A DNA stretch of 64,000 nucleotides from Gammaproteobacteria bacterium. Lineage in GTDB: Bacteria > Pseudomonadota > Gammaproteobacteria > CAJXQU01. This document shows, piece after piece, positions 1 through 64,000 of this stretch. Both the position numbers and the translations under genes were made by a program. The DNA lies in NCBI GenBank assembly GCA_965238175.1, contig CBDEGZ010000003.1:1856001-1920000 (forward strand). The letters are read 5' to 3'. The first letter of the stretch is position 1. Every line of letters starts with the position of its first letter. Under the pieces are notes generated by a model. It made no database searches, was not told the origin of the DNA, and saw only the letters and a list, made by a program, of their open reading frames with translations.

Positions 1-736
1 AGTGCACTAATTCATTTTCTAACCAGCGGGGAATACTGATCCCTAACCATTTCATAAACTGAAGGGTTTTGAGAGAGCCACAGGGAGTGAGTGTGAAGAT
101 AATTGGAACTAATGGAATATTATGTTCGAGACCATAATAATAATATTCAGATAAAAAATTCTTTGATGCATTTACGTCATAAACACCTTGAGAGACAAAG
201 AAAGTACAACCTTTTTTGATCTTATTGAACACGCGAATATGTTCATCACCTTTACTCAAATGTCTTTCAGAAATAGTGACACCACCGAGAAGCATAGCGG
301 TATTTTTCTGTGCTTTTAAGTTATACGCTTCCTCAATGGATAATGAGATATTTTGTGTTTTGGATGGAGCGCCAACAAAGACGGTTAAATTATCCTCTAT
401 GGAAGCAGTAGTTAAAAAATCAGATAGTTCACTAGTATTATATTTGCCTACTGAACGATAAATAATTTTCGGGACTTTAACGGCATTCAAATAATCTTTA
501 CTATAAGAATATGAATCTAATGTTTCTAAAAAGGGGAATGGACGCTCATCAGGAGTCCGTGATGCCTCATCTTGAATATCATAGATAATCAAGCCATCAA
601 TGACGAGTGACTGGATCCGTTCTAATTGTAACGCAGATACTTCTTTGAGTTTTTCGGGGGAAGTGTCATTTTTGGGTGGTGTAATACCATAAAGAATAAT
701 TCCGCTTTGTCTATTTTTTATCTTATCAATAAGCAT
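1..736 (-). CDS. Methylenetetrahydrofolate reductase-like FAD-linked oxidoreductase, partial (runs off the window edge)
   Basis: Not in the ORF track. Manual minus-strand translation from ATG 736 gives MLIDKIKNRQSGIILYGITPPK...DGLIIYDIQDE...RPFPF...GCTFFVSQGVYD...IIFTLTPCGS..., open to position 1 and resembling the MetF-like family. Confidence 0.7.
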   Translation of the reverse strand, partial: MLIDKIKNRQSGIILYGITPPKNDTSPEKLKEVSALQLERIQSLVIDGLIIYDIQDEASRTPDERPFPFLETLDSYSYSKDYLNAVKVPKIIYRSVGKYNTSELSDFLTTASIEDNLTVFVGAPSKTQNISLSIEEAYNLKAQKNTAMLLGGVTISERHLSKGDEHIRVFNKIKKGCTFFVSQGVYDVNASKNFLSEYYYYGLEHNIPLVPIIFTLTPCGSLKTLQFMKWLGISIPRWLENELVH

Positions 737-914
737 TCATTTACACCTTTAATGGTTCATTTCAATTCTGTAAGGATATGTTTTTAGGAACGATAAACTC
801 GTCTTGTGCGACATGGGGTATTCTATACAACTTCTCTGATATAAATATAAATCCAAGTCACAGTTTTGGGCTAAATACTGAAATAATAAATAGAATGGGT
901 GAAATAATATTGAC

Positions 915-3158
915 CTATCTATTTATTTTTAATTTTTTTATACTTTTTTTCATTGTCCGTTTGCTTTTTTGTTTCCATTCATAAAAACGAACTGCCCAAC
1001 GCCAGTATACTAATTCTTTTCCTTGGATCTGATGATAATAATTCATAAACTCTTCACGACCAGGCCAGGTAAGTTTGTAATTAATTCGCATTAGATCAAT
1101 GAGACGTTGACGTTTGGTTAAGGTCGTTAAAATTCGTGCACGACCAATATCGATTATATATACTTCAACTTTGTTAGGTTTTTTCTGTTCATCATCCTTG
1201 TAAGTAAGTAATATATTTCCAGAAGATAAATCACGATGTAGTATTCCCACGCCATGCATTTTGCAAATGAAAGTAGCTATCTCTTTCAGGAGTAATGAGT
1301 TCTTGACCCCTCTATATTCTTCTTCACCGTTATTGATACTGTTAAACACATCTCTCGAAGAAAATGCATTCTCCAGAAATTCCGTTACATAATAGCTATT
1401 TCTAGTCCCGCTTTTTTCTTTACGTTCAAAAAAAGCGATTGGTTGAGGAGTATTGATCCCCCTAAGTAACATATGCGTGCCATTATTCCAATGACGTTTT
1501 GCCTTACTACTTTGGAAATGATAGCTAAAGCGCTTAAAGCCAGTCGTTCTATTTAATTTAACTGTTAAGGTGCCTAGCGTACTGGGTATATTCCATATCC
1601 GGTTACGACTGTCGCGTAAAACTTCAAGTTCTTTTGCTTGATCTAATGCTTCTGGAATAAACTCTGTACAAGCTTGATCAAAAGAATGCTTAGTATCGAT
1701 CATTAATGCACCTTGCCAATCATTATTTTCAAAATGATGAAAAGTTTTTTCTGTTGCTACTCCTGCGGCAATATTTTCAATCATTAAGTTGGGTAATATT
1801 TTTAATTGTTGAAGGCTAGGGCGTATAGTTGGTTTTGACGAAAAATAAATAAATAAAGGTGTCTCCGTAAAATTAGGAGGCGCGGTATCTAATGGTGTAG
1901 TACCGAGGTATGAATATTTAACATCTTTCAACTCGCCAGAATATAGTTTGGTAAAAGGTATTGCATAATTATCACGACACCAACACACATGGATTTCATG
2001 TTTATCTTCTGTAATAAAAATAAAATGACTAATTCCATTTTCGCCACTGAATCCCTGAATCAGTGTTGCATTACTTAAATTTGAAATAATATATTGATAG
2101 GCAAAAAAGGCGGGTCTACGGCGAAAATTATCAACACTACCTCTAAGCTCTTTATAGTAAGCAACATTATCAATTTGAGGATAAGTATTGTTGTCAGAAC
2201 CACAATCGATAAGACCATCGCGACCACAAATTAGTGGACCCCAGTAAGTACGATCAAGTGAGCCACTAGCAATTGCCAGGATCAAATATCGGCTCAAGTA
2301 TTCTGCTTGTTTTTGTTCGGGAAATTTATTGCGTCTGCTTAACCTTCTTACCGTCCAGCCGGTATAGGTACAGAATGTTTTTTTACTGCCCAGTTTTTTA
2401 CCAATGTGATCAATTATCCGAGCTTTTTTAATCAGGTTTAATTTCAAAAAATGACTGGCCCACTTTCCTAAAACACGGTGATCATAAGCTTCTGGTTCTA
2501 TAACTCTCTCAACAAATAAATTGTCTGTATGTATCACGGGTGCGCTATGTAATTCACGCATTGTATCGAGGTATGCGATATTAAACAGAGGTTCAAAATC
2601 TGAGATGTTGGGACCTGCAATGGTAATTTTATATTGTTCAGCGATAGGTCGAGCAATATTCCATGCATGCAGGTATGTGATAAAATTAAAGCCAGACCAT
2701 TTCTTTCGATTACTGGTATTACCAATTTCAAAAATATCAATTTTGTCGTGATAATTTTCAAATATTTTTCCCACAAAATCTTGCCAGTGTTTTTGTTTTT
2801 CGACAGAGTTGTCGAGGTTGGCTGCTTCATGAAGAGGCGGTAAAATATTCAACATCACATGATAGTCTTCTGCAATAATACGATCTAACAATCGCTGTGC
2901 ATGAGAACCGAATGAATCATAACTGAAAGCAAGTCGGACGTGTTTGAGGTTAAGATCATTTAATGCCTGTATGACATAATCGTCACTAGCAGGGTCTATG
3001 GAAGATGCAATATTGATCGCAAAAAAATCTTTTTTAATTTTAAACGTAGACAATACTTCGGGTGATATCCCGAGCCATAAACGAGAACGTATAAGCTCGG
3101 TTGAAATCGCAACTATTGCCCGTAGCCAGCTTTGTGGCGCTGGGATCTTTTCTTTCAT
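915..3158 (-). CDS. Fusion of a glycoside-hydrolase-like (clan A TIM barrel) domain and a C-terminal LPS kinase (WaaP/Kdo/InaA family) domain
   Basis: 747-aa ORF. The C-terminal part has kinase motifs HRDLSSGNILL and IIDIGR. The N-terminal part has a GH39/GH5-like pattern (HVRL..., FEIGNTSN, IAGPN). Confidence 0.7.
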   Translation of the reverse strand: MKEKIPAPQSWLRAIVAISTELIRSRLWLGISPEVLSTFKIKKDFFAINIASSIDPASDDYVIQALNDLNLKHVRLAFSYDSFGSHAQRLLDRIIAEDYHVMLNILPPLHEAANLDNSVEKQKHWQDFVGKIFENYHDKIDIFEIGNTSNRKKWSGFNFITYLHAWNIARPIAEQYKITIAGPNISDFEPLFNIAYLDTMRELHSAPVIHTDNLFVERVIEPEAYDHRVLGKWASHFLKLNLIKKARIIDHIGKKLGSKKTFCTYTGWTVRRLSRRNKFPEQKQAEYLSRYLILAIASGSLDRTYWGPLICGRDGLIDCGSDNNTYPQIDNVAYYKELRGSVDNFRRRPAFFAYQYIISNLSNATLIQGFSGENGISHFIFITEDKHEIHVCWCRDNYAIPFTKLYSGELKDVKYSYLGTTPLDTAPPNFTETPLFIYFSSKPTIRPSLQQLKILPNLMIENIAAGVATEKTFHHFENNDWQGALMIDTKHSFDQACTEFIPEALDQAKELEVLRDSRNRIWNIPSTLGTLTVKLNRTTGFKRFSYHFQSSKAKRHWNNGTHMLLRGINTPQPIAFFERKEKSGTRNSYYVTEFLENAFSSRDVFNSINNGEEEYRGVKNSLLLKEIATFICKMHGVGILHRDLSSGNILLTYKDDEQKKPNKVEVYIIDIGRARILTTLTKRQRLIDLMRINYKLTWPGREEFMNYYHQIQGKELVYWRWAVRFYEWKQKSKRTMKKSIKKLKINR

Positions 3159-3165
3159 AGTATTA

Positions 3166-4482
3166 TTAATGATGTCTTTTCAGTTCAGCTTGCCACTCAC
3201 GACTTTTTTGTAAAATTTCTTGTTCGTCGAGTGTTTGCAAACTTCCATGTTGAAGTAGCTGTCGTCCCGCGACCCAAACGTCGGTAATTTGATCACGGTT
3301 AGCAGAATAGATCAATTGTGAAATCGGATCATATAAGGGTTGGGTCTCAATTGTATTCATATTCAGGGCCATGATGTCGGCTTGTTTTCCGACAGACAAT
3401 GAACCAATTTTATCATCCAGTCCTAATGCTTTTGCACCGTTTAATGTCGCCATTTTTAAGGCAGTAAAAGCCGGTATTGCTTCAGCATTTTGAGAGACAC
3501 CTTTAGCGAGTAATGCCGCGCTACGCATTTCGCCGAGCATATCAAGATCGTTATTGCTAGCAGCGCCATCTGTGCCCAGTGCGATGTTTATGTTGTTTTG
3601 TTCAAGATCAGAAACAGGACAGAAACCGCTGGCAAGTTTGAGATTGGATTCTGGACAATGAACAATATTTACGCCATGTTTTTTGATCAATTCTTTGTCA
3701 GAGTCACTAAGTTGTGTCATATGAACGGCGATTAAGCGCGGCGATAATAAACCAAGTCTTTCTAATCTTTGGATTGGACGTTCACCAGTTTGTTTTATCG
3801 ATTCTTCAACTTCATGCGCAATTTCATGTAAATGGATGGTGATCTGCACATCCAGTTCTTCCGCATGAACGGTGATTTTTTTTAATGAGGCATCACTGAC
3901 TGTGTAAGGCGCATGTGGTGCAAAGCAAGTACTGATCAAAGGATCGTTACGATATTGATCATGAACTTCAAGGCTTTTATGAAAATACTCTTCTGCGTCG
4001 TTTGCCCAGGTTGAAGGGAAATCGATCACGATCATTCCAACCATCGCTCTGATCCCGGCGACGGATGCGATATGCGCAACTTGATCAGGGAAAAAGTACA
4101 TATCATTAAAACAGGTAGTACCACTACGGATCATTTCCGCGATGGCATGTCGTGTGCCATCAAGCACGAATTCTGCACTGACAGCATCATGTTCAGCGGG
4201 CCAGATATGATCATTTAACCAGGTCATTAGTGGTTTATCATCAGACAGACCACGGAACAGATTCATCGCGGCATGTGTATGTGCGTTGATCAAACCCGGC
4301 GTTAAAAGGTGATTATCTAATTTATGAATCGTTTCAGCCTGATATTTTTCGTTAGCGACAACTGAAGGTAGTAATTCGAGAATTTCACTTTCATGGATCG
4401 CAATCGCATGTTTTTCAAGGACTACATTTTCTGGTTCAACAGGAACGATCCAGCCTGCGTGAATAAGCGTATCAATGTTCAT
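3166..4482 (-). CDS. mtaD: 5-methylthioadenosine/S-adenosylhomocysteine deaminase (TRZ/ATZ amidohydrolase)
   Basis: Motifs PGLINAHTH, HLHE, HCPESNLKL and LGTDG; lies near mtnA in divergent orientation. Confidence 0.85.
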   Translation of the reverse strand: MNIDTLIHAGWIVPVEPENVVLEKHAIAIHESEILELLPSVVANEKYQAETIHKLDNHLLTPGLINAHTHAAMNLFRGLSDDKPLMTWLNDHIWPAEHDAVSAEFVLDGTRHAIAEMIRSGTTCFNDMYFFPDQVAHIASVAGIRAMVGMIVIDFPSTWANDAEEYFHKSLEVHDQYRNDPLISTCFAPHAPYTVSDASLKKITVHAEELDVQITIHLHEIAHEVEESIKQTGERPIQRLERLGLLSPRLIAVHMTQLSDSDKELIKKHGVNIVHCPESNLKLASGFCPVSDLEQNNINIALGTDGAASNNDLDMLGEMRSAALLAKGVSQNAEAIPAFTALKMATLNGAKALGLDDKIGSLSVGKQADIMALNMNTIETQPLYDPISQLIYSANRDQITDVWVAGRQLLQHGSLQTLDEQEILQKSREWQAELKRHH

Positions 4483-4566
4483 AAATTATTGTTCTTCGAT
4501 TAAATCAAAGCGTGAAAATCAAAAGCTGTTAAATACTTTAAAGGAGAATTCATAAGCTAAATCGTG

Positions 4567-5445
4567 CTAATTATGCATGTAATCATGAAAGAAAGTAAGA
4601 ACCTGATCACGATACTTTTCAGGGGCATATTCGTAAATATTTTGATGGGCTGCGCCTTTAACTCTCCATATTTTTTTCGGCTCAGATGCTTGTTCGAACA
4701 TTCTATTACTTTGATCAATTGATGTATGTTTATCTTTGGTTCCAGCAATAATAAAAACGGGTGAAGTTGTTTGTTTTAATTCGTCTATCGGGCTTAGTTC
4801 TTCTGGTGAGAAGCCAAGGCGTGGTTTTATTTGCCATAGGAGCAGAGGTGATAAATGTTTTCCAAGAATTTTTAAATGTATCTCAATTCTATTTTTAACA
4901 GCCTCCTTAAGTGTTGGGTAGACCATTTCTAATACAATGGCATTGGCCTGATTTTTTATTGAACTTAATAAGGCTGATGCACCCCCAAGAGATACACCAA
5001 TGATACCAACAGGTTTTCCATTAATTTTGTTTTTTAATAATTTAAATGCTGCATTTGTATCCTGAGATTCCAGATAACCGAATGTAATATGTTTGCCAGA
5101 ACTTTTCCCATGCGCTTGAAAATCAAATAAGAGTACAGAATAACCTGCCGTATTTAACATTGTTGCCCGATCAACCATTTCTCTTCGATCAGATCGAACA
5201 CTATGCATGAGCAAGATGCCGCCTTTTTCTTTTTGACCTTTGATAAAAGTACCAGATAACAACTTTCCCGTTGTACTTGAAAAAATGATATCTTCTACGT
5301 TCGTGATACCAAAATCATCAGGTTTGAGATCGAAATTGCTTTGATGTGGATTAGTTAAAATGGTACCTAATATATACAAGCAAGAAAGGCCAATAATTCC
5401 TATACAAAGAATGATTAATAATAAAGTTTTCGGTTTTTTTAGCAT
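4567..5445 (-). CDS. Alpha/beta hydrolase with N-terminal membrane anchor
   Basis: GVSLGG nucleophile elbow, Asp (GTKD) and His (GAAH). Start moved to ATG 5445 because the track start overlaps mtnA. Confidence 0.8.
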   Translation of the reverse strand: MLKKPKTLLLIILCIGIIGLSCLYILGTILTNPHQSNFDLKPDDFGITNVEDIIFSSTTGKLLSGTFIKGQKEKGGILLMHSVRSDRREMVDRATMLNTAGYSVLLFDFQAHGKSSGKHITFGYLESQDTNAAFKLLKNKINGKPVGIIGVSLGGASALLSSIKNQANAIVLEMVYPTLKEAVKNRIEIHLKILGKHLSPLLLWQIKPRLGFSPEELSPIDELKQTTSPVFIIAGTKDKHTSIDQSNRMFEQASEPKKIWRVKGAAHQNIYEYAPEKYRDQVLTFFHDYMHN

Positions 5446-5496
5446 AACGTAATTTTGTAAGCGTAGAATTGAAAAACATTGTATGGAAAATATCTT

Positions 5497-6516
5497 ATGA
5501 AAGGAAATAACGCATTTAAGACTCTCGAATGGACTCACGAAGGTTTACTACTGCTCGATCAACGTAAGCTGCCGCAGGTTACGGAATATTGTTTGTTAAG
5601 GACATTGGATGAAGTAACAAACGCGATTACAGATATGGTGGTCAGAGGTGCGCCAGCTATTGGTGTTGCTGCGGCTTATGGCGTTGTTCTTGGTTATCGA
5701 GAGCACGGATGTAATTTAGACTTGACGAAGTTACGTGATGCACGTCCAACGGCTGTAAACCTGAATTGGGCGATTGATCAGATGGAGTTTACATTGCGTT
5801 CGGCAACTGATGAGTCAGTGTTATTAGAGCTTGCGATCAAAATTCATCAGGAAGATGTAGCAGCGAATCGTCGCATGGGTGAGTTGGGCGCTGATCTTTT
5901 AAGTGATAATGTGAATGTACTTACACATTGTAATGCAGGAGCTTTGGCGACAGCGGGTTACGGAACTGCGCTAGGTGTCATTCGTTCTGGTGTTGAACAG
6001 AATAAAATCCGTCGTGTCTATGCGGATGAAACGCGTCCCTGGATGCAAGGTTCTCGTTTGACTGCATGGGAATTACTGCAAGAGGGTATTGCAGTGACTT
6101 TACTTGCAGACGGAGCTGCTGCTTGGCTAATGAAGCAGGGCAAAGTTGATTGGGTGATTGTCGGATCTGATCGAATTGCAGCTAATGGTGATGTGGCAAA
6201 TAAAATTGGGACATATTCTCTAGCATTAGCTGCAAAAGTACATGGGGTTAAATTTATGGTGGTTGCGCCAACGACAACAATTGATCTTGAATGCCCAAAT
6301 GGAGATCGGATTGATATCGAATCCCGTTTGCAAGAAGAAGTTTTGAAATTTAATGGAATAAGAATCGCAGCAGAAGGTGCTGGTGCGTGGAACCCTGTTT
6401 TTGATGTAACACCAGCGGATCTTGTCACCGCTATTGTCACTGAAAGAGGGGTGATAAAATTTCCACAGACACCTTCGCAATTTTTAGCCAAGTGTAGTGC
6501 TCTAATAAACTCGTAG
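5497..6516 (+). CDS. mtnA: S-methyl-5-thioribose-1-phosphate isomerase
   Basis: Motifs [31 protein letters not shown] and NPVFDVTP. Confidence 0.93.
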
Positions 6517-6567
6517 CAAAATATAAGCGGTAAAGCTTTATTTACCCACAAAAAGAAGATACAACTT

Positions 6568-6858
6568 ATGGGTAATAGACGTACATTCAGTGCTGAATTT
6601 AAAGTGGGCTCAGCCAGTTTAGTATTAGAGCAAGACTATATGCCGCTATGGAAGCTTGCTGGGCAGTTGATATCAATGCAGCAACTATGCGTGGTTGAGT
6701 TAATCGATTCAAACAAGAATGAAGTGGCATTATGTCAAAGCCCTTGTACCTGGACAGCGACCTATCCAGGAATTAGAAACCAGGATCAAACGGATAGAAC
6801 GAGAGAAAAAAATCCTGAAAAAAGCGATGGCTTTGTTGATGTCGGACACAATTTATAG
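6568..6858 (+). pseudogene. Degenerate IS3-family (IS911-like) transposase OrfA remnant
   Basis: Starts RRTFSAEFK..SASLVLEQDY. A shifted frame gives IQELETRIKRIEREKKILKKAMALLMSD, the typical IS3 OrfA C-terminus. No OrfB follows. Confidence 0.75.
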
Positions 6859-6971
6859 GCGCTCATAAATAATGTTTCTGTGAAGTAATTCCAGTTTTAC
6901 TACTTATCGCTCTCTTAGATCAGCCGCTATCAGTAGGTATCAACAAAACACGAAGTTATTAGATAAAAAAA

Positions 6972-7199
6972 ATGCTTGTCGAAGAAGAGTTGGATGAACT
7001 GGAAGCGACTCAAGATATTTTTGGGATGCTGGAGTTACTTACGAATCATTATGGTGATGGCTCTGTTTATCTGCCAGAAGGTGTTTCTAATCAGTTTTTA
7101 GAGATGGCGAAGATGATTGGGTATGTAAATGAAGAGGGTTATCTAACTCGCATGGGACGAAAACTGGTAACTCAATATAGGAACTTGCAGTCTAAATAA
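6972..7199 (+). CDS. Small hypothetical protein
   Basis: 75-aa ORF with plausible composition, convergent with moeA; ends in a winged-helix-like GYLTRMGRKL tail. Confidence 0.55.
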   Translation: MLVEEELDELEATQDIFGMLELLTNHYGDGSVYLPEGVSNQFLEMAKMIGYVNEEGYLTRMGRKLVTQYRNLQSK

Positions 7200-8469
7200 A
7201 TTCGGAGAATGGTTGTACATCTACAATAGAGTCGATATCCGTTCCAGCCGATTCTCTGGGTAAAATAATAAAACAGTTTGCTCGCGACATTGAACTGAGT
7301 ATTCCTGAACCTTGTTCACCTGTAAGATGAACTTGTAATTGGCCATTTTCTGCCGTTTCTAATATACCTCGTTGAAATTCTGTTCGACCTAGACGTTTGC
7401 GTAATTTGGAAGTACAACTTGCTTTCAGGGTTAATGGCTGTATTGCCGATTCGCCCATCATTTTACGAAGTGCGGGTAGTACAAATTGATAGAAGGTCAC
7501 CATGACTGAAACAGGGTTACCCGGAAGGCCGAAGAATGTCGCATTACCCAATTTTCCAAAGGTAAGAGGGCGGCCGGGTTTCATCGCTATCTTCCAAAAA
7601 TTCAGTTGGCCCAGTTCTTCGAGTATTTCTTTAACGAAATCTGCTTCACCTACTGAAACGCCGCCGGAAGAAATAACAACATCGGCAATTTGAGAGGCGG
7701 TTGAGAATGCATTTCTTGTATCTTCACGAGTGTCCTTAACTGCACCCATATCAATAATCTCAACGCCGATCCTTTTTAGCATGCCATAGAGTGTGTAACG
7801 ATTGCTGTCATAGATTTGACCTTCTTCCAATGACTGTCCAACCGTTTTGAGCTCATCACCTGTAGAGAAAAAAGCCACTCTTAGCTTTCTATGCACTTTT
7901 ATTTCACCGATCCCCAAAGACGCGATCAGGCCAAGATCTGAAGGGGTAAGTGATTTACTTTTTGATAACGCTAACTGACCAATAGTTAAATCTTCACCGG
8001 CTTGCCGGACGTTTTGACCACTAATTTGATCCGTAGCAATTTGAATCTTATCCTCATTTCGTTCTACGTGTTCTTGCATAACGACAGTGTCGGTTTCGGA
8101 GGGCATGACTGCACCGGTCATGATCCGAACACATTCATTTTGTTCTAGCTTTCCTCGCCATGGCTTTCCAGCGAGGGAAGTGCCGATCAGTTTAAATAAT
8201 TTAATTTGATCGGTTGGTAAATCTTGACCGCGAACGGCATAGCCATCCATAGCAGAATTTGTATGCGAGGGAACATTAATTGGAGAGTGAATATCTTCTG
8301 CGAGTACACGACCAAGTGTTGAACGCAGTGCAATTTGTTCAAAACCTTTTATGACCTGAACCTTTTCGAGGATTCGTTGCTGAGCGACATCACAATCGAG
8401 AGAGTCAGGATCGTAATCATCCATACAACTGGGTGCATTTTTGATCGACTTTTTTATTTCGTCAGTCAT
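7192..8469 (-). CDS. moeA: Molybdopterin molybdotransferase
   Basis: Motifs SAMDGYA, IMTGA, STGDEL, SSGGVSVG, KPGRP and GLPGNPVS. Confidence 0.95.
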   Translation of the reverse strand: MTDEIKKSIKNAPSCMDDYDPDSLDCDVAQQRILEKVQVIKGFEQIALRSTLGRVLAEDIHSPINVPSHTNSAMDGYAVRGQDLPTDQIKLFKLIGTSLAGKPWRGKLEQNECVRIMTGAVMPSETDTVVMQEHVERNEDKIQIATDQISGQNVRQAGEDLTIGQLALSKSKSLTPSDLGLIASLGIGEIKVHRKLRVAFFSTGDELKTVGQSLEEGQIYDSNRYTLYGMLKRIGVEIIDMGAVKDTREDTRNAFSTASQIADVVISSGGVSVGEADFVKEILEELGQLNFWKIAMKPGRPLTFGKLGNATFFGLPGNPVSVMVTFYQFVLPALRKMMGESAIQPLTLKASCTSKLRKRLGRTEFQRGILETAENGQLQVHLTGEQGSGILSSMSRANCFIILPRESAGTDIDSIVDVQPFSEFI

Positions 8470-9595
8470 TATCAATTTGATCCAAAATAAAATTGGCGAT
8501 TTGCTCTGTATTGTTTAAATCGAGAACGGGCAATTGTACGTCATCTTGCAGGGTTTCATCGCAAGCAATAGCGATAAAATCAGTTTTGTTTTTTGACAGT
8601 CTTTTTTTTCCAAGGCTGGGTCGAAAGACTTCTATCTTAGGTATCGACTCTAGCTTAAAACCTTCGATCAAAATCAGATCGAGACTTTTATGATCAAAAT
8701 GATTTATCAGACTTCCCAACGTCGGGTTATCAGTTTTTTCGGGCGTTTCTACTATATGAGCCCAACGTTTTTGAGATCCGACAATAACCTGTGATGCACC
8801 AGCTTTTCTAAGCTCGTAACTATCTTTACCTGGAAAATCTATTTCAAATTCATGGTGAGCATGTTTTACCAGGCCAATTCTTAGTTGTTTTTCTTTTAAA
8901 GTCGCGATCAGTTTTTTTAGTAAAGTTGTCTTGCCAGAGCCGCTGTGGGCTGCGAAACCAATTACTGGTAAATTGAGTCTATTCATCGTCATGCGACTTT
9001 CTGCTGTTTCCAAATCTTCAGGTGTATTAATGTTGATGAACATTTCTGGGTGATCAGAAAAATCTACATGGGCCACAGTGTGTTCGTTGTACCAAGTGTC
9101 GATTTTACGATGACCATTAGCAAGATATGCTTTTAATGAGGATAATAAATTCGATTTAATCAATGCAAAGACAGGCTGAACTCGATTGCCATCGTAAGCA
9201 ACGCATATATCAGCTTTGCTGGATTCATGGGTTTCTACAAAACGTGCGACTAAGTTACCTTCTAAAAAAGGTGAATCACAGGGAACAACCAGGATATGAG
9301 ATGTAGATACGAATTGCAGTGCCGTCGCCATACCCGCTAGAGGACCAACGTATCCACTAATTGTATCGCTGAGCACGGTGTGGCCTAATTTTTCATATTG
9401 ATCATGGTTGCGATTTGCATTAATCACAATATGATCAACTTGAGGCTTAAGAATATCCAATATATGCCGAATAAGAATGGTACCGGAGAGGGAAAGAAGT
9501 GCTTTATCGATCCCCCCCATCCTACGGGCTAAGCCGCCTGCCAGGATAATACCGGTGATACTTATAGATTGTTTACACGAACTAGTATTGCTCAT
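8462..9595 (-). CDS. mobA: Bifunctional molybdenum cofactor guanylyltransferase MobA / MobB fusion
   Basis: N-terminal ILAGGLARRMGG..DK, GPLAG, PCDSP and NINTPEDL (MobA). C-terminal SGSGKTT, KHAHH, PGKDS and EGFK (MobB). Start could be TTG 9616. Confidence 0.9.
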   Translation of the reverse strand: MSNTSSCKQSISITGIILAGGLARRMGGIDKALLSLSGTILIRHILDILKPQVDHIVINANRNHDQYEKLGHTVLSDTISGYVGPLAGMATALQFVSTSHILVVPCDSPFLEGNLVARFVETHESSKADICVAYDGNRVQPVFALIKSNLLSSLKAYLANGHRKIDTWYNEHTVAHVDFSDHPEMFININTPEDLETAESRMTMNRLNLPVIGFAAHSGSGKTTLLKKLIATLKEKQLRIGLVKHAHHEFEIDFPGKDSYELRKAGASQVIVGSQKRWAHIVETPEKTDNPTLGSLINHFDHKSLDLILIEGFKLESIPKIEVFRPSLGKKRLSKNKTDFIAIACDETLQDDVQLPVLDLNNTEQIANFILDQIDND

Positions 9596-9715
9596 GTGAT
9601 TAAATTCTACAGTCAAACTGACATTTGTAAACTATTCCGAAAGCAGGATATATCTATTATAGTTTAGATAGTTATAATGTATTCTTGCTGGAGGGGATTA
9701 ACTTAGGAGCAAAAA

Positions 9716-10300
9716 ATGATGATTAACAAGTTGAATAATGTTCGATATTTTTTAGTGGTTGCTTTAATGTTCTGTGTTTTTGGGAATGTTAATGCTGCTG
9801 GTGCAGGTCAATCAAAAAATTATCTGGTACAACCGGGTGATGTTTTACATGTGGCAGTCTGGAAAGAAGAGGATCTAACACTTGATGTTCTCGTTCGTCC
9901 AGATGGGCACTTTTCATTTCCACTTGCGGGCGATATTAATGGCAATGGCAAAAATGCTCAGCAAATAACTAAGGAGCTTGCTAAGAAAATAGAAAAGTAC
10001 ATCCCTGATCCCGTGATTACGGTTTCGGTAGTACAAATACTCGGCAATAAAATATTCGTTATCGGTAAAGTGAATAACCCTGGTGAATTTATTATGAGCC
10101 ACGACATAGATGTGGTTCAGGCGATGAGTATGGCGGGTGGTGCATCTACATTTGCAGGCCTGAACAAGATTAAAATCTTGAGAAGGGATAAGAGTGGTAA
10201 ACAATCTGCAATACCGTTTAAGTATGCTGATATCGAATCGGGCCGTAATTTACATCAAAATATTCTATTGGAACCTGGAGATGTGGTTGTCGTTCCATAA
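9716..10300 (+). CDS. Polysaccharide export (OPX/Wza-like) periplasmic protein, short form
   Basis: Signal peptide, PGDVL..VW, VRPDG..SFPLAG and one SLBB domain ending LEPGDVVVVP. Confidence 0.88.
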   Translation: MMINKLNNVRYFLVVALMFCVFGNVNAAGAGQSKNYLVQPGDVLHVAVWKEEDLTLDVLVRPDGHFSFPLAGDINGNGKNAQQITKELAKKIEKYIPDPVITVSVVQILGNKIFVIGKVNNPGEFIMSHDIDVVQAMSMAGGASTFAGLNKIKILRRDKSGKQSAIPFKYADIESGRNLHQNILLEPGDVVVVP

Positions 10301-10336
10301 AGGTATAATGTTTTGAAATTATCGGGGGAAAGTGAG

Positions 10337-11791
10337 ATGAAAAACGGTATTGTTGTTCCGACAATGTTAATTGTGACAGCTTTTACATTGTCTATAGAGG
10401 CTGCTGAATATACAGCGACACCATATGTTAATGTGCGTCTTAGTGCAGACACAAATAAAAGGTTAACAACGCAGGAGGAGAAAACAACCACAGGTGCTGG
10501 CTTGAATGGCGGAGTAGTTTTTACTGCTGGTACTGAGAGATCGACATACTCACTCACCCCTAGATTCAATACAGGTTGGTTTTCTGATGATGGCAATAAC
10601 GTTGATCAGGACAATGATGATTACTTCATCGACTGGACGAGTTCACATCTTTTAAGTGAGAGGTTTTCTGCGGGTACCAATTTTACTTATGCTAATTCTG
10701 GTGTTGTCGGTACCGAATTGGATGATCAAGGCCTGACCTTGAATGGAGGTGATGATTTTGCAACTGAGGTTGGCCCAATCACAGAAAACTTTTCCAGAGA
10801 AACTTTTAGTGGTGGAGGTTCAATTTCCTATGCCTATGATGAGAAGAATAGTTTCAGCATCAGTGGAAGCTACTCAAAAACTGAATATGACACGAACGAA
10901 ACCGGCTTGGCAAATTATGATAGTCAGTCCGTGAACGCCTCTTGGTCTCATCAGTTGGGTGAGACAGATCAAATATCCGTATCAGTCCATGCTTCCAAGC
11001 AAGATTCTGACCGTGATTTTTTGCTTGAACAAAGTATTAGTCTTGGGCTTAGTTCTAGCTCAATTGATACAAGTTCTAATGAAACGGGTATTTCCTTAGG
11101 CTATATACACAGTTTTAGTGATACATTGGCTGGCAGTTTCAATGTGGGTACGCGTAGTACGGATTCTAATTTTGCAGACCTGACTGATTTTCAATATCAA
11201 TTAACTAGAGAATCTGCCGCTGCAGCACAGGGTTTAGTTAACCCTAGTGATGGACTACCTGTTACTAATGTTATTGATAGAGACCACCCAGCTCTTTCTA
11301 ACCCGTTTTTTTTACTGGCAAACCCAACCTTTTTACAAGGTAGTGACGTCGTAAATAGAGTTTACCAACAAGGTGAAAATAACAGTTCCGGATTAACTCT
11401 GGATGCAAGTATTGAAAAGCTCTATAGCGACAAAACAACGATTACAGCAGGGATATCTAAAGGTACACAGTCAACAGGTCTTGGTATATCAGAAAATGAA
11501 GCGGTTTATTTAAGCGGTAACTACCTGTGGTCAGATCGTTTAACTACGAATGGTAGGTTCCAATACTCGACTATTGACTCACAGAATGAGTCAACGCTTT
11601 TCCCAGATGCGGGTAAAAATGAGCAGTTTCTTCTTGAGTTAGGATTAAATTGGCGCTGGACTGAGTTCTGGTCGTTAGGTGCGGGTTATAGTTATCGCGA
11701 AATTGATCGTGAAGACGACGACTCTGCTGATAATCATGGTGTGTTTTTCACGCTTGGTTATAACGGCAATACATACTCCAGATCACGCTAA
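10337..11791 (+). CDS. Outer membrane beta-barrel protein associated with polysaccharide export
   Basis: Signal peptide and alternating aromatic/Gly/Ser strand pattern; directly downstream of the OPX gene. Confidence 0.7.
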   Translation: MKNGIVVPTMLIVTAFTLSIEAAEYTATPYVNVRLSADTNKRLTTQEEKTTTGAGLNGGVVFTAGTERSTYSLTPRFNTGWFSDDGNNVDQDNDDYFIDWTSSHLLSERFSAGTNFTYANSGVVGTELDDQGLTLNGGDDFATEVGPITENFSRETFSGGGSISYAYDEKNSFSISGSYSKTEYDTNETGLANYDSQSVNASWSHQLGETDQISVSVHASKQDSDRDFLLEQSISLGLSSSSIDTSSNETGISLGYIHSFSDTLAGSFNVGTRSTDSNFADLTDFQYQLTRESAAAAQGLVNPSDGLPVTNVIDRDHPALSNPFFLLANPTFLQGSDVVNRVYQQGENNSSGLTLDASIEKLYSDKTTITAGISKGTQSTGLGISENEAVYLSGNYLWSDRLTTNGRFQYSTIDSQNESTLFPDAGKNEQFLLELGLNWRWTEFWSLGAGYSYREIDREDDDSADNHGVFFTLGYNGNTYSRSR

Positions 11792-11805
11792 CCCAACCTA
11801 AACCT

Positions 11806-11848
11806 CTATCTCAATATTTCAGACGTTTGTCTTAAAATATTGAGATAG
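11806..11848 (+). terminator. Hairpin after the beta-barrel gene (probable terminator)
   Basis: CTATCTCAATATTT...AAATATTGAGATAG inverted repeat 15 nt after the stop; weak U-tract. Confidence 0.5.
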
Positions 11849-12123
11849 TTCTACACTCTAAAGTCATCTAACTGTCAAATTTACAAAACTTGTCAATAAA
11901 GTGACAATCCATAACACTATATTGTAAAACATAACTATCACTTTTTGATCTGATGTGAGATTCTGCGTTTATTATAGTCTTGGAAGAGCATTATAGAGAC
12001 GGATAATCAAGAATTCGAATGTGATGTTATTTCTTTCAATACAATTCTATAATGTTGATATACGTCACATTATTTAACATTGATCCGATTATTAAACTGT
12101 ATAAACTTATCTAATGCTTAATC

Positions 12124-12138
12124 AGGAACAAAAGTTGC
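12124..12138 (+). promoter_or_regulatory. Candidate sigma-54 (-24/-12) promoter
   Basis: AGGAAC-AAAAG-TTGC has the exact GG-N10-GC spacing and lies ~90 nt upstream of the co-polymerase gene. Confidence 0.45.
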
Positions 12139-12228
12139 GGGTAATATTAGAAAAATCATCTAATAATTACCGGTTTAGCTAACCTGAAAGCTAACGATGT
12201 TTGATCAAATTATTGAGTTAAAAAGTAA

Positions 12229-14136
12229 ATGAATATGATAGTAGAAGAGCCCGAAAAAGAAATTGGTGATTATTTTAATATTTTAAGACGCCATACAACG
12301 CTCATTTTTGTTGTAATAGCACTGATACTAGCGATTAGTTTAAGTTTTGCATTTGGTCTTAAGGCGGTTTATAAATCTTCATCCACCATTCTTATCGAGC
12401 AGCAACAGGTACCTCAAGATTTTGTACGTACTCTTGTCACCAGCTTTGCTGAGCAACGGATACAAGTTATTGGTCAGAAGGTTTTATCCACCAGAAACCT
12501 TCTTTCCTTGATAGAGAAATACGATCTCTATAAAGAGGAGCGTAAAATAGATCCTCTAGAATTTGTTGTCAAGGATATGAGAGAGAAAATCAGCCTTGAT
12601 ATGATCAGTGCAGATGTTGTAGATCCACGAAGTGGTCAAGCAAGATCTGCAACCATCGCATTTTCATTATCTTTTGAAGATCATTCCGCTAAATTGGCCC
12701 AAAGCGTCACAAATGAGTTAACGAACTTGTTTTTAAATGAAAATATAAAGAACCGTACTGAAACATCTATTGAGGCTTCTGCCTTTCTGGAGTCTGAAGC
12801 GGGTAAGTTAAGAACGACTATTGCTTCGCTAGAAGAAAAATTAGCCACGTTTAAAGAGGACAATGCCGATAATTTGCCAGAACTTGCACAACTGAATCTG
12901 CAAATAATGAATAGAACTGAGCAGGAAATTTTAGAGGTTAAAAGGCAAATCAGAAGTACTAATGAACGTAAAATCTATCTGGCCGCAGAATTGGCGCAGC
13001 AACCCGAAACAATTGATGAACAACGCTACAACCCGGCATTTGATATTCAACGGCAGAAGTATGAAATTTCATTACAACGACATCAATATCAATTGCAACA
13101 GCGAGCCGAAGAGCTCAATCGTAAAACAAGGATAGGGCAACTTGAACCAGATACTAGGCTTGAAGCGCTACAAGCAGAATATTTGGCTTCTGTCTCAAAA
13201 TATTCATCTGGACATCCTGATGTCCAACGCTTAAAACGGGAAATAGATTCACTACGTAAGGAAGTCGGTTCTTCTGCGTCTGATACAACTGTGCTGGATA
13301 GTAGAATTGCTAATTTAGAGCAAACATTATCTTCGGCAAGAGAACGTTACTCAGCAGATCATCCAGATATTCGTCGTTATGAAAGAGAATTAAATGAACT
13401 TGAAAGCCAACGAAATTCAAAAGTGATTGAGTTTAAAAGTTCTGGTGCTGCTGATAGACCTAAGTTTCCTGGTTATAACGTTACCGAACCTCAATTTTTA
13501 ATTAAAGAACGGCCAAATCCGGCTCATGTGCAATTAAAGTCACAACTTGAAGCGGCAGATACTGAAATTAGTTCACTGGATAAGAAAGTTCTTGAATTAG
13601 AAGGGAAACGAGATGACTATGAAAGTCGCTTAACTAGAACACCTCAGGTAGAAAGACAATATCGTGACTTAACCCGTGATTTTGATACTGCAACTCTTAA
13701 ATATCGAGAAATTAGTTCTAAACAGTTAGAAGCACAGCTGTCACAATCTTTAGAGTCAGAGCGTAAAGGAGAACGGTTTGTATTGATCGAACCTCCAATA
13801 CTCCCGCAAGAACCTTTCAAACCAAATCGGCTTGCGATTGCCTTTTTAGGGTTTATTTTTTCTATAGCAAGCGGGATAGGTGCTGCATCACTTGCGGAGG
13901 CATTGAATCAAACAGTAAATGGTAGACACGGTGTAATGGAACTAATGGGAGAAGCACCTTTGGCCTCTGTACCATATATCATAACGGCAATCGATATTAG
14001 AAAAAAGATAGTGCGGAGAAGTTTAGTCACATTCGGTATGGTGGCTTCAATAATAATAGCGGCTGTTTTAATCCATTTTTATTTTCTGCCTCTTGATGTG
14101 TTCTGGTTTAAAAGTTTAAGAAAATTTGGAATATAG
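12229..14136 (+). CDS. Polysaccharide chain-length determinant / co-polymerase (Wzc transmembrane part, GumC-like)
   Basis: N-terminal TM, long coiled coil with two HPD motifs, P..P..P.KPNR followed by TM segments. Confidence 0.88.
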   Translation: MNMIVEEPEKEIGDYFNILRRHTTLIFVVIALILAISLSFAFGLKAVYKSSSTILIEQQQVPQDFVRTLVTSFAEQRIQVIGQKVLSTRNLLSLIEKYDLYKEERKIDPLEFVVKDMREKISLDMISADVVDPRSGQARSATIAFSLSFEDHSAKLAQSVTNELTNLFLNENIKNRTETSIEASAFLESEAGKLRTTIASLEEKLATFKEDNADNLPELAQLNLQIMNRTEQEILEVKRQIRSTNERKIYLAAELAQQPETIDEQRYNPAFDIQRQKYEISLQRHQYQLQQRAEELNRKTRIGQLEPDTRLEALQAEYLASVSKYSSGHPDVQRLKREIDSLRKEVGSSASDTTVLDSRIANLEQTLSSARERYSADHPDIRRYERELNELESQRNSKVIEFKSSGAADRPKFPGYNVTEPQFLIKERPNPAHVQLKSQLEAADTEISSLDKKVLELEGKRDDYESRLTRTPQVERQYRDLTRDFDTATLKYREISSKQLEAQLSQSLESERKGERFVLIEPPILPQEPFKPNRLAIAFLGFIFSIASGIGAASLAEALNQTVNGRHGVMELMGEAPLASVPYIITAIDIRKKIVRRSLVTFGMVASIIIAAVLIHFYFLPLDVFWFKSLRKFGI

Positions 14137-14197
14137 AGAAAGTAAATAATAGCGATATTTAGCAATCTAGTAGATAAATTAACGAACAGGTATCAAG

Positions 14198-15031
14198 ATG
14201 GAAAGGATCAAACAGGCATTATTAGCCAGAGCAAGAGAAGAACGGCAAAATGGAGATGTTTCACTTGTAAACTTTAAAAGTCGACAAGATCAGCAAGCTT
14301 TGGCTCAGAACGATGATCTTAACTTTGAGTATACTCAAACGAAGATATTTGAACCTGATCATAAGTTGTTAAAAAAGAACCGGATCTTGATAGATAAAGA
14401 TCATGATCGAGCGAATGCTGCATATAAGTTATTAAGAACGCAACTTGAGCAACGTATGCTCGCAAAAAATTGGAATACGCTTGCGGTCACAAGCCCAGGG
14501 CCTGACCATGGGAAATCGTTAACCAGTATTAACCTGGCCATTAGCCTCGCTAAAGCATCACACCACACAGTGCTATTAGTCGATTTAGATATGCGTAAAC
14601 CATCCGTACATCGATATTTTGGTTTTGAACCAGAGTACGGTATCTATGATTGCATTTCTGAAGATTTACCATTGGAACAAATTTTAATTAATCCAGGTAT
14701 TGAAAGGTTGGTCATTGCTCCTGGAAAGCAATCAATTTATAACTCTTCCGAATTGCTGGCTTCACCTAAAATGGGCGAATTAGTTAATGAGATAAAAAAT
14801 CGATATCGCTCAAGATATATCATCTTTGATCTACCCCCTGTTTTAGCGACTGATGATGCGATGGCCTTTTCGCCTTATATTGATGCTACTTTACTGGTTT
14901 TGGAAGACGCCGTAACGGCCAAAGATCAGCTCAAGCAAACACTTGAAATGCTACAGGGGACCGAAATAATTGGGACAGTATTAAATAAATCTAAGACCAA
15001 AAAAGGAAATTACTATTACTATTATTATTAA
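14198..15031 (+). CDS. BY-kinase (CpsD/CapB-family tyrosine-protein kinase)
   Basis: Walker A (SPGPDHGKS), A' (LLVDLDMR), Walker B (IIFDLPP) and a C-terminal YYYYYY autophosphorylation cluster. Confidence 0.9.
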   Translation: MERIKQALLARAREERQNGDVSLVNFKSRQDQQALAQNDDLNFEYTQTKIFEPDHKLLKKNRILIDKDHDRANAAYKLLRTQLEQRMLAKNWNTLAVTSPGPDHGKSLTSINLAISLAKASHHTVLLVDLDMRKPSVHRYFGFEPEYGIYDCISEDLPLEQILINPGIERLVIAPGKQSIYNSSELLASPKMGELVNEIKNRYRSRYIIFDLPPVLATDDAMAFSPYIDATLLVLEDAVTAKDQLKQTLEMLQGTEIIGTVLNKSKTKKGNYYYYYY

Positions 15032-15136
15032 TTTTGTAATTAACTGAGTGACTAATTTTTAGTTTAAACTATTGATCGGGCTTATTTACTTAAGTTAAGG
15101 ATTAATAAAAAATAATATGAAGGGATATTACTGACA

Positions 15137-16087
15137 ATGTACGAACAATTTTTTGGTTTTAGAGAAAAGCCATTTTCGTTACTACCAGACCCGGATCTTT
15201 TATATTTGGGTAATAAGCACAGCATGGCGTTGGCACTTTTACAATACGCGATCCTTAATCAGATAATGGTGACAGTGCTGAGTGGTGAAATTGGTTCTGG
15301 AAAGACTACACTGATTCGGCACATTATGGCTCAGCTTGGCGATGAAGTTAATATTGGCCTCATTTCAAATACCCATGCTGATTTTGGAGATTTGATCCAA
15401 TGGGTATGCCTTGCTTATGGCCTTCCAGTTCAAGGAAAAGATAAAATCACGCTGTATCAGGATTTTCACGAGTACTTGATCGAGTGCTATGCACGTGGCC
15501 AACGATCAATTCTAGTCATAGATGAATCGCAAAATCTGGATGTTAGTGCGTTAGAAGAATTAAGACTTCTAACTAATATAAATGCCGGTAAAGACAATAT
15601 CTTGCAACTTGTCTTAGTTGGCCAGCCAGAATTACGTCAAAAATTTAAGCTCCCAGGTTTAGAACAGTTTATGCAACGTGTTGGTGTTGCCTACCATTTG
15701 AAACCATTAGATCGAGAAGAAACTGATCGTTATATTCGGCACAGAATAAAATCAGTTGGAGGTGATCCTGATTTATTTGAGCCGGTAGCATTACGCTTTA
15801 TTCATCACCAAAGTGGTGGGATCCCACGTTTGATCAATGTCATCTGCGATTCTGCACTCGTATATGCTTATGGTGAGCGTAGGAAACGTATCGATGTAGG
15901 CCTGGTACATCAGGTTGTGCAAGACAAAATCAAGACAGGTTTACTTGCAACAAGAAAAGGTTATGTAGATCGTAATGTTGATATTGCAATACCGAAAAAA
16001 GTTGTTAAAGAATCTATAGCTGAGCCAGAAAAAAAAAACAGGGATGGTTTCATCCCTAAGTCATACTTTGCAGATAAAGCTCAGTAA
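15137..16087 (+). CDS. ExeA-like AAA ATPase (PEP-CTERM/EPS locus type)
   Basis: MYEQFFGFREKPFSLLPDP start, GEIGSGKTT, VIDESQ, LVGQPEL and GIPRLIN. Confidence 0.85.
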   Translation: MYEQFFGFREKPFSLLPDPDLLYLGNKHSMALALLQYAILNQIMVTVLSGEIGSGKTTLIRHIMAQLGDEVNIGLISNTHADFGDLIQWVCLAYGLPVQGKDKITLYQDFHEYLIECYARGQRSILVIDESQNLDVSALEELRLLTNINAGKDNILQLVLVGQPELRQKFKLPGLEQFMQRVGVAYHLKPLDREETDRYIRHRIKSVGGDPDLFEPVALRFIHHQSGGIPRLINVICDSALVYAYGERRKRIDVGLVHQVVQDKIKTGLLATRKGYVDRNVDIAIPKKVVKESIAEPEKKNRDGFIPKSYFADKAQ

Positions 16088-16220
16088 ATAGTTCGCTTCA
16101 GCAATATACGCTATCATATTGATTCTAAACAGTAGGATGAAAGTAATCAACCCTATATAATCTTCATCATTGTTCAACCTTTTTCTTTGCCAGATTAACC
16201 AGGGCGGGGACAAAAAAACT

Positions 16221-16577
16221 ATGAGAAGACCTTTTTACCTAATGTTGATGACCCCAGCAGCACTATTTGCTGGTGAGGCAGATGTGCTGAATGTAGTTAT
16301 CAAACATTCTTTCGACGATGTATACGAATTCAATGTTACTGTTAAACATGATGATCAAGGTTGGGATCATTATGCTAACGGTTGGGAAGTTTTAACGCCT
16401 TCTGGAAAAGTAATTGACGTTAGGGTTTTGCATCATCCGCATAAAAATGAGCAACCTTTTACACGTTCGATGCATATCAAAATTCCGCAAAATATTTCTG
16501 AGGTAACTATCAGGACACACGATAACGTGCACAAATATGGTGGCGAAGAAAAGACACTGAAGATACCAGACCGATAA
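16221..16577 (+). CDS. Secreted His-rich conserved hypothetical protein
   Basis: Signal-like N-terminus from ATG 16221; motifs HDDQGWDHYA, LHHPH and HDNVH. Confidence 0.7.
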   Translation: MRRPFYLMLMTPAALFAGEADVLNVVIKHSFDDVYEFNVTVKHDDQGWDHYANGWEVLTPSGKVIDVRVLHHPHKNEQPFTRSMHIKIPQNISEVTIRTHDNVHKYGGEEKTLKIPDR

Positions 16578-16612
16578 TTAGGTTATCCGATTTAACTTTA
16601 AAAATATAGATT

Positions 16613-17911
16613 ATGGAAAGTGATAATAATTTTGACTATCGACCACTTGCTGATCGAATGCGACCGCAAGAAATTAAACAGGTTGTCGGTCAAGATCATT
16701 TGCTTGCAGAAGGTAAACCATTAAGACTTGCAATTGAATCTGGTCGCTTGCATTCTATGGTTTTTTGGGGCCCACCAGGTACTGGAAAAACAACCTTAGC
16801 GAGATTGATCGCACAACACGCCGATGCGCAATTCTTAACTATTTCAGCAGTATTGGGTGGGGTTAAAGAGATCCGCTCTGCAATTGATCAGGCGAAAAAG
16901 ATAAGGGAAGCTTATCAAAAAAATACGGTCCTTTTTGTAGATGAAGTACACCGTTTTAATAAGGCTCAGCAAGATGCGTTTTTGCCACATATAGAAGATG
17001 GAACGATAACCTTCGTCGGTGCGACGACAGAAAATCCTTCTTTTGAGTTAAACAATGCGTTGTTATCACGGGTACGTGTCTATGTATTGAAATCGCTTTC
17101 TGCAAAGCAGATCAAAAATATAATTGATATCGCATCTAAGAAGCTAGAAGTAATAGTTCCTGAGAATTTACAGGACATGCTTTCAGAAGCAGCTGATGGC
17201 GATGCTCGAAAAGTCCTTAACTTACTCGAAATAGCCACTGATCTTGCTACTGATGGTCAAATAACAGAGTCACACCTGGAACAGGTTTTAGCCGGTGGAT
17301 CACTGCGTCGTTTCGACAAAGGTGGAGAAGCGTTTTATGATCAAATCTCCGCATTGCACAAATCTGTTAGAGGTTCATCACCAGATGCTTCTCTTTATTG
17401 GTTTGCGAGAATGATCGATGGCGGTTGTGATCCGCTTTATATTGCTCGAAGAGTCGTTCGCATTGCTTCTGAAGATATTGGGAATGCCGATCCTCGTGCT
17501 TTACGTATCGCACTGGATGCGTGGGAAACACAGGAGCGGCTAGGGAGTCCTGAAGGGGAGTTGGCTATCGCACAAGCAATCGTCTATCTAGCATCAGCTG
17601 CCAAGAGCAATGCAGTCTACATGGCCTGGTTTGCCGTGATGCAAGATGTTCGTGAGTATGGTTCTCTTGAGGTGCCTATGCATATTAGAAATGCACCGAC
17701 TAAGATGATGAAAGAAATGGAGTACGGAAAAGGGTATCGTTATGCGCATAATGAACCGGATGCTTACGCTGCAGGAGAAAGTTATTTACCAGAGGAATTA
17801 CAAGATCGTCAGTATTATGATCCTGCTCCGAGAGGAATGGAGATCAAAATTGGTGAAAAACTTACTCGATTAAGAGAATTAGATCGGCAAAAAATAAATA
17901 AGAAATCATGA
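16613..17911 (+). CDS. rarA: Replication-associated recombination protein A
   Basis: [25 protein letters not shown] and SEDIGNADP; conserved rarA-crcB-serS order. Confidence 0.95.
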
Positions 17912-18282
17912 CACAGTTAATTAGCATAGCTTTAGGTGGTGCAATCGGTGCTGTTTTACGCTTTATGACCTCAAATATGGTCTATTCCCAACTGGGAAGA
18001 GTTTTTCCATGGGGAACTTTAATGGTCAATGTGATCGGATCACTTTTCATGGGCTTATTATTCGTCTTATTTACAGAGCGCATGGAGCTAAATAGTGACG
18101 TACGTGCATTTATTACTGTTGGCTTATTAGGCGCTTTTACAACTTTTTCAACTTTTACGATTGAAACGATGAATTTGATCGAATCGGGTGAGCTGATGAG
18201 GGCAGGAGTTAATATTCTCGCGAGTGTTGTTTGTTGTCTTGCTGCTTGTTGGCTGGGGATGATCATTGCGAGACAGTTATAG
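17908..18282 (+). CDS. crcB: Fluoride efflux channel CrcB/FluC
   Basis: [16 protein letters not shown] and [12 protein letters not shown]. Confidence 0.95.
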
Positions 18283-18409
18283 TAAAAAGTTATTCCTTAA
18301 CAGTTATGAAATGAGCAATGACCTGTATAATTGCCGTCTTTTGAGCAGAATCATTTCTGAACAGTACAAAATTTAAAATACAAGCCTAAGGAATAGAAGG
18401 AAATAATAA

Positions 18410-19681
<1,272 letters not shown>

Positions 19682-19703
19682 CTAATAATCAAATTTTGCG
19701 TCT

Positions 19704-20030
19704 TTAATGAATGTTGCTATCCATGTCTAAATAGTCAAGATCATCAAAGTCATCAAAGTCATCAAACTCGTCTTGCATTACTTGATCAACAATTGTTTGT
19801 ACAGAACTACTATGAGATAGATCGACGACTAAGTCATCAAACATTTCCATAAAGGATCGGCGTAATGCTCTTTCCGTTTTATCAGTCATGTTTAGATCTT
19901 TAACTAAAGAACTGTGTGGTTTTATGTCTTCCAGTTCGACATTAAGAACATCGGAAATGACGGAATATACGGTCATGGTCATTAAGCCTTTTACTGTTTC
20001 CAGCTCGTTATCATCAGTTTTAAAACACAT
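19704..20030 (-). CDS. Acyl-carrier-protein-like small acidic protein lacking the DSL serine
   Basis: Good RBS (AGAGGGA). ACP-like pattern VISDVLNV..EDIKP.SSLVKDL, but DLNMTDKT where ACPs have DLGxDSL. Acidic DDF-repeat tail. Confidence 0.55.
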   Translation of the reverse strand: MCFKTDDNELETVKGLMTMTVYSVISDVLNVELEDIKPHSSLVKDLNMTDKTERALRRSFMEMFDDLVVDLSHSSSVQTIVDQVMQDEFDDFDDFDDLDYLDMDSNIH

Positions 20031-20562
20031 AGGTCCCTCTAGTGTATTAATGGTTTAAAAGGTGGTGAATTTATAGAATCATCCTTGATTACTATGCGCT
20101 AAATCCACATAAAGTTTAACGACAGAGATTTTAAAAACTTAAATTTGAAATATGAACTAGTCAGCAAAAATGAACACTTATCAAAATAATCTTTTTGCAA
20201 ACCTGGAGCAATATCCTTGAGAGCAGTATCGGTAGAGAGCTGTTGTCGGTAGAGAGTATTTATCCACAATTTCATGATCATAAATTAATAGTTTGTGATT
20301 GGGATAATGTAATAAAAGCGAAGAAGTGGGGTTTCCAGAAAAACATAAGCTCGTCTAATCGAGGGAGCTGCCGCAGCGAAACTTTAAAGATAAACTGGGG
20401 AAAATAGAGCTAATACATTTAATGAGTTGGATTCTAAAAATGGTGTACTTCCAGCTTATCTATGGAAATATTCAAGTTATTTATAATCTTGAATTAAGAA
20501 AAGAAGCTGGGTTTAGTGATAAGGAATTAAAAATACTAAGTAATGAGAATAAATAGTTAAGC

Positions 20563-22086
20563 CTAAGGAAGTTGTTTTCTTTTTGCAATTAAAGTGATAA
20601 GAGCACTTGCAAACAGCCATATGCCACCAGGAATTGGTACTGCTGAGGTCTGCCAGGCAAGTGCATAGTCATGATCAAAATTTTCATCTGAGGCTGTTAC
20701 ATCAATTCGGTAGTCGCCTATTTGATCGAGTAGAACCCAGATATTCTCGGTGTTATCGATAGTGCTGTTAGAGCTTGCAATTAAGGTATCAGTTAAATCA
20801 GGATTGATAAAATAGAGTGCAAGGTTTAGATCGTAAAGTGTTGCGGTAAAATCTGAGAATTGATCACCAGTTGAGTCAGCTTCAGTCTCAAAGGCAAGAT
20901 TCCAGACTAATGAAGCCGCAAACATGGCCATATCATCTGCAAGGCTGAATTCGTACGATGTTGTAGTATTACTACTATTTTCACCTCCAAATGACTCGAC
21001 ATAATCAAAACCCGTTGTACCAACATTACCAGCTTCCTGTTCTTCGGCTGCGAGGATCTTATAGCTATTATTAATATTTAATTGACCTGCACCAAAGCGA
21101 CTATCAAGGCCATTGTTTGTTTCGTTGCCCGCAGTACTACGATAATCATTAATATTTGGTCTACCGTCTGAATTAGAAGTGGTACGACTTGCACCGGCCA
21201 TCAGTACGGATTTAATCACTTCTGACCGCTCAGCATTGTAGATGGTTTTCCCATTAATCGTTTCAGCAGTTCCTTGTGCTTGATCATGCCCATAACCAAC
21301 CAGTAAAGCGGCGGCTGAAGCAACTCTGGGTGTTGCAGCACTATGAGTGGTTTCTGGTACAACGATGTCTGGTCTAGCTCTTTGAGTTGAATTGTAGACT
21401 CCACCTAAATTAACGGCTGTTGGTGGGCCACTTGCATCTGTACGGCCAACGGCAATTACGTTGAAGGCCGTACCATTTATTGGAACGGTGGTACTTGCGG
21501 TAACGATATTTTGTTCATCTTGATCAACACTCCAATCGATTCTACTCAATATATCAATGGCTTCAGGGAAATCCCCACTACTAACACTGCCTTCATAGCT
21601 ATGATTGGAGACTCGAATATTAGAGGTTGCAGGATTATTTACTGTTCCAGAATTAAGATAACCATTTTCTAACCAATGATCTGCTGCAAAAACATGTACC
21701 TCAGAGACACCTGGAGCAGTTGATTGAGTGGGGCCATAAAATCTTTGAGCTGAACCAGAAGCATGGCCAGAAAAATCTGTGGAAGCACCCAATGATGAAG
21801 AATGATCGTAGCCTGTCGGTGGAGCTGGTGAGGTATTATCATCGCGATAGTTTTTGAAGGCTTTATCGGGTCTATATGTACAATCACCGGGAGAAGTTTC
21901 TATATTACAACCACTACCGGTAAATGCCTCGACAATCCCTACTGAAACCCCAGTTCCATCGGGGGTTGAACTGCCTAGTTCAGTTTGTAATTGGGTATAA
22001 GCAATATCGTCAAATAAGGTCGCAGAACTCAGCAGGGGAAAGCTAAGGAAACACGAAAATATAAAAAGGCGATTTGTTTTATCCAT
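20563..22086 (-). CDS. Secreted subtilase (S8)-like protein with a VPLPA/PEP-CTERM-type sorting signal
   Basis: Signal peptide; G.GVSVGIVE, SGHA, NVIAVG, RPDIVVP, HSAATP.VASAAALL and FGAGQLN. C-terminal AVPIPGGIWLFASALITLIAKRK. Confidence 0.75.
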   Translation of the reverse strand: MDKTNRLFIFSCFLSFPLLSSATLFDDIAYTQLQTELGSSTPDGTGVSVGIVEAFTGSGCNIETSPGDCTYRPDKAFKNYRDDNTSPAPPTGYDHSSSLGASTDFSGHASGSAQRFYGPTQSTAPGVSEVHVFAADHWLENGYLNSGTVNNPATSNIRVSNHSYEGSVSSGDFPEAIDILSRIDWSVDQDEQNIVTASTTVPINGTAFNVIAVGRTDASGPPTAVNLGGVYNSTQRARPDIVVPETTHSAATPRVASAAALLVGYGHDQAQGTAETINGKTIYNAERSEVIKSVLMAGASRTTSNSDGRPNINDYRSTAGNETNNGLDSRFGAGQLNINNSYKILAAEEQEAGNVGTTGFDYVESFGGENSSNTTTSYEFSLADDMAMFAASLVWNLAFETEADSTGDQFSDFTATLYDLNLALYFINPDLTDTLIASSNSTIDNTENIWVLLDQIGDYRIDVTASDENFDHDYALAWQTSAVPIPGGIWLFASALITLIAKRKQLP

Positions 22087-22196
22087 TTAAGCCTGAATTA
22101 TAGTGAATACAACATTATTGTATTGTAAGGTTGTATTTTAGTCCATATGTAAGTGATCACATTAAGAACACATAGTACATATTTGACTATCTCTGT

Positions 22197-22238
22197 TCTA
22201 GCTACGTAAACACAAAAGGAAGTGAGTACGTAGCTAGA
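22197..22238 (-). terminator. Hairpin downstream of pntB
   Basis: Perfect 12-bp arms TCTAGCTACGTA / TACGTAGCTAGA, 18 nt past the pntB stop; no clear U-tract. Confidence 0.4.
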
Positions 22239-22256
22239 GCTAGAGATTGAAGTTGA

Positions 22257-23654
22257 TCATGCGCCTAATGCTTTGTTGATTTCATCCATCATTACTTTTG
22301 CATCCCCGAATAGCATCCGCGTATTGTCGAGATAAAACAATGGGTTATCAACGCCAGCATAACCCGATGCCATACCTCGTTTCATAACGATGGATGTCTT
22401 ACCCTTCCAGCATTCTAAAACAGGCATGCCGGCAATTGGGCTATTTGGATCGGTGAGAGCTGCTGGGTTAACAATGTCATTTGCACCGATAACGATAGAA
22501 ACATCGATATCAGGGAAGTCTTCATTAATCTCATCCATTTCAAAGACAATGTCATATGGAACATGTGCTTCTGCAAGTAACACATTCATATGCCCCGGCA
22601 TACGGCCAGCCACAGGATGGATCCCAAAACCAACTTCAACACCTTTTCCTTTGAGTAGCTTAGTAACTTCATTTACAGAGTGCTGCGCCTGCGCTACAGC
22701 CATACCATAGCCAGGGATGATCATGACTTTTTTTGCATCTAACAACATTTGAGCAACTTCAGTTGCCTCGATCGGAAAAACCTCACCGGCTTCTTCTTGA
22801 TCACCTGATGGGCCACTTGTCGGTGTACCGAATCCACCGGCGATAACGCTAAAGAAGTTTCGATTCATAGCGCGACACATGATGTAACTTAGAATTGCGC
22901 CGCTACTACCAACTAATGCACCAGTTACGATTAATAAATCATTGTTCAACATAAATCCGGTTGCTGAAGCAGCCCAACCAGAATAGCTGTTGAGCATTGA
23001 AATGACGACAGGCATATCTGCACCACCAATAGCCATTACCATATGAACGCCAATGAGTAATGCTACAATTGTCATCAAGATCATAGGGGTTAAACCTCCA
23101 CCCTCTACATTTGCGTCCACAAAACAAAAGGCAAGGTAAAAAACGATCAGAAGTGCGACCAAATTCAGCCAATGCCGAGCCGGTAACATGATTGGTTTGC
23201 CATCAATCTTACCACTAAGTTTTCCAAATGCGATGACGGATCCCGAGAATGTTAATGCACCGATAAAAACACCGATATAGGTTTCTACATCGTGGATGGA
23301 TTTTTCTATACCGGCAAGGGTATGAGAATGATCGGAAAAATTAGCATAACCAACCAGAACGGCCGCGAGGCCTACCAGACTATGAAGAATAGCCACTAGT
23401 TCAGGCATTTCCGTCATTTGTACTCTATTAGCGAGAAACAAACCTCCTGCACCACCTAATATCATCGCTAGAATGAGTGCCCAGTAGCTCGTGACTGCAC
23501 CACTTAATACGGTTGCAACTATTGCGATTGCCATTCCGATCATGCCGAAATAATTACCACGACGTGCTGACTCCTGTTTACTTAACCCACCTAACGCCAA
23601 AATGAACAGAATAGTGGCTGTGATATATGAAATTGTTACGATTCCTTGATTCAT
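22257..23654 (-). CDS. pntB: NAD(P) transhydrogenase beta subunit
   Basis: [39 protein letters not shown] and GANDIVNP. Confidence 0.97.
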
Positions 23655-23664
23655 TATCTTCCCC

Positions 23665-25200
23665 TTATTTTCTGAACATTTCTAACATTCTGCGCGTTAC
23701 ACCGAACCCGCCAAAAATGTTAATGCTTGTTATAAATATGGCAATGAATGCAAGAAAAGTAATTGCCCCTCCTGATGAAACTTGTACTAATGCGCCGATG
23801 ATGATGATGCTACTGATAGCATTGGTAACACTCATCAAAGGGGTATGTAGCGCTGGAGCAACATTCCATATGACCATATAGCCGATAAAGCAGGCCAGGA
23901 CAAAAACGGTAAAGTGAGACATAAAAGATTCTGGTGCAACGGCCCCTAACCAAAGTAGAAGCGAGCCCGCGATTGCAACAGGTAGTACTTTTTGCCAGAT
24001 TGGTTTTTCTTCAGGTTCAATTTCGACAGGCGCTGGAGTTGCGGCAGGTTTTGCTTGCGCAGGGGTTGCAGATAATTTTGGAGTCGGTGGTGGCCAGGTA
24101 ATAGATCCCTCTTTGATTACTGTTGCACCACGAATGGCCTCATCTTCCATATCAATGTTAATCACGCCATCTTTTTCGGGTGTCATATCCGTCAACAAGT
24201 GACGAATATTGGTTGCATAGAGTTGACTGGATTGCGTTGGTAAGCGACTCGGTAGATCTGTATAACCAATGATATTGACGTTATGTTTATTGACGATCTT
24301 ACCAGGTTCAGTAAATTCACAGTTACCGCCTTGTTCAGCTGCTAAATCAACAATAACACTGCCATCTTTCATACTTTTCACCATTTCTTTGGTGATCAGT
24401 TTTGGGGCTGGTTTACCAGGAATAAGTGCTGTAGTGATGATGATATCAACTTCTTTAGCTTGCTCCGCGAAAAGAGCCATTTCAGCTTCAATGAATTCTT
24501 TACTCATTGTTTTGGCGTAGCCACCTTCACCGCTAGCATCTTCTTCGAAATCAAGCTCTAAGAACTCTGCATCCATACTTTCTATTTGTTCTTTTACCTC
24601 TGGTCGGGTATCGAAAGCGCGAACTATAGCGCCAAGACTTTTTGCCGTACCAATCGCAGAAAGACCCGCTACACCAGCACCGATAATCATTACTTTTGCT
24701 GGTGGGATTTTACCAGCGGCGGTAATTTGGCCAGTAAAAAATCGGCCAAAGTTCTCCGCAGCTTCAATCACCGCACGGTAACCTGCGATATTGGCCATTG
24801 AACTTAATGCATCCATTTTTTGTGCCCGCGAAATACGTGGAACACTGTCCATTGCGAGGATATTGACGTTCTTTTTAGCTAATTTGGCCATTAATTCTTC
24901 ATTTTGTGCCGGCCAAATAAAACTGATCATGGTTTGGCTATCTTTCAACTTCTCGACTTCATCACCAGAAGGAGGGCGAACTTTGATGACGATATCTGCT
25001 TTATCCCATAAGGATTTTGCGTCACGTCGAATTGAAACACCGGCTTCACGATATGCAGCGTCAGAGAAATTTGCAGCAATGCCAGCACCTGACTCTACAG
25101 CAACTTCGAATCCTAATTTGATCAATTGTTGCGCGACATCTGGTGTTGTCGCAACACGGTTTTCACCAGGAAATATTTCCTTTGGTATGCCAATCTTCAT
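23665..25200 (-). CDS. pntA: NAD(P) transhydrogenase alpha subunit
   Basis: [27 protein letters not shown] and [13 protein letters not shown]. Confidence 0.97.
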
Positions 25201-25348
25201 TGATGTTCCCCTATGATTTACTTCTTGAATGGGTTGTTTTTATTATTTTTATTTTATTGTTTTATTCCTTACACACTGATGCTTTAGAGATTAAGCTCTA
25301 ATTCTAACTGAGAGGTGGGATCTTCTACAACCAGGTTGTTCTAAATGC

Positions 25349-25546
25349 TTATCCTTTGACCATTATGATCAAGACATAAACAAATAGCGCTATACCACCG
25401 ATTACAGCTGCGAAAGTTAACCAGTCTTGGTTACTGCCCTTAGGACTTTCTTTCCACATCCTTTTTGCGCTTGGCAAGATGTAAAGAAACATTGCAATGA
25501 TGAAGGCTGCTTGCGCTACGAGAAGCCAATCAAATGATTCTGTCAT
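25349..25546 (-). CDS. Small two-TM membrane protein
   Basis: 65-aa ORF with two hydrophobic helices, co-oriented between yccA and pntA. Confidence 0.65.
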   Translation of the reverse strand: MTESFDWLLVAQAAFIIAMFLYILPSAKRMWKESPKGSNQDWLTFAAVIGGIALFVYVLIIMVKG

Positions 25547-25592
25547 TTAAATTTTTTATTATGTTGAACAAATAAACTGATCGTGTAAAAAA

Positions 25593-25620
25593 TAAAAACC
25601 TCGGGTATCCGAGGTTTTTA
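25593..25620. terminator. Rho-independent terminator of yccA (bidirectional form)
   Basis: TAAAAACCTCGG-GTAT-CCGAGGTTTTTA. Confidence 0.8.
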
Positions 25621-25628
25621 TAAATTAA

Positions 25629-26297
25629 TTACTCGTCACTAAATACCCCAAGAATATGCAGTAGACTCGTAAATATATTGTATATGCTGAGGTAGAGACC
25701 AACCGTTGCATTGATATAGTTTGTCTCACCACCACGAATAATACGGCTAGTATCGTAGAGTATGAATCCTGACATAACCATAATTATGGCTGAGCTAAGA
25801 GCCAGACTTAATGCTGGGATCTTTAAAAACAAGTTAAGCAACGATGCACCGAGGATGACTAAAAAACCTGTAATTAAAAATCCCCCTAAAAAGGTGAAGT
25901 CTTTTTTGGTAGTCAAGACATAGCTAGAAAGTGCAAGGAAAATAACGCCTGTACCTCCAAGGGCAGTCATGACTATTTGTCCGCCATTATTCATTTGCAG
26001 GTAATATGTCAACATTGGGCCAAGACTAAAACCAAGTAAGCCCGTTACTGCAAAAACTACACCTATACCCGCGGCCGAATTAGCGGTTTTAGGCAATACA
26101 AACCAGATCAGAGCGATGGCACCGATGCTTGAAGCTAAGCTCATGCCGCGTGATGGCATAACTTGCATAGATATCCAGGCAGTAACTGCACTAAACAATA
26201 GAGTTAATGCAAGTAACATGTAGGTGTTTTTCAATACTTTATTTGTTGCAAGTATCGACTCTGAAGAACGTGTGACAACTGATTGCGGTGAATTCAT
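25629..26297 (-). CDS. yccA: Bax inhibitor-1/YccA family membrane protein
   Basis: NKVLKNTY.LL, GPML..Y, ILYDTSRII.GGETNYI.AT..LY..IYN.F. Start at ATG 26297 behind GGAG. Confidence 0.9.
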   Translation of the reverse strand: MNSPQSVVTRSSESILATNKVLKNTYMLLALTLLFSAVTAWISMQVMPSRGMSLASSIGAIALIWFVLPKTANSAAGIGVVFAVTGLLGFSLGPMLTYYLQMNNGGQIVMTALGGTGVIFLALSSYVLTTKKDFTFLGGFLITGFLVILGASLLNLFLKIPALSLALSSAIIMVMSGFILYDTSRIIRGGETNYINATVGLYLSIYNIFTSLLHILGVFSDE

Positions 26298-26446
26298 CTT
26301 TAAATTATCTCCTTCTAAATGACTGTACATAATACCAACTTTTATAGAATACCACATCGGCGGCTCTCTAAAAATCTATATATGGTCACAAAAAGTTTAT
26401 TCAAGAACTTGAGTTGTAGGAAACCGTTGATTACAGAATAACCTAA

Positions 26447-26631
26447 GGGCTGTCCTAGATAACTAAAAAATCTAGGATAGTTAGATGAGACGGAGTAGTT
26501 TAAATCACTATAAACAAACTCGATTAATTGAATTATTTATTGCCGGTGACCTTTCCCCCAAATTTAAGACCACAGCAAGCTATTATTTTCAGCATTTGCG
26601 GATGAATTAGCCTAGTTATCTAGGACGGACC
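26447..26631 (+). mobile_element. Internally deleted IS1016-like element (IS1595 family), 185 bp, MITE-sized
   Basis: Terminal IRs GGGCTGTCCTAGATAACTA / TAGTTATCTAGGACGGACC (17/19 match). Flanking 9-bp direct repeat ATAACCTAA (26438-26446, 26632-26640). Internal remnant MRRSSLNHYKQTRLIELFIAG...TTASYYFQHLR resembles the IS1016 transposase N-terminus. Confidence 0.85.
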
Positions 26632-27310
26632 ATAACCTAATTGAGGATGGGAAGTGTTTATAGTTGATTTTCCCAGGTATTGTTTTTATTACAACTGCAA
26701 GCCTGAACTGTTCAATTTCCCATTCCAAAAGGAAAGGTGCTTTACTATCATGAAGCAATGAAAGAACGGAAATATCCTTAAAGACTGTCCGAACTTGTTC
26801 GGACAAAGGAAGGGTTTTGTAATAAGCCTCTTTTGCACACCAAGTGCGGTAGAAAATTTCTGTTTGCTTTTCTGCTGATTTAGAAAGGTATTCGAGTTCT
26901 TCTTCATTCATAAACATTTCAGCTAAATCATGAAGGTTACGTTGTTTGATGGTTTCTAAATCGATACCGACTGGAGAATCTGCGATCGCGAAACAGATTA
27001 GTTCATTGCTGTGACTTAGGCTAATGAAAATATTTTTCGGCAAGTTTTTAACTTCAGGAGTGGAATTTGGGCGTTCAATAAACTCCCAGTTATTTTCCTG
27101 GACAAAAAAATGTTGACTAAGCGCATGGCGCATAAGTGCACGGCTTAGCAAAAATTCTCGACGTTTAGGTGCGCTCTTTGTTAATTGAAGTCTTTTTTTT
27201 TCAGAGAAGGAAAGTAGGTGCTTAGTTTGTTGCTCTATCAAGCTCGACTCAACTCCAACTCTAGAAAACCAGAGCTGGAGTGAGTTGGGAGCTAAGTTAC
27301 TACTCAGCAA
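26612..27310 (-). CDS. 4'-phosphopantetheinyl transferase (Sfp-type) of the APE cluster
   Basis: ISLSHS, VGIDLE and FYRTWCAKEAYYK. Confidence 0.9.
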   Translation of the reverse strand: MLSSNLAPNSLQLWFSRVGVESSLIEQQTKHLLSFSEKKRLQLTKSAPKRREFLLSRALMRHALSQHFFVQENNWEFIERPNSTPEVKNLPKNIFISLSHSNELICFAIADSPVGIDLETIKQRNLHDLAEMFMNEEELEYLSKSAEKQTEIFYRTWCAKEAYYKTLPLSEQVRTVFKDISVLSLLHDSKAPFLLEWEIEQFRLAVVIKTIPGKINYKHFPSSIRLWSVLDN

Positions 27311-27734
27311 GCTTAACGACTTCTCCTTGTAATGCTACGCCTGCTATAATGTTTCCTGCGTGGCATTCAAATTCATTATTGCTTGAGAACTTGTCTTTTT
27401 TATAATAACTAACGATATTGATGACCGCATTACCACCTTCAGTTTTCACACGATCTTGTAGAGAGATCAGTGCCGAGAGAAGAACCCATCGACAAGCTTT
27501 ATCATCGCTTTTACCAAAAGCATTAGTTTTTTTATTTGTGACGAACTTACCAAAAGAGTTTGCGACCTTTTGATGTTTTTGATCACCAAAATAAAACTTA
27601 ATATTAGGATCTAATTGATCTTTAAAATCTGAAGATTGAAGTGCTTCTTCAATGGGTAACAGGAGCTTAGTATCTCTAGGGTAAACCTGAAAAGATATTA
27701 AGAACAAGATAGTTGTTATAGCTATAAATTTCAC
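27300..27734 (-). CDS. Secreted APE-cluster-associated protein (family often misannotated 'excinuclease ATPase subunit')
   Basis: Signal peptide from GTG 27734; motifs TNKKTNAFGKSD..AC.W, GGNAVINI.SYY and ECHAG. Confidence 0.7.
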   Translation of the reverse strand: MKFIAITTILFLISFQVYPRDTKLLLPIEEALQSSDFKDQLDPNIKFYFGDQKHQKVANSFGKFVTNKKTNAFGKSDDKACRWVLLSALISLQDRVKTEGGNAVINIVSYYKKDKFSSNNEFECHAGNIIAGVALQGEVVKLAE

Positions 27735-27882
27735 TTGTTGATTTTCCTTTTGAGGACACACTATTTTATTAAATATGGCCTGATTATATGTGATATTATT
27801 AGTCGGTTCAATGTGGTTTGAATTTTGCTTTTTGCAAAGTATATTTCGATCTAAAACTAATGAATCAGACGGAGATATCGAA

Positions 27883-28614
27883 GTGGTAAGTTTTCAGCTT
27901 GAAACTTGGTCTGCAATGGCGCCTGGGCTAAATACGATAGATGACTGGCAAGATTGGCTTGATAGTCCGAGGGCGATTGAAGAACCGCTAGGAAAAGTTT
28001 CGTTGAAAGAGATCCCTCCATTGTTGCGTAGACGTTTTAGTACGCCAGGTAAATGTGCGCTGGGAGCGGCATTACCTATCCTTGAGGATGGAGAGATGAT
28101 TCCAAGTATTTTTGCATCCAGACACGGTGATAGCGCGTTAACATTATCGTTATTAAGTGCTATTGGTCGGAATGATACAATGTCTCCTACAGGATTTAGC
28201 CTTGCGGTTCACAATGCGGTTAGCGGTTTGTTTTCAATTGCGCGAAAAGATACAAGTGAAGTAACGACGATTGCAGCGATGGAAGGGTTAGTATTACAAG
28301 CATTAATTGAAGCAGTAGGACAGTTAAAGGTTTCCAAGAGGGTACTTTGTGTTATTTATGATACTCCCCTTCCTGACCCTTATAGCCGTTGCACGACCAG
28401 CGATCTATTTCCCTATGCTATCGCCATTATTTTAACGCGTACAAGTGGTGGTAAATACCATTTAGAGCGAGGCAGTAGTGGTGTTCCAGATAGAACGTTT
28501 CTGCCAGCAGAATTAGGTAGTGAACCTCTTCGTTTTATTGAGATGTTGGCTGGAAGAACAACAGCGATGGTATCTGAATTGAATGGAGCTGCTTGGCGAA
28601 TAGTGCAAGGTTAA
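27883..28614 (+). CDS. Beta-ketoacyl synthase chain-length factor (ApeC-like)
   Basis: PPLLRRR, FASRHGD and SPTGFSLAVHNA; non-catalytic KS N-terminal-like. Start GTG 27883 after GGAG (track start 27790). Confidence 0.85.
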   Translation: MVSFQLETWSAMAPGLNTIDDWQDWLDSPRAIEEPLGKVSLKEIPPLLRRRFSTPGKCALGAALPILEDGEMIPSIFASRHGDSALTLSLLSAIGRNDTMSPTGFSLAVHNAVSGLFSIARKDTSEVTTIAAMEGLVLQALIEAVGQLKVSKRVLCVIYDTPLPDPYSRCTTSDLFPYAIAIILTRTSGGKYHLERGSSGVPDRTFLPAELGSEPLRFIEMLAGRTTAMVSELNGAAWRIVQG

Positions 28615-28623
28615 TTTCTGAAA

Positions 28624-29394
28624 TTGCTTGCGAAAATAAAGTATGGATGGCGATGGTTTGCAACCGCATTTAGCTTTTTTATATTTGGTCTTGGAGGTAT
28701 TTTAATACCACTAATTATAGTACCAGTATTGTATTTATTGATTAGGGATGATGTGCAACGAGAGCAGCTAGGACAGCAATTTATCCATTGTTTATTTTAT
28801 GTTTATATTAGATTGATGAAGTTTATGGGTGTGTTGACTTACGAGGTTAGCGGAATAGAAAAGCTAAAAGATTCTAAGTTGATTGTAGCAAATCATCCTT
28901 CATTGATAGATGTTGTTTTTCTAATATCTTTTGTGCCAAATGCCAACTGTATAGTTAAGAATAAATTAGCTCGCAACCCCGTGATGATGGGTGCGCTAAA
29001 AGTGGCAGGATATATAGTAAATGATGATGTTGCCGAGGATGTGGTTACCTCGGCAGCTAAAGCATTTGAGAAAGGGCATGCCTTGATTGTTTTTCCGGAA
29101 GGAACGCGCACAACACCTGCACAACAAATGGAACTTAAAAGAGGTGCTGCAAACATAGCAATAAGAACAGAAGTGGATGTTACACCAATATTGATTGAGT
29201 GCGAACCGACAACACTTACGAAGGCTGATCGTTGGTATCAGATTCCGGATAGACGAGCACATTTCCGGATACAGGTTAAAGATAAAATAAAAATAGGTAA
29301 GTACTTGGGTGATATAAAGCCGGCAAAGGCTGCACGGGTACTGACAAATGATTTAAGTAATTATTTTAAACAGGAGCTAGGACTGCATGAGTAA
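28624..29394 (+). CDS. Lysophospholipid acyltransferase (ApeD-like)
   Basis: ANHPSLID and FPEGTRT. Confidence 0.9.
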   Translation: MLAKIKYGWRWFATAFSFFIFGLGGILIPLIIVPVLYLLIRDDVQREQLGQQFIHCLFYVYIRLMKFMGVLTYEVSGIEKLKDSKLIVANHPSLIDVVFLISFVPNANCIVKNKLARNPVMMGALKVAGYIVNDDVAEDVVTSAAKAFEKGHALIVFPEGTRTTPAQQMELKRGAANIAIRTEVDVTPILIECEPTTLTKADRWYQIPDRRAHFRIQVKDKIKIGKYLGDIKPAKAARVLTNDLSNYFKQELGLHE

Positions 29395-29662
29395 ACTGCA
29401 CCGCGAACTTAAACAGATGATAATAGAAGTTTTGGATCTGGAAGATGTTGAGATTGACGAAATTATAGATAATGAGCCTCTATTTGTCGATGGTTTAGGG
29501 TTGGATTCTATCGATGCATTGGAGATCGGTCTTGCCTTACAAAAACGTTATGGAATTAAATTGAAATCTGATTCAGAAGAAACTCGACGGTACTTTGCCA
29601 GTATTAATGCACTGGTTGGGTTAATCGTATCTCATGGTTCTAACCAAACCGGACAAAATTAA
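29387..29662 (+). CDS. Acyl carrier protein (ApeE-like)
   Basis: GLGLDSIDALE. Confidence 0.92.
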   Translation: MSKLHRELKQMIIEVLDLEDVEIDEIIDNEPLFVDGLGLDSIDALEIGLALQKRYGIKLKSDSEETRRYFASINALVGLIVSHGSNQTGQN

Positions 29663-29674
29663 GTAGAGAGAATT

Positions 29675-29923
29675 ATGAAAAATCAGGAAGAAATTCTTAA
29701 TAATATTGTGTTGCTTTTCGGAGAGTTGTTCGAAACTGATCCTGAAAAAATAAAATTAGAATCTAATCTATATCGAGATCTTGATATAGATAGTATTGAT
29801 GCCGTAGATTTGGTTGTTGAGTTAAAAAAAATGACAGGCAAAAAAATTCAGCCCGATGATTTCAAAGCAGTGCGTACCGTTCAGGATATCGTTGAACAAG
29901 TAGATAAATTACTAAACGGTTAA
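29675..29923 (+). CDS. Acyl carrier protein (ApeF-like)
   Basis: DLDIDSIDAVDL and FKAVRTV.D. Confidence 0.92.
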   Translation: MKNQEEILNNIVLLFGELFETDPEKIKLESNLYRDLDIDSIDAVDLVVELKKMTGKKIQPDDFKAVRTVQDIVEQVDKLLNG

Positions 29924-30462
29924 TGTTAAAGGCTGTAGTTATTGTTCTATCCTTATGCTATCCCTTTATTATCTATTGGGGTTTACAACAGTACGACGCT
30001 AGAATTTTGTTACCAATATTGCTGGTGTTACTCAGTTTGAGATGGTTGCTTGGAGACGAATATTATGAGCGGAGGATTATCATTGCAACTTTGGTTGGTT
30101 TGATTGTTATTACCTTAACATATGGCTCTCAACTCGGACTAAAATTTTATCCTGTGATGATGAATCTTGGTTTTTTGATTCTATTCGGTAGTAGCGTGAT
30201 TTCTCCTCCTACCTTTGTTGAACATTTGGCTCGAATTAAGGAGCCTGACTTGCCACCAGAGGCTGTTAGTTATACGCGTAAAGTAACTTTAGTCTGGTGT
30301 GTATTCTTTTTCATCAATGGTGCGATTGCAGCTTTTACGGCCTTATATTGTACGGAGAAAGTCTGGCTGTTATATAACGGGTTTATTGCGTATATTCTTA
30401 TTGGTAGCCTGGTCTGTGGAGAGTTGATAGTTCGTCAGAGGATCAAAAAGAATCTGATCTAA
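29923..30462 (+). CDS. COG4648-type membrane protein (ApeG-like)
   Basis: Multi-TM; LKFYPV, YTRKVT.VW and W.LYNG.I.Y; position in the cluster. Confidence 0.8.
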   Translation: MLKAVVIVLSLCYPFIIYWGLQQYDARILLPILLVLLSLRWLLGDEYYERRIIIATLVGLIVITLTYGSQLGLKFYPVMMNLGFLILFGSSVISPPTFVEHLARIKEPDLPPEAVSYTRKVTLVWCVFFFINGAIAAFTALYCTEKVWLLYNGFIAYILIGSLVCGELIVRQRIKKNLI

Positions 30463-30464
30463 TT

Positions 30465-32177
30465 ATGGCGTTAACACCTCTATCCAAATGGCTAAATAGT
30501 CAGCCAGATAATATCGTCGCCGTTCAAAATGGGCATAAGAAATCCACGCGTGACTTTGTATCCCGAGTCCAGTTTTGGATCAACATTTTGAGAGACCGAA
30601 AAGGAGCCCGCTGGGCTGTTTATCACGAGGATACTTTCGAATTTCTAGCTATAGTCTATGCCTTGTGGCAGCTTGATAAAACAGCCTGTATCCCTGGGGA
30701 TAATCGACCAGGAACAGTACAAAGATTAAAAAATCATGTTGATGGTTTTGTAGGTGAGTTTCCAGCAGAAACAGTCACAGTTGATGAAGAATTTAATTCC
30801 ATAAAAGAATCTATGAACGAGATTAAACCCAAAGAATGGGTTGATCTGAAACATGATTTTCTTGCATTGGAAATTTATACATCAGGCTCAACAGGCGAAC
30901 CGAAACCAATCATAAAAACGATCTCACAATTAGAACGAGAACTTGAGGTCTTGGAGTTATTGTGGCCAAGTGATGTTGGATCAGTAGTTCTTGCAACCGT
31001 TTCTCATCAGCATCTTTACGGAATGACATTCCGTCTTTTTTGGCCCTTTAGCTCTGGTCGTGCATTTGAGCAAAAGATATGTGAATATCCTGAAGATATT
31101 ATTTATCAGGCTAAGTATTATCAATCACTTTCTCTAGTTTCTAGTCCATCACATTTGGGGCGAATGAATGACTCTTTGGATTGGCCTTCATTACACTGTC
31201 TACATGTTATCTCTTCCGCAGCGCCTTTAGCGAAAAAAGACAGCCTTAAATCAACCCAACTTTTGCGTGCACCTGTACGTGAAATTTATGGTAGTTCTGA
31301 GACGGGAGCTATTGCATGGAGAATACAAAAAGATAATGATCTAGATGCACTATGGCAGCCACTTCCTAAAGTCAACTTACGTTCGACTTCAGAAAATACA
31401 TTGGAGGTTCAATCTCCTTATCTTGGAACAATTAGCAGTTTTGTTTTACTAGATCGAATTGAATTTAATTCAGAAGGTGCTTTTAAATTGCTTGGAAGAA
31501 CTGATCGTATTGTTAAAGTTGAAGGAAAACGCGTTTCATTAACCATGATCGAAAATTTATTACTTGAAAATACTAATTTAGTAAAAAATGTCAAAGTGAT
31601 AACCCTTGAGCATTATAGAGTTGAGACTGCTGTGGTTCTGCAATTAACCGAAGAAGGTTCAAAGCAACTTAAGAAGCAAGGACGAAAAGCGCTTATTAAG
31701 ATTTTTAAAGAAAATTTGGTTGCACATCTAGAGGCCGTTGTACTGCCACGTCGCTGGCGATTTGTTGATCAAATGCCGTATAACAAACAAGGTAAATTAT
31801 CTTTGGCATCTTTAAAAACATTGTTTGAAAAAAAGCCTGTTATTTGGCCGAAAATTATTCAGCAAGAGAATGTTGATGGTGTGTTGACAATGGGATGTTA
31901 TATCTCTACAGACCTGCTTTATTTTGAAGGTCATTTTGACGAGAGGCCTGTATTACCAGGGATTGTTCAAGTGCATTGGGCACAATCATTTGGACGCCAA
32001 TTTTTACAAGTTGCTGGTAGTTTCATTCGTTTAGAAGTGATCAAATTTCAACAAATAATTTCGCCGGATTGTAATCTTAGTATCACGTTGAAATATGACT
32101 CGGCAACCATGAAACTAACGTTTAAATATGAATCGGATAAGGGCGTTCATTCCAGCGGCCGCATTTGTTTTGAGTAA
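30465..32177 (+). CDS. Acyl/aryl-ACP synthetase fused to a FabA-like dehydratase (ApeH-ApeI fusion)
   Basis: AMP-binding motifs TSGSTGEPK, EIYGSSETG and GRTDRIVK.EGKR. C-terminal YFEGHF..PVLPGIVQ hotdog domain. Confidence 0.88.
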   Translation: MALTPLSKWLNSQPDNIVAVQNGHKKSTRDFVSRVQFWINILRDRKGARWAVYHEDTFEFLAIVYALWQLDKTACIPGDNRPGTVQRLKNHVDGFVGEFPAETVTVDEEFNSIKESMNEIKPKEWVDLKHDFLALEIYTSGSTGEPKPIIKTISQLERELEVLELLWPSDVGSVVLATVSHQHLYGMTFRLFWPFSSGRAFEQKICEYPEDIIYQAKYYQSLSLVSSPSHLGRMNDSLDWPSLHCLHVISSAAPLAKKDSLKSTQLLRAPVREIYGSSETGAIAWRIQKDNDLDALWQPLPKVNLRSTSENTLEVQSPYLGTISSFVLLDRIEFNSEGAFKLLGRTDRIVKVEGKRVSLTMIENLLLENTNLVKNVKVITLEHYRVETAVVLQLTEEGSKQLKKQGRKALIKIFKENLVAHLEAVVLPRRWRFVDQMPYNKQGKLSLASLKTLFEKKPVIWPKIIQQENVDGVLTMGCYISTDLLYFEGHFDERPVLPGIVQVHWAQSFGRQFLQVAGSFIRLEVIKFQQIISPDCNLSITLKYDSATMKLTFKYESDKGVHSSGRICFE

Positions 32178-32925
32178 CGATCCTTATTTCAATCCGGCAA
32201 TTTTGATCCCGGTCTATAATCATGAGCACGCGATAAGTGTGACATTGGGAGAAGCGCTTCAGCAGGATTGTCCTGTATTATTGGTTGACGATGGTTGTGA
32301 TGCTGTTTGTAGGGATGTGTTGGTGGCACTGAGTGAAAAGTATCCTGCTCGCGTTATGTTGTTAAGATTAGAACAAAATGGAGGGAAGGGCGCTGCCGTT
32401 AAAGCGGGCATGAAAGCCTTACTAACGAAAGGCCATAGTCATGCTGTTCAAATTGATGCTGATGGTCAGCATGATCTTTCTGATCTTCCAATCTTTCTTG
32501 AAATGGGAGAAAAAAATTCTAAATCATTAGTGACCGGTTATCCGAAATTCGATGAATCTATACCTAAAGCTCGATATTATAGCCGCTATTTAACGCATGT
32601 TTGGGTTTGGATAAATACACTCTCGTTTAAAATTCGCGATACGATGTGTGGCTTTCGAGTTTATCCCTTGAAGAGTGTAATGGACATGCTGGAACAAGAA
32701 CCCTGTGGGGATCGAATGAGTTTTGATACAGAAGTTATTGTACGTTGGTTTTGGCGCGATGGTGAAATTATAAATATACCAACGTTTGTAGGTTATCCTA
32801 TTGATGGCGTTTCACACTTCGATGTCTGGCAAGATAATTTTCTTATTACGATGATGCACACGCGACTTTTTTTCGGAATGTTGCGACGATTTCCTAGACT
32901 TTTTTGGCGTAGATTCAATGGCTAG
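32170..32925 (+). CDS. Glycosyltransferase family 2 (ApeJ N-terminal half)
   Basis: IPVYNH, VDDG, NGGKGAA, IDADGQH and DTMCGFRVY. Start probably TTG 32170 (track start 32128). Confidence 0.88.
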   Translation: MSNDPYFNPAILIPVYNHEHAISVTLGEALQQDCPVLLVDDGCDAVCRDVLVALSEKYPARVMLLRLEQNGGKGAAVKAGMKALLTKGHSHAVQIDADGQHDLSDLPIFLEMGEKNSKSLVTGYPKFDESIPKARYYSRYLTHVWVWINTLSFKIRDTMCGFRVYPLKSVMDMLEQEPCGDRMSFDTEVIVRWFWRDGEIINIPTFVGYPIDGVSHFDVWQDNFLITMMHTRLFFGMLRRFPRLFWRRFNG

Positions 32926-33874
32926 ATTGGATACACATTGGTCAAGAGCAGGTGAGGCCGGAACCTTTCTCGGGATGAAGCTAATGTTGCTAGCTTACCG
33001 AATATTTGGCCGTATTGGGTTTCGTTTCTTTTTGTACCCAGTGATGGTTTATTATTATTTGGTTCGAAAAGAAGCACGTCTAGCATCGAAACAATATCTC
33101 GAAAGAATTCAGCCTTTTCTCCAAAAAGATCAAAAAAGATCACTTTCTTCATTCCAACATTTTATAACCTTTGGTGAATTGTTGTTGGATAAGTTTCTTG
33201 CTTGGATGGGAAAGATACGAAGAGAAGATGTTGTTTTTGAGACTAAAACCTTACTTAATAATATTAATAATGGTGGTTATGAAAGAGGTGGGATTATCAT
33301 TGTCTCCCACTTAGGCAATACGGAAATTTGTAACGCACTTGCGTACCAGTTACCGAATATTCGATTGAGTCTATTGGTTTATACTCAACATGCTGAAAAG
33401 TATAACTCGTTAGTTAAAAAAGATAATAAAAATGCACGTATTGATATTTTGCAGGTAACTGAGGTGTCACCAGTAACCGCGATGCTTTTGTCTGATCGGA
33501 TAAATAATGGTGAGTATATTATTATCAGCGGTGATCGGACCCCTGTTTCTGGAAAAGGTCGAGTTTCTGAAGTTACTTTTCTTGGACACACAGCACCTAT
33601 GCCGCAAGGTGCTTTTTTGATCGCTAGTCTATTGGAGTGTCCCGTTTATCTTTTGTTTTGTTTAAAGCAAAAGAAACAATATCATATTTATGTTGAGTTA
33701 TTTTCAGAGCGATTAAAATTTCTCCGTAAAAAACGACATATAGAAATTAGTAAGGTGGTTCAAGATTATGCAAAAAGGTTGGAATATTTTTGTATAAAAG
33801 CACCATTGCAATGGTTGAACTTTTTCCCTTTTTGGAATGATAATTTAGAAGAAAATTTTGAGGGCCGAAAATGA
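32918..33874 (+). CDS. LpxL-like acyltransferase (ApeJ C-terminal half)
   Basis: HW...E.G, SHLGNTE, GDRTP and PLQW.NFF.FW. Confidence 0.85.
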   Translation: MARLDTHWSRAGEAGTFLGMKLMLLAYRIFGRIGFRFFLYPVMVYYYLVRKEARLASKQYLERIQPFLQKDQKRSLSSFQHFITFGELLLDKFLAWMGKIRREDVVFETKTLLNNINNGGYERGGIIIVSHLGNTEICNALAYQLPNIRLSLLVYTQHAEKYNSLVKKDNKNARIDILQVTEVSPVTAMLLSDRINNGEYIIISGDRTPVSGKGRVSEVTFLGHTAPMPQGAFLIASLLECPVYLLFCLKQKKQYHIYVELFSERLKFLRKKRHIEISKVVQDYAKRLEYFCIKAPLQWLNFFPFWNDNLEENFEGRK

Positions 33875-34278
33875 TAGAAGCTCAAGTTGTGATAAAAGTT
33901 CCTTTCCATGATGTCGATGTAATGCACGTTGTATGGCATGGGCATTATATAAAATATTTGGAAATTTCACGTTGTGCGTTACTCGACAAAATTGATTATA
34001 ACTATCCCCAAATGAAAAAGTCTGGTTATGCATGGCCTGTAATTGATGTTCGTGTTCGTTATGCTCAACCTTTACGTTTCCAACAGAAAGTTCGAGTTAC
34101 AGCAAAAGTAGTGGAGTGGGAAAACCGACTGAAGATAGAGTACTTGATTGAAGATATTGAGAGTGGTCAACGTTTAACGAAAGCTTATACCGTGCAGGTA
34201 GCAGTTGATATGAATAATGAGGAAATGATGTTCGTATCGCCAGATGTTCTCTTGCAAAAACTAGGAATTGAGTCGTGA
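33871..34278 (+). CDS. Acyl-CoA thioesterase, 4-hydroxybenzoyl-CoA thioesterase family (ApeK-like)
   Basis: PFHDVD.M.VVWHGHY.KY.E. Confidence 0.9.
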   Translation: MIEAQVVIKVPFHDVDVMHVVWHGHYIKYLEISRCALLDKIDYNYPQMKKSGYAWPVIDVRVRYAQPLRFQQKVRVTAKVVEWENRLKIEYLIEDIESGQRLTKAYTVQVAVDMNNEEMMFVSPDVLLQKLGIES

Positions 34279-34850
34279 TTAAACTGATCACATTTTTTAT
34301 ATACTTATTTATATTTCCGATCAACTCTTTAGCTGAACTCACTTTTGAACAGCTTGAAGAGATTTCAATCACTCCTGAAAATCTAGAAGGCAACTTTAGC
34401 CAAGAGAAATATCTCTCCGTATTAGATACGTCACTCACTTCATCAGGTATCTTTAAATATCAGAGAAGTAAACAAATCCATTGGAAAACACTCAAACCAA
34501 TCCAAAATGAATTGATAATGACGCCTGAAAAAGTAGTCAATAAACAGGGTGATAAGATTCTTATGCAATTGGATATTAATGAGAATCCAACTATTACAAT
34601 TCTTAGCAAAATTTTCTTTTCAGTTCTCACTTCGGATTGGGGAAAGCTATCGGATCACTTTAATCTGACTGGAACCCTGGAAGGTGAAAAATGGGATGCT
34701 GAACTTGTACCATTAGATAAAACGATTGCTCAAGTGGTTAGTCAGATAGAGCTAAAAGGAGATGTTTTACTTCATAAAATTGTTATGTATGAGAGTGAAG
34801 GTAATCGAACCACTATAACCTTTACTGATCTGGATAATTATCAAGAATAA
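34275..34850 (+). CDS. LolA-like outer-membrane lipoprotein carrier (ApeL-like)
   Basis: Signal peptide; F.QEK.L..L...L.SSG.F, W...L.P and E.EGN.T.I.F. Confidence 0.82.
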   Translation: MIKLITFFIYLFIFPINSLAELTFEQLEEISITPENLEGNFSQEKYLSVLDTSLTSSGIFKYQRSKQIHWKTLKPIQNELIMTPEKVVNKQGDKILMQLDINENPTITILSKIFFSVLTSDWGKLSDHFNLTGTLEGEKWDAELVPLDKTIAQVVSQIELKGDVLLHKIVMYESEGNRTTITFTDLDNYQE

Positions 34851-37189
34851 TGGGTGTTCGTTTTTCCCTTTCAAGGTTAATTGCTTTTAGCTGGTTAGTT
34901 TTAGTTATTTTTATTGTCTTACTCGCAGTAAGAAAAGACCCATCATTTGATTCTAGTCTTATATCGCTATTACCGACGTCTGAGCAAAAGCCACTTGTAC
35001 AACATGCAGTTGACAAGATAGGAGAAAAATTTTCTAAACGATTAATTATGCTGGTAGCAGGCCAGGATGAAGAAGATGTTCGTTCGGCTGTAAGCTCTTT
35101 AGCTAAAAGTTTATCTAATACAAACACATCAATAACGGCTGATATTTCTGATGTTATTTGGCAGGTTGATGATGATGTGGTTCGTTTACAAAACGAATTG
35201 TATCTCTATCGATTCTCTGTGCTTGATGCAAATGTAAGGTCACTATTACAGACAAAAGATTATAAACAATTATTTGATAAAGCATTGTTCCGTTTATACA
35301 GCCCTATGCCTATGGGTGGAGGCTCTATTATTGAAGATCCTTTTGGATTTTTTTCTGAGCTTTCTCTAAATCGTTATGGGGGATTAAATGTTGAAGTTCT
35401 AAACACGATGTTGAAAGTTGTCGGCACCGAAGAACCGACGTATATGTTGATCGCAAACCTTTCTGAGGAGCCATATTCTCCAGCAGTACAGGACCGAATA
35501 TTGTCGGTAATCGCCGATCAAAAGAAGTTGTTAAGTGAGTCAAATATCAGTCTAAAAATGTCCGGTATGTTGTTACATGCAGCAGCAGGAGCTCGTCAAG
35601 CTCGTAGCGAAATTTCTACCATAGGAATTGGTTCTTTGTTGGGCATAGTTTTTATCATGTTTTTTATATTCGGACGGATTAAACCGTTACTGTTAATTTT
35701 GCTGGCTGTGATGATTGGTTGTCTGACAGCAGCTTCGGTTACGATGCTGGTTTTTGATAAAGTTCATTTGATAACTTTTGCTTTTGGCGCGGGATTAGTT
35801 GGGGTTTCGATTGATTATTCTTTACATTTTCTATGTGAACGTCAAATTTCATCTTCTGCAAAAATATTAAAAATCATATTGCCTGGATTATTGATGGCCT
35901 TGTTTTCCAGTACTATGGCTTATGCTGCCCAGGCCCTAACACCATTTCCCGGATTACGTCAGATGGCAGTGTTCTCTGCTGTTGGATTGGTATCAGCATG
36001 GATAACAGTTGTGTTGTGGTTTCCATTATTGACTAAACTTGACCGGCAGCATCCAATAATTCTAGCAGATAAACTAAGGTGGTTACGTGATAAATTCCCT
36101 TTAATAAAAGGAAATTATTTTCTTTCTTTTGTATTAGCCTTACTTCTAATTTTTTCAATTAAATCACTATTAGGGAGTAAGAGCTCAGATGATATTCGAT
36201 TATTGCAAACCTCTCCTGCAAGCCTCATATCTCAAGAAGAAAATGTACGAAAAACTTTGGGGATTAGTAGTAGTTCTCAATTTATTTTGATTTCAGGTGG
36301 TTCGATAGAGGAATGCTTGCAAAAAGAAGAAGAAATTATTATTGATCTTGAAGATCTAAAAGCAACGGGTTATATAGAAGGCTATCAAGCATTGTCATCA
36401 ATGCTACCTTCGCTAGCTCGTCAAAAAGAGAATAGTAAATTTGTCGCGAATATGTATCAACAAAAACTGGTGGCATATTTTGAACAGCTGAAGCTTTCGG
36501 AAGAAAAACTATCTGATGCAAGAATAAGTTTTGAACAAAACAAAACAAAGTTTCTTACACTGGAAGTATGGATGGAACAGAAGGGCAGCGAGAGCTGGAA
36601 AGATCTCATTGTCATGCAAACGGAAAAAAAATCTGCAACTGTAATTCGTATTAATAGTGTCTTGAACGATGATGCAAAGCAGAAATTGATCATATTATCC
36701 GAGAATGAACCCGATGTATTTTTTGTTGATCAAGTAAAGAATATTTCTGATCTGATAAGTAGTTATCGTGCACAAGTTGGCCGCTTGGTTTTGTTGGCTT
36801 ATACCTGTGTTTTGCTCGTTTTGTTGCTTCGTTATAAACGTCAAATATGGCGAGTTATGTTGCCCCCTATTTTGGCTTCTATTTTTACTCTAGCAGTAAT
36901 AGTGCAAATAGAAGGAGGTATAAACTTATTTCATCTTATGGCACTTATTCTAGTGTTGGGAATCGGTTTGGATATGGGGATATTTCTATTTGAAAATAAT
37001 GAAAGTTCGCATACATGGTTGGCAGTTTCACTTTCAACTTTAACAAGTTTATTAGCATTTGGATTACTCTCATTAAGTGAAACACCTGTTTTACATCATT
37101 TTGGTTTAACGGTTTTAGTTGGGTTAAGTTTTGTTTGGCTTCTAGCTACTCTTGTACGTAAAAATAATTCTGGAGAGGTTTATTCATGA
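34850..37189 (+). CDS. MMPL/RND-family exporter (ApeM-like)
   Basis: Multi-TM; LVGVSIDYSLH, LVLGIGLD and LLAFGLL.LS.TP. Confidence 0.88.
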   Translation: MGVRFSLSRLIAFSWLVLVIFIVLLAVRKDPSFDSSLISLLPTSEQKPLVQHAVDKIGEKFSKRLIMLVAGQDEEDVRSAVSSLAKSLSNTNTSITADISDVIWQVDDDVVRLQNELYLYRFSVLDANVRSLLQTKDYKQLFDKALFRLYSPMPMGGGSIIEDPFGFFSELSLNRYGGLNVEVLNTMLKVVGTEEPTYMLIANLSEEPYSPAVQDRILSVIADQKKLLSESNISLKMSGMLLHAAAGARQARSEISTIGIGSLLGIVFIMFFIFGRIKPLLLILLAVMIGCLTAASVTMLVFDKVHLITFAFGAGLVGVSIDYSLHFLCERQISSSAKILKIILPGLLMALFSSTMAYAAQALTPFPGLRQMAVFSAVGLVSAWITVVLWFPLLTKLDRQHPIILADKLRWLRDKFPLIKGNYFLSFVLALLLIFSIKSLLGSKSSDDIRLLQTSPASLISQEENVRKTLGISSSSQFILISGGSIEECLQKEEEIIIDLEDLKATGYIEGYQALSSMLPSLARQKENSKFVANMYQQKLVAYFEQLKLSEEKLSDARISFEQNKTKFLTLEVWMEQKGSESWKDLIVMQTEKKSATVIRINSVLNDDAKQKLIILSENEPDVFFVDQVKNISDLISSYRAQVGRLVLLAYTCVLLVLLLRYKRQIWRVMLPPILASIFTLAVIVQIEGGINLFHLMALILVLGIGLDMGIFLFENNESSHTWLAVSLSTLTSLLAFGLLSLSETPVLHHFGLTVLVGLSFVWLLATLVRKNNSGEVYS

Positions 37190-38415
37190 CAATCCCTCAA
37201 GGAGAGTTTGATGTCATTGTTATTGGAGCAGGACCTTCTGGTGCGGTAGCATCGGCTTTGTTAAATAAAAAAGGTTATCGAGTTTTAGTTTTAGAAAAAG
37301 AACACTTCCCCCGCTTTTCAATTGGTGAAAGCTTGTTGCCACAATGCATGGTTCATTTAGAAGAAGCAGGTATGTTGAATGCAGTCAAAAAAGCTGCTTT
37401 TCAGTTTAAAAATGGTGCGGCATTTTCTTGCGGGGATGAATATGATTTCTTTGATTTCAGGAAGAAATTTTCCGAAGGTTGGGGAACGACATTCCAGGTT
37501 CAGCGAGATCGTTTTGATAAAATACTTGCAGATGAAGCCGAAAAACAAGGTGTAGAGATTTATTATGGCCACTGTGTAACAGCTTTTGACTATGAATCAG
37601 AAGAAGTGAGGCTTTCTGTAGAAACTGATCAAAATGAGAGGTATGACATCAAGGCAAAATTTGCATTGGATGCTAGTGGTTTTGGACGAGTGCTACCGCG
37701 ACTTTTAGAACTAAATTTGCCATCAAACCTTGAGCATAGAACATCTGTTTTTACGCATGTAAAAGACAATATTACTGATAGTCGATATGACCGTAATAAA
37801 ATTCTTATTACAGTACATTCTAGTCATCAAAATATTTGGTATTGGTTAATTCCTTTTAGTAATGGAAGGGCATCTGTTGGTGTTGTTACGCCACAAAAAT
37901 TTCTTACTAGTATGGATGATTCTGAAAATAAATTAAAAGATCTTATCTCTCAGGGAGGCATGCTAGCTGATGTATTGAAAGATGCTGAGTTTGATACACC
38001 GGTTAGGGATATTGGTGGATACTCCTGCAAAGTGAAACAGTTGCACGGCGATGGATTTGCATTGTTAGGTAATGCTGGCGAGTTTCTTGACCCTGTGTTT
38101 TCATCAGGAGTTACCATCGCATTAAAATCAGCATCACTAGCAGCAAAAGTGGTTGACCAACACTTGACGGGAATGCAGCCGGACTGGGAGCAGGAATTTG
38201 CTAATCCTCTAAAACAAGGAGTGGACGCTTTCCGAGCTTTTGTTGAGGGATGGTATGATGGATCCTTTCAGGATGTTGTGTTTTCAAAGAAAAAGGATAA
38301 AAAAGTTAATCGTATGATTAGTTCTATTCTGGCAGGTTATGCTTGGGATCTTAATAATCCATATGTGAAAAATACAGATCGTTTAAATACTTTAGCTGAG
38401 TTTTGTCGCGAGTGA
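37186..38415 (+). CDS. FAD-dependent oxidoreductase, flavin-dependent halogenase-like
   Basis: GAGPSG Rossmann motif, FPRFSIGESL, WYWLIP (WxWxIP halogenase motif) and GNAGEFLDPVFSSG. Confidence 0.8.
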   Translation: MTIPQGEFDVIVIGAGPSGAVASALLNKKGYRVLVLEKEHFPRFSIGESLLPQCMVHLEEAGMLNAVKKAAFQFKNGAAFSCGDEYDFFDFRKKFSEGWGTTFQVQRDRFDKILADEAEKQGVEIYYGHCVTAFDYESEEVRLSVETDQNERYDIKAKFALDASGFGRVLPRLLELNLPSNLEHRTSVFTHVKDNITDSRYDRNKILITVHSSHQNIWYWLIPFSNGRASVGVVTPQKFLTSMDDSENKLKDLISQGGMLADVLKDAEFDTPVRDIGGYSCKVKQLHGDGFALLGNAGEFLDPVFSSGVTIALKSASLAAKVVDQHLTGMQPDWEQEFANPLKQGVDAFRAFVEGWYDGSFQDVVFSKKKDKKVNRMISSILAGYAWDLNNPYVKNTDRLNTLAEFCRE

Positions 38416-38951
38416 TCAGAATAGCCCTTCTATTGATTATGTTTTACGTTAGTGGCTGTAGTTCATTAATACCACAGTTTTTTGAACCAGAAGAATTCAA
38501 ATTGTTACCTCCGGATCAAGGTCCTGAAGCGGTGCTTTTGAAACAAACTGTTACGATGGAAGCCCTGGGTGAACAACACCAGGTTCTATCCGTTGTTCGA
38601 TTGGAGCAAGAGCAAGTAATAATGGTTGCCCTTTTACCTACAGGACAACAACTATTATCTATTACTTATGATGGTGAAAAACTAACACAAGAAAACTATT
38701 CTCCGTTGGCGATTCCTGGAGAAGAAATACTCGCAATTATGCAGCTTGCATTATGGCCAGAGCCTTCAATTGAAGAGCATTACCCGGAGAGTGAAGGGTG
38801 GTTTTTAGAGTTTTCACCTGGCGAGAGAAAACTAAGAAGTGCCTCAAAAACATTGTTGAAGATTAACTATCAGGATGATGGTTTGATCATTGGAAATTAT
38901 CTACATAATTATAGGATAATTATTCATACGCTGGAGGAAAAAGTACTATGA
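38412..38951 (+). CDS. DUF3261-type lipoprotein (ApeN-like)
   Basis: Lipobox VSGC; ILA.MQLALWP; position before the ketosynthase. Confidence 0.75.
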   Translation: MIRIALLLIMFYVSGCSSLIPQFFEPEEFKLLPPDQGPEAVLLKQTVTMEALGEQHQVLSVVRLEQEQVIMVALLPTGQQLLSITYDGEKLTQENYSPLAIPGEEILAIMQLALWPEPSIEEHYPESEGWFLEFSPGERKLRSASKTLLKINYQDDGLIIGNYLHNYRIIIHTLEEKVL

Positions 38952-40135
38952 CTGCATCGAAATGTTACCTCAATGCGTTGGGTATGCTTTGTGCCATCGG
39001 AGATTCAACTGATGCTGTAAGGGTGAGTCTCTTGTCGCAGAAAACCAACCTAACGGTCACCGATGCATATAGCGCAGGTCAGCCTTTACCTCTTGGGCTT
39101 TATCATGGGGTTTTACCCCAGATCCAGCTAGTAGATAAAATGTGGCATTGTCGAAATAATCAATTTGCTATGGCAGCACTTGAGCAAATTAATGAGCAAG
39201 TGAAAGCTGTGATTATAAAATATGGTGCTGATCGGATTGGTGTTGTGATCGGAACCAGTACATCAGCTATTGTAGAAAGTGAATCTGGGATCAAAAATTT
39301 TATTCAAAATGGAGAGATCCCTCCTGAGTACGACTATAGCTTCCAGGAAATGGGTTTGACAGCACAGTTTGTCGCATCATTGTTGTCTACGAAAGGCCCT
39401 GCTTATGGAATATCGACGGCTTGTTCTTCAGGGGCTAAAGCGTTGGCGACAGCAAGGCGTTTGATTCAGGCGGGAATTTGTGACGCGGTTATTGCCGGTG
39501 GAGTTGATACTTTGTGTCACTTGACTGTACAAGGTTTTTCTTCGTTAGAAGCTGTAAGCGATAGTCAATGTAATCCTTTTAGTCATAATCGAAATGGTAT
39601 TAATATTGGTGAAGGGGCTGCACTTTTTTTAGTCTCCGCTCAAAATGAAGGCGTTGAATTGACTGGTGTTGGTGAAGGATCTGATGCACATCATATTTCT
39701 GCACCTGATCCCACCGGCGCAGGTGCCACCAGATGCATGATTGCCGCTTTAGAAGATGGTGATGTGCAATCAACTGAGGTGGGCTATGTGAATTTGCATG
39801 GTACTGCTACGGTTTTAAATGATCAGATGGAATCAATCGCAATGAATACCGTATTTGGATCAGATACGTTATGTAGTTCTACAAAACCATTTACGGGACA
39901 TACCCTCGGTGCTGCCGGAGCAATTGAGGCAGGTATTTGCTGGCTAACGCTACAAGATAAATCTAAGCCTTTATTACCAGTGCATCTTTGGGATGGTGCT
40001 ATTGATCCAGAATTGTCACCCATAAAGTTAGTCAAATCGGAAGTTCAACTTGAAGCTTCATTGAATTATGCTCTTAGTAATTCATTCGCTTTTGGCGGGA
40101 ATAATATTTCTCTTCTTTTGGGACGAATTGAATGA
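38948..40135 (+). CDS. Beta-ketoacyl-ACP synthase (ApeO-like)
   Basis: STACSSG, NLHGTAT..ND, GHTLGAAG and SNSFAFGG. Confidence 0.9.
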   Translation: MTASKCYLNALGMLCAIGDSTDAVRVSLLSQKTNLTVTDAYSAGQPLPLGLYHGVLPQIQLVDKMWHCRNNQFAMAALEQINEQVKAVIIKYGADRIGVVIGTSTSAIVESESGIKNFIQNGEIPPEYDYSFQEMGLTAQFVASLLSTKGPAYGISTACSSGAKALATARRLIQAGICDAVIAGGVDTLCHLTVQGFSSLEAVSDSQCNPFSHNRNGINIGEGAALFLVSAQNEGVELTGVGEGSDAHHISAPDPTGAGATRCMIAALEDGDVQSTEVGYVNLHGTATVLNDQMESIAMNTVFGSDTLCSSTKPFTGHTLGAAGAIEAGICWLTLQDKSKPLLPVHLWDGAIDPELSPIKLVKSEVQLEASLNYALSNSFAFGGNNISLLLGRIE

Positions 40136-40584
40136 AGCCCGAATATAAAGTAGAAGAGCTTGTTCCTCACTCTGGCAGGATGAGATTGATCGACGAGATT
40201 GTTGATCACGGCGAGGACTGGCTACATGCTGAAGTGCGAATCACAGAGGAATCTATGTTTGTTGAAGCGCAGGGGGTTCCTGCCTGGATTGGTTTGGAGT
40301 ATCTCGCACAAACTGTTGCTGCTTTTGCTGGTTTGCAAGAGCGCATGGAAGGAGAGGAGCCAAAGCTTGGTTTTTTGGTTGGTACACGAAAATATGTTTG
40401 TTCAAAAGGTTATTTTAAAATAGGGCGGGTTTTATCGTTAAAGGTAGAGAAAGAGATGGAGACTGAAGCCGGGCTGAGTGTTTTTAAGTGTGGGTTACAT
40501 GGCCAAGAAGTCGAGGCTTCAGCTATTTTGAATGTCTTTCAGCCTGAGGATGTTAATAAATTCTTAAGGGACTCAATTAAATGA
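40132..40584 (+). CDS. Hotdog-fold 3-hydroxyacyl-ACP dehydratase partner (ApeP-like)
   Basis: LVPHSG.M.LID, EYLAQ and GFLVGTR. Confidence 0.85.
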   Translation: MKPEYKVEELVPHSGRMRLIDEIVDHGEDWLHAEVRITEESMFVEAQGVPAWIGLEYLAQTVAAFAGLQERMEGEEPKLGFLVGTRKYVCSKGYFKIGRVLSLKVEKEMETEAGLSVFKCGLHGQEVEASAILNVFQPEDVNKFLRDSIK

Positions 40585-41306
40585 GTAAAACAATTTTGGT
40601 GACGGGATCTAGCCGTGGGATCGGCAAAGGTATTGCATTACGTTTAGCAAAGGATGGGTATGATCTTGTTCTGCATTGTAAGGATAATCGAGATCAGGTA
40701 GATGTTGTCGCAGATCAAATTAAGGGGATGGGACGAGAAGGGCGAGTACTACAGTTTGATATAAGTAACCGTGAGCAATGTAAGGCAAGTCTCGAAGTCG
40801 ATATTGAACAATTTGGAGCATATTATGGCGTGGTCTGTAATGCTGGGATTACTAGAGACAATGCTTTTCCTGCCATGCCTGGTGAAGAATGGGATTTTGT
40901 TCTTCGAACGAATTTAGATGGATTTTATAATGTCTTACACCCAATTATTATGCCGATGATACAGCGTCGAAAAGCATCTCGGATTGTCACCTTATCATCC
41001 GTCTCCGGTGAAATGGGTAATCGAGGGCAAGTTAATTATAGCGCTGCCAAAGCAGGAATTATTGGAGCGACAAAAGCATTAGCAGTTGAACTTGCGAAAC
41101 GAAAAATTACAGTTAATTGTGTCGCACCTGGACTAATTAATACGGAAATGATGGAAAATGTAGCTTTAGATGAAGCATTGAAAATAGTACCGATGCAACG
41201 AGTTGGAAGTGTAGGAGAGGTTGCCGGAACGGTTAGTTTTCTAATGTCGGAGGATGCCGCTTACATCACTCGGCAAGTGATTTCTGTAAATGGTGGGATG
41301 TATTAA
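40581..41306 (+). CDS. fabG: 3-oxoacyl-ACP reductase (ApeQ-like)
   Basis: TGSSRGIG, NAG, YSAAK and NCVAPG. Confidence 0.9.
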   Translation: MSKTILVTGSSRGIGKGIALRLAKDGYDLVLHCKDNRDQVDVVADQIKGMGREGRVLQFDISNREQCKASLEVDIEQFGAYYGVVCNAGITRDNAFPAMPGEEWDFVLRTNLDGFYNVLHPIIMPMIQRRKASRIVTLSSVSGEMGNRGQVNYSAAKAGIIGATKALAVELAKRKITVNCVAPGLINTEMMENVALDEALKIVPMQRVGSVGEVAGTVSFLMSEDAAYITRQVISVNGGMY

Positions 41307-42532
41307 TGAAGCGTGTAGTTGTAACAGGGATGGCTGGTTTTTCACCAATTGGTAATGATTGGGAAACGATATATAAACGATTAAAAGAAATGAGCACAGG
41401 CATTATTTATATGAACGAATGGGATAAATATGAGGGTTTAAACACTCGACTTGGTGCTCCTATTGTTGATTTTGAAATGCCCGCACATTATCGGCGTAAA
41501 GAACTACGTAGTATGGGGCGTATAGCACAGTTTGCAGTACTTAGTGCGGAAGTTGCTTTGGAAGATGCTGGGCTACTGGATAGTGCAGAATTAAAAAGTG
41601 GTGATGTTGGGGTATCTTATGGTTCATCAGCAGGGGATACGTTAGCATTTGCAGATTTTGGCAATATGCTAACTAATCATTCTACGGATGGATTGAATGC
41701 AAATTCATATATTAAAATGATGGCACATACGGCTCCGGTAAATATCGGGATCTATTTTGGTTTGAGAGGTCGGATCGTCACAACTTCAAGCGCATGTACC
41801 TCTGGTAGTCAAGGTATAGGTTATGCATACGAAATGATCAAAAATGAGCAGCAAATTGCGATGATTGCAGGTGGAGCCGAAGGTTTGTGTGCAACCGAAG
41901 CTGCCGTATTCGATACACTTTATGCAACTAGTGTAAGGAATGATGAGCCGCACGTTTCCCCGCGTCCGTTTGATAAAGATCGGGATGGCCTGGTAATAGG
42001 TGAAGGTGGCGGTGCACTGATTCTTGAAGAGATGGAACATGCTCAATCAAGAGGCGCGACAATTTACGCAGAGGTGGTTGGTTTTGGAACTAACTCGGAT
42101 GGTAATCATGTGACACAACCTTCTACAGAGACAATGGAAATAGCAATTCGGTTGGCTTTAGATAATGCTAAGTTGTCAGCAAATGATATCGGTTACATCA
42201 GTGCCCATGGAACGGCTACGGATAAAGGCGATATTGCGGAAAGTCAGGCCACAGCAGCCGTTTTTGGAAATAAAACCCCAGTTAGCACACTTAAAAGTTT
42301 TACTGGTCATACTCTAGGAGCATGTGGAGCGCTCGAAGCTTGGACATCGATAGAGATGATGAATAATAATTGGTTTCATGCAACAGCAAATTTGGAAAAT
42401 ATCGACCCAGACTGTGGTGATCTTGATTATATTACGCATGAAGGAAAATTGATCGAAACAGAGTATGTAATGAGTAATAACTTTGCATTTGGAGGAATAA
42501 ATTCCTCTTTAATCTTTAAGCGATGGTCTTAA
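41306..42532 (+). CDS. Beta-ketoacyl-ACP synthase (ApeR-like)
   Basis: SSACTSG, RPFD..RDG, SAHGTAT, GHTLGACG and SNNFAFGG. Confidence 0.9.
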   Translation: MKRVVVTGMAGFSPIGNDWETIYKRLKEMSTGIIYMNEWDKYEGLNTRLGAPIVDFEMPAHYRRKELRSMGRIAQFAVLSAEVALEDAGLLDSAELKSGDVGVSYGSSAGDTLAFADFGNMLTNHSTDGLNANSYIKMMAHTAPVNIGIYFGLRGRIVTTSSACTSGSQGIGYAYEMIKNEQQIAMIAGGAEGLCATEAAVFDTLYATSVRNDEPHVSPRPFDKDRDGLVIGEGGGALILEEMEHAQSRGATIYAEVVGFGTNSDGNHVTQPSTETMEIAIRLALDNAKLSANDIGYISAHGTATDKGDIAESQATAAVFGNKTPVSTLKSFTGHTLGACGALEAWTSIEMMNNNWFHATANLENIDPDCGDLDYITHEGKLIETEYVMSNNFAFGGINSSLIFKRWS

Positions 42533-42570
42533 AGTAAATTTCACTATCCGATACTAAAAAGGAATACGTA

Positions 42571-43335
42571 ATGAATAACAGTAAATTTTTAACATTATTT
42601 CTCACAGTTATTATGGCTATGCCTTTGGTGGCTTTTTCAGCTGACGATGAGAGGATAGATAGTTATATAGAATTATTGGCAAAATCCGGTATGGAAAAGC
42701 AAAAGCAAAAGATGGTTGAAAGCCTTCAACGTTCTGGCTTATCAGATCCTCGTTTATTTGATCAGATAGAGAATCATCTGTTAGAAAGTATAGAACTTAG
42801 CTCAAGCCAAATAGGCTCAAAAAGAAAATTAATAACGCATATGCTTTTGTCTCTTGGATACAGTGGTAATGAAAAATACCGTCCTACACTGACCCTATAC
42901 ACTAGTAATGATACTGTTAACGGAAGGTTTCGCAGGTATGCGAATAAAGGGTTAAAGTTAATGACGCGTTTCAGGCATTGGCATAAATTAATAGCTACTA
43001 GTGAGATCGGTGTTGAAGGTAAGAGTATTGAAATTGCTACATACATGAAAATGCTAAACACCGATGATGTCTACGTTCAACGTTGGGCTGCAAGGGCTAT
43101 CTTTGAAGATAGTCTAAAAGATCCTGATCTATTAGCTCTTGCGGCAGAAAAATTAGAAGAGGTCTATCTAGAAAATTATCTGGATGGACCTGCTCAAGAT
43201 ACGGCTGCGTGGTTTTGCAAAGCAATTGGCCTCAATGGAGGTTCAGAATATAATGATTTGTTGAGAAGGGTTGCAAAGGATAGCCCGCATAAAAAGTTAA
43301 AAAGGTATGCTTCTAAATATGTGAAGCAGATCTAA
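42571..43335 (+). CDS. Secreted helical-repeat protein at the end of the APE cluster
   Basis: Signal peptide; GLSDPRLFD, LGYSGN.KY..TL and AW.CKA.G. Confidence 0.7.
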   Translation: MNNSKFLTLFLTVIMAMPLVAFSADDERIDSYIELLAKSGMEKQKQKMVESLQRSGLSDPRLFDQIENHLLESIELSSSQIGSKRKLITHMLLSLGYSGNEKYRPTLTLYTSNDTVNGRFRRYANKGLKLMTRFRHWHKLIATSEIGVEGKSIEIATYMKMLNTDDVYVQRWAARAIFEDSLKDPDLLALAAEKLEEVYLENYLDGPAQDTAAWFCKAIGLNGGSEYNDLLRRVAKDSPHKKLKRYASKYVKQI

Positions 43336-43347
43336 GAAAAGTATTAT

Positions 43348-43371
43348 GGCGTGACTCTCAAGTCACGTTTT
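43348..43371 (+). terminator. Rho-independent terminator closing the APE operon
   Basis: GGCGTGACT-CTCA-AGTCACGTT followed by Ts, 12 nt after the stop. Confidence 0.65.
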
Positions 43372-43377
43372 AGTCTC

Positions 43378-43516
43378 CATAAAATGGCTTGAAACTTGTG
43401 CGCTTTTCAAGGAATAGATACTAATCAGAATCTAGTTTTATCTCATAACTTATGAGATTTCAATGAATAGTCTATTCAACCCTAAAAAGTGCGAGAGTTT
43501 CAAAAGCATCATTATG
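43378..43516. repeat. Degenerate ~140-bp nested palindrome (MITE-like)
   Basis: TTGAAACT..TGCGCTTTT (43389-43407) pairs with AAAAGTGCG..AGTTTCAA (43485-43503). Central ATCTCATAA-C-TTATGAGAT. Confidence 0.5.
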
Positions 43517-43732
43517 ATTCTACTTTTCAGAACGATTTCAAGTTTAAAGGCGATGACTTTGTCTAAATGTAATTCAGTAATAGAACCAAACGATGGGCTA
43601 ATTTTGGTAATGAATCCATACTAACTTTAGAAAGGTACAATTTTTTAAAACGGGATTATTTTTGAATAATAGTAAAAATTTTAAGAATGACATTTGGAGA
43701 AATAAGTTACAGTCATAGTGAATAGGTAATTA

Positions 43733-43768
43733 TTGCGTGGCATTTTTAAAACTGTATAATTGCCTCGC
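43733..43768 (+). promoter_or_regulatory. Sigma-70 stable-RNA promoter of tRNA-Ser
   Basis: TTGCGT-16 nt-TATAAT followed by a GC-rich discriminator TGCCTCGC, immediately before the tRNA. Confidence 0.7.
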
Positions 43769-43770
43769 TT

Positions 43771-44088
43771 GGAGAGATGGCAGAGCGGTTGAATGCACTG
43801 GTCTTGTTCTAAATATATAATCGAGCCTTTATGTGGAAATGCATAAAGTGTAAGCAGTCAAATTCAGGGAAGCCTTAACAGTTAAGTTGATGGTAATCCT
43901 GAGCCAAGCTAACAAAAGTTAGAAGGTGCAGAGACTTGACGGCTGCTACCTAAATCGCATACGCGACATGGTAAAGAGAAAGTCCAGACCACAAACATAT
44001 TATGTATGGCAGCGAAAGCTGTAGATGGTAAGGAAAACCAGCAAGGGTGAATAGCCCTTCCAGGGTTCGAATCCCTGTCTCTCCGCCA
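43771..44088 (+). tRNA. serT: tRNA-Ser(UGA), intron-containing (exons 43771-43805 and 44033-44088)
   Basis: Joined exons give a 91-nt class II tRNA: acceptor GGAGAGA/TCTCTCC, G discriminator plus CCA, anticodon arm CTGGT-CT-TGA-AA-ACCAG, variable arm AAGGG/CCCTT and T arm CAGGG-TTCGAAT-CCCTG. Confidence 0.92.
43806..44032 (+). ncRNA. Group I self-splicing intron (IC3-like), 227 nt, no ORF
   Basis: 5' exon ends in U and intron ends in G. P AAATTCAGGGAA (43860-71), Q AATCCTGAGC (43895-904), R GTGCAGAGACTTGACGG (43926-42), S AAGAGAAAGTCC (43974-85). P3 AGCAGTC/GGCTGCT; P9 GCAGC-GAAA-GCTGT. Confidence 0.9.
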
Positions 44089-44096
44089 ATATTATC

Positions 44097-44118
44097 AGGC
44101 CCCGATTCGGGGCTTTTT
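44097..44118 (+). terminator. Rho-independent terminator of the tRNA gene
   Basis: AGGCCCCG-ATT-CGGGGCTTTTT. Confidence 0.85.
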
Positions 44119-44175
44119 GGTTTTTGGGCATATAAATTGCCTTTAATTCTGAATGGTTAGGAATAATTGTTAATT

Positions 44176-45261
44176 ATGAAAAGTAAGGTTTTAATTCTAC
44201 CAGGTGATGGAATTGGTCCTGAAATTGTCGACGAGGCTGTTAAAGTTCTCAACGTTTTATCTTCAGATTTTGGACTTGAAGTTGATCTTGAGTATGGGTT
44301 GATTGGTGGAGCAGCAATTGATGAGACTGGAAACCCTTTACCAGAAAGTTCTTTGCAACAAGCTCAAGCAGCAGATGCTGTTCTATTAGGTGCAGTAGGT
44401 GGGCCGAAGTGGGAAGCTCTGGATATTGCAATTAGACCTGAAAAAGGGTTGTTGAAAATTCGATCAGAACTGGAATTGTTTGCAAACTTACGACCAGCTT
44501 TAACCGCACCACAATTGGTCGAAGCATCTGCATTGCGATCAGAAGTGGTTTCCGGTTTAGATATTATGATTGTCAGAGAGTTAACGGGTGGTATATATTT
44601 TGGTCATCCACGCGGAGTCCGCGAGTTGAAAAATGGTGAAAAACAAGGGTTTAATACACTTATTTATAGTGAATCCGAGATTGAAAGAATAGGTCGTGTG
44701 GCATTTGAGGCTGCAATGAAAAGGGATCGTCGAGTCTGTTCTATTGATAAGGCTAATGTATTAGAGTCTACAGAACTATGGCGTGAGGTCATGATCGGAC
44801 TGGCTAAAGAGTATCCAGAGGTTGAGTTGACTCATATGTATGTCGATAATGCGGCAATGCAGTTAGTACGCGCTCCAAAACAATTCGATGTTATGGTGAC
44901 TACAAATATGTTTGGTGACATACTGTCTGATCTGGCATCTATGTTGACAGGCTCGATTGGAATGTTGCCTTCAGCTTCATTAGATAAAAATGCTAAGGGA
45001 ATGTATGAGCCCATTCATGGTTCTGCGCCTGATATTGCCGGACAGAATATTGCTAATCCATTGGCAACCATATTATCCGTTTCTATGATGCTTAGATATT
45101 CACTTGCTGAAGCGGAACAAGCTGACAGGGTAGAAAAAGCAGTAGACAACGTATTGACGGCTAACTATCGAACACCGGACATCTTTTCTGAAGGTATGAA
45201 GAAAGTTGGAACGGCAGAAATGGGAGATGCGGTTGTTACCGTGTTAAAAAGGTTAAGTTAA
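44176..45261 (+). CDS. leuB: 3-isopropylmalate dehydrogenase
   Basis: [29 protein letters not shown] and [13 protein letters not shown]. Confidence 0.96.
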
Positions 45262-45262
45262 A

Positions 45263-46288
45263 ATGAGCGATCGTAAATTCAATGTTGCAATCGTCGGGGC
45301 TACCGGTGCTGTCGGAGAAGTAATGCTGGAAATTCTTGAACAAAGAGATTTTCCGGTTGATAAGTTGTTTCTACTAGCGAGTAATCGCTCAGCCGGATCA
45401 AAATTAATGTTTCGCAGTAAGCAGATTACTGTGCAAAATTTGGAAGAGTTTGATTTTGCTGGTGTTGATATTGGTTTATTTTCTCCAGGTGCATCTGTCT
45501 CTAAAATCTACGCTCCAAGGGCTGTCGAAGCTGGTTGTGTGGTTATAGATAATACATCACAGTTTCGTTACGACGATGATATACCTCTCGTTGTGTCTGA
45601 AGTGAATCCTAATGCAATTGCAGACTATAAAAATCGTGGGATTATTGCGAATCCAAATTGTTCGACTATTCAGATGTTGGTTGCGTTAAAACCGATTTAT
45701 GATGCTGTCGGTATTGAACGATTAAATGTTTGTACTTATCAAGCAGTTTCAGGCACGGGTAAAGACGCAATCGAAGAACTTGCTAAGCAAACGGCTGATT
45801 TGTTGAATGCTAAAGAAGTTAAAACTAATGTTTATCCTAAACAGATTGCATTTAATGTATTGCCACATATAGATGTTTTTTATGAAAATGGTTATACCAA
45901 AGAAGAAATGAAAATGGTTTGGGAAACTAGAAAAATCATGGAGGATGACAGTATTGAGGTTAATCCAACAGCCGTTCGTGTTCCCGTTTTCTATGGTCAT
46001 TCTGAAGCGGTTCATCTTGAAACAAAAGACAAGATCACAACTGAACAAGCAAGAAAGATCTTGTCAAATGCACCAGGTATAACGGTAATGGATGAGCATG
46101 AAGATGGTGGATATCCAACAGCAGTAACCGAAGCTTCAGGAACGGATCCAGTTTTCGTTGGTAGAATACGAGAAGATATATCACATCCTCGAGGACTAAA
46201 TTTGTGGGTTGTGTCTGATAATGTTCGAAAAGGGGCAGCGTTAAATAGTGTTGAGATCGCTGAAATTTTAGTTAAAAAACATCTATAA
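45263..46288 (+). CDS. asd: Aspartate-semialdehyde dehydrogenase
   Basis: GATGAVG, ANPNCSTIQ, YQAVSGTG, GHSE and DNVRKGAALN. Confidence 0.96.
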   Translation: MSDRKFNVAIVGATGAVGEVMLEILEQRDFPVDKLFLLASNRSAGSKLMFRSKQITVQNLEEFDFAGVDIGLFSPGASVSKIYAPRAVEAGCVVIDNTSQFRYDDDIPLVVSEVNPNAIADYKNRGIIANPNCSTIQMLVALKPIYDAVGIERLNVCTYQAVSGTGKDAIEELAKQTADLLNAKEVKTNVYPKQIAFNVLPHIDVFYENGYTKEEMKMVWETRKIMEDDSIEVNPTAVRVPVFYGHSEAVHLETKDKITTEQARKILSNAPGITVMDEHEDGGYPTAVTEASGTDPVFVGRIREDISHPRGLNLWVVSDNVRKGAALNSVEIAEILVKKHL

Positions 46289-46378
46289 CTCTTGTGTTAT
46301 GTTAGTATCTATTTGGGACATAACAAGAGTTTAAGGGAATCTTATGATCAGAATGATCAAGGTTATGGGAGAAAAAAA

Positions 46379-49300
46379 GTGGCAAGAGTATTTTTCAATC
46401 GTTCTGTAAGAAAAGGACAACTTAAATCAACTGTGGATGTTTTACCGGCCATTTTAAGGAAGGGAATCTTAACCACATTTTTATTCTTGCCTATTTTGGC
46501 AAATGCACTTGGTCTTGGAACTTTAACGACAGAGTCTTCTTTAAACGAACCCTTTGAAGGCAGGATACAGCTTTTAAGTACAACTTCAGAAGAGTTACAG
46601 ACAATATCAGTAAACCTGGCAAGTGTAGAGCATTTCAAAAATGCGGGTATAGAAAGACCTTTTCTGCTTTTGGCACTTAAGTTTGAAATTGTAGAAGATC
46701 AGGCTGCTAGCTATCTTCGGATTTCTAGCGAAGAGGCGATAAAAGAGCCATTTCTTAATTTCCTGCTCGAAGTAAATTGGGCGAAAGGAAGATTAATTCG
46801 CGAATATACGGCTTTACTTGATCCCCCCATTTTTAATACAGACACACGCGTTGTTGATACTACAGATACTGCGGTATCGACACCTGTACAGGGTCGGCGA
46901 CAAAATATCAAAATAGAGCAACGCTCTGATAATACGGTTACTAGCCAAGTTGTACCCAGAAATGGATCAGCCAGAACTGCGCCGTCGTCAGATCGTACTT
47001 TAGATGATGAGTCGCTTGTATATCAAGAACAATTTAAGCAACAACAATCTCAAAACGTGTCAAGATCTCAATTTGAGTCATCGCTTATTAGAGGGTCCGA
47101 GTACACGACGAGGAAAGGCGATACATTGTGGGATATAGCACGAAAAGGAAGATCTGATCGTTCTGTTAGTATCCAGCAGATGATGTTGTCCATGCTAAAT
47201 TCAAACCCGGATGCTTTCGTTGACGATAATATTAACCGGTTAAAAACGGGCAAGGTACTCAGGTTGCCTGATCAGGCTGAAATTAACCAAATTAGTAAAA
47301 GTGAAGCGATTGCTCTGGTCAAGCAACATAATTCTCTTTGGGATGATTATAGACAAGGCTTGGCTTCTTCAGCAGCTATTCGTCCTACTGGAGCTGTTAC
47401 GTCAACTGGTACTGTTGTAGAAGATCAGGGAATGGCGGAAGAAGAATCCATTACAGAGCCTGAACTGCGGCTTGTTGGAACCCCAGATGGAAGTGTAGCA
47501 TCTGCCGAAGGTACTTCCGGTATAAGTGACGAAAATTTAAAAATCACACAAACACTTGAAGATGAAATTGCGCTAGCGAATGAACAGTTAAAGAGTGGTG
47601 AGAGTGAAAACTTCGAGTTGAAAGATCGACTTCAAGAGTCTGAAGAAATTGTTGAATTACTAAAACAACAAGTTGAATTGAAGAGTCAGGAACTTGCAGC
47701 AATTCAGAAAAAACTGAGAGAGACTAATCAATCAGAAGCTATGGCAGAAGATGAATCCATGCTTGAAGATGAATCGATGCTTGAAGATGAATCTATGCTT
47801 GAAGATGAATCCATGCTTGAAGATGAATCGATGCTTGAAGATGAATCCATGCTTGAAGATGAATCCATGCTTGAAGATGAACCGATGCTTGAAGATGAAT
47901 CCATGCTTGAAGATGAATCCATGCTCGAAGATGAATCCATGCTCGAAGATGAATCCATGCTCGAAGATGAATCCATGCTCGAAGATGAATCGATGCTCGA
48001 AGATGAATCGATGCTCGAAGATGAATCGATGCTCGAAGATGAATCGATGCTTGAAGATGAATCGATGCTCGAAGATGAATCGATGCTCGAAGATAGCTCT
48101 GAGGAAAGCATTGATGATATTTTAGCCCAGCTTGAAGAAGAAGATGAGTTTGAGGTGAATTCAGAAGAAGGCACTGTCTATTCAGAAAACCAAGCAGAGG
48201 CGGCAGCTGATGAAGATACAACAGAGTATGGAGAATATGACGAGCCAGTAGAAGATCTGACGGGCATGGAAGATGAAACAGAATTTTTTAGAGAAGAAAG
48301 TAACACTGATGACATGAGGGAAGAATCTTCTTCTTTAACGGAAAAACCGGATCAGAAAATGATGATTGAAGATGAAGTTCCTAATTCTTCATCTGGGCTG
48401 TTTGAGAGTTTTATACCGACAAGTGTTTTGGAAATGATACCTGGTGGTGCTATAACTATCCTTGGAATTTTAGTAGCTATTGTGGCGTTTTTGTTGTTTG
48501 GTATATTCAAAATATTTGGTGGTAAATCAAAAGAAAAAGCTGAAATTCTGGATTTTTCAGATCCAGGGTTTATCGGTGAAGAAGATCAGTTTGAAACAGT
48601 AGTGAATAATTTTGAGGAAGTTGATGAGGAAAGTGTTGAAGTCCCTCTAGCAAATGAGAACGAATTTACAGGTGGTACTTCGAGTGAAATTGATGATGTT
48701 GAGTTAGAAGCAGAAATAGATTTTGGTGCTAATGATGATGAATTATTCCTTGAAGGGGATTTTGATCCTAACCTCGAACCCGAATCCGAACTCGAACCCG
48801 AACCCGAAAGGATGGAAGTTGCTCAAAGAGAAGTCGAGCCTGATTTAGAAGGAATTCCAGAACAGGACGACGATGAGATCATGACAGATGGTCTGGTCGA
48901 TCTTAACGACACATTACAACAGATGAAACCTCTCTTGGAGCAAACTGAAGGAGGTGGTTTTGAAGAAGATCCTTTAGAAGAGGTTAATCTATCATTAGCT
49001 TATGAACAATTCGATAAAGCTGAAAAATTGGTAAAAAAAGCAATAGAAGAGCACCCAGAACAAGATGGTTATAAGTTGCGACTGCTTGAAGTTCACTACG
49101 CCGCAAATGACATGAACTCATATGAGGGTGCTGCAAAATCACTCCACAAGGTTACTAGCGGTGAAGGTCATTTATGGGATAGCGCTGTTGCAATGTGGAC
49201 AGAGATGTCACCTGACAGAGAACTGTTTGCTCCCATTGTAGAGCCAGAAAGTCCTGTTGAGGAAGTAGGAGAGTTTAGTACTGCAATGCCACCTGGCGAA

Positions 49301-50686
49301 GAAAATACTGTTCTTGATATTGCATCGGGAACGGATGAGATACGACCGTTAGATCTTGCTTCGGATGAGTTAAATACTGAAGACGAAAAGTTAGGTGATA
49401 TAGCAACTTCTGAAACGATAGATTTTTCTATAGAGGATATTGAAACTGTTAAAGTTGAGGATGATGACTTTCTAAACGTAGCGGAATCAGACGAAATAGG
49501 TGTTGCAGGGGTAGACGAAGAGATTGAGGGTATTAGTGAAATGGAAAGCACTTTAAGGGAGCTAGACATACCTGTTGATCTTGAAAGTAGTGACCCATTA
49601 GAAGGGCTAGATGATGAACTTAATATTGATATGCTAGATATTACAGCCGTAGGTAATGATACGACGGATCTAAGCTTAACTATTGAAGGTGAACCTACAG
49701 GTCTTGATACGAATGATTCTGATGCAGAAGAATTATTTGAACTGACTAATGAACTGAAAATAGAAGATGAAGAGGTTCTTTTCTCAACAGCGACTGACGA
49801 CACAGAATTTAATGCTGATGATGCAAAAATTACTGAGGGTAAAACAGTTCCAGCTTTGAATGCTGATCCTGAATTAAGTCAAGTGCAAGATATTACAACC
49901 TCGGAGGAAACCTTAACAGAAGGTGGGGATGAATTGGAATCTCTGGCAAAATCTTTGGAAGATACAATTTCAGGTTTGGATGCAAATGATTTAGATGAAC
50001 TTTCATTTGAATTCGATCCAGAAGGAACGCTTGAGAGCACATTGGGAACTATATCGGATGAAACAGTTCCAGCTTTGAATGCTGATCCTGAATTAAGTCA
50101 AGTGCAAGATACTACAACCTTGGAAGAAACCTTAGCAGAAGGTGGGGATGAACTGGAATCTTTGGCAAAATCTTTGGAAGACACAATTTCAGGTTTGGAT
50201 TCAAATGATCTAAATGAACTTTCATTTGAATTCGATCCAGAAGGAACGCTTGAGAGCACATTGGGAACTATATCGGATGAAACAGTTCCAGCTTTAAATA
50301 CTGATCCTGAATTAAGCCAAGTGCAAGATACTACAATCTCGGAAGAAGCTTTGACAGAAGGTGAGGATGAATATGAGTCTCTGGCAAAATCTTTGGAAGA
50401 TACAATTTCAGGTTTGAATGCAAATGATTTAGATGAACTTTCATTTGAGTACGATCCAGAAGGAACGATTGAGAGTACGTTAGCAAGCACATTGGGAACT
50501 ACATCAGATTTAGACTTTGATAATGATAATGATGGCGATGAAATTGATACGAAATTAAACCTTGCTAAAGCATATATAGAGCTGGGAGATGCAGGTGGAG
50601 CAAAAGATATACTCCATGAGGTAACACTTGATGGTAATCAAGAACAAATTAAAGATGCGCAAACTTTATTAAACCAGATAGGTTAA
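46379..50686 (+). CDS. fimV: FimV/HubP-family polar landmark protein
   Basis: ALGLG...S.LNEP FimV N-domain, LysM (GDTLWDIA...NP.AF...NIN.L), coiled coil, one TM, highly acidic cytoplasmic part and C-terminal TKLNLAKAYIELGD. asd-fimV-truA order. Start uncertain. Confidence 0.9.
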   Translation: MARVFFNRSVRKGQLKSTVDVLPAILRKGILTTFLFLPILANALGLGTLTTESSLNEPFEGRIQLLSTTSEELQTISVNLASVEHFKNAGIERPFLLLALKFEIVEDQAASYLRISSEEAIKEPFLNFLLEVNWAKGRLIREYTALLDPPIFNTDTRVVDTTDTAVSTPVQGRRQNIKIEQRSDNTVTSQVVPRNGSARTAPSSDRTLDDESLVYQEQFKQQQSQNVSRSQFESSLIRGSEYTTRKGDTLWDIARKGRSDRSVSIQQMMLSMLNSNPDAFVDDNINRLKTGKVLRLPDQAEINQISKSEAIALVKQHNSLWDDYRQGLASSAAIRPTGAVTSTGTVVEDQGMAEEESITEPELRLVGTPDGSVASAEGTSGISDENLKITQTLEDEIALANEQLKSGESENFELKDRLQESEEIVELLKQQVELKSQELAAIQKKLRETNQSEAMAEDESMLEDESMLEDESMLEDESMLEDESMLEDESMLEDESMLEDEPMLEDESMLEDESMLEDESMLEDESMLEDESMLEDESMLEDESMLEDESMLEDESMLEDESMLEDESMLEDSSEESIDDILAQLEEEDEFEVNSEEGTVYSENQAEAAADEDTTEYGEYDEPVEDLTGMEDETEFFREESNTDDMREESSSLTEKPDQKMMIEDEVPNSSSGLFESFIPTSVLEMIPGGAITILGILVAIVAFLLFGIFKIFGGKSKEKAEILDFSDPGFIGEEDQFETVVNNFEEVDEESVEVPLANENEFTGGTSSEIDDVELEAEIDFGANDDELFLEGDFDPNLEPESELEPEPERMEVAQREVEPDLEGIPEQDDDEIMTDGLVDLNDTLQQMKPLLEQTEGGGFEEDPLEEVNLSLAYEQFDKAEKLVKKAIEEHPEQDGYKLRLLEVHYAANDMNSYEGAAKSLHKVTSGEGHLWDSAVAMWTEMSPDRELFAPIVEPESPVEEVGEFSTAMPPGEENTVLDIASGTDEIRPLDLASDELNTEDEKLGDIATSETIDFSIEDIETVKVEDDDFLNVAESDEIGVAGVDEEIEGISEMESTLRELDIPVDLESSDPLEGLDDELNIDMLDITAVGNDTTDLSLTIEGEPTGLDTNDSDAEELFELTNELKIEDEEVLFSTATDDTEFNADDAKITEGKTVPALNADPELSQVQDITTSEETLTEGGDELESLAKSLEDTISGLDANDLDELSFEFDPEGTLESTLGTISDETVPALNADPELSQVQDTTTLEETLAEGGDELESLAKSLEDTISGLDSNDLNELSFEFDPEGTLESTLGTISDETVPALNTDPELSQVQDTTISEEALTEGEDEYESLAKSLEDTISGLNANDLDELSFEYDPEGTIESTLASTLGTTSDLDFDNDNDGDEIDTKLNLAKAYIELGDAGGAKDILHEVTLDGNQEQIKDAQTLLNQIG
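47747..48088 (+). repeat. 18-bp tandem repeat x19 encoding (EDESML)n within fimV
   Basis: Unit GAAGATGAATCNATGCTY; 342 bp = 19 x 18, with one EDEPML variant. Confidence 0.95.
49844..50500 (+). repeat. 219-bp (73-aa) tandem triplication within fimV
   Basis: ACAGTTCCAGCTTT recurs at 49844, 50063 and 50282; protein unit TVPALNADPELSQVQD...EGTLESTLGTISDE. Confidence 0.93.
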
Positions 50687-50728
50687 TTACTATTCGAAAT
50701 GATAGAACAATAGAACTCTACTAGATCA

Positions 50729-51385
50729 TTGCGTCATTCAGTTACACGGATTATTAGTTTTCTAATACTCGCTATTTTTTTAGCTCAAGGGAACACATGG
50801 ATAGTAATATTTTCAAGTGTTTTGTTGCTAGCCCTCTTCTTAAATACATCTTTTCAAGATTTTTCTAAGATTATCCAGTCAGTTTTTAGAATGAAGTGGT
50901 TCTTTTTATCCATTTTTCTCGTATACCTTTTTATTGATCCAACAAGTGCGGAGTTAACAATCAGATTTTATGAAGGCTTAAAAAGAGTTTTGATCCTTGT
51001 CGTTTTGATGATGTTGGTAAATTGGCTTCTAGCAATAACACCGCGAGAAGAAATTATTTCAGGGTTAATCTATTTATTATCCCCATTGAGATTAACTGGC
51101 TTACCAACAGAAAAAATTGCATTGAGAATAGAACTTATATTCAGGTATATAGATGATTCCTCTACCCTTGTGAGAGACAGAAAACAGCAGATAAATTCGG
51201 AATCTAAAAGTCTGTTTGAAGTAGGTCATTTTGTTTCAAAGACTTTCTACGAAATTATCGAACAAGCTGATAGTAGAACATTAAATAAAGTTGAAATTAA
51301 CCTTGTTTCAAAGATATCTTTGGAACAGTGGGCTCTACCTTTTCTACTCTTTATTGTTTTGTTTTTGATTCAAACTTTTACATGA
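50729..51385 (+). CDS. CbiQ/EcfT-like transmembrane protein
   Basis: Multi-TM; R.KWFFLSI, T.REE...GL..LL.PL and IALR..L. Typical occupant between fimV and truA. Confidence 0.65.
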   Translation: MRHSVTRIISFLILAIFLAQGNTWIVIFSSVLLLALFLNTSFQDFSKIIQSVFRMKWFFLSIFLVYLFIDPTSAELTIRFYEGLKRVLILVVLMMLVNWLLAITPREEIISGLIYLLSPLRLTGLPTEKIALRIELIFRYIDDSSTLVRDRKQQINSESKSLFEVGHFVSKTFYEIIEQADSRTLNKVEINLVSKISLEQWALPFLLFIVLFLIQTFT

Positions 51386-52152
51386 AATTGGCTTTAGGTA
51401 TTGAATATGATGGTTCCAACTACCATGGTTGGCAAACGCAATCAGATGTTGAAACTGTTCAGGATTGTTTAGAAAAGGCATTGGGGAAAATTGCCGATCA
51501 TACTGTACGAGTTCATTGTGCAGGAAGAACGGACACAAGGGTACACGGCTTAGGTCAAGTGGTACATTTTGAGACATATGCAAATCGTGATATTAGCTCC
51601 TGGTTATTTGGTACTAATGCGAATTTACCAGATGATGTCAGTGTTCAATGGGTAAAAGAAGTTGATGAAGAATTCCACGCTCGTTTTTCTGCGGAACGTA
51701 GAATTTATCAATACTTTATTTTTAATCAGCCAGCACGATCGGCACTTCTGAATAATAAAGTTGTATGGGAACCTAGATCGCTTTCATTAGAGCACATGCA
51801 AAAGGCTGCAGCATTTTTGGTTGGAACACATGACTTTTCTGCTTATCGTTCTCTTACATGCCAGGCTAACACTCCTGTACGTACAATTCACAACCTCACC
51901 GTTAAAAGAAAGGCAGCATTAATTAAGATTGAAATTGATGCTAATGCTTTTTTACATCATATGGTGCGGAATATTTCTGGTGTTCTGATGACGGTTGGAA
52001 TGGGGCGTGCCGATCCTGATTGGGCTAGAGAAGTACTACAAGGACGAGATAGAACCTTAGGTGGGATCACAGCCCCACCTGAAGGTTTGTATCTTTTGAA
52101 AGTAATATATCCAAGTCATTTTAACCTTCCTTCATCAGGTGTAGAAGTTTAG
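51382..52152 (+). CDS. truA: tRNA pseudouridine(38-40) synthase
   Basis: MKLALGIEYDGS.YHGWQ.Q, AGRTD..VH, FHARFSA, AFLHHMVR and TAPPEGLYL. Start ATG 51382 (ATGA overlap). The last codons come from the IS481 end. Confidence 0.95.
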   Translation: MKLALGIEYDGSNYHGWQTQSDVETVQDCLEKALGKIADHTVRVHCAGRTDTRVHGLGQVVHFETYANRDISSWLFGTNANLPDDVSVQWVKEVDEEFHARFSAERRIYQYFIFNQPARSALLNNKVVWEPRSLSLEHMQKAAAFLVGTHDFSAYRSLTCQANTPVRTIHNLTVKRKAALIKIEIDANAFLHHMVRNISGVLMTVGMGRADPDWAREVLQGRDRTLGGITAPPEGLYLLKVIYPSHFNLPSSGVEV

Positions 52153-53365
52153 ACCCAATCTGACACATCACTAAATCAAGCGGAGCGTAGCGACGCTTGA
52201 TTTAGTGAGAGTTACCCGCTTTGATGTAACTGCAACGTAAACATCAAAACACAAAGAGGTAACTCTCATGATTCATACTAATGACAAAGTTATAAAACAT
52301 AAAGTTGGTCTACTCAATCTCGCTGAAGAACTCGGCAATGTCTCAAAAGCCTGCAAGATGATGGGTTTGTCCAGAGATACATTTTATCGCTACAAAGAAG
52401 CGGCTGATGAAGGCGGTGTAGAAGCCTTGTTTGATCGTAATCGGCGTACCCCAAATCTTAAAAACAGAATCGACCCGGCTATTGAAACCGTTGTGCTCGA
52501 GTATGCACTGGAAGAGCCCGCACATGGTCAAACGCGCACCAGTAACGAGCTGCGCAAACGGGGAACATTTGTCTCACCCAGTGGCGTTCGTTGTATCTGG
52601 CTTCGTCATGGTCTTGCTTGCTTTAAAGATCGCCTGAAGGCATTGTCTGATAAGGTAGCTGGTGAAGGCTTGATCCTCACTGAGTCTCAAGTCGCGGCGA
52701 TGGAACGCAAGAAAGACGACGATGAGGCTTGTGGCGAGATAGAGACGGCACACCCTGGTTATCTTGGCTCGCAAGATACTTACTATGTCGGTACTTTCAA
52801 AGGCATTGGTCGGGTTTATCAACAAACGTTTGTTGATACTTACAGCAAGGTCGCTCACGCGAAACTGTACCCGACTAAAACACCGATTACGGCAGCTGAC
52901 ATGCTCAATGACCGCGTCCTCCCATTCTACGAAGAACAACGTTTGCCTATGTTGCGCATTTTGACAGATAGAGGGACGGAGTATTGTGGGCGAGCTGACC
53001 AGCATGATTATCAGCTTTATATGGCGTTGAACAATATCGAACACACCAAAACCAAGGTCAAATCACCTCAGACGAATGGTATTTGTGAGCGATTCCATAA
53101 GACGATCCTCAATGAGTTTTATCAAGTCGCTTTGCGTAAGAAAATTTACCAATCGATTGATGAACTGCAACTCGACCTTGACGAATGGTTGCTCAAATAC
53201 AATACTCAACGAACTCACCAAGGCAAAATGTGCTGCGGGAGGACGCCGATGGAAACACTCATCGACGGACAAGCTATCTGGAAGGAAAAGTTTGTGAATT
53301 AAACTTAACCTGACAGTCGGTTACTGATAATTGGGTAACTGTCAGATCAAATCTGAATTTCTACA
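52140..53365 (+). mobile_element. Complete IS481-family insertion sequence (1226 bp)
   Basis: TGT...ACA ends with 26-bp imperfect IRs (TGTAGAAGTTTAGACCCAATCTGACA / TGTCAGATCAAATCTGAATTTCTACA); 7-bp target duplication CATCAGG (52133-39, 53366-72). Confidence 0.92.
52268..53302 (+). CDS. IS481-family transposase
   Basis: HTH (LGNVSKACK.MG.SRDTFYR) plus integrase-core DDE motifs (SQDT, LTDRGTEY, PQTNGICERF). Confidence 0.93.
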   Translation: MIHTNDKVIKHKVGLLNLAEELGNVSKACKMMGLSRDTFYRYKEAADEGGVEALFDRNRRTPNLKNRIDPAIETVVLEYALEEPAHGQTRTSNELRKRGTFVSPSGVRCIWLRHGLACFKDRLKALSDKVAGEGLILTESQVAAMERKKDDDEACGEIETAHPGYLGSQDTYYVGTFKGIGRVYQQTFVDTYSKVAHAKLYPTKTPITAADMLNDRVLPFYEEQRLPMLRILTDRGTEYCGRADQHDYQLYMALNNIEHTKTKVKSPQTNGICERFHKTILNEFYQVALRKKIYQSIDELQLDLDEWLLKYNTQRTHQGKMCCGRTPMETLIDGQAIWKEKFVN

Positions 53366-53392
53366 CATCAGGCGTAATTTGTCCGGTTTTTT

Positions 53393-56071
53393 TTAACTAA
53401 TTTCCCGCTTTAACGCTCTACATGTAGCTTTGTATTGTTGTTTCAATTCTGAAAATTTTTGCTCAATTGAGTTTAGATGATTATTTTCACCAAATAATTC
53501 CATCTCTTTACACAAGTTAGCTAGGTCTTCAGCACCAAGGTTAGCACTGCTGGATTTTAAACTGTGTGCAGAACTACGGATTTTTTTAGCATCTTTTTTA
53601 TTAACAGCCTGTTCTATTTCATTAACGATTTTTTCTGAGTTTTTAAAATATAAATCGATTATTTTATTCAGAATTTTAGGTGCGCCTTCACGTTGCAGTG
53701 CTTTAATATTATTGAGCGTATTTTTATTTAAACACGTTGTGATATTTTGTTGATGGTTTGTATTGATTGCAGTTGTTGTTTCTTTTTCGTCTTCTGGCTC
53801 CGGGATGAAAAGATCGAGATTGGGCATTTCTTTAATTTCTGGTTCTGGCTGAGTTAATTCTAAAACATCTGTTTCCGAAATTAACCCACGTTCAGGTATT
53901 GGAGTTGCAGATTGTTTTTTTATTTCTTTAGTAATAGTTTCTTTTACTTGTGTATCTGTTGAATTAGGCGCAAAAGTTAAACTATCTTGTTTTAACCATT
54001 TTCGCATTTTTTCTATAAGTTGATTTTTGCTAAATGGCTTAGCGAGGTAATCATTCATTCCGACCTCAAAACATGCTTTTTGATCACCGTCCATTGCATT
54101 TGCAGTTAATGCGATAATGGGTAAATCTTTTTTATCAACCATAGCCTCTCTAATAAATTTTGTCGTCATGTAACCATCCAATTCTGGCATCTGACAATCC
54201 ATTAGAATTAAGTCAAAAGACGACTGCTCTTCGCTAAGTGCGGTAATTACTTGTTTGCCGTTATTAACGACGACAACATTACATCCACATTCTTGTAGGA
54301 CGAGTTCGACGAGTTCTTGATTAACAGGGTTATCTTCTGCAACCAGGACATTTACATCAAATATCGCCTTTGGTGAGTTGGGGGAGGTTTCGTTCTTTTG
54401 AGTCGAAATCTTTTTTCGATTTGGAATGCTTAATGTAGCAAGCAAGGCGTTGTGCAGATCAGATTGTCTGATTGGCTTCGTTAAATAAGATTTTATTCCG
54501 ATAGACGTCCAGACCATTGTTTCTTCAAGATCACTTATTGAATTCATAAGAACCAAAGGTGTGTTGACAAGGATCTTGTTACTTCTCATGACTTTGGCCA
54601 GATTGGCCCCGCTAATGTCAGGCATATCATGATCTAACAATGCTAAAGAAAAAGGTTTCGCATTTTTTTGTGCAGACTCCAGTAACGCAACGGCATTTTT
54701 TGCGCTGTCTGATATAACGACTTCCATTCCCCATACTTTTAATTGCTCTGCAATATTTTTGGCGTTCGATTTATTGTGATCAAGGATAAGAACTTTGACT
54801 CCAGCTAAAGTTGTATTGTCAGATAATTGTGATTTATCTCTATCACTTTCTTTCTTTTCTAATAAAGCTGTGAACCAAAATGTAGATCCTACTCCCAGAA
54901 TACTATCAACACCAATATCTCCACCCATCAGATTGCAGTAGTGTTTGCATATGGTTAGCCCCAGGCCTGTTCCTTTGGACGCGTGCTTATTTGTTGATTG
55001 AGATTGCGAGAAAGATCCAAAAATTGATTTTTGATCTTGCTCAGGAATTCCAGGACCAGTGTCTGTTACTTCAAACCGCGGCAAGCCATCTTTTTGATCG
55101 AGACTTACGCTAATAATAATTTCACCCTTGTCAGTAAATTTGATCGCATTACCTATTAAGTTGCTCAGGATTTGTATTAATCTTTGCTTATCACATAGGA
55201 ACAGAGCATGGTCATTTACGGGATAAATACAAATCAGATCCAAGCCTTTGCTACTCGCGGGTTCGGAGAAAGTACTTGCTACTTCTTCCATTAGTAAGCG
55301 GAGGTCTTGAAATTCGGTATTTAATTCGAGTTTTCCTGCCTCAATTTTGGACAAGTTTAGGATATTATTGATTAAATCTAGTAAATTCTTACCGGACTGG
55401 TGAATAAGGTTGGTCAAATGTGATTGTTTAGTACTCAGCTTCGTATTTTGTAAGAGCTCAGTCATGCCCAATATACCCGTCATAGGGGTTCTAATATCAT
55501 GACTCATACTTGCCAGAAATTCTGATTTAGCCTCAACTTTGTGTAAGGCTTCATCATGAGCTTTCTTGAGTGTTTCTAGTATCTTCTCTTGTTTGATACT
55601 TAGAGCAAGTAAGTTATTGAGATCTTTTTTTGTTTGTAGCTCGTTTAATACTTCTTCATGAATAACACTTTGAACTCCAATATACCCGGAAATAGTTTCA
55701 GATGGCTCTTTGATCGGATCGATTGTGGTTCTAATCCAGATGAGCTTAGATTTTAGCTCAATAGCTAATGGAGAGGTTATTTGATGGCGGATACTCCAGT
55801 GAGATCCTTGTTTTAGTGCCTGGAGTAATTTTATGGCTATGTTTTTTGAATGAGGGATTTCACTCATGGAGCGGCCAATAACGCACTCTTCCGTCCAACC
55901 ATTCAGTTTCAGAAATTTTTGATTTGCGTATTCTATTCGACCTTTTGGATCAGTAATGAAGACAGCATTACTGCTATATTCGATAGCAGAATATATTTTA
56001 GCAGATTGAGGTGTAAGCGTTTTAAGCGTTTTAAGCGTTTCTGACGTCGATTGTTCGGCGCTATTATCCAT
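53393..56071 (-). CDS. Cytoplasmic hybrid sensor histidine kinase (PAS-HisKA-HATPase-REC-REC-Hpt)
   Basis: N-terminal PAS, FLASMSHDIRTP, NLIGNAIKFT, GTGLGL, two receivers (LLDHDMP, LMDCQMP) and Hpt AHSLKSSS; no TM segment seen. Confidence 0.92.
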   Translation of the reverse strand: MDNSAEQSTSETLKTLKTLTPQSAKIYSAIEYSSNAVFITDPKGRIEYANQKFLKLNGWTEECVIGRSMSEIPHSKNIAIKLLQALKQGSHWSIRHQITSPLAIELKSKLIWIRTTIDPIKEPSETISGYIGVQSVIHEEVLNELQTKKDLNNLLALSIKQEKILETLKKAHDEALHKVEAKSEFLASMSHDIRTPMTGILGMTELLQNTKLSTKQSHLTNLIHQSGKNLLDLINNILNLSKIEAGKLELNTEFQDLRLLMEEVASTFSEPASSKGLDLICIYPVNDHALFLCDKQRLIQILSNLIGNAIKFTDKGEIIISVSLDQKDGLPRFEVTDTGPGIPEQDQKSIFGSFSQSQSTNKHASKGTGLGLTICKHYCNLMGGDIGVDSILGVGSTFWFTALLEKKESDRDKSQLSDNTTLAGVKVLILDHNKSNAKNIAEQLKVWGMEVVISDSAKNAVALLESAQKNAKPFSLALLDHDMPDISGANLAKVMRSNKILVNTPLVLMNSISDLEETMVWTSIGIKSYLTKPIRQSDLHNALLATLSIPNRKKISTQKNETSPNSPKAIFDVNVLVAEDNPVNQELVELVLQECGCNVVVVNNGKQVITALSEEQSSFDLILMDCQMPELDGYMTTKFIREAMVDKKDLPIIALTANAMDGDQKACFEVGMNDYLAKPFSKNQLIEKMRKWLKQDSLTFAPNSTDTQVKETITKEIKKQSATPIPERGLISETDVLELTQPEPEIKEMPNLDLFIPEPEDEKETTTAINTNHQQNITTCLNKNTLNNIKALQREGAPKILNKIIDLYFKNSEKIVNEIEQAVNKKDAKKIRSSAHSLKSSSANLGAEDLANLCKEMELFGENNHLNSIEQKFSELKQQYKATCRALKREIS

Positions 56072-56232
56072 AATTTTCTATTAACTAATTAACCGATGGA
56101 ATTTAGTGATAGTTATGTCGGCAGTTTTGATAGAAACTTTAGAGGTGCAACAAGATCTGATCAGATTAGAATGACTGTGTAATCAAGCTCTTGAGTAGGT
56201 TATAGAATAAAGAATTTTATTTTGACATGAGG

Positions 56233-56754
56233 TTATTTTGATCGGTTCAATGCTCGTTTTTTCCAACGGCGTACCAGGTGTAAGCGCCAAAGAAGTCGAA
56301 TTAATAAATTTCCTATAGCTGCGGAAAATACGCCTAGTACAAAACAGCCAGTTAATAGCGGTTTCCAAATATGAACCAAGGTTTCAGAAAGCCAATGGAA
56401 AGATAGCTCGAAGTGCAATACTTCAGCAGGAATATCAAGTATCACAGCACCGACTTTATAGGCAAGGAGAAACATTGGGCCCATTGTGATTGGGTTTGTC
56501 AGAAAAACGGCTGTAACGGTCAGAGGTAGGTTAATATGCGCCAATATTGCGCAAAGTGCAGCCAGAATTACTTGCCCTGGTATAGGAACAAACGCGAGGA
56601 AAAAACCTACGGCAATAGCATTCGCGGCAGAACGGCGATTTAAGTGCCAAAGGTTTGGATCGTGCAACCACTCTCCCAGAATTTTTAAAGACTGATGGTT
56701 ATGAAAATGTTGTCGTTGAGGGACGTAGCGTTTGTATAATTTTCTCGGATCCAT
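56233..56754 (-). CDS. DUF2062-family membrane protein
   Basis: LWHLNRRSAA.A.AVG.F.AF.P.PGQ and TNPIT; usual divergent neighbour of comEC. Start probably ATG 56754. Confidence 0.85.
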   Translation of the reverse strand: MDPRKLYKRYVPQRQHFHNHQSLKILGEWLHDPNLWHLNRRSAANAIAVGFFLAFVPIPGQVILAALCAILAHINLPLTVTAVFLTNPITMGPMFLLAYKVGAVILDIPAEVLHFELSFHWLSETLVHIWKPLLTGCFVLGVFSAAIGNLLIRLLWRLHLVRRWKKRALNRSK

Positions 56755-56849
56755 GTAGAAAAAGAACTGCTTACTATTAATGCGGTATGTTGCAGTATAC
56801 CGCAGCACAACTAAAATAGCCCGATGAGATTGGATATTGTGCGTTAGTT

Positions 56850-59198
56850 ATGAAAAGGATCATCATTGCAATTTTTGTTGGGGTGCTCACCCTTTATGTA
56901 TCACCAAAAATTCCTAACTTACCGAGTTCACTAGCGCTTCTTTTAGTCATTCTATTTTTGATTTCTGCAATCCTATTTCAACGATTTCAAATATTTTTTT
57001 ACTTTCTTTGTGGATTCTTTTGGGCTTTGTACCGTGCAAATATAGTACTGGAACAAACATTACCTGAAATGCTTGAAGGACAAGATCTAGTTATAGAAGG
57101 AACGATCAGTGATCTACCAAAACGTTCTTTTAGACGACAACAATTCATCTTTGAGGTCAAAACTATTGATCAAATTAAAACGGACATTCAATACAATTAC
57201 AGGTTTAGGTTAAGCTGGTATGAGCCGTATAAACCAGTATTAGCATCAGTTCTAAAAACGGGTCAAAAATGGCGTCTGACGGTTAGAGTAAAACGACCGA
57301 ATGGGTTTATGAATCCAGGTGGTCGTGACTATGAAGCTACACTATTTCAAAAGGGTATTAATGCCACTGGTTATATAAAAAGTGGTGAATATTTAGGTTT
57401 GCAGTCATCTAATTTTAGGCAAAAAATACACCAGTGGCGTAGCTTGATTCATGCTGAGGTGAAGACTTCTTTTCCAAACTTAAATAGTATCATTCCAGCG
57501 TTAGGTCTTGGGATCAGGGATGATCTAAGTCAAACTGATTGGGACATACTAAAAGCAACGGGTACGACTCATCTGGTTGCTATATCAGGCTTACATATTG
57601 GCTTGATATCAGCATTCGGCTTTTTTATAGGTCGGTGGCTATGGTCTCTACCTGTCTATACCTTACATCTGGTTCCGGCTACCAAGCTAGCGGCATTTTT
57701 CGCAATTGTGACGGCTTTTATCTACGCTGGATTAGCTGGTTTTACTATTCCTACGCAACGAGCACTGATCATGATAGTCACATTTATGATCTGTCTATTG
57801 TTAAACTGGCAAGCGTCAAGATTTGACATGCTGGCACTTTCCTTACTCGGCGTATTGGTTCTATCTCCGTCATCGGTATTGTCTGTCGGATTCTGGTTAT
57901 CATTTGCAGCGGTAGGAATTATTTTTTATGTCATGGCCGGAAGAACTATGGCACATGGGTTGTGGCATTCCACACTCAAGATCCACTTTATTATAGCGCT
58001 GGGCTTATCACCTTTATTATTGTTGTTCTTTGGTCAAAATCCTTTATTAGGACCCTTGGCGAATATTATTGCAGTGCCTTTTTTTGGATTATTGATTACT
58101 CCATTAGTTTTATTCGGTATTTTGTTATTGAGTGTAACCAGGCCACTAGGTGAAGGCTTGATTAAACTTGCCGATTATTTAATTGGACAGTTTTGGCCTT
58201 TTTTAGAATGGATAGCTACACTGCCACATAACCTTTTTCACGAGACGATTTCATCAACTCCTATTTTGATCAGCAGCTTGCTTGGAGTTGCTATCTTACT
58301 ACTGCCGAGAGGGTTTCCTGCACGATGGTTAGGTTTGATTTTTATTGCACCTATTTTTTTCAGCGATCAAAATGCACCAGATCAGGGTGAATTTGATCTT
58401 ACCTTATTAGATGTAGGACAGGGTTTATCCTCGGTGATCCAGACCCAAAACCATGTCCTGGTTTATGATACAGGTGCTAAATTTAGTGATAACTTTGATG
58501 CGGGAAAAGCAGTTGTCATTCCCTATTTAAAATCGATCAAAGCTAAAAAGTTGGATAAGGTGATAGTAAGTCATGGAGACAATGATCATATCGGTGGGTT
58601 TCAAAGTATATATAAAGCAATAACAATCGATGAAATATTAACCAGCGTTCCCAACAAATTAGAAGGGAAAAATGTTCAGTTATGTCATTCAGAGCAAAAG
58701 TGGGAATGGGACGGAGTTGAATTTACAATTCTTCATCCGCACAAATCTATATCTTTAACTAAATCTAAACGATTAAAAAGTAATAATAGATCTTGTGTCT
58801 TAAGAGTGGACAACGGATATCAGTCCATTCTAATTCCAGGTGATATAGAAGCGGTTATAGAAACCCGGTTACTTAAGAATAATATAACTGAGAATAATTT
58901 TGGCGTATTGGATGTCGATATTTTAATCGCACCTCATCATGGCAGCAAAACATCTTCGACAAAGGCCTTTATATTAGCCACTTCTCCAGAATATGTTTTG
59001 TTCTCCACTGGATATCGAAATCGTTATAAGCATCCCCATGAAGATGTAATGAAAACCTATCTAGAACAACAGGTTAACATCATAAATACAGCAATGACTG
59101 GAGCAATTCGTTTTCGTATTGGTAAAACCTTGTCGAAACCTGATCGATTCCGGCAAGATCAGGGTCATTTTTGGAATCGTAATCATGTAGAATACTGA
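56850..59198 (+). CDS. comEC: DNA uptake competence protein ComEC/Rec2
   Basis: HLVAISGLHIG, GFWLSF, DVGQG, SHGDNDHIGG and PHHGS. Confidence 0.95.
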   Translation: MKRIIIAIFVGVLTLYVSPKIPNLPSSLALLLVILFLISAILFQRFQIFFYFLCGFFWALYRANIVLEQTLPEMLEGQDLVIEGTISDLPKRSFRRQQFIFEVKTIDQIKTDIQYNYRFRLSWYEPYKPVLASVLKTGQKWRLTVRVKRPNGFMNPGGRDYEATLFQKGINATGYIKSGEYLGLQSSNFRQKIHQWRSLIHAEVKTSFPNLNSIIPALGLGIRDDLSQTDWDILKATGTTHLVAISGLHIGLISAFGFFIGRWLWSLPVYTLHLVPATKLAAFFAIVTAFIYAGLAGFTIPTQRALIMIVTFMICLLLNWQASRFDMLALSLLGVLVLSPSSVLSVGFWLSFAAVGIIFYVMAGRTMAHGLWHSTLKIHFIIALGLSPLLLLFFGQNPLLGPLANIIAVPFFGLLITPLVLFGILLLSVTRPLGEGLIKLADYLIGQFWPFLEWIATLPHNLFHETISSTPILISSLLGVAILLLPRGFPARWLGLIFIAPIFFSDQNAPDQGEFDLTLLDVGQGLSSVIQTQNHVLVYDTGAKFSDNFDAGKAVVIPYLKSIKAKKLDKVIVSHGDNDHIGGFQSIYKAITIDEILTSVPNKLEGKNVQLCHSEQKWEWDGVEFTILHPHKSISLTKSKRLKSNNRSCVLRVDNGYQSILIPGDIEAVIETRLLKNNITENNFGVLDVDILIAPHHGSKTSSTKAFILATSPEYVLFSTGYRNRYKHPHEDVMKTYLEQQVNIINTAMTGAIRFRIGKTLSKPDRFRQDQGHFWNRNHVEY

Positions 59199-59202
59199 CA
59201 TC

Positions 59203-59328
59203 TATACCCAAGATGCTTGAAAATGCAGGGTTTAGAGTGCGTCTGTTTTTATTCAGAGCAAGGCGCGACGATGCTCTGGATGAAAACAGACGTGCCGTAA
59301 ACCGGTATTTTCAGGTATTTTGGATATA
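59203..59328. repeat. ERIC/IRU-like 126-bp palindromic MITE
   Basis: Begins TATACCCAAG and ends TTGGATATA; arms 59203-59260 and 59272-59328 pair along their length. Confidence 0.7.
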
Positions 59329-59359
59329 TTATTCGGCATAAATATTACAGGGGATTAAC

Positions 59360-60124
59360 GTGTTTGATTTTGTAAAAGCAGGCGGCTTTCTAATGTTGCC
59401 CATTTTGATCTGCTCGGTGATCGCATTTGCGATTACCGTTGAACGTTTTCTGGCTCTACAGGTAAAAAAGATCATTCCCGAAAATCTGGTTGCTCAAGTA
59501 TGGCAATGGGCCAAATCAGGCCAGATTGATCCAAGACGAATTCATGGCCTCCGGACAGGATCAGCTTTGGGACGGATCTTGTCGGCGGGACTGACAAATA
59601 TGAAGTCTGATCGTGAAGTGATGAAAGAAAGTATCGAGGAAGTAGGGCGACACGTCGTTCATGATTTAGAAAGGTATTTAAATACTCTGGGTACGATAGC
59701 TGCAATCACGCCATTATTGGGTCTACTTGGAACAGTTTTTGGGATGATCGAAGTTTTTTCGGCCATCACCAGCAAAGGTGTTGGTGATGCAACTGTACTG
59801 GCTGGAGGGATTTCTAAAGCGCTGATTACCACCGCAGCGGGTCTTTCCGTCGCGATCCCTTCATTAATCTTTTACCGCTATTTTAAGGGTAAAGTCGATG
59901 AACTGGTTGTAGCGATGGAACAAGAGGTGCTGAAGTTGATTGAGGTAATGTATGTTGAACGAGAAACGAATAAACAAAGAAAAGTAACTGAAAGAAAAGT
60001 ATCGGGCGGGTCACCACAAACGCCAGAAAAAGTGAAACCAGTAAACACCAGAGTGCAAAAAACCAAGCAAAATGAGAATGGCATTAACTCTGCTCCTGAT
60101 TCGAATGCGAGGCGAGATCGATGA
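59360..60124 (+). CDS. exbB: MotA/TolQ/ExbB proton channel family protein
   Basis: GG.LM.PI, PLLGLLGTV.GMI and GIS.AL.TTA.GL.VAIP. Confidence 0.88.
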   Translation: MFDFVKAGGFLMLPILICSVIAFAITVERFLALQVKKIIPENLVAQVWQWAKSGQIDPRRIHGLRTGSALGRILSAGLTNMKSDREVMKESIEEVGRHVVHDLERYLNTLGTIAAITPLLGLLGTVFGMIEVFSAITSKGVGDATVLAGGISKALITTAAGLSVAIPSLIFYRYFKGKVDELVVAMEQEVLKLIEVMYVERETNKQRKVTERKVSGGSPQTPEKVKPVNTRVQKTKQNENGINSAPDSNARRDR

Positions 60125-60543
60125 ACCTTCGTCCTCGAAAAGACGATGATGTTGAACTTAACCTTACACCACTTATAGATGTGGTTTTTCTACTTTTGAT
60201 CTTTTTCATGGTTTCTACAACCTTCGTTAAAGAATCAGCAATAAAGTTAGATCTGCCAGAAGCAACGACCGCAGCGGTGCCAGCAGCGAAAGAAACGATC
60301 AAGATTTCTATTGATGCAAAAGGAAATTATTTTCTTAATGAAAAACCACTGATCAATACTCAAGCTGAAACGGTAGAAAAAGCTATCAAACTAGCCGCTG
60401 GTGATAATAAGGAGCCTACAATTGTCATCAATGCGGATAAGCAAGCAACACACCAATCTGTTGTGGCAGTTTTAGATGCTGCGAGACGGCTTAAATTTCT
60501 CCGAATTACTTTTGCAACTGAGCGTAAAAAAGACAGCAAGTGA
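60121..60543 (+). CDS. exbD: ExbD/TolR biopolymer transport protein
   Basis: LNLTPLIDVVFLLLIFFMV and I.AD. Confidence 0.9.
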   Translation: MNLRPRKDDDVELNLTPLIDVVFLLLIFFMVSTTFVKESAIKLDLPEATTAAVPAAKETIKISIDAKGNYFLNEKPLINTQAETVEKAIKLAAGDNKEPTIVINADKQATHQSVVAVLDAARRLKFLRITFATERKKDSK

Positions 60544-61532
60544 TTTGGAACAAGATTTGGTATGAAAATCATCCTTTAAGCTATTTACTAGCACCAATAG
60601 CTTGGTTTTATCGGTTTATCTCTTATCTGCGAAGGGTGGCATATAGCACTGGTTTATTACACATTAATAAGCTCCCTGTACCTGTTTTTATCATCGGCAA
60701 TATTGCAGTAGGTGGTACTGGGAAAACACCATTGGTTATATGGTTGATCAAATTTCTAAAGAAACAAGGCTATAACCCTGGTGTTATTAGTCGTGGATAT
60801 GGAGGTCAGGCGACTCAGTGGCCTCAGCAAGTTCTAGCAGAGAGTGATCCTGAGCTAAGCGGTGATGAACCGGTTCTTATTGCACGTAATGCCGATTGTC
60901 CCGTTTATGTAGATCCTGACAGGTTTGCGGCAGGTTCGATGTTATTACGTGATCACGATTGTGACATTATCGTCTGTGATGATGGCTTGCAACATTATTC
61001 ACTGCACAGGGATTTTGAGATTTGTGTTGTCGATGGAAAAAGAAGACATGGTAACCAGCGGTGTTTACCTGCTGGTCCATTACGAGAACCACTTTCGCGT
61101 CTTGAATACGTTGATATTACTGTTTGTAATGGTGCCGACATTGATGGCGAATTTCATATGGCTTTTGTACCCGTGGCAATACAACAGATAAAAACGGGCA
61201 AGATAGAGCAAATTGAAAATTTCCGATCAAAAAAAATACATGCTGTTGCGGGGATAGGCAATCCCGAACGTTTTTTTGAGATGCTTCGTAGTCAGGATCT
61301 GGATATCGTTGAACATGCGTTTCCAGATCACCACTTATATACAAAAACTGATCTTGATTTTGATGATATAAAGATTGTGATAATGACAGAAAAAGATGCC
61401 GTGAAATGTTCTAAATTTGCAGAAGATAGACACTGGTTTTTGCATATAGAGGCAAATTTGCCAGAAAACTTTGAACGACGATTACTGAATAAATTAAAAC
61501 AAAACAGTTTTAGGGGTAAATCTTATGGATAA
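60540..61532 (+). CDS. lpxK: Tetraacyldisaccharide 4'-kinase
   Basis: [30 protein letters not shown] and MTEKDAVK. Confidence 0.95.
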
Positions 61533-61716
61533 AAAATTACTGGATATACTGGTTTGTCCTGTTACAAAAGGGTCTTTGGTATACAGTAAAAAGGACAAAG
61601 AATTAATTTCGTTATCGGCAAGGCTGGCCTATCCAATCCGTGACGATATACCCGTGATGTTAGAAGATGAAGCGCGAACCTTGACGGATGATGAAGTGGA
61701 ATCATACCGTAAGTAA
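61525..61716 (+). CDS. ycaR: Trm112-family protein
   Basis: [11 protein letters not shown] and [12 protein letters not shown]. Confidence 0.9.
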
Positions 61717-61718
61717 CT

Positions 61719-62477
61719 ATGTCTTATGTGATCATTATTCCTGCGCGCTACAACTCCACCCGATTACCTGGCAAGCCTTTGCTTGATATTAATGGTAAAT
61801 CGTTGATTCAGCACGTATATGAGAAAGCAATAAAAAGTAATGCTCGCGAAGTCATAATTGCTACGGATGACAGTCGAATCGAACAGGCAGCGTCAAGTTT
61901 CGGAGCACAAACCTGTATGACACAAGATGATCATCCTTCAGGCACAGATCGATTAGCAGAAGTAGTAACTACTCTTGGGTTAAAAGATGATGAAATCATT
62001 GTGAATTTGCAAGGTGATGAACCAATGATGCCAGCCAGCCTATTAGAGCAGGTTGCATCTTCTTTACAAAATGCATCGAATGCTTCGATCTCAACCCTTT
62101 GTGAGAAAATCGAATCAGTTGAAGATGTTTTTGATCCGAATATTGTTAAGGTTGTTTTTGATCAGGCTGGGTATGCGCTTTATTTTAGTCGTGCTTCAAT
62201 TCCCTGGGAACGAGGGAACTTTGATCATAAATCGACCGGTATTATCGATTTTGATGTTGAGAATTGTTTTCGGCACATAGGCCTTTATGCATACCGTGCT
62301 GTTTTTCTCAAAAAATATCCTCAGCTAAAGGTTTGTCAAATTGAACAACTAGAGGCGCTGGAACAACTTCGGGCTATGTATTATGGATATCGAATACGCG
62401 TTGAGATTGCAAAAGAAGATGCAGGAATAGGTATTGATACTCAGGAGGATTTAGAAAAAGCAAGAAAGAGTTTGTAA
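61719..62477 (+). CDS. kdsB: 3-deoxy-manno-octulosonate cytidylyltransferase
   Basis: IPARY.STRLPGKPL, SGTDR, NLQGDEP, HIGLYAY and LEQLR. Confidence 0.96.
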   Translation: MSYVIIIPARYNSTRLPGKPLLDINGKSLIQHVYEKAIKSNAREVIIATDDSRIEQAASSFGAQTCMTQDDHPSGTDRLAEVVTTLGLKDDEIIVNLQGDEPMMPASLLEQVASSLQNASNASISTLCEKIESVEDVFDPNIVKVVFDQAGYALYFSRASIPWERGNFDHKSTGIIDFDVENCFRHIGLYAYRAVFLKKYPQLKVCQIEQLEALEQLRAMYYGYRIRVEIAKEDAGIGIDTQEDLEKARKSL

Positions 62478-62610
62478 AACTTATAATCTTATTTGTTGTT
62501 AACTAGTGAAAATAGTAAGGTAAGACCCATAATTTATGCTTCAATATGGATATAATGTATAGACAAACTGGCATTAATGTACTACTTGTGTAAAAGGAGG
62601 TTCCAGAGAT

Positions 62611-62889
62611 ATGTTAATTAACCCTGCAGATAAAAATGATTTAACCATTCGTTTTAGGCGTGCACCGCAAGGCATTATGGCCAGAGTGTTTGACTGGGTT
62701 GGTGCAATGTCTCTTTCAATCTCCGTTCTATCCCTGATTGTTTTTGGAATTTCGAGTTCATTAGAAACGGAAGGCATGAGTCTTAGAGTATGCTTAACCT
62801 GTTTAAATATCGCGATTATTGCATTTGTTGCTGCTCGATTGGTTGAGCTAGGGGATCGCGTCCTACGAATGTCTGTAGGGGATAGGTAA
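62611..62889 (+). CDS. Small two-TM hypothetical protein
   Basis: Strong RBS AAGGAGG upstream; two hydrophobic segments. Confidence 0.6.
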   Translation: MLINPADKNDLTIRFRRAPQGIMARVFDWVGAMSLSISVLSLIVFGISSSLETEGMSLRVCLTCLNIAIIAFVAARLVELGDRVLRMSVGDR

Positions 62890-62941
62890 TAACATTAGAT
62901 CCAAACAACGTTAACGATAATCTAATAACCGAGGAAAAAAC

Positions 62942-63457
62942 TTGAATCACTTATTAAGGAAAAAACAACAAAAACGGATTTTAACTGTTTGTACAGGCAA
63001 TATTTGTCGTTCACCAAGTGCACAAGCTGTTTTACACCAAATGGTAGAGCAAGCTGGTCTTTCTCAAGTAATTGAGATTGATTCAGCAGGAACACAAGCG
63101 ATTAATTATACGGGTGCCTCGCCCGATCCAGATGCTATTACTACCGCCGCTAGACGTCAGTATAGTTTGGCTGGTTTACAAGCCAGGCAGTTTGATTTGT
63201 CTGATTTCCATGAGTTTGACTACATTTTAGCCATGGATAAAGAGAATTATCAACGGATTTCATATTTAAAACCATTGAACTCAAGAGCAGAACTTCGTTT
63301 GTTTATGAGTTTTATACCCGCCTTGTCAAAAACCGATGTTCCTGATCCATACAGAAGGCGAATGGCCGCTTTCGAAAAAGCACTTGATCTCATTGAACTG
63401 GGTGCTGGAGCGATTGTTGAATCTTTAAAAGAGCCCCAGGGAGTTGGGATTCGGTAA
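62942..63457 (+). CDS. Low-molecular-weight protein-tyrosine phosphatase
   Basis: VCTGNICRS, DSAGT and DVPDPY. Confidence 0.9.
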   Translation: MNHLLRKKQQKRILTVCTGNICRSPSAQAVLHQMVEQAGLSQVIEIDSAGTQAINYTGASPDPDAITTAARRQYSLAGLQARQFDLSDFHEFDYILAMDKENYQRISYLKPLNSRAELRLFMSFIPALSKTDVPDPYRRRMAAFEKALDLIELGAGAIVESLKEPQGVGIR

Positions 63458-63462
63458 GTTTT

Positions 63463-63681
63463 TTACCTGGCGCGGTAAGTGATCCGACCTTTACTAAGGT
63501 CATAGGGAGTAAGTTCGACGGTAACTGCATCACCCGTCAAAATTCTAATATAATGCTTACGCATTTTACCTGAAATATGTGCAGTCACAATGTGACCATT
63601 TTCAAGCTCAACTTTAAAGGTTGTGTTTGGAAGTGTGTCAACGACTGTACCTTCCATTTGAATATTTTCTTCTTTAGCCAT
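63463..63681 (-). CDS. infA: Translation initiation factor IF-1
   Basis: MAKE..I.MEG.V...LPN..F.V.LENGH...AHISGKMR...IRIL.GD.V.VE..PYDL.KGRI. Confidence 0.97.
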
Positions 63682-63806
63682 ACTTTTAAATTTTCTTTTC
63701 CTAGTTAACCATAAATATCAGCGGGTAATTCTGCACTAATTCTGAGTTTTACTCAAAGTCTTTATTTATCTTTTATTCATTTCAAATTCAGCTAGCGTGT
63801 ATTTGT

Positions 63807-64000
63807 TAGGGGTGTTCTCAATTAGTTCGTCGTTTCTGTTGAGCCTGAAATAGTGCTAGGCAAGGCACAAGGAGGTGCGGTTTGGTCGTTCCAAATAAAC
63901 GATGCGTAACACCGCCTGGTGCTATTTCAGGCTCAACCCGCAGGGCCGGGCCCATTTTCGCCTCAGCAGCGTTATCTCTCGCTGATGTAGAACAACTACA
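63807..64000. repeat. GC-richer structured MITE-like repeat, truncated by the window end
   Basis: Starts TAGGGGTGTTCTC. The 24-bp arms GTTGAGCCTGAAATAGTGCTAGGC (63838-61) and GCCTGGTGCTATTTCAGGCTCAAC (63914-37) pair using G-U. No ORF. Confidence 0.55.

Follow-up and report, generated by a model that had tools for sequence, protein, structure and literature searches.

A tRNA-Ser(UGA) gene split in its anticodon by a very probably functional group I intron of inferred phage-lineage origin in a gammaproteobacterium

How can a cell read the codons UCA and UCG when its apparently sole gene for the tRNA that recognises them is interrupted within the anticodon itself, and where could such an interruption have come from? 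These questions are raised by a locus found on the forward (+) strand of a 64,000-nucleotide stretch of gammaproteobacterial DNA (hereafter, the window). The gene starts with a 5′ exon of 35 nt (43771-43805), which is recovered by ARAGORN in intron mode as well as from the joined exons, is 100% identical in six congeners, and contains the acceptor and D arms, the 5′ half of the anticodon stem and the bases C32, U33 and U34. It is followed by a 227-nt group I (IC3-type) intron (43806-44032) and by a 3′ exon of 56 nt (44033-44088, called by ARAGORN) with G35 and A36, the 3′ half of the anticodon stem, a long variable arm, the T arm, the acceptor strand, G73 and an encoded CCA. The insertion point thus lies between U34 and G35; the intron is preceded by U43805, and its last base is G44032, the terminal G (omega-G), as indicated by the sequence and by the exon boundaries of ARAGORN. 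A preliminary description of the window had claimed that the removal of 43806-44032 leaves a tRNA-Ser(UGA) of 91 nt, and ARAGORN agrees with it to the exact coordinate: the joined exons are called as a 91-nt tRNA-Ser(tga) that has the long extra arm of class II tRNAs and the 3′ end GCCA.

The same description had predicted that standard tRNA finding would overlook the gene and had proposed ARAGORN in intron mode as a check. In fact, default ARAGORN reports 0 tRNAs across the whole 64-kb window, and its intron mode recovers tRNA-Ser(tga) i(36,227), with the 227-nt intron, from the unaltered DNA. The tRNAscan-SE 2.0 paper likewise presents that program as not designed for detecting such introns. 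Genomes with introns of this kind will, consequently, appear to be without an essential tRNA.

Regarding its expression, the gene had been credited with its own promoter and terminator. The terminator stands: an 8-bp stem with six G-C pairs and a T-rich tail after it, at 44097-44125 (+), is called by the terminator scan (stem 44097-44115 plus the T run). The promoter is a candidate read from the sequence at 43733-43760 (+), composed of a -35 element TTGCGT (43733-43738), a 16-nt spacer and a -10 element TATAAT (43755-43760); the scan made no call at these positions because the -35 element matches just three of six positions, and what speaks for it is the perfect -10 element, 10 nt upstream of the 5′ end of the tRNA. 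Taken together with the evidence that follows, we consider it very likely that the region is the single transcription unit of the cell's sole tRNA-Ser(UGA) and that it carries, between U34 and G35, a functional IC3-type group I intron, apparently derived from a phage lineage. The intron is real and, judging from its sequence, probably active.

The claim that this tRNA is the sole one of its kind is based on the tRNA set of the genome, in which ARAGORN finds 38 tRNAs. Besides the split gene, the serine tRNAs are those with the anticodons GGA and GCU only; no other tRNA with a UGA or CGA anticodon is present in this set, and no second, intron-less tRNA-Ser(UGA) was found in the 97.7%-complete, three-contig assembly. 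The decoding of UCA had been said to depend on the ribozyme if no other serine tRNA had the UGA anticodon, and the split gene is, indeed, the only copy among the tRNAs of this genome, although at 97.7% completeness and with three contigs the exclusion of a further copy is not absolute. The demand for this tRNA is considerable, as UCA and UCG are used 16.1 and 7.0 times per 1000 codons in 1291 long ORFs, UCA being the commonest serine codon. Approximately 23 of every 1000 codons would, then, be readable only once the ribozyme has acted, and the locus offers a clean natural system for the study of the efficiency and regulation of self-splicing in a bacterium.

The assignment of the intron to group I is supported by several lines of evidence. 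A covariance search with Rfam RF00028, suggested in the preliminary description, gave a match at 43796-44007 with 64.5 bits (E 4.6e-14, full model 1-253) against a gathering score of 50 bits, and RF00028 is the only Rfam family above threshold in the 64 kb. When an IC3-type fold is written out, each of its 59 base pairs proves to be a standard one in the window. Across 59 homologous introns, these pairs are formed in 84.2% of cells, versus 72.3% in shuffles (none of 500 reached the observed value), and pairing falls to 30-47% of cells when the partners are slid as a control; additionally, compensatory changes on both sides are observed at 40 of the 59 pairs. The free minimum free energy (MFE) fold of the intron (-58.1 kcal/mol, z -2.55) recovers P2, P3, P4, P6a, the inner stem of P8 and P9. 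The conserved group I core can be seen in the P3/P7 pseudoknot and the P4-P6 domain, together with the bulged A43932 and the G43933-C43984 pair of P7. The length of 227 nt, the GAAA loops on P2 and P9, P9.0 and the anticodon-loop site would fit subgroup IC3, as would a candidate receptor in P8. Score, fold and covariation agree with the earlier proposal that position 34/35 is occupied by a group I intron, probably one of the tRNA/IC3 type.

The P/Q/R/S strings and the helices P1, P2, P3, P4, P6a and P9 are found as they had been described; P8 (given as TACC/GGTA) needs adjusting, as its first U (43947) fits P3 better. P1 (43803-43825, +) pairs the exon bases C43803, U43804 and U43805 and the intron base G43806 with G43825, A43824, G43823 and C43822, respectively (C-G, U-A, U-G, G-C; 94.9% of cells paired), so that the splice-site wobble is U43805-G43823, and its loop (43807-43821) is AU-rich. 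The register of P1 in the Rfam alignment, with the wobble at U43804, was discarded, since it is one base off and incompatible with the tRNA product. P2 (43827-43848, +) has 9 bp, a GAAA tetraloop at 43836-43839 and compensatory changes in all nine pairs; its low pairing (55.9% of cells) is due to the misalignment of this hairpin by MAFFT. The 5′ strand of P3 (43853-43859, +) pairs with 43941-43947 (+), the 3′ strand in the covariation alignment, and compensatory changes are seen in all seven pairs (86% of cells paired). P4 (43864-43869/43897-43902, +; 98.9% paired), whose third pair is A43866-U43900, encloses P5 (43873-43874/43892-43893; 98.3% paired) and its extension.

On the other side of the core, P6 (43904-43905/43925-43926, +) is paired in 99.1% of cells, with a C-G/U-A covariation of 33/18, and within the same region (43904-43926) lies the P6a hairpin (43909-43913/43918-43922, +), closed by an AAAA loop and paired in 88.5%. 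The segment 43927-43937 (+) contains J6/7, where C43929 is found at a position that is U in 101 of 104 relatives, and the 5′ strand of P7 with its bulged A43932; the 3′ strand of P7, from the covariation alignment, lies inside the S element at 43980-43985 (+), and P7 is paired in 99.4% of cells. From comparison with group I introns of known structure, G43933-C43984 is presumed to be the guanosine-binding pair. P8 (43948-43950/43970-43972, +) is paired in 100% of cells and its inner stem (43956-43958/43963-43965) in 72%, and the internal loop between them (CCUAAA/CAUGG) could serve as receptor for the tetraloop of P2, as the IC3 architecture would have it. Finally, P9.0 (43988-43990/44027-44029, +) encloses the hairpins P9a (43995-43998/44002-44005, +) and P9 (44009-44013/44018-44022, +, GAAA tetraloop at 44014-44017). 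The columns from P9.0 to P9 were mostly fixed by the search patterns, and their conservation is not independent evidence; in the same way, GGTAAG terminates every collected intron but belonged to those patterns. As had been stated, there is no ORF in the intron, none of at least 40 aa being found on its own (+) strand within 43806-44032.

A fit between the intron and its host is evident in P10, where U43821 and C43822 would pair with G44033 and A44034 of the 3′ exon, and which covaries with the host tRNA. Where the 5′ exon is CUU (37 introns), the first P10 pair can be formed in all 37 and the second in 35. The base 5′ of the guide GAG is C where the 3′ exon starts with G (Ser 4/4, Thr 1/1), U where it starts with A (Leu 29/29) and G where it starts with C (Arg 3/3). 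This covariation suggests that a single guide base is enough to refit the same ribozyme to another tRNA.

From this fold, the following pathway can be proposed. The precursor would fold so that the exon CUU and the first intron base pair with the guide CGAG, leaving the U-G wobble of P1 at the splice site. P7 would then bind an external guanosine, which would attack 3′ of U43805; the UC of the guide would pair with GA, the first two bases of the 3′ exon, to form P10; and the freed exon would attack 3′ of the terminal G44032. The product of this ligation would be the standard 91-nt tRNA-Ser. We infer the chemistry from the membership of the intron in its family, and its activity in vivo from the need of the cell to read UCA and UCG.

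A comparison with close relatives indicates when the intron arrived. In six of six congeners, the exons of tRNA-Ser(UGA) are contiguous, without intron-like DNA, and each has a single such locus (followed, in two of them, by leuB downstream). The intron is, therefore, lacking from the congeners and was gained in this lineage. Of the 91 nt of the tRNA, only one differs between the window and the intronless gene, in the 3′ exon (tRNA position 52 or 57). The exons match the gene of the congeners, not the phage tRNA, and no co-conversion tract is visible in them.

Relatives of the intron were collected by exact-motif scans (3′ motif), which gave at least 119 genome loci. The hosts, found in many bacteria, are tRNA-Leu(UAA), tRNA-Arg(UCU), tRNAs with a CAU anticodon and tRNA-Thr(UGU); no serine host appears among the matches listed from these loci, and, across two samples of 401 genomes, a serine host occurs only in the genome of the window. 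Among the matches listed, Leu is the most frequent host (at least 56 called by ARAGORN, plus at least 17 with the same 3′ exon start); in the class sample, 13 of the 25 places are in Arg(UCU). The likeness to tRNA-Leu(UAA) introns that had been noticed at the outset is borne out, as those of the same bacterial class have the same core, occupy the same 34/35 site and are 74-77% identical to the window intron. The best identity over 228 columns (71%) is also to a Leu intron. No close donor was found; with gaps counted, the best identities are of about 70-73%, irrespective of the host tRNA. A gammaproteobacterial host is consistent with the named relatives of the intron.

Serine is also absent from the hosts that have been reviewed. 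In three reviews (PMC4033280, PMC3984707, PMC8450103), the bacterial tRNA hosts are given as Leu(UAA), fMet, Ile(CAU) and Arg(CCU), and only from cyanobacteria and alpha- and beta-proteobacteria. In the open-access full texts that were searched, group I introns are reported neither from tRNA-Ser genes nor from phage tRNA genes. Cyanobacterial tRNA-Arg, Gly and Lys have also been claimed to contain "group I introns" (PMC5733544), but at 22-49 nt these are too short for group I and were set aside. The suggestion that the pairing of intron and host is new consequently holds for this literature but not for sequence collections, as six viral contigs contain, unannotated, tRNA-Ser(tga) genes split at the same site. 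With the present finding, tRNA-Ser(UGA) joins the short list of tRNAs known as hosts of bacterial group I introns.

The phage introns differ in their content and in how well they are detected. That of L149 has, in its P1 loop, an ORF for an HNH endonuclease (PHROG HNH families, E 2e-17; in Pfam, only a weak HNH_3 match, E 0.0079, below the cut-off). In Rfam, the intron of L152, alone among the phage Ser introns, passes the RF00028 threshold with 57.3 bits, those of L149 (49.2) and L154 (44.8) are below it, and that of L156 is not recognised at E ≤0.001. The window intron is approximately equally distant from the L149 HNH intron (about 70% identity, or 79% if only aligned positions are counted) and from several Leu and CAU introns. 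In a first tree, with P1 included, it falls among gammaproteobacterial Leu introns; in a tree built without P1 and the exons, it is sister to the L149 HNH intron with a support of 99/97, and an A-U as third pair of P4, like its combination with a C in J6/7, is common only to these two introns (2 of 104 rows). Introns of CAU tRNAs form a clade. The monophyly of all five Ser-hosted introns had a p-AU of 0.71 on a quick tree and of 0.086 on a careful one (lnL 31.5 lower), so that these introns are not clearly a single clade, monophyly being neither shown nor rejected; all of these trees are weakened by long branches and by the alignment of a structured RNA with MAFFT.

These observations have to be weighed against other explanations of the locus. 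It is very unlikely that the insertion is a decayed intron that no longer splices, with a dead tRNA-Ser(UGA) and with UCA and UCG read otherwise or by an unassembled copy. The incompleteness of the assembly (97.7%) and a 7-nt AU-rich insert in the P1 loop with respect to Leu introns would be compatible with decay, but all 59 core pairs are intact, the changes unique to this intron are compensatory (G-C to A-U in P4), and the exons, apart from the single difference in the 3′ exon, are unchanged relative to the congeners. Moreover, the commonest serine codon would be left without any UGA or CGA anticodon to read it, and the congeners make do with one such locus each. Somewhat less improbable, but still unlikely, is that splicing in vivo depends on a protein, such as a chaperone or a factor resembling a maturase, and is not true self-splicing. 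In P1, the exon contributes just three pairs and the loop is large and AU-rich, and the A+T richness of the genome and of the intron (40% G+C) can lower the stability of the fold, whose MFE z is just -2.55; against this, the two GAAA tetraloops and a candidate receptor are in place, and the intron has no ORF. Small tRNA introns of the IC3 type, such as those of Azoarcus and Anabaena, are textbook self-splicers, which also counts against a need for protein help. An assembly artefact, in which a phage or otherwise foreign intron was misjoined into a chromosomal tRNA gene, is extremely improbable. The only sequencing run that contains the stretch (X1) is probably the source of the assembly itself and so no independent confirmation; nonetheless, a 61,784-nt contig of this run covers the stretch in full without a single difference. 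The insertion is base-exact and falls at a site that is canonical for group I introns, the guide fits tRNA-Ser(UGA), and the G+C contents of intron (0.40) and chromosome (0.404) are equal. Two other runs were compared, of which X2 reaches 28 nt in the T arm and X3 nothing of the locus; no RNA run was among those listed for the locus.

There is also an alternative for the origin of the intron. The same functional intron might be of bacterial origin, having moved from tRNA-Leu(UAA) to tRNA-Ser(UGA) by reverse splicing followed by reverse transcription and recombination, with a U-to-C change in the guide that restored P10 and with a separate acquisition of the phage introns. This is possible, if rather doubtful. 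The anticodon loops are very similar (CUU/AAA and CUU/GAA), and CUU, which is all that P1 needs, is common to both tRNAs; among bacteria, the closest relatives are Leu(UAA) introns from the same class and at the same site, which also provide the best 228-column identity and surround the window intron in the tree that includes P1; and the exons lack co-conversion. However, the sister without P1 and exons is a phage Ser intron, the three-position character of P4 and J6/7 is common only to the window and this HNH intron, and the tRNA-Leu(UAA) of the genome itself has no intron, the single RF00028 match in the whole genome being that of the window. The reading that we prefer would have the intron come from a lineage living in phage tRNA-Ser(UGA) genes, reach the chromosome by endonuclease-driven homing or recombination, and then lose the endonuclease gene of its P1 loop. 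The earlier idea of a since-lost endonuclease gains support from the HNH ORF in the P1 loop of the sister phage intron. The window intron contains no such ORF, and a tblastn search of its genome with the phage HNH ORF gave nothing better than E 6.8.

A more specific version of this phage origin is put forward tentatively, its probability being below even. It supposes an IC3 lineage specialised on tRNA-Ser(UGA), residing mainly in phage tRNA genes and mobilised by the HNH endonuclease of the P1 loop; the host gene would be cut during infection and repaired from the phage copy, and the window would represent a fixed case of phage-to-host homing. As the tRNA-Ser of phage and host share the target around the anticodon, the endonuclease could cut the single, essential tRNA-Ser gene of the host. 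If this is true, the intron shields the gene from further cutting, and the decoding of UCA and UCG hangs on the ribozyme.

Several known systems share features with the one described here. The tRNA-Leu(UAA) introns follow a CUU 5′ exon as well, but in the window the host is tRNA-Ser(UGA), the base beside GAG in the guide is C instead of U and matches G35, P4 has an A-U pair, J6/7 a C, and the P1 loop is 7 nt longer. The tRNA-Arg(CCU) intron of Agrobacterium (Reinhold-Hurek and Shub 1992, cited in PMC4033280) is also proteobacterial and in an anticodon loop, with a different tRNA as host. The Arg hosts sampled here are UCU, versus CCU in Agrobacterium. The tRNA-Ile(CAU) intron of Azoarcus, the structural model of the IC3 introns, is similarly small, with three exon pairs in P1, GAAA loops on P2 and P9, and P9.0 beside the terminal G; unlike the window intron at 34/35, it is located 3′ of the anticodon of a CAU tRNA. 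The cyanobacterial tRNA-fMet intron, of the same family as that of the window, reportedly comes with an anticodon-specific homing endonuclease (Bonocora and Shub 2001, listed among the references of PMC3984707). It can thus carry an endonuclease aimed at the anticodon, like the intron of L149, whose ORF is HNH-like and placed in the P1 loop; the window intron differs from it in having no ORF.

Among phages, the td and nrdB introns of T4 resemble that of L149 in being phage-borne and in having an HNH-type ORF in a peripheral loop. To our knowledge, phage group I introns with homing endonucleases sit in protein-coding genes; the phage Ser introns described here are, in contrast, in tRNA genes. 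The presence of group I introns, some of them with endonucleases, in such genes bears on the evolution of phage tRNA arrays and on their exchange with hosts. Cultured jumbo phages of Klebsiella and Escherichia, in which the split tRNA is unannotated, are among the carriers.

At 43771–44088 on the + strand, a tRNA-Ser(UGA) gene is split between U34 and G35 by a group I intron. When cut by script, the locus yields a 35-nt 5′ exon (43771–43805, ending in CUU), a 227-nt insert (43806–44032, with G as both first and last base) and a 56-nt 3′ exon (44033–44088, ending in GCCA). The joined exons are called by ARAGORN as a 91-nt class II tRNA-Ser(tga), its intron mode reports tRNA-Ser(tga) i(36,227) on the unaltered DNA, and RF00028, the Rfam group I model, matches 43796–44007 with 64.5 bits (E 4.6e-14; gathering score, 50). 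RF00028 is the sole Rfam family over threshold within the window, and no further match to it was found in the 3.35-Mb genome. The preliminary description had placed exons and insert at these same positions; with ARAGORN and RF00028 in agreement, far above chance, its interpretation as a whole holds. It was also right that default tRNA finding misses the gene, as default ARAGORN gives 0 tRNAs in the 64-kb window.

IC3 introns of tRNA genes are a well-known kind, and the window's intron probably belongs there, while its host tRNA-Ser was not found in print. The hosts named in the relevant sections of published accounts are tRNA-Leu(UAA), fMet, Ile(CAU) and Arg(CCU), in cyanobacteria and in alpha- and betaproteobacteria (PMC4033280; PMC3984707), whereas here the family occurs in the window's own class, in tRNA-Arg(UCU) and tRNA-Leu(UAA). 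Part of another account attributes “missing” tRNAs in tRNAscan-SE output to fMet and Ile2 introns (PMC8450103), and section 11 of a 2014 review places every phage intron known at that time in a protein-coding gene, although phages have numerous tRNA genes (PMC3984707). In a full-text literature search, covering main texts and few subscription journals, neither tRNA-Ser nor any tRNA gene of a phage was found described as host to a group I intron.

The intron was modelled with 59 base pairs, all of them standard (59/59), in P1, P2, P3, P4, P5, P6, P6a, P7, P8 with its inner stem, P9.0, P9a and P9. P7 forms a pseudoknot with P3, a GAAA tetraloop caps both P2 and P9, and in P7 a bulged A (43932) adjoins the pair G43933-C43984, which, by analogy with solved group I introns, we take to be the guanosine-binding place. 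The unconstrained minimum free energy fold (−58.1 kcal/mol, z −2.55) gives back P2, P3, P4, P6a, the P8 inner stem and P9. The tRNA product demands a P1 register of C43803-G43825, U43804-A43824, U43805-G43823 and G43806-C43822; that of the Rfam alignment is one base off and was rejected. Separately, the P1 loop (43807–43821) is 7 nt longer, by an AT repeat, than in Leu introns, at the exact place where a related phage intron has an HNH ORF; the excess may be a mark left when an ORF was lost, or mere slippage.

Covariation was assessed in an alignment of the intron and 58 distinct relatives (195–262 nt, with 8 nt of exon on each side), picked out of 108 entries by length and uniqueness, with the modelled structure derived from the first row. 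Standard pairs fill 84.2% of 3422 cells, against 72.3% in shuffles (0/500 reach the observed value) and 30–47% when partners are slid, and 40 of the 59 pairs show both-sided changes. P3, P4, P5, P6, P6a, P7 and P8 are paired in 86–100% of cells; P2 (55.9%) and P9a (33.8%) are low because MAFFT fails to align these variable hairpins. As the search patterns included the stretches GTCCAGACC.CAAA and GCAG.GAAA..TGTAG..GGTAAG, the conservation seen in P9.0, P9 and part of P7 carries no independent weight.

The guide strand also carries information on the host. A 5′ exon ending in CUU is shared by 37 introns of the 59-intron alignment; in all of them the P1 guide strand is GAG, and the base immediately before it varies with the opening base of the 3′ exon: C with G in Ser (4/4) and Thr (1/1) hosts, U with A in Leu hosts (29/29) and G with C in Arg hosts (3/3). 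The second P10 pair is present in 35/37. This covariation shows that P10 is real in this intron subfamily and that the copy in the window is fitted to G35 of tRNA-Ser(UGA). That it might be a stray Leu intron is ruled out by the guide base matching G35.

ARAGORN finds 38 tRNAs and one tmRNA in the whole genome (97.7% complete, 3 contigs); the Ser tRNAs among them have GGA or GCU as anticodon, and neither UGA nor CGA occurs elsewhere. UCA is the commonest Ser codon (16.1 per 1000, 24.2% of Ser; UCG, 7.0 per 1000) in 1291 ORFs of at least 300 codons. By standard decoding rules, GGA and GCU tRNAs cannot read UCA or UCG; therefore, the cell needs the spliced product of its sole UGA gene, and this need is the main, if indirect, argument for intron activity. 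We consider it very probable that the group I intron is functional and that the decoding of UCA/UCG depends on it, a dependence that is unusual, the intron being in a sole-copy tRNA gene. A dead intron is very improbable. An assembly error is more improbable still. Among the sequencing runs searched, none of RNA contains the locus, and the single DNA run that does is probably the assembly's own source. A 10,967-bp contig of the same assembly has 55.8% G+C (chromosome, 40.4%) and bears another tRNA-Leu(gag), the second of the genome; this contig could represent a plasmid, foreign DNA or contamination at binning.

In the six other genomes of the genus, the two exons are contiguous (6/6; 100% and 98% identity) and no intron-like DNA is found. 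Between their 91-nt gene and the spliced product there is one difference, in a variable-arm base, at position 52 in three and 57 in three. leuB (44167–45261), downstream of the tRNA in the window, is also downstream in two of the six (91.7% and 81.5% protein identity), and was not found within 1.5 kb of the tRNA in the other four. The simplest reading is a single intron gain in this species.

Two sources for such a gain were weighed. Elsewhere in the same class, intron-like DNA of 74–77% identity occurs in three further families, at the same 34/35 site of tRNA-Leu(UAA), within Gly-Cys-Leu clusters. When one genome per species was scanned with an exact motif, at least 119 loci were obtained, with hosts assigned by ARAGORN and 3′-exon starts. 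Among the matches listed are Leu(taa) (56), Met(cat) (16), Arg(tct) (6), Thr(tgt) (1), “Leu(caa)” (5), “Ser(cga)” (1) and uncalled loci starting AAAA (17), CTAA (8), CATA (7) or TAAA (2); a GAAA start occurs in 0/119. Four of the five “Leu(caa)” and the “Ser(cga)” calls have the 3′-exon start CATAACC and are therefore mis-called CAU tRNAs, while in the fifth (L033) the 3′ exon starts otherwise, with CAAAATC. In an even sample of the class, the exact motif occurs at 25 places in 23/401 genomes, hosted by Arg(UCU) (13), Leu(UAA) (10), CAU (1) and Ser(UGA) (1, the window itself), and a Ser-specific exact motif was not found outside the window's genome in the phylum sample (401 genomes); both are results for the genomes and exact motifs searched. 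The family is fairly common in the class (loci L157–L181 of the class sample), with 22/400 other genomes having it.

The same intron-host pairing was found, using Ser-specific motifs, in six viral contigs, where tRNA-Ser(tga) is split at the same site by four distinct introns: one of 667 nt in L149 (206,856 bp; also metagenome locus L141), a common one of 206 nt in L152, L153 and L155, one of 218 nt in L154 (305,890 bp) and one of 216 nt within a dense tRNA array in L156. Rfam scores are 57.3 (L152), 49.2 (L149) and 44.8 bits (L154), with no match at E 0.001 or better for L156. The L149 intron has an ORF of 132–143 aa in its P1 loop, with matches to seven HNH-endonuclease families of PHROG (best E 2.1e-17) and, in Pfam, to HNH_3 only, sub-threshold. 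Of the adjoining ORFs, those in L149 resemble a DNA ligase family of phages and a further HNH family, and one in L154 matches a phage-only family (E 6e-242), which supports a viral origin of both contigs.

In a quick tree of 104 distinct introns, in which P1 and 6 nt of each exon were kept, the window's intron groups with Leu introns of gammaproteobacteria (SH-aLRT 82); a tree constrained to unite the five Ser introns had a higher likelihood than the one reached by the unconstrained quick search (p-AU 0.71). In a careful tree, with P1 and exons taken out, the phage HNH intron of L149 is its sister (99/97), the other three phage Ser introns are scattered with weak support, and forcing all five into one clade lowers lnL by 31.5 (p-AU 0.086). 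The third P4 pair is G-C with a U in J6/7 in 101/104 rows and G-C with G in 1/104; only the window's and phage HNH introns have A-U with C. P4-J6/7 base triples are known from group I structures, and this correlated three-position change fits them; it argues for kinship of the two introns and for continued selection on the fold. Their identity is only ~79% over aligned positions and no phage-like co-conversion is seen in the window's exons, which argues against recent transfer. Provided that the intron is functional, we lean slightly towards descent from the Ser lineage associated with phages, the endonuclease gene having been lost afterwards, an unexpected phage connection; that a bacterial Leu(UAA) intron instead jumped here independently by reverse splicing, as the quick tree would suggest, seems rather unlikely.

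Several minor observations concern related loci. In a 727-bp Pseudidiomarina MAG contig containing Ns (L060:230–450), a tRNA-Thr(tgt) has a 205-nt intron at 34/35 whose guide, AC|GAG, matches the 3′ exon GU (Rfam 44.8 bits, sub-threshold). In a 2966-bp metagenome contig (L143:183–472), a 75-nt tRNA is split at U33/G34 by a 215-nt intron (guide TC|GGT; no Rfam match at E 0.001 or better); it is most likely Phe(GAA), the ARAGORN call of Leu(caa) being a mis-call. Beside the split tRNA-Ser of L149 are a free-standing second HNH endonuclease ORF adjoining tRNA-Phe (phrog_559, E 3e-115) and an ATP-dependent DNA ligase (phrog_114), at 2340–3464 and 3659–4807. L156 (9,190 bases of an 18,502-bp viral contig) has 15 RF00005 matches over threshold besides its split tRNA-Ser, and a sub-threshold manA RNA match at 855–1139 (31.1 bits vs 55.2).

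Cultured jumbo phages, namely Klebsiella phage Muenster (MT708547; L183:~1110–1500), phiKp_21 (L185) and Escherichia phage Turkey5 (L184:1117–1422), have an unannotated CAU-anticodon tRNA split by a group I-like intron, located between the annotated genes for tRNA-Ser and tRNA-Asn and adjoining an annotated HNH endonuclease gene; read by eye, these introns also have P4 A-U with J6/7 C. The annotation-free record of uncultured phage LR756501 (735,411 bp; L182:1097–1387) has tRNA-Leu(taa) with a 205-nt intron at 34/35. Finally, in the viral and metagenome contigs L142/L146, L144, L145/L148, L147, L150 and L151, no tRNA is called at the same intron 3′ end, which is followed by a non-tRNA exon starting GAAATTGATAC; there, the same intron family is probably in a phage protein-coding gene.
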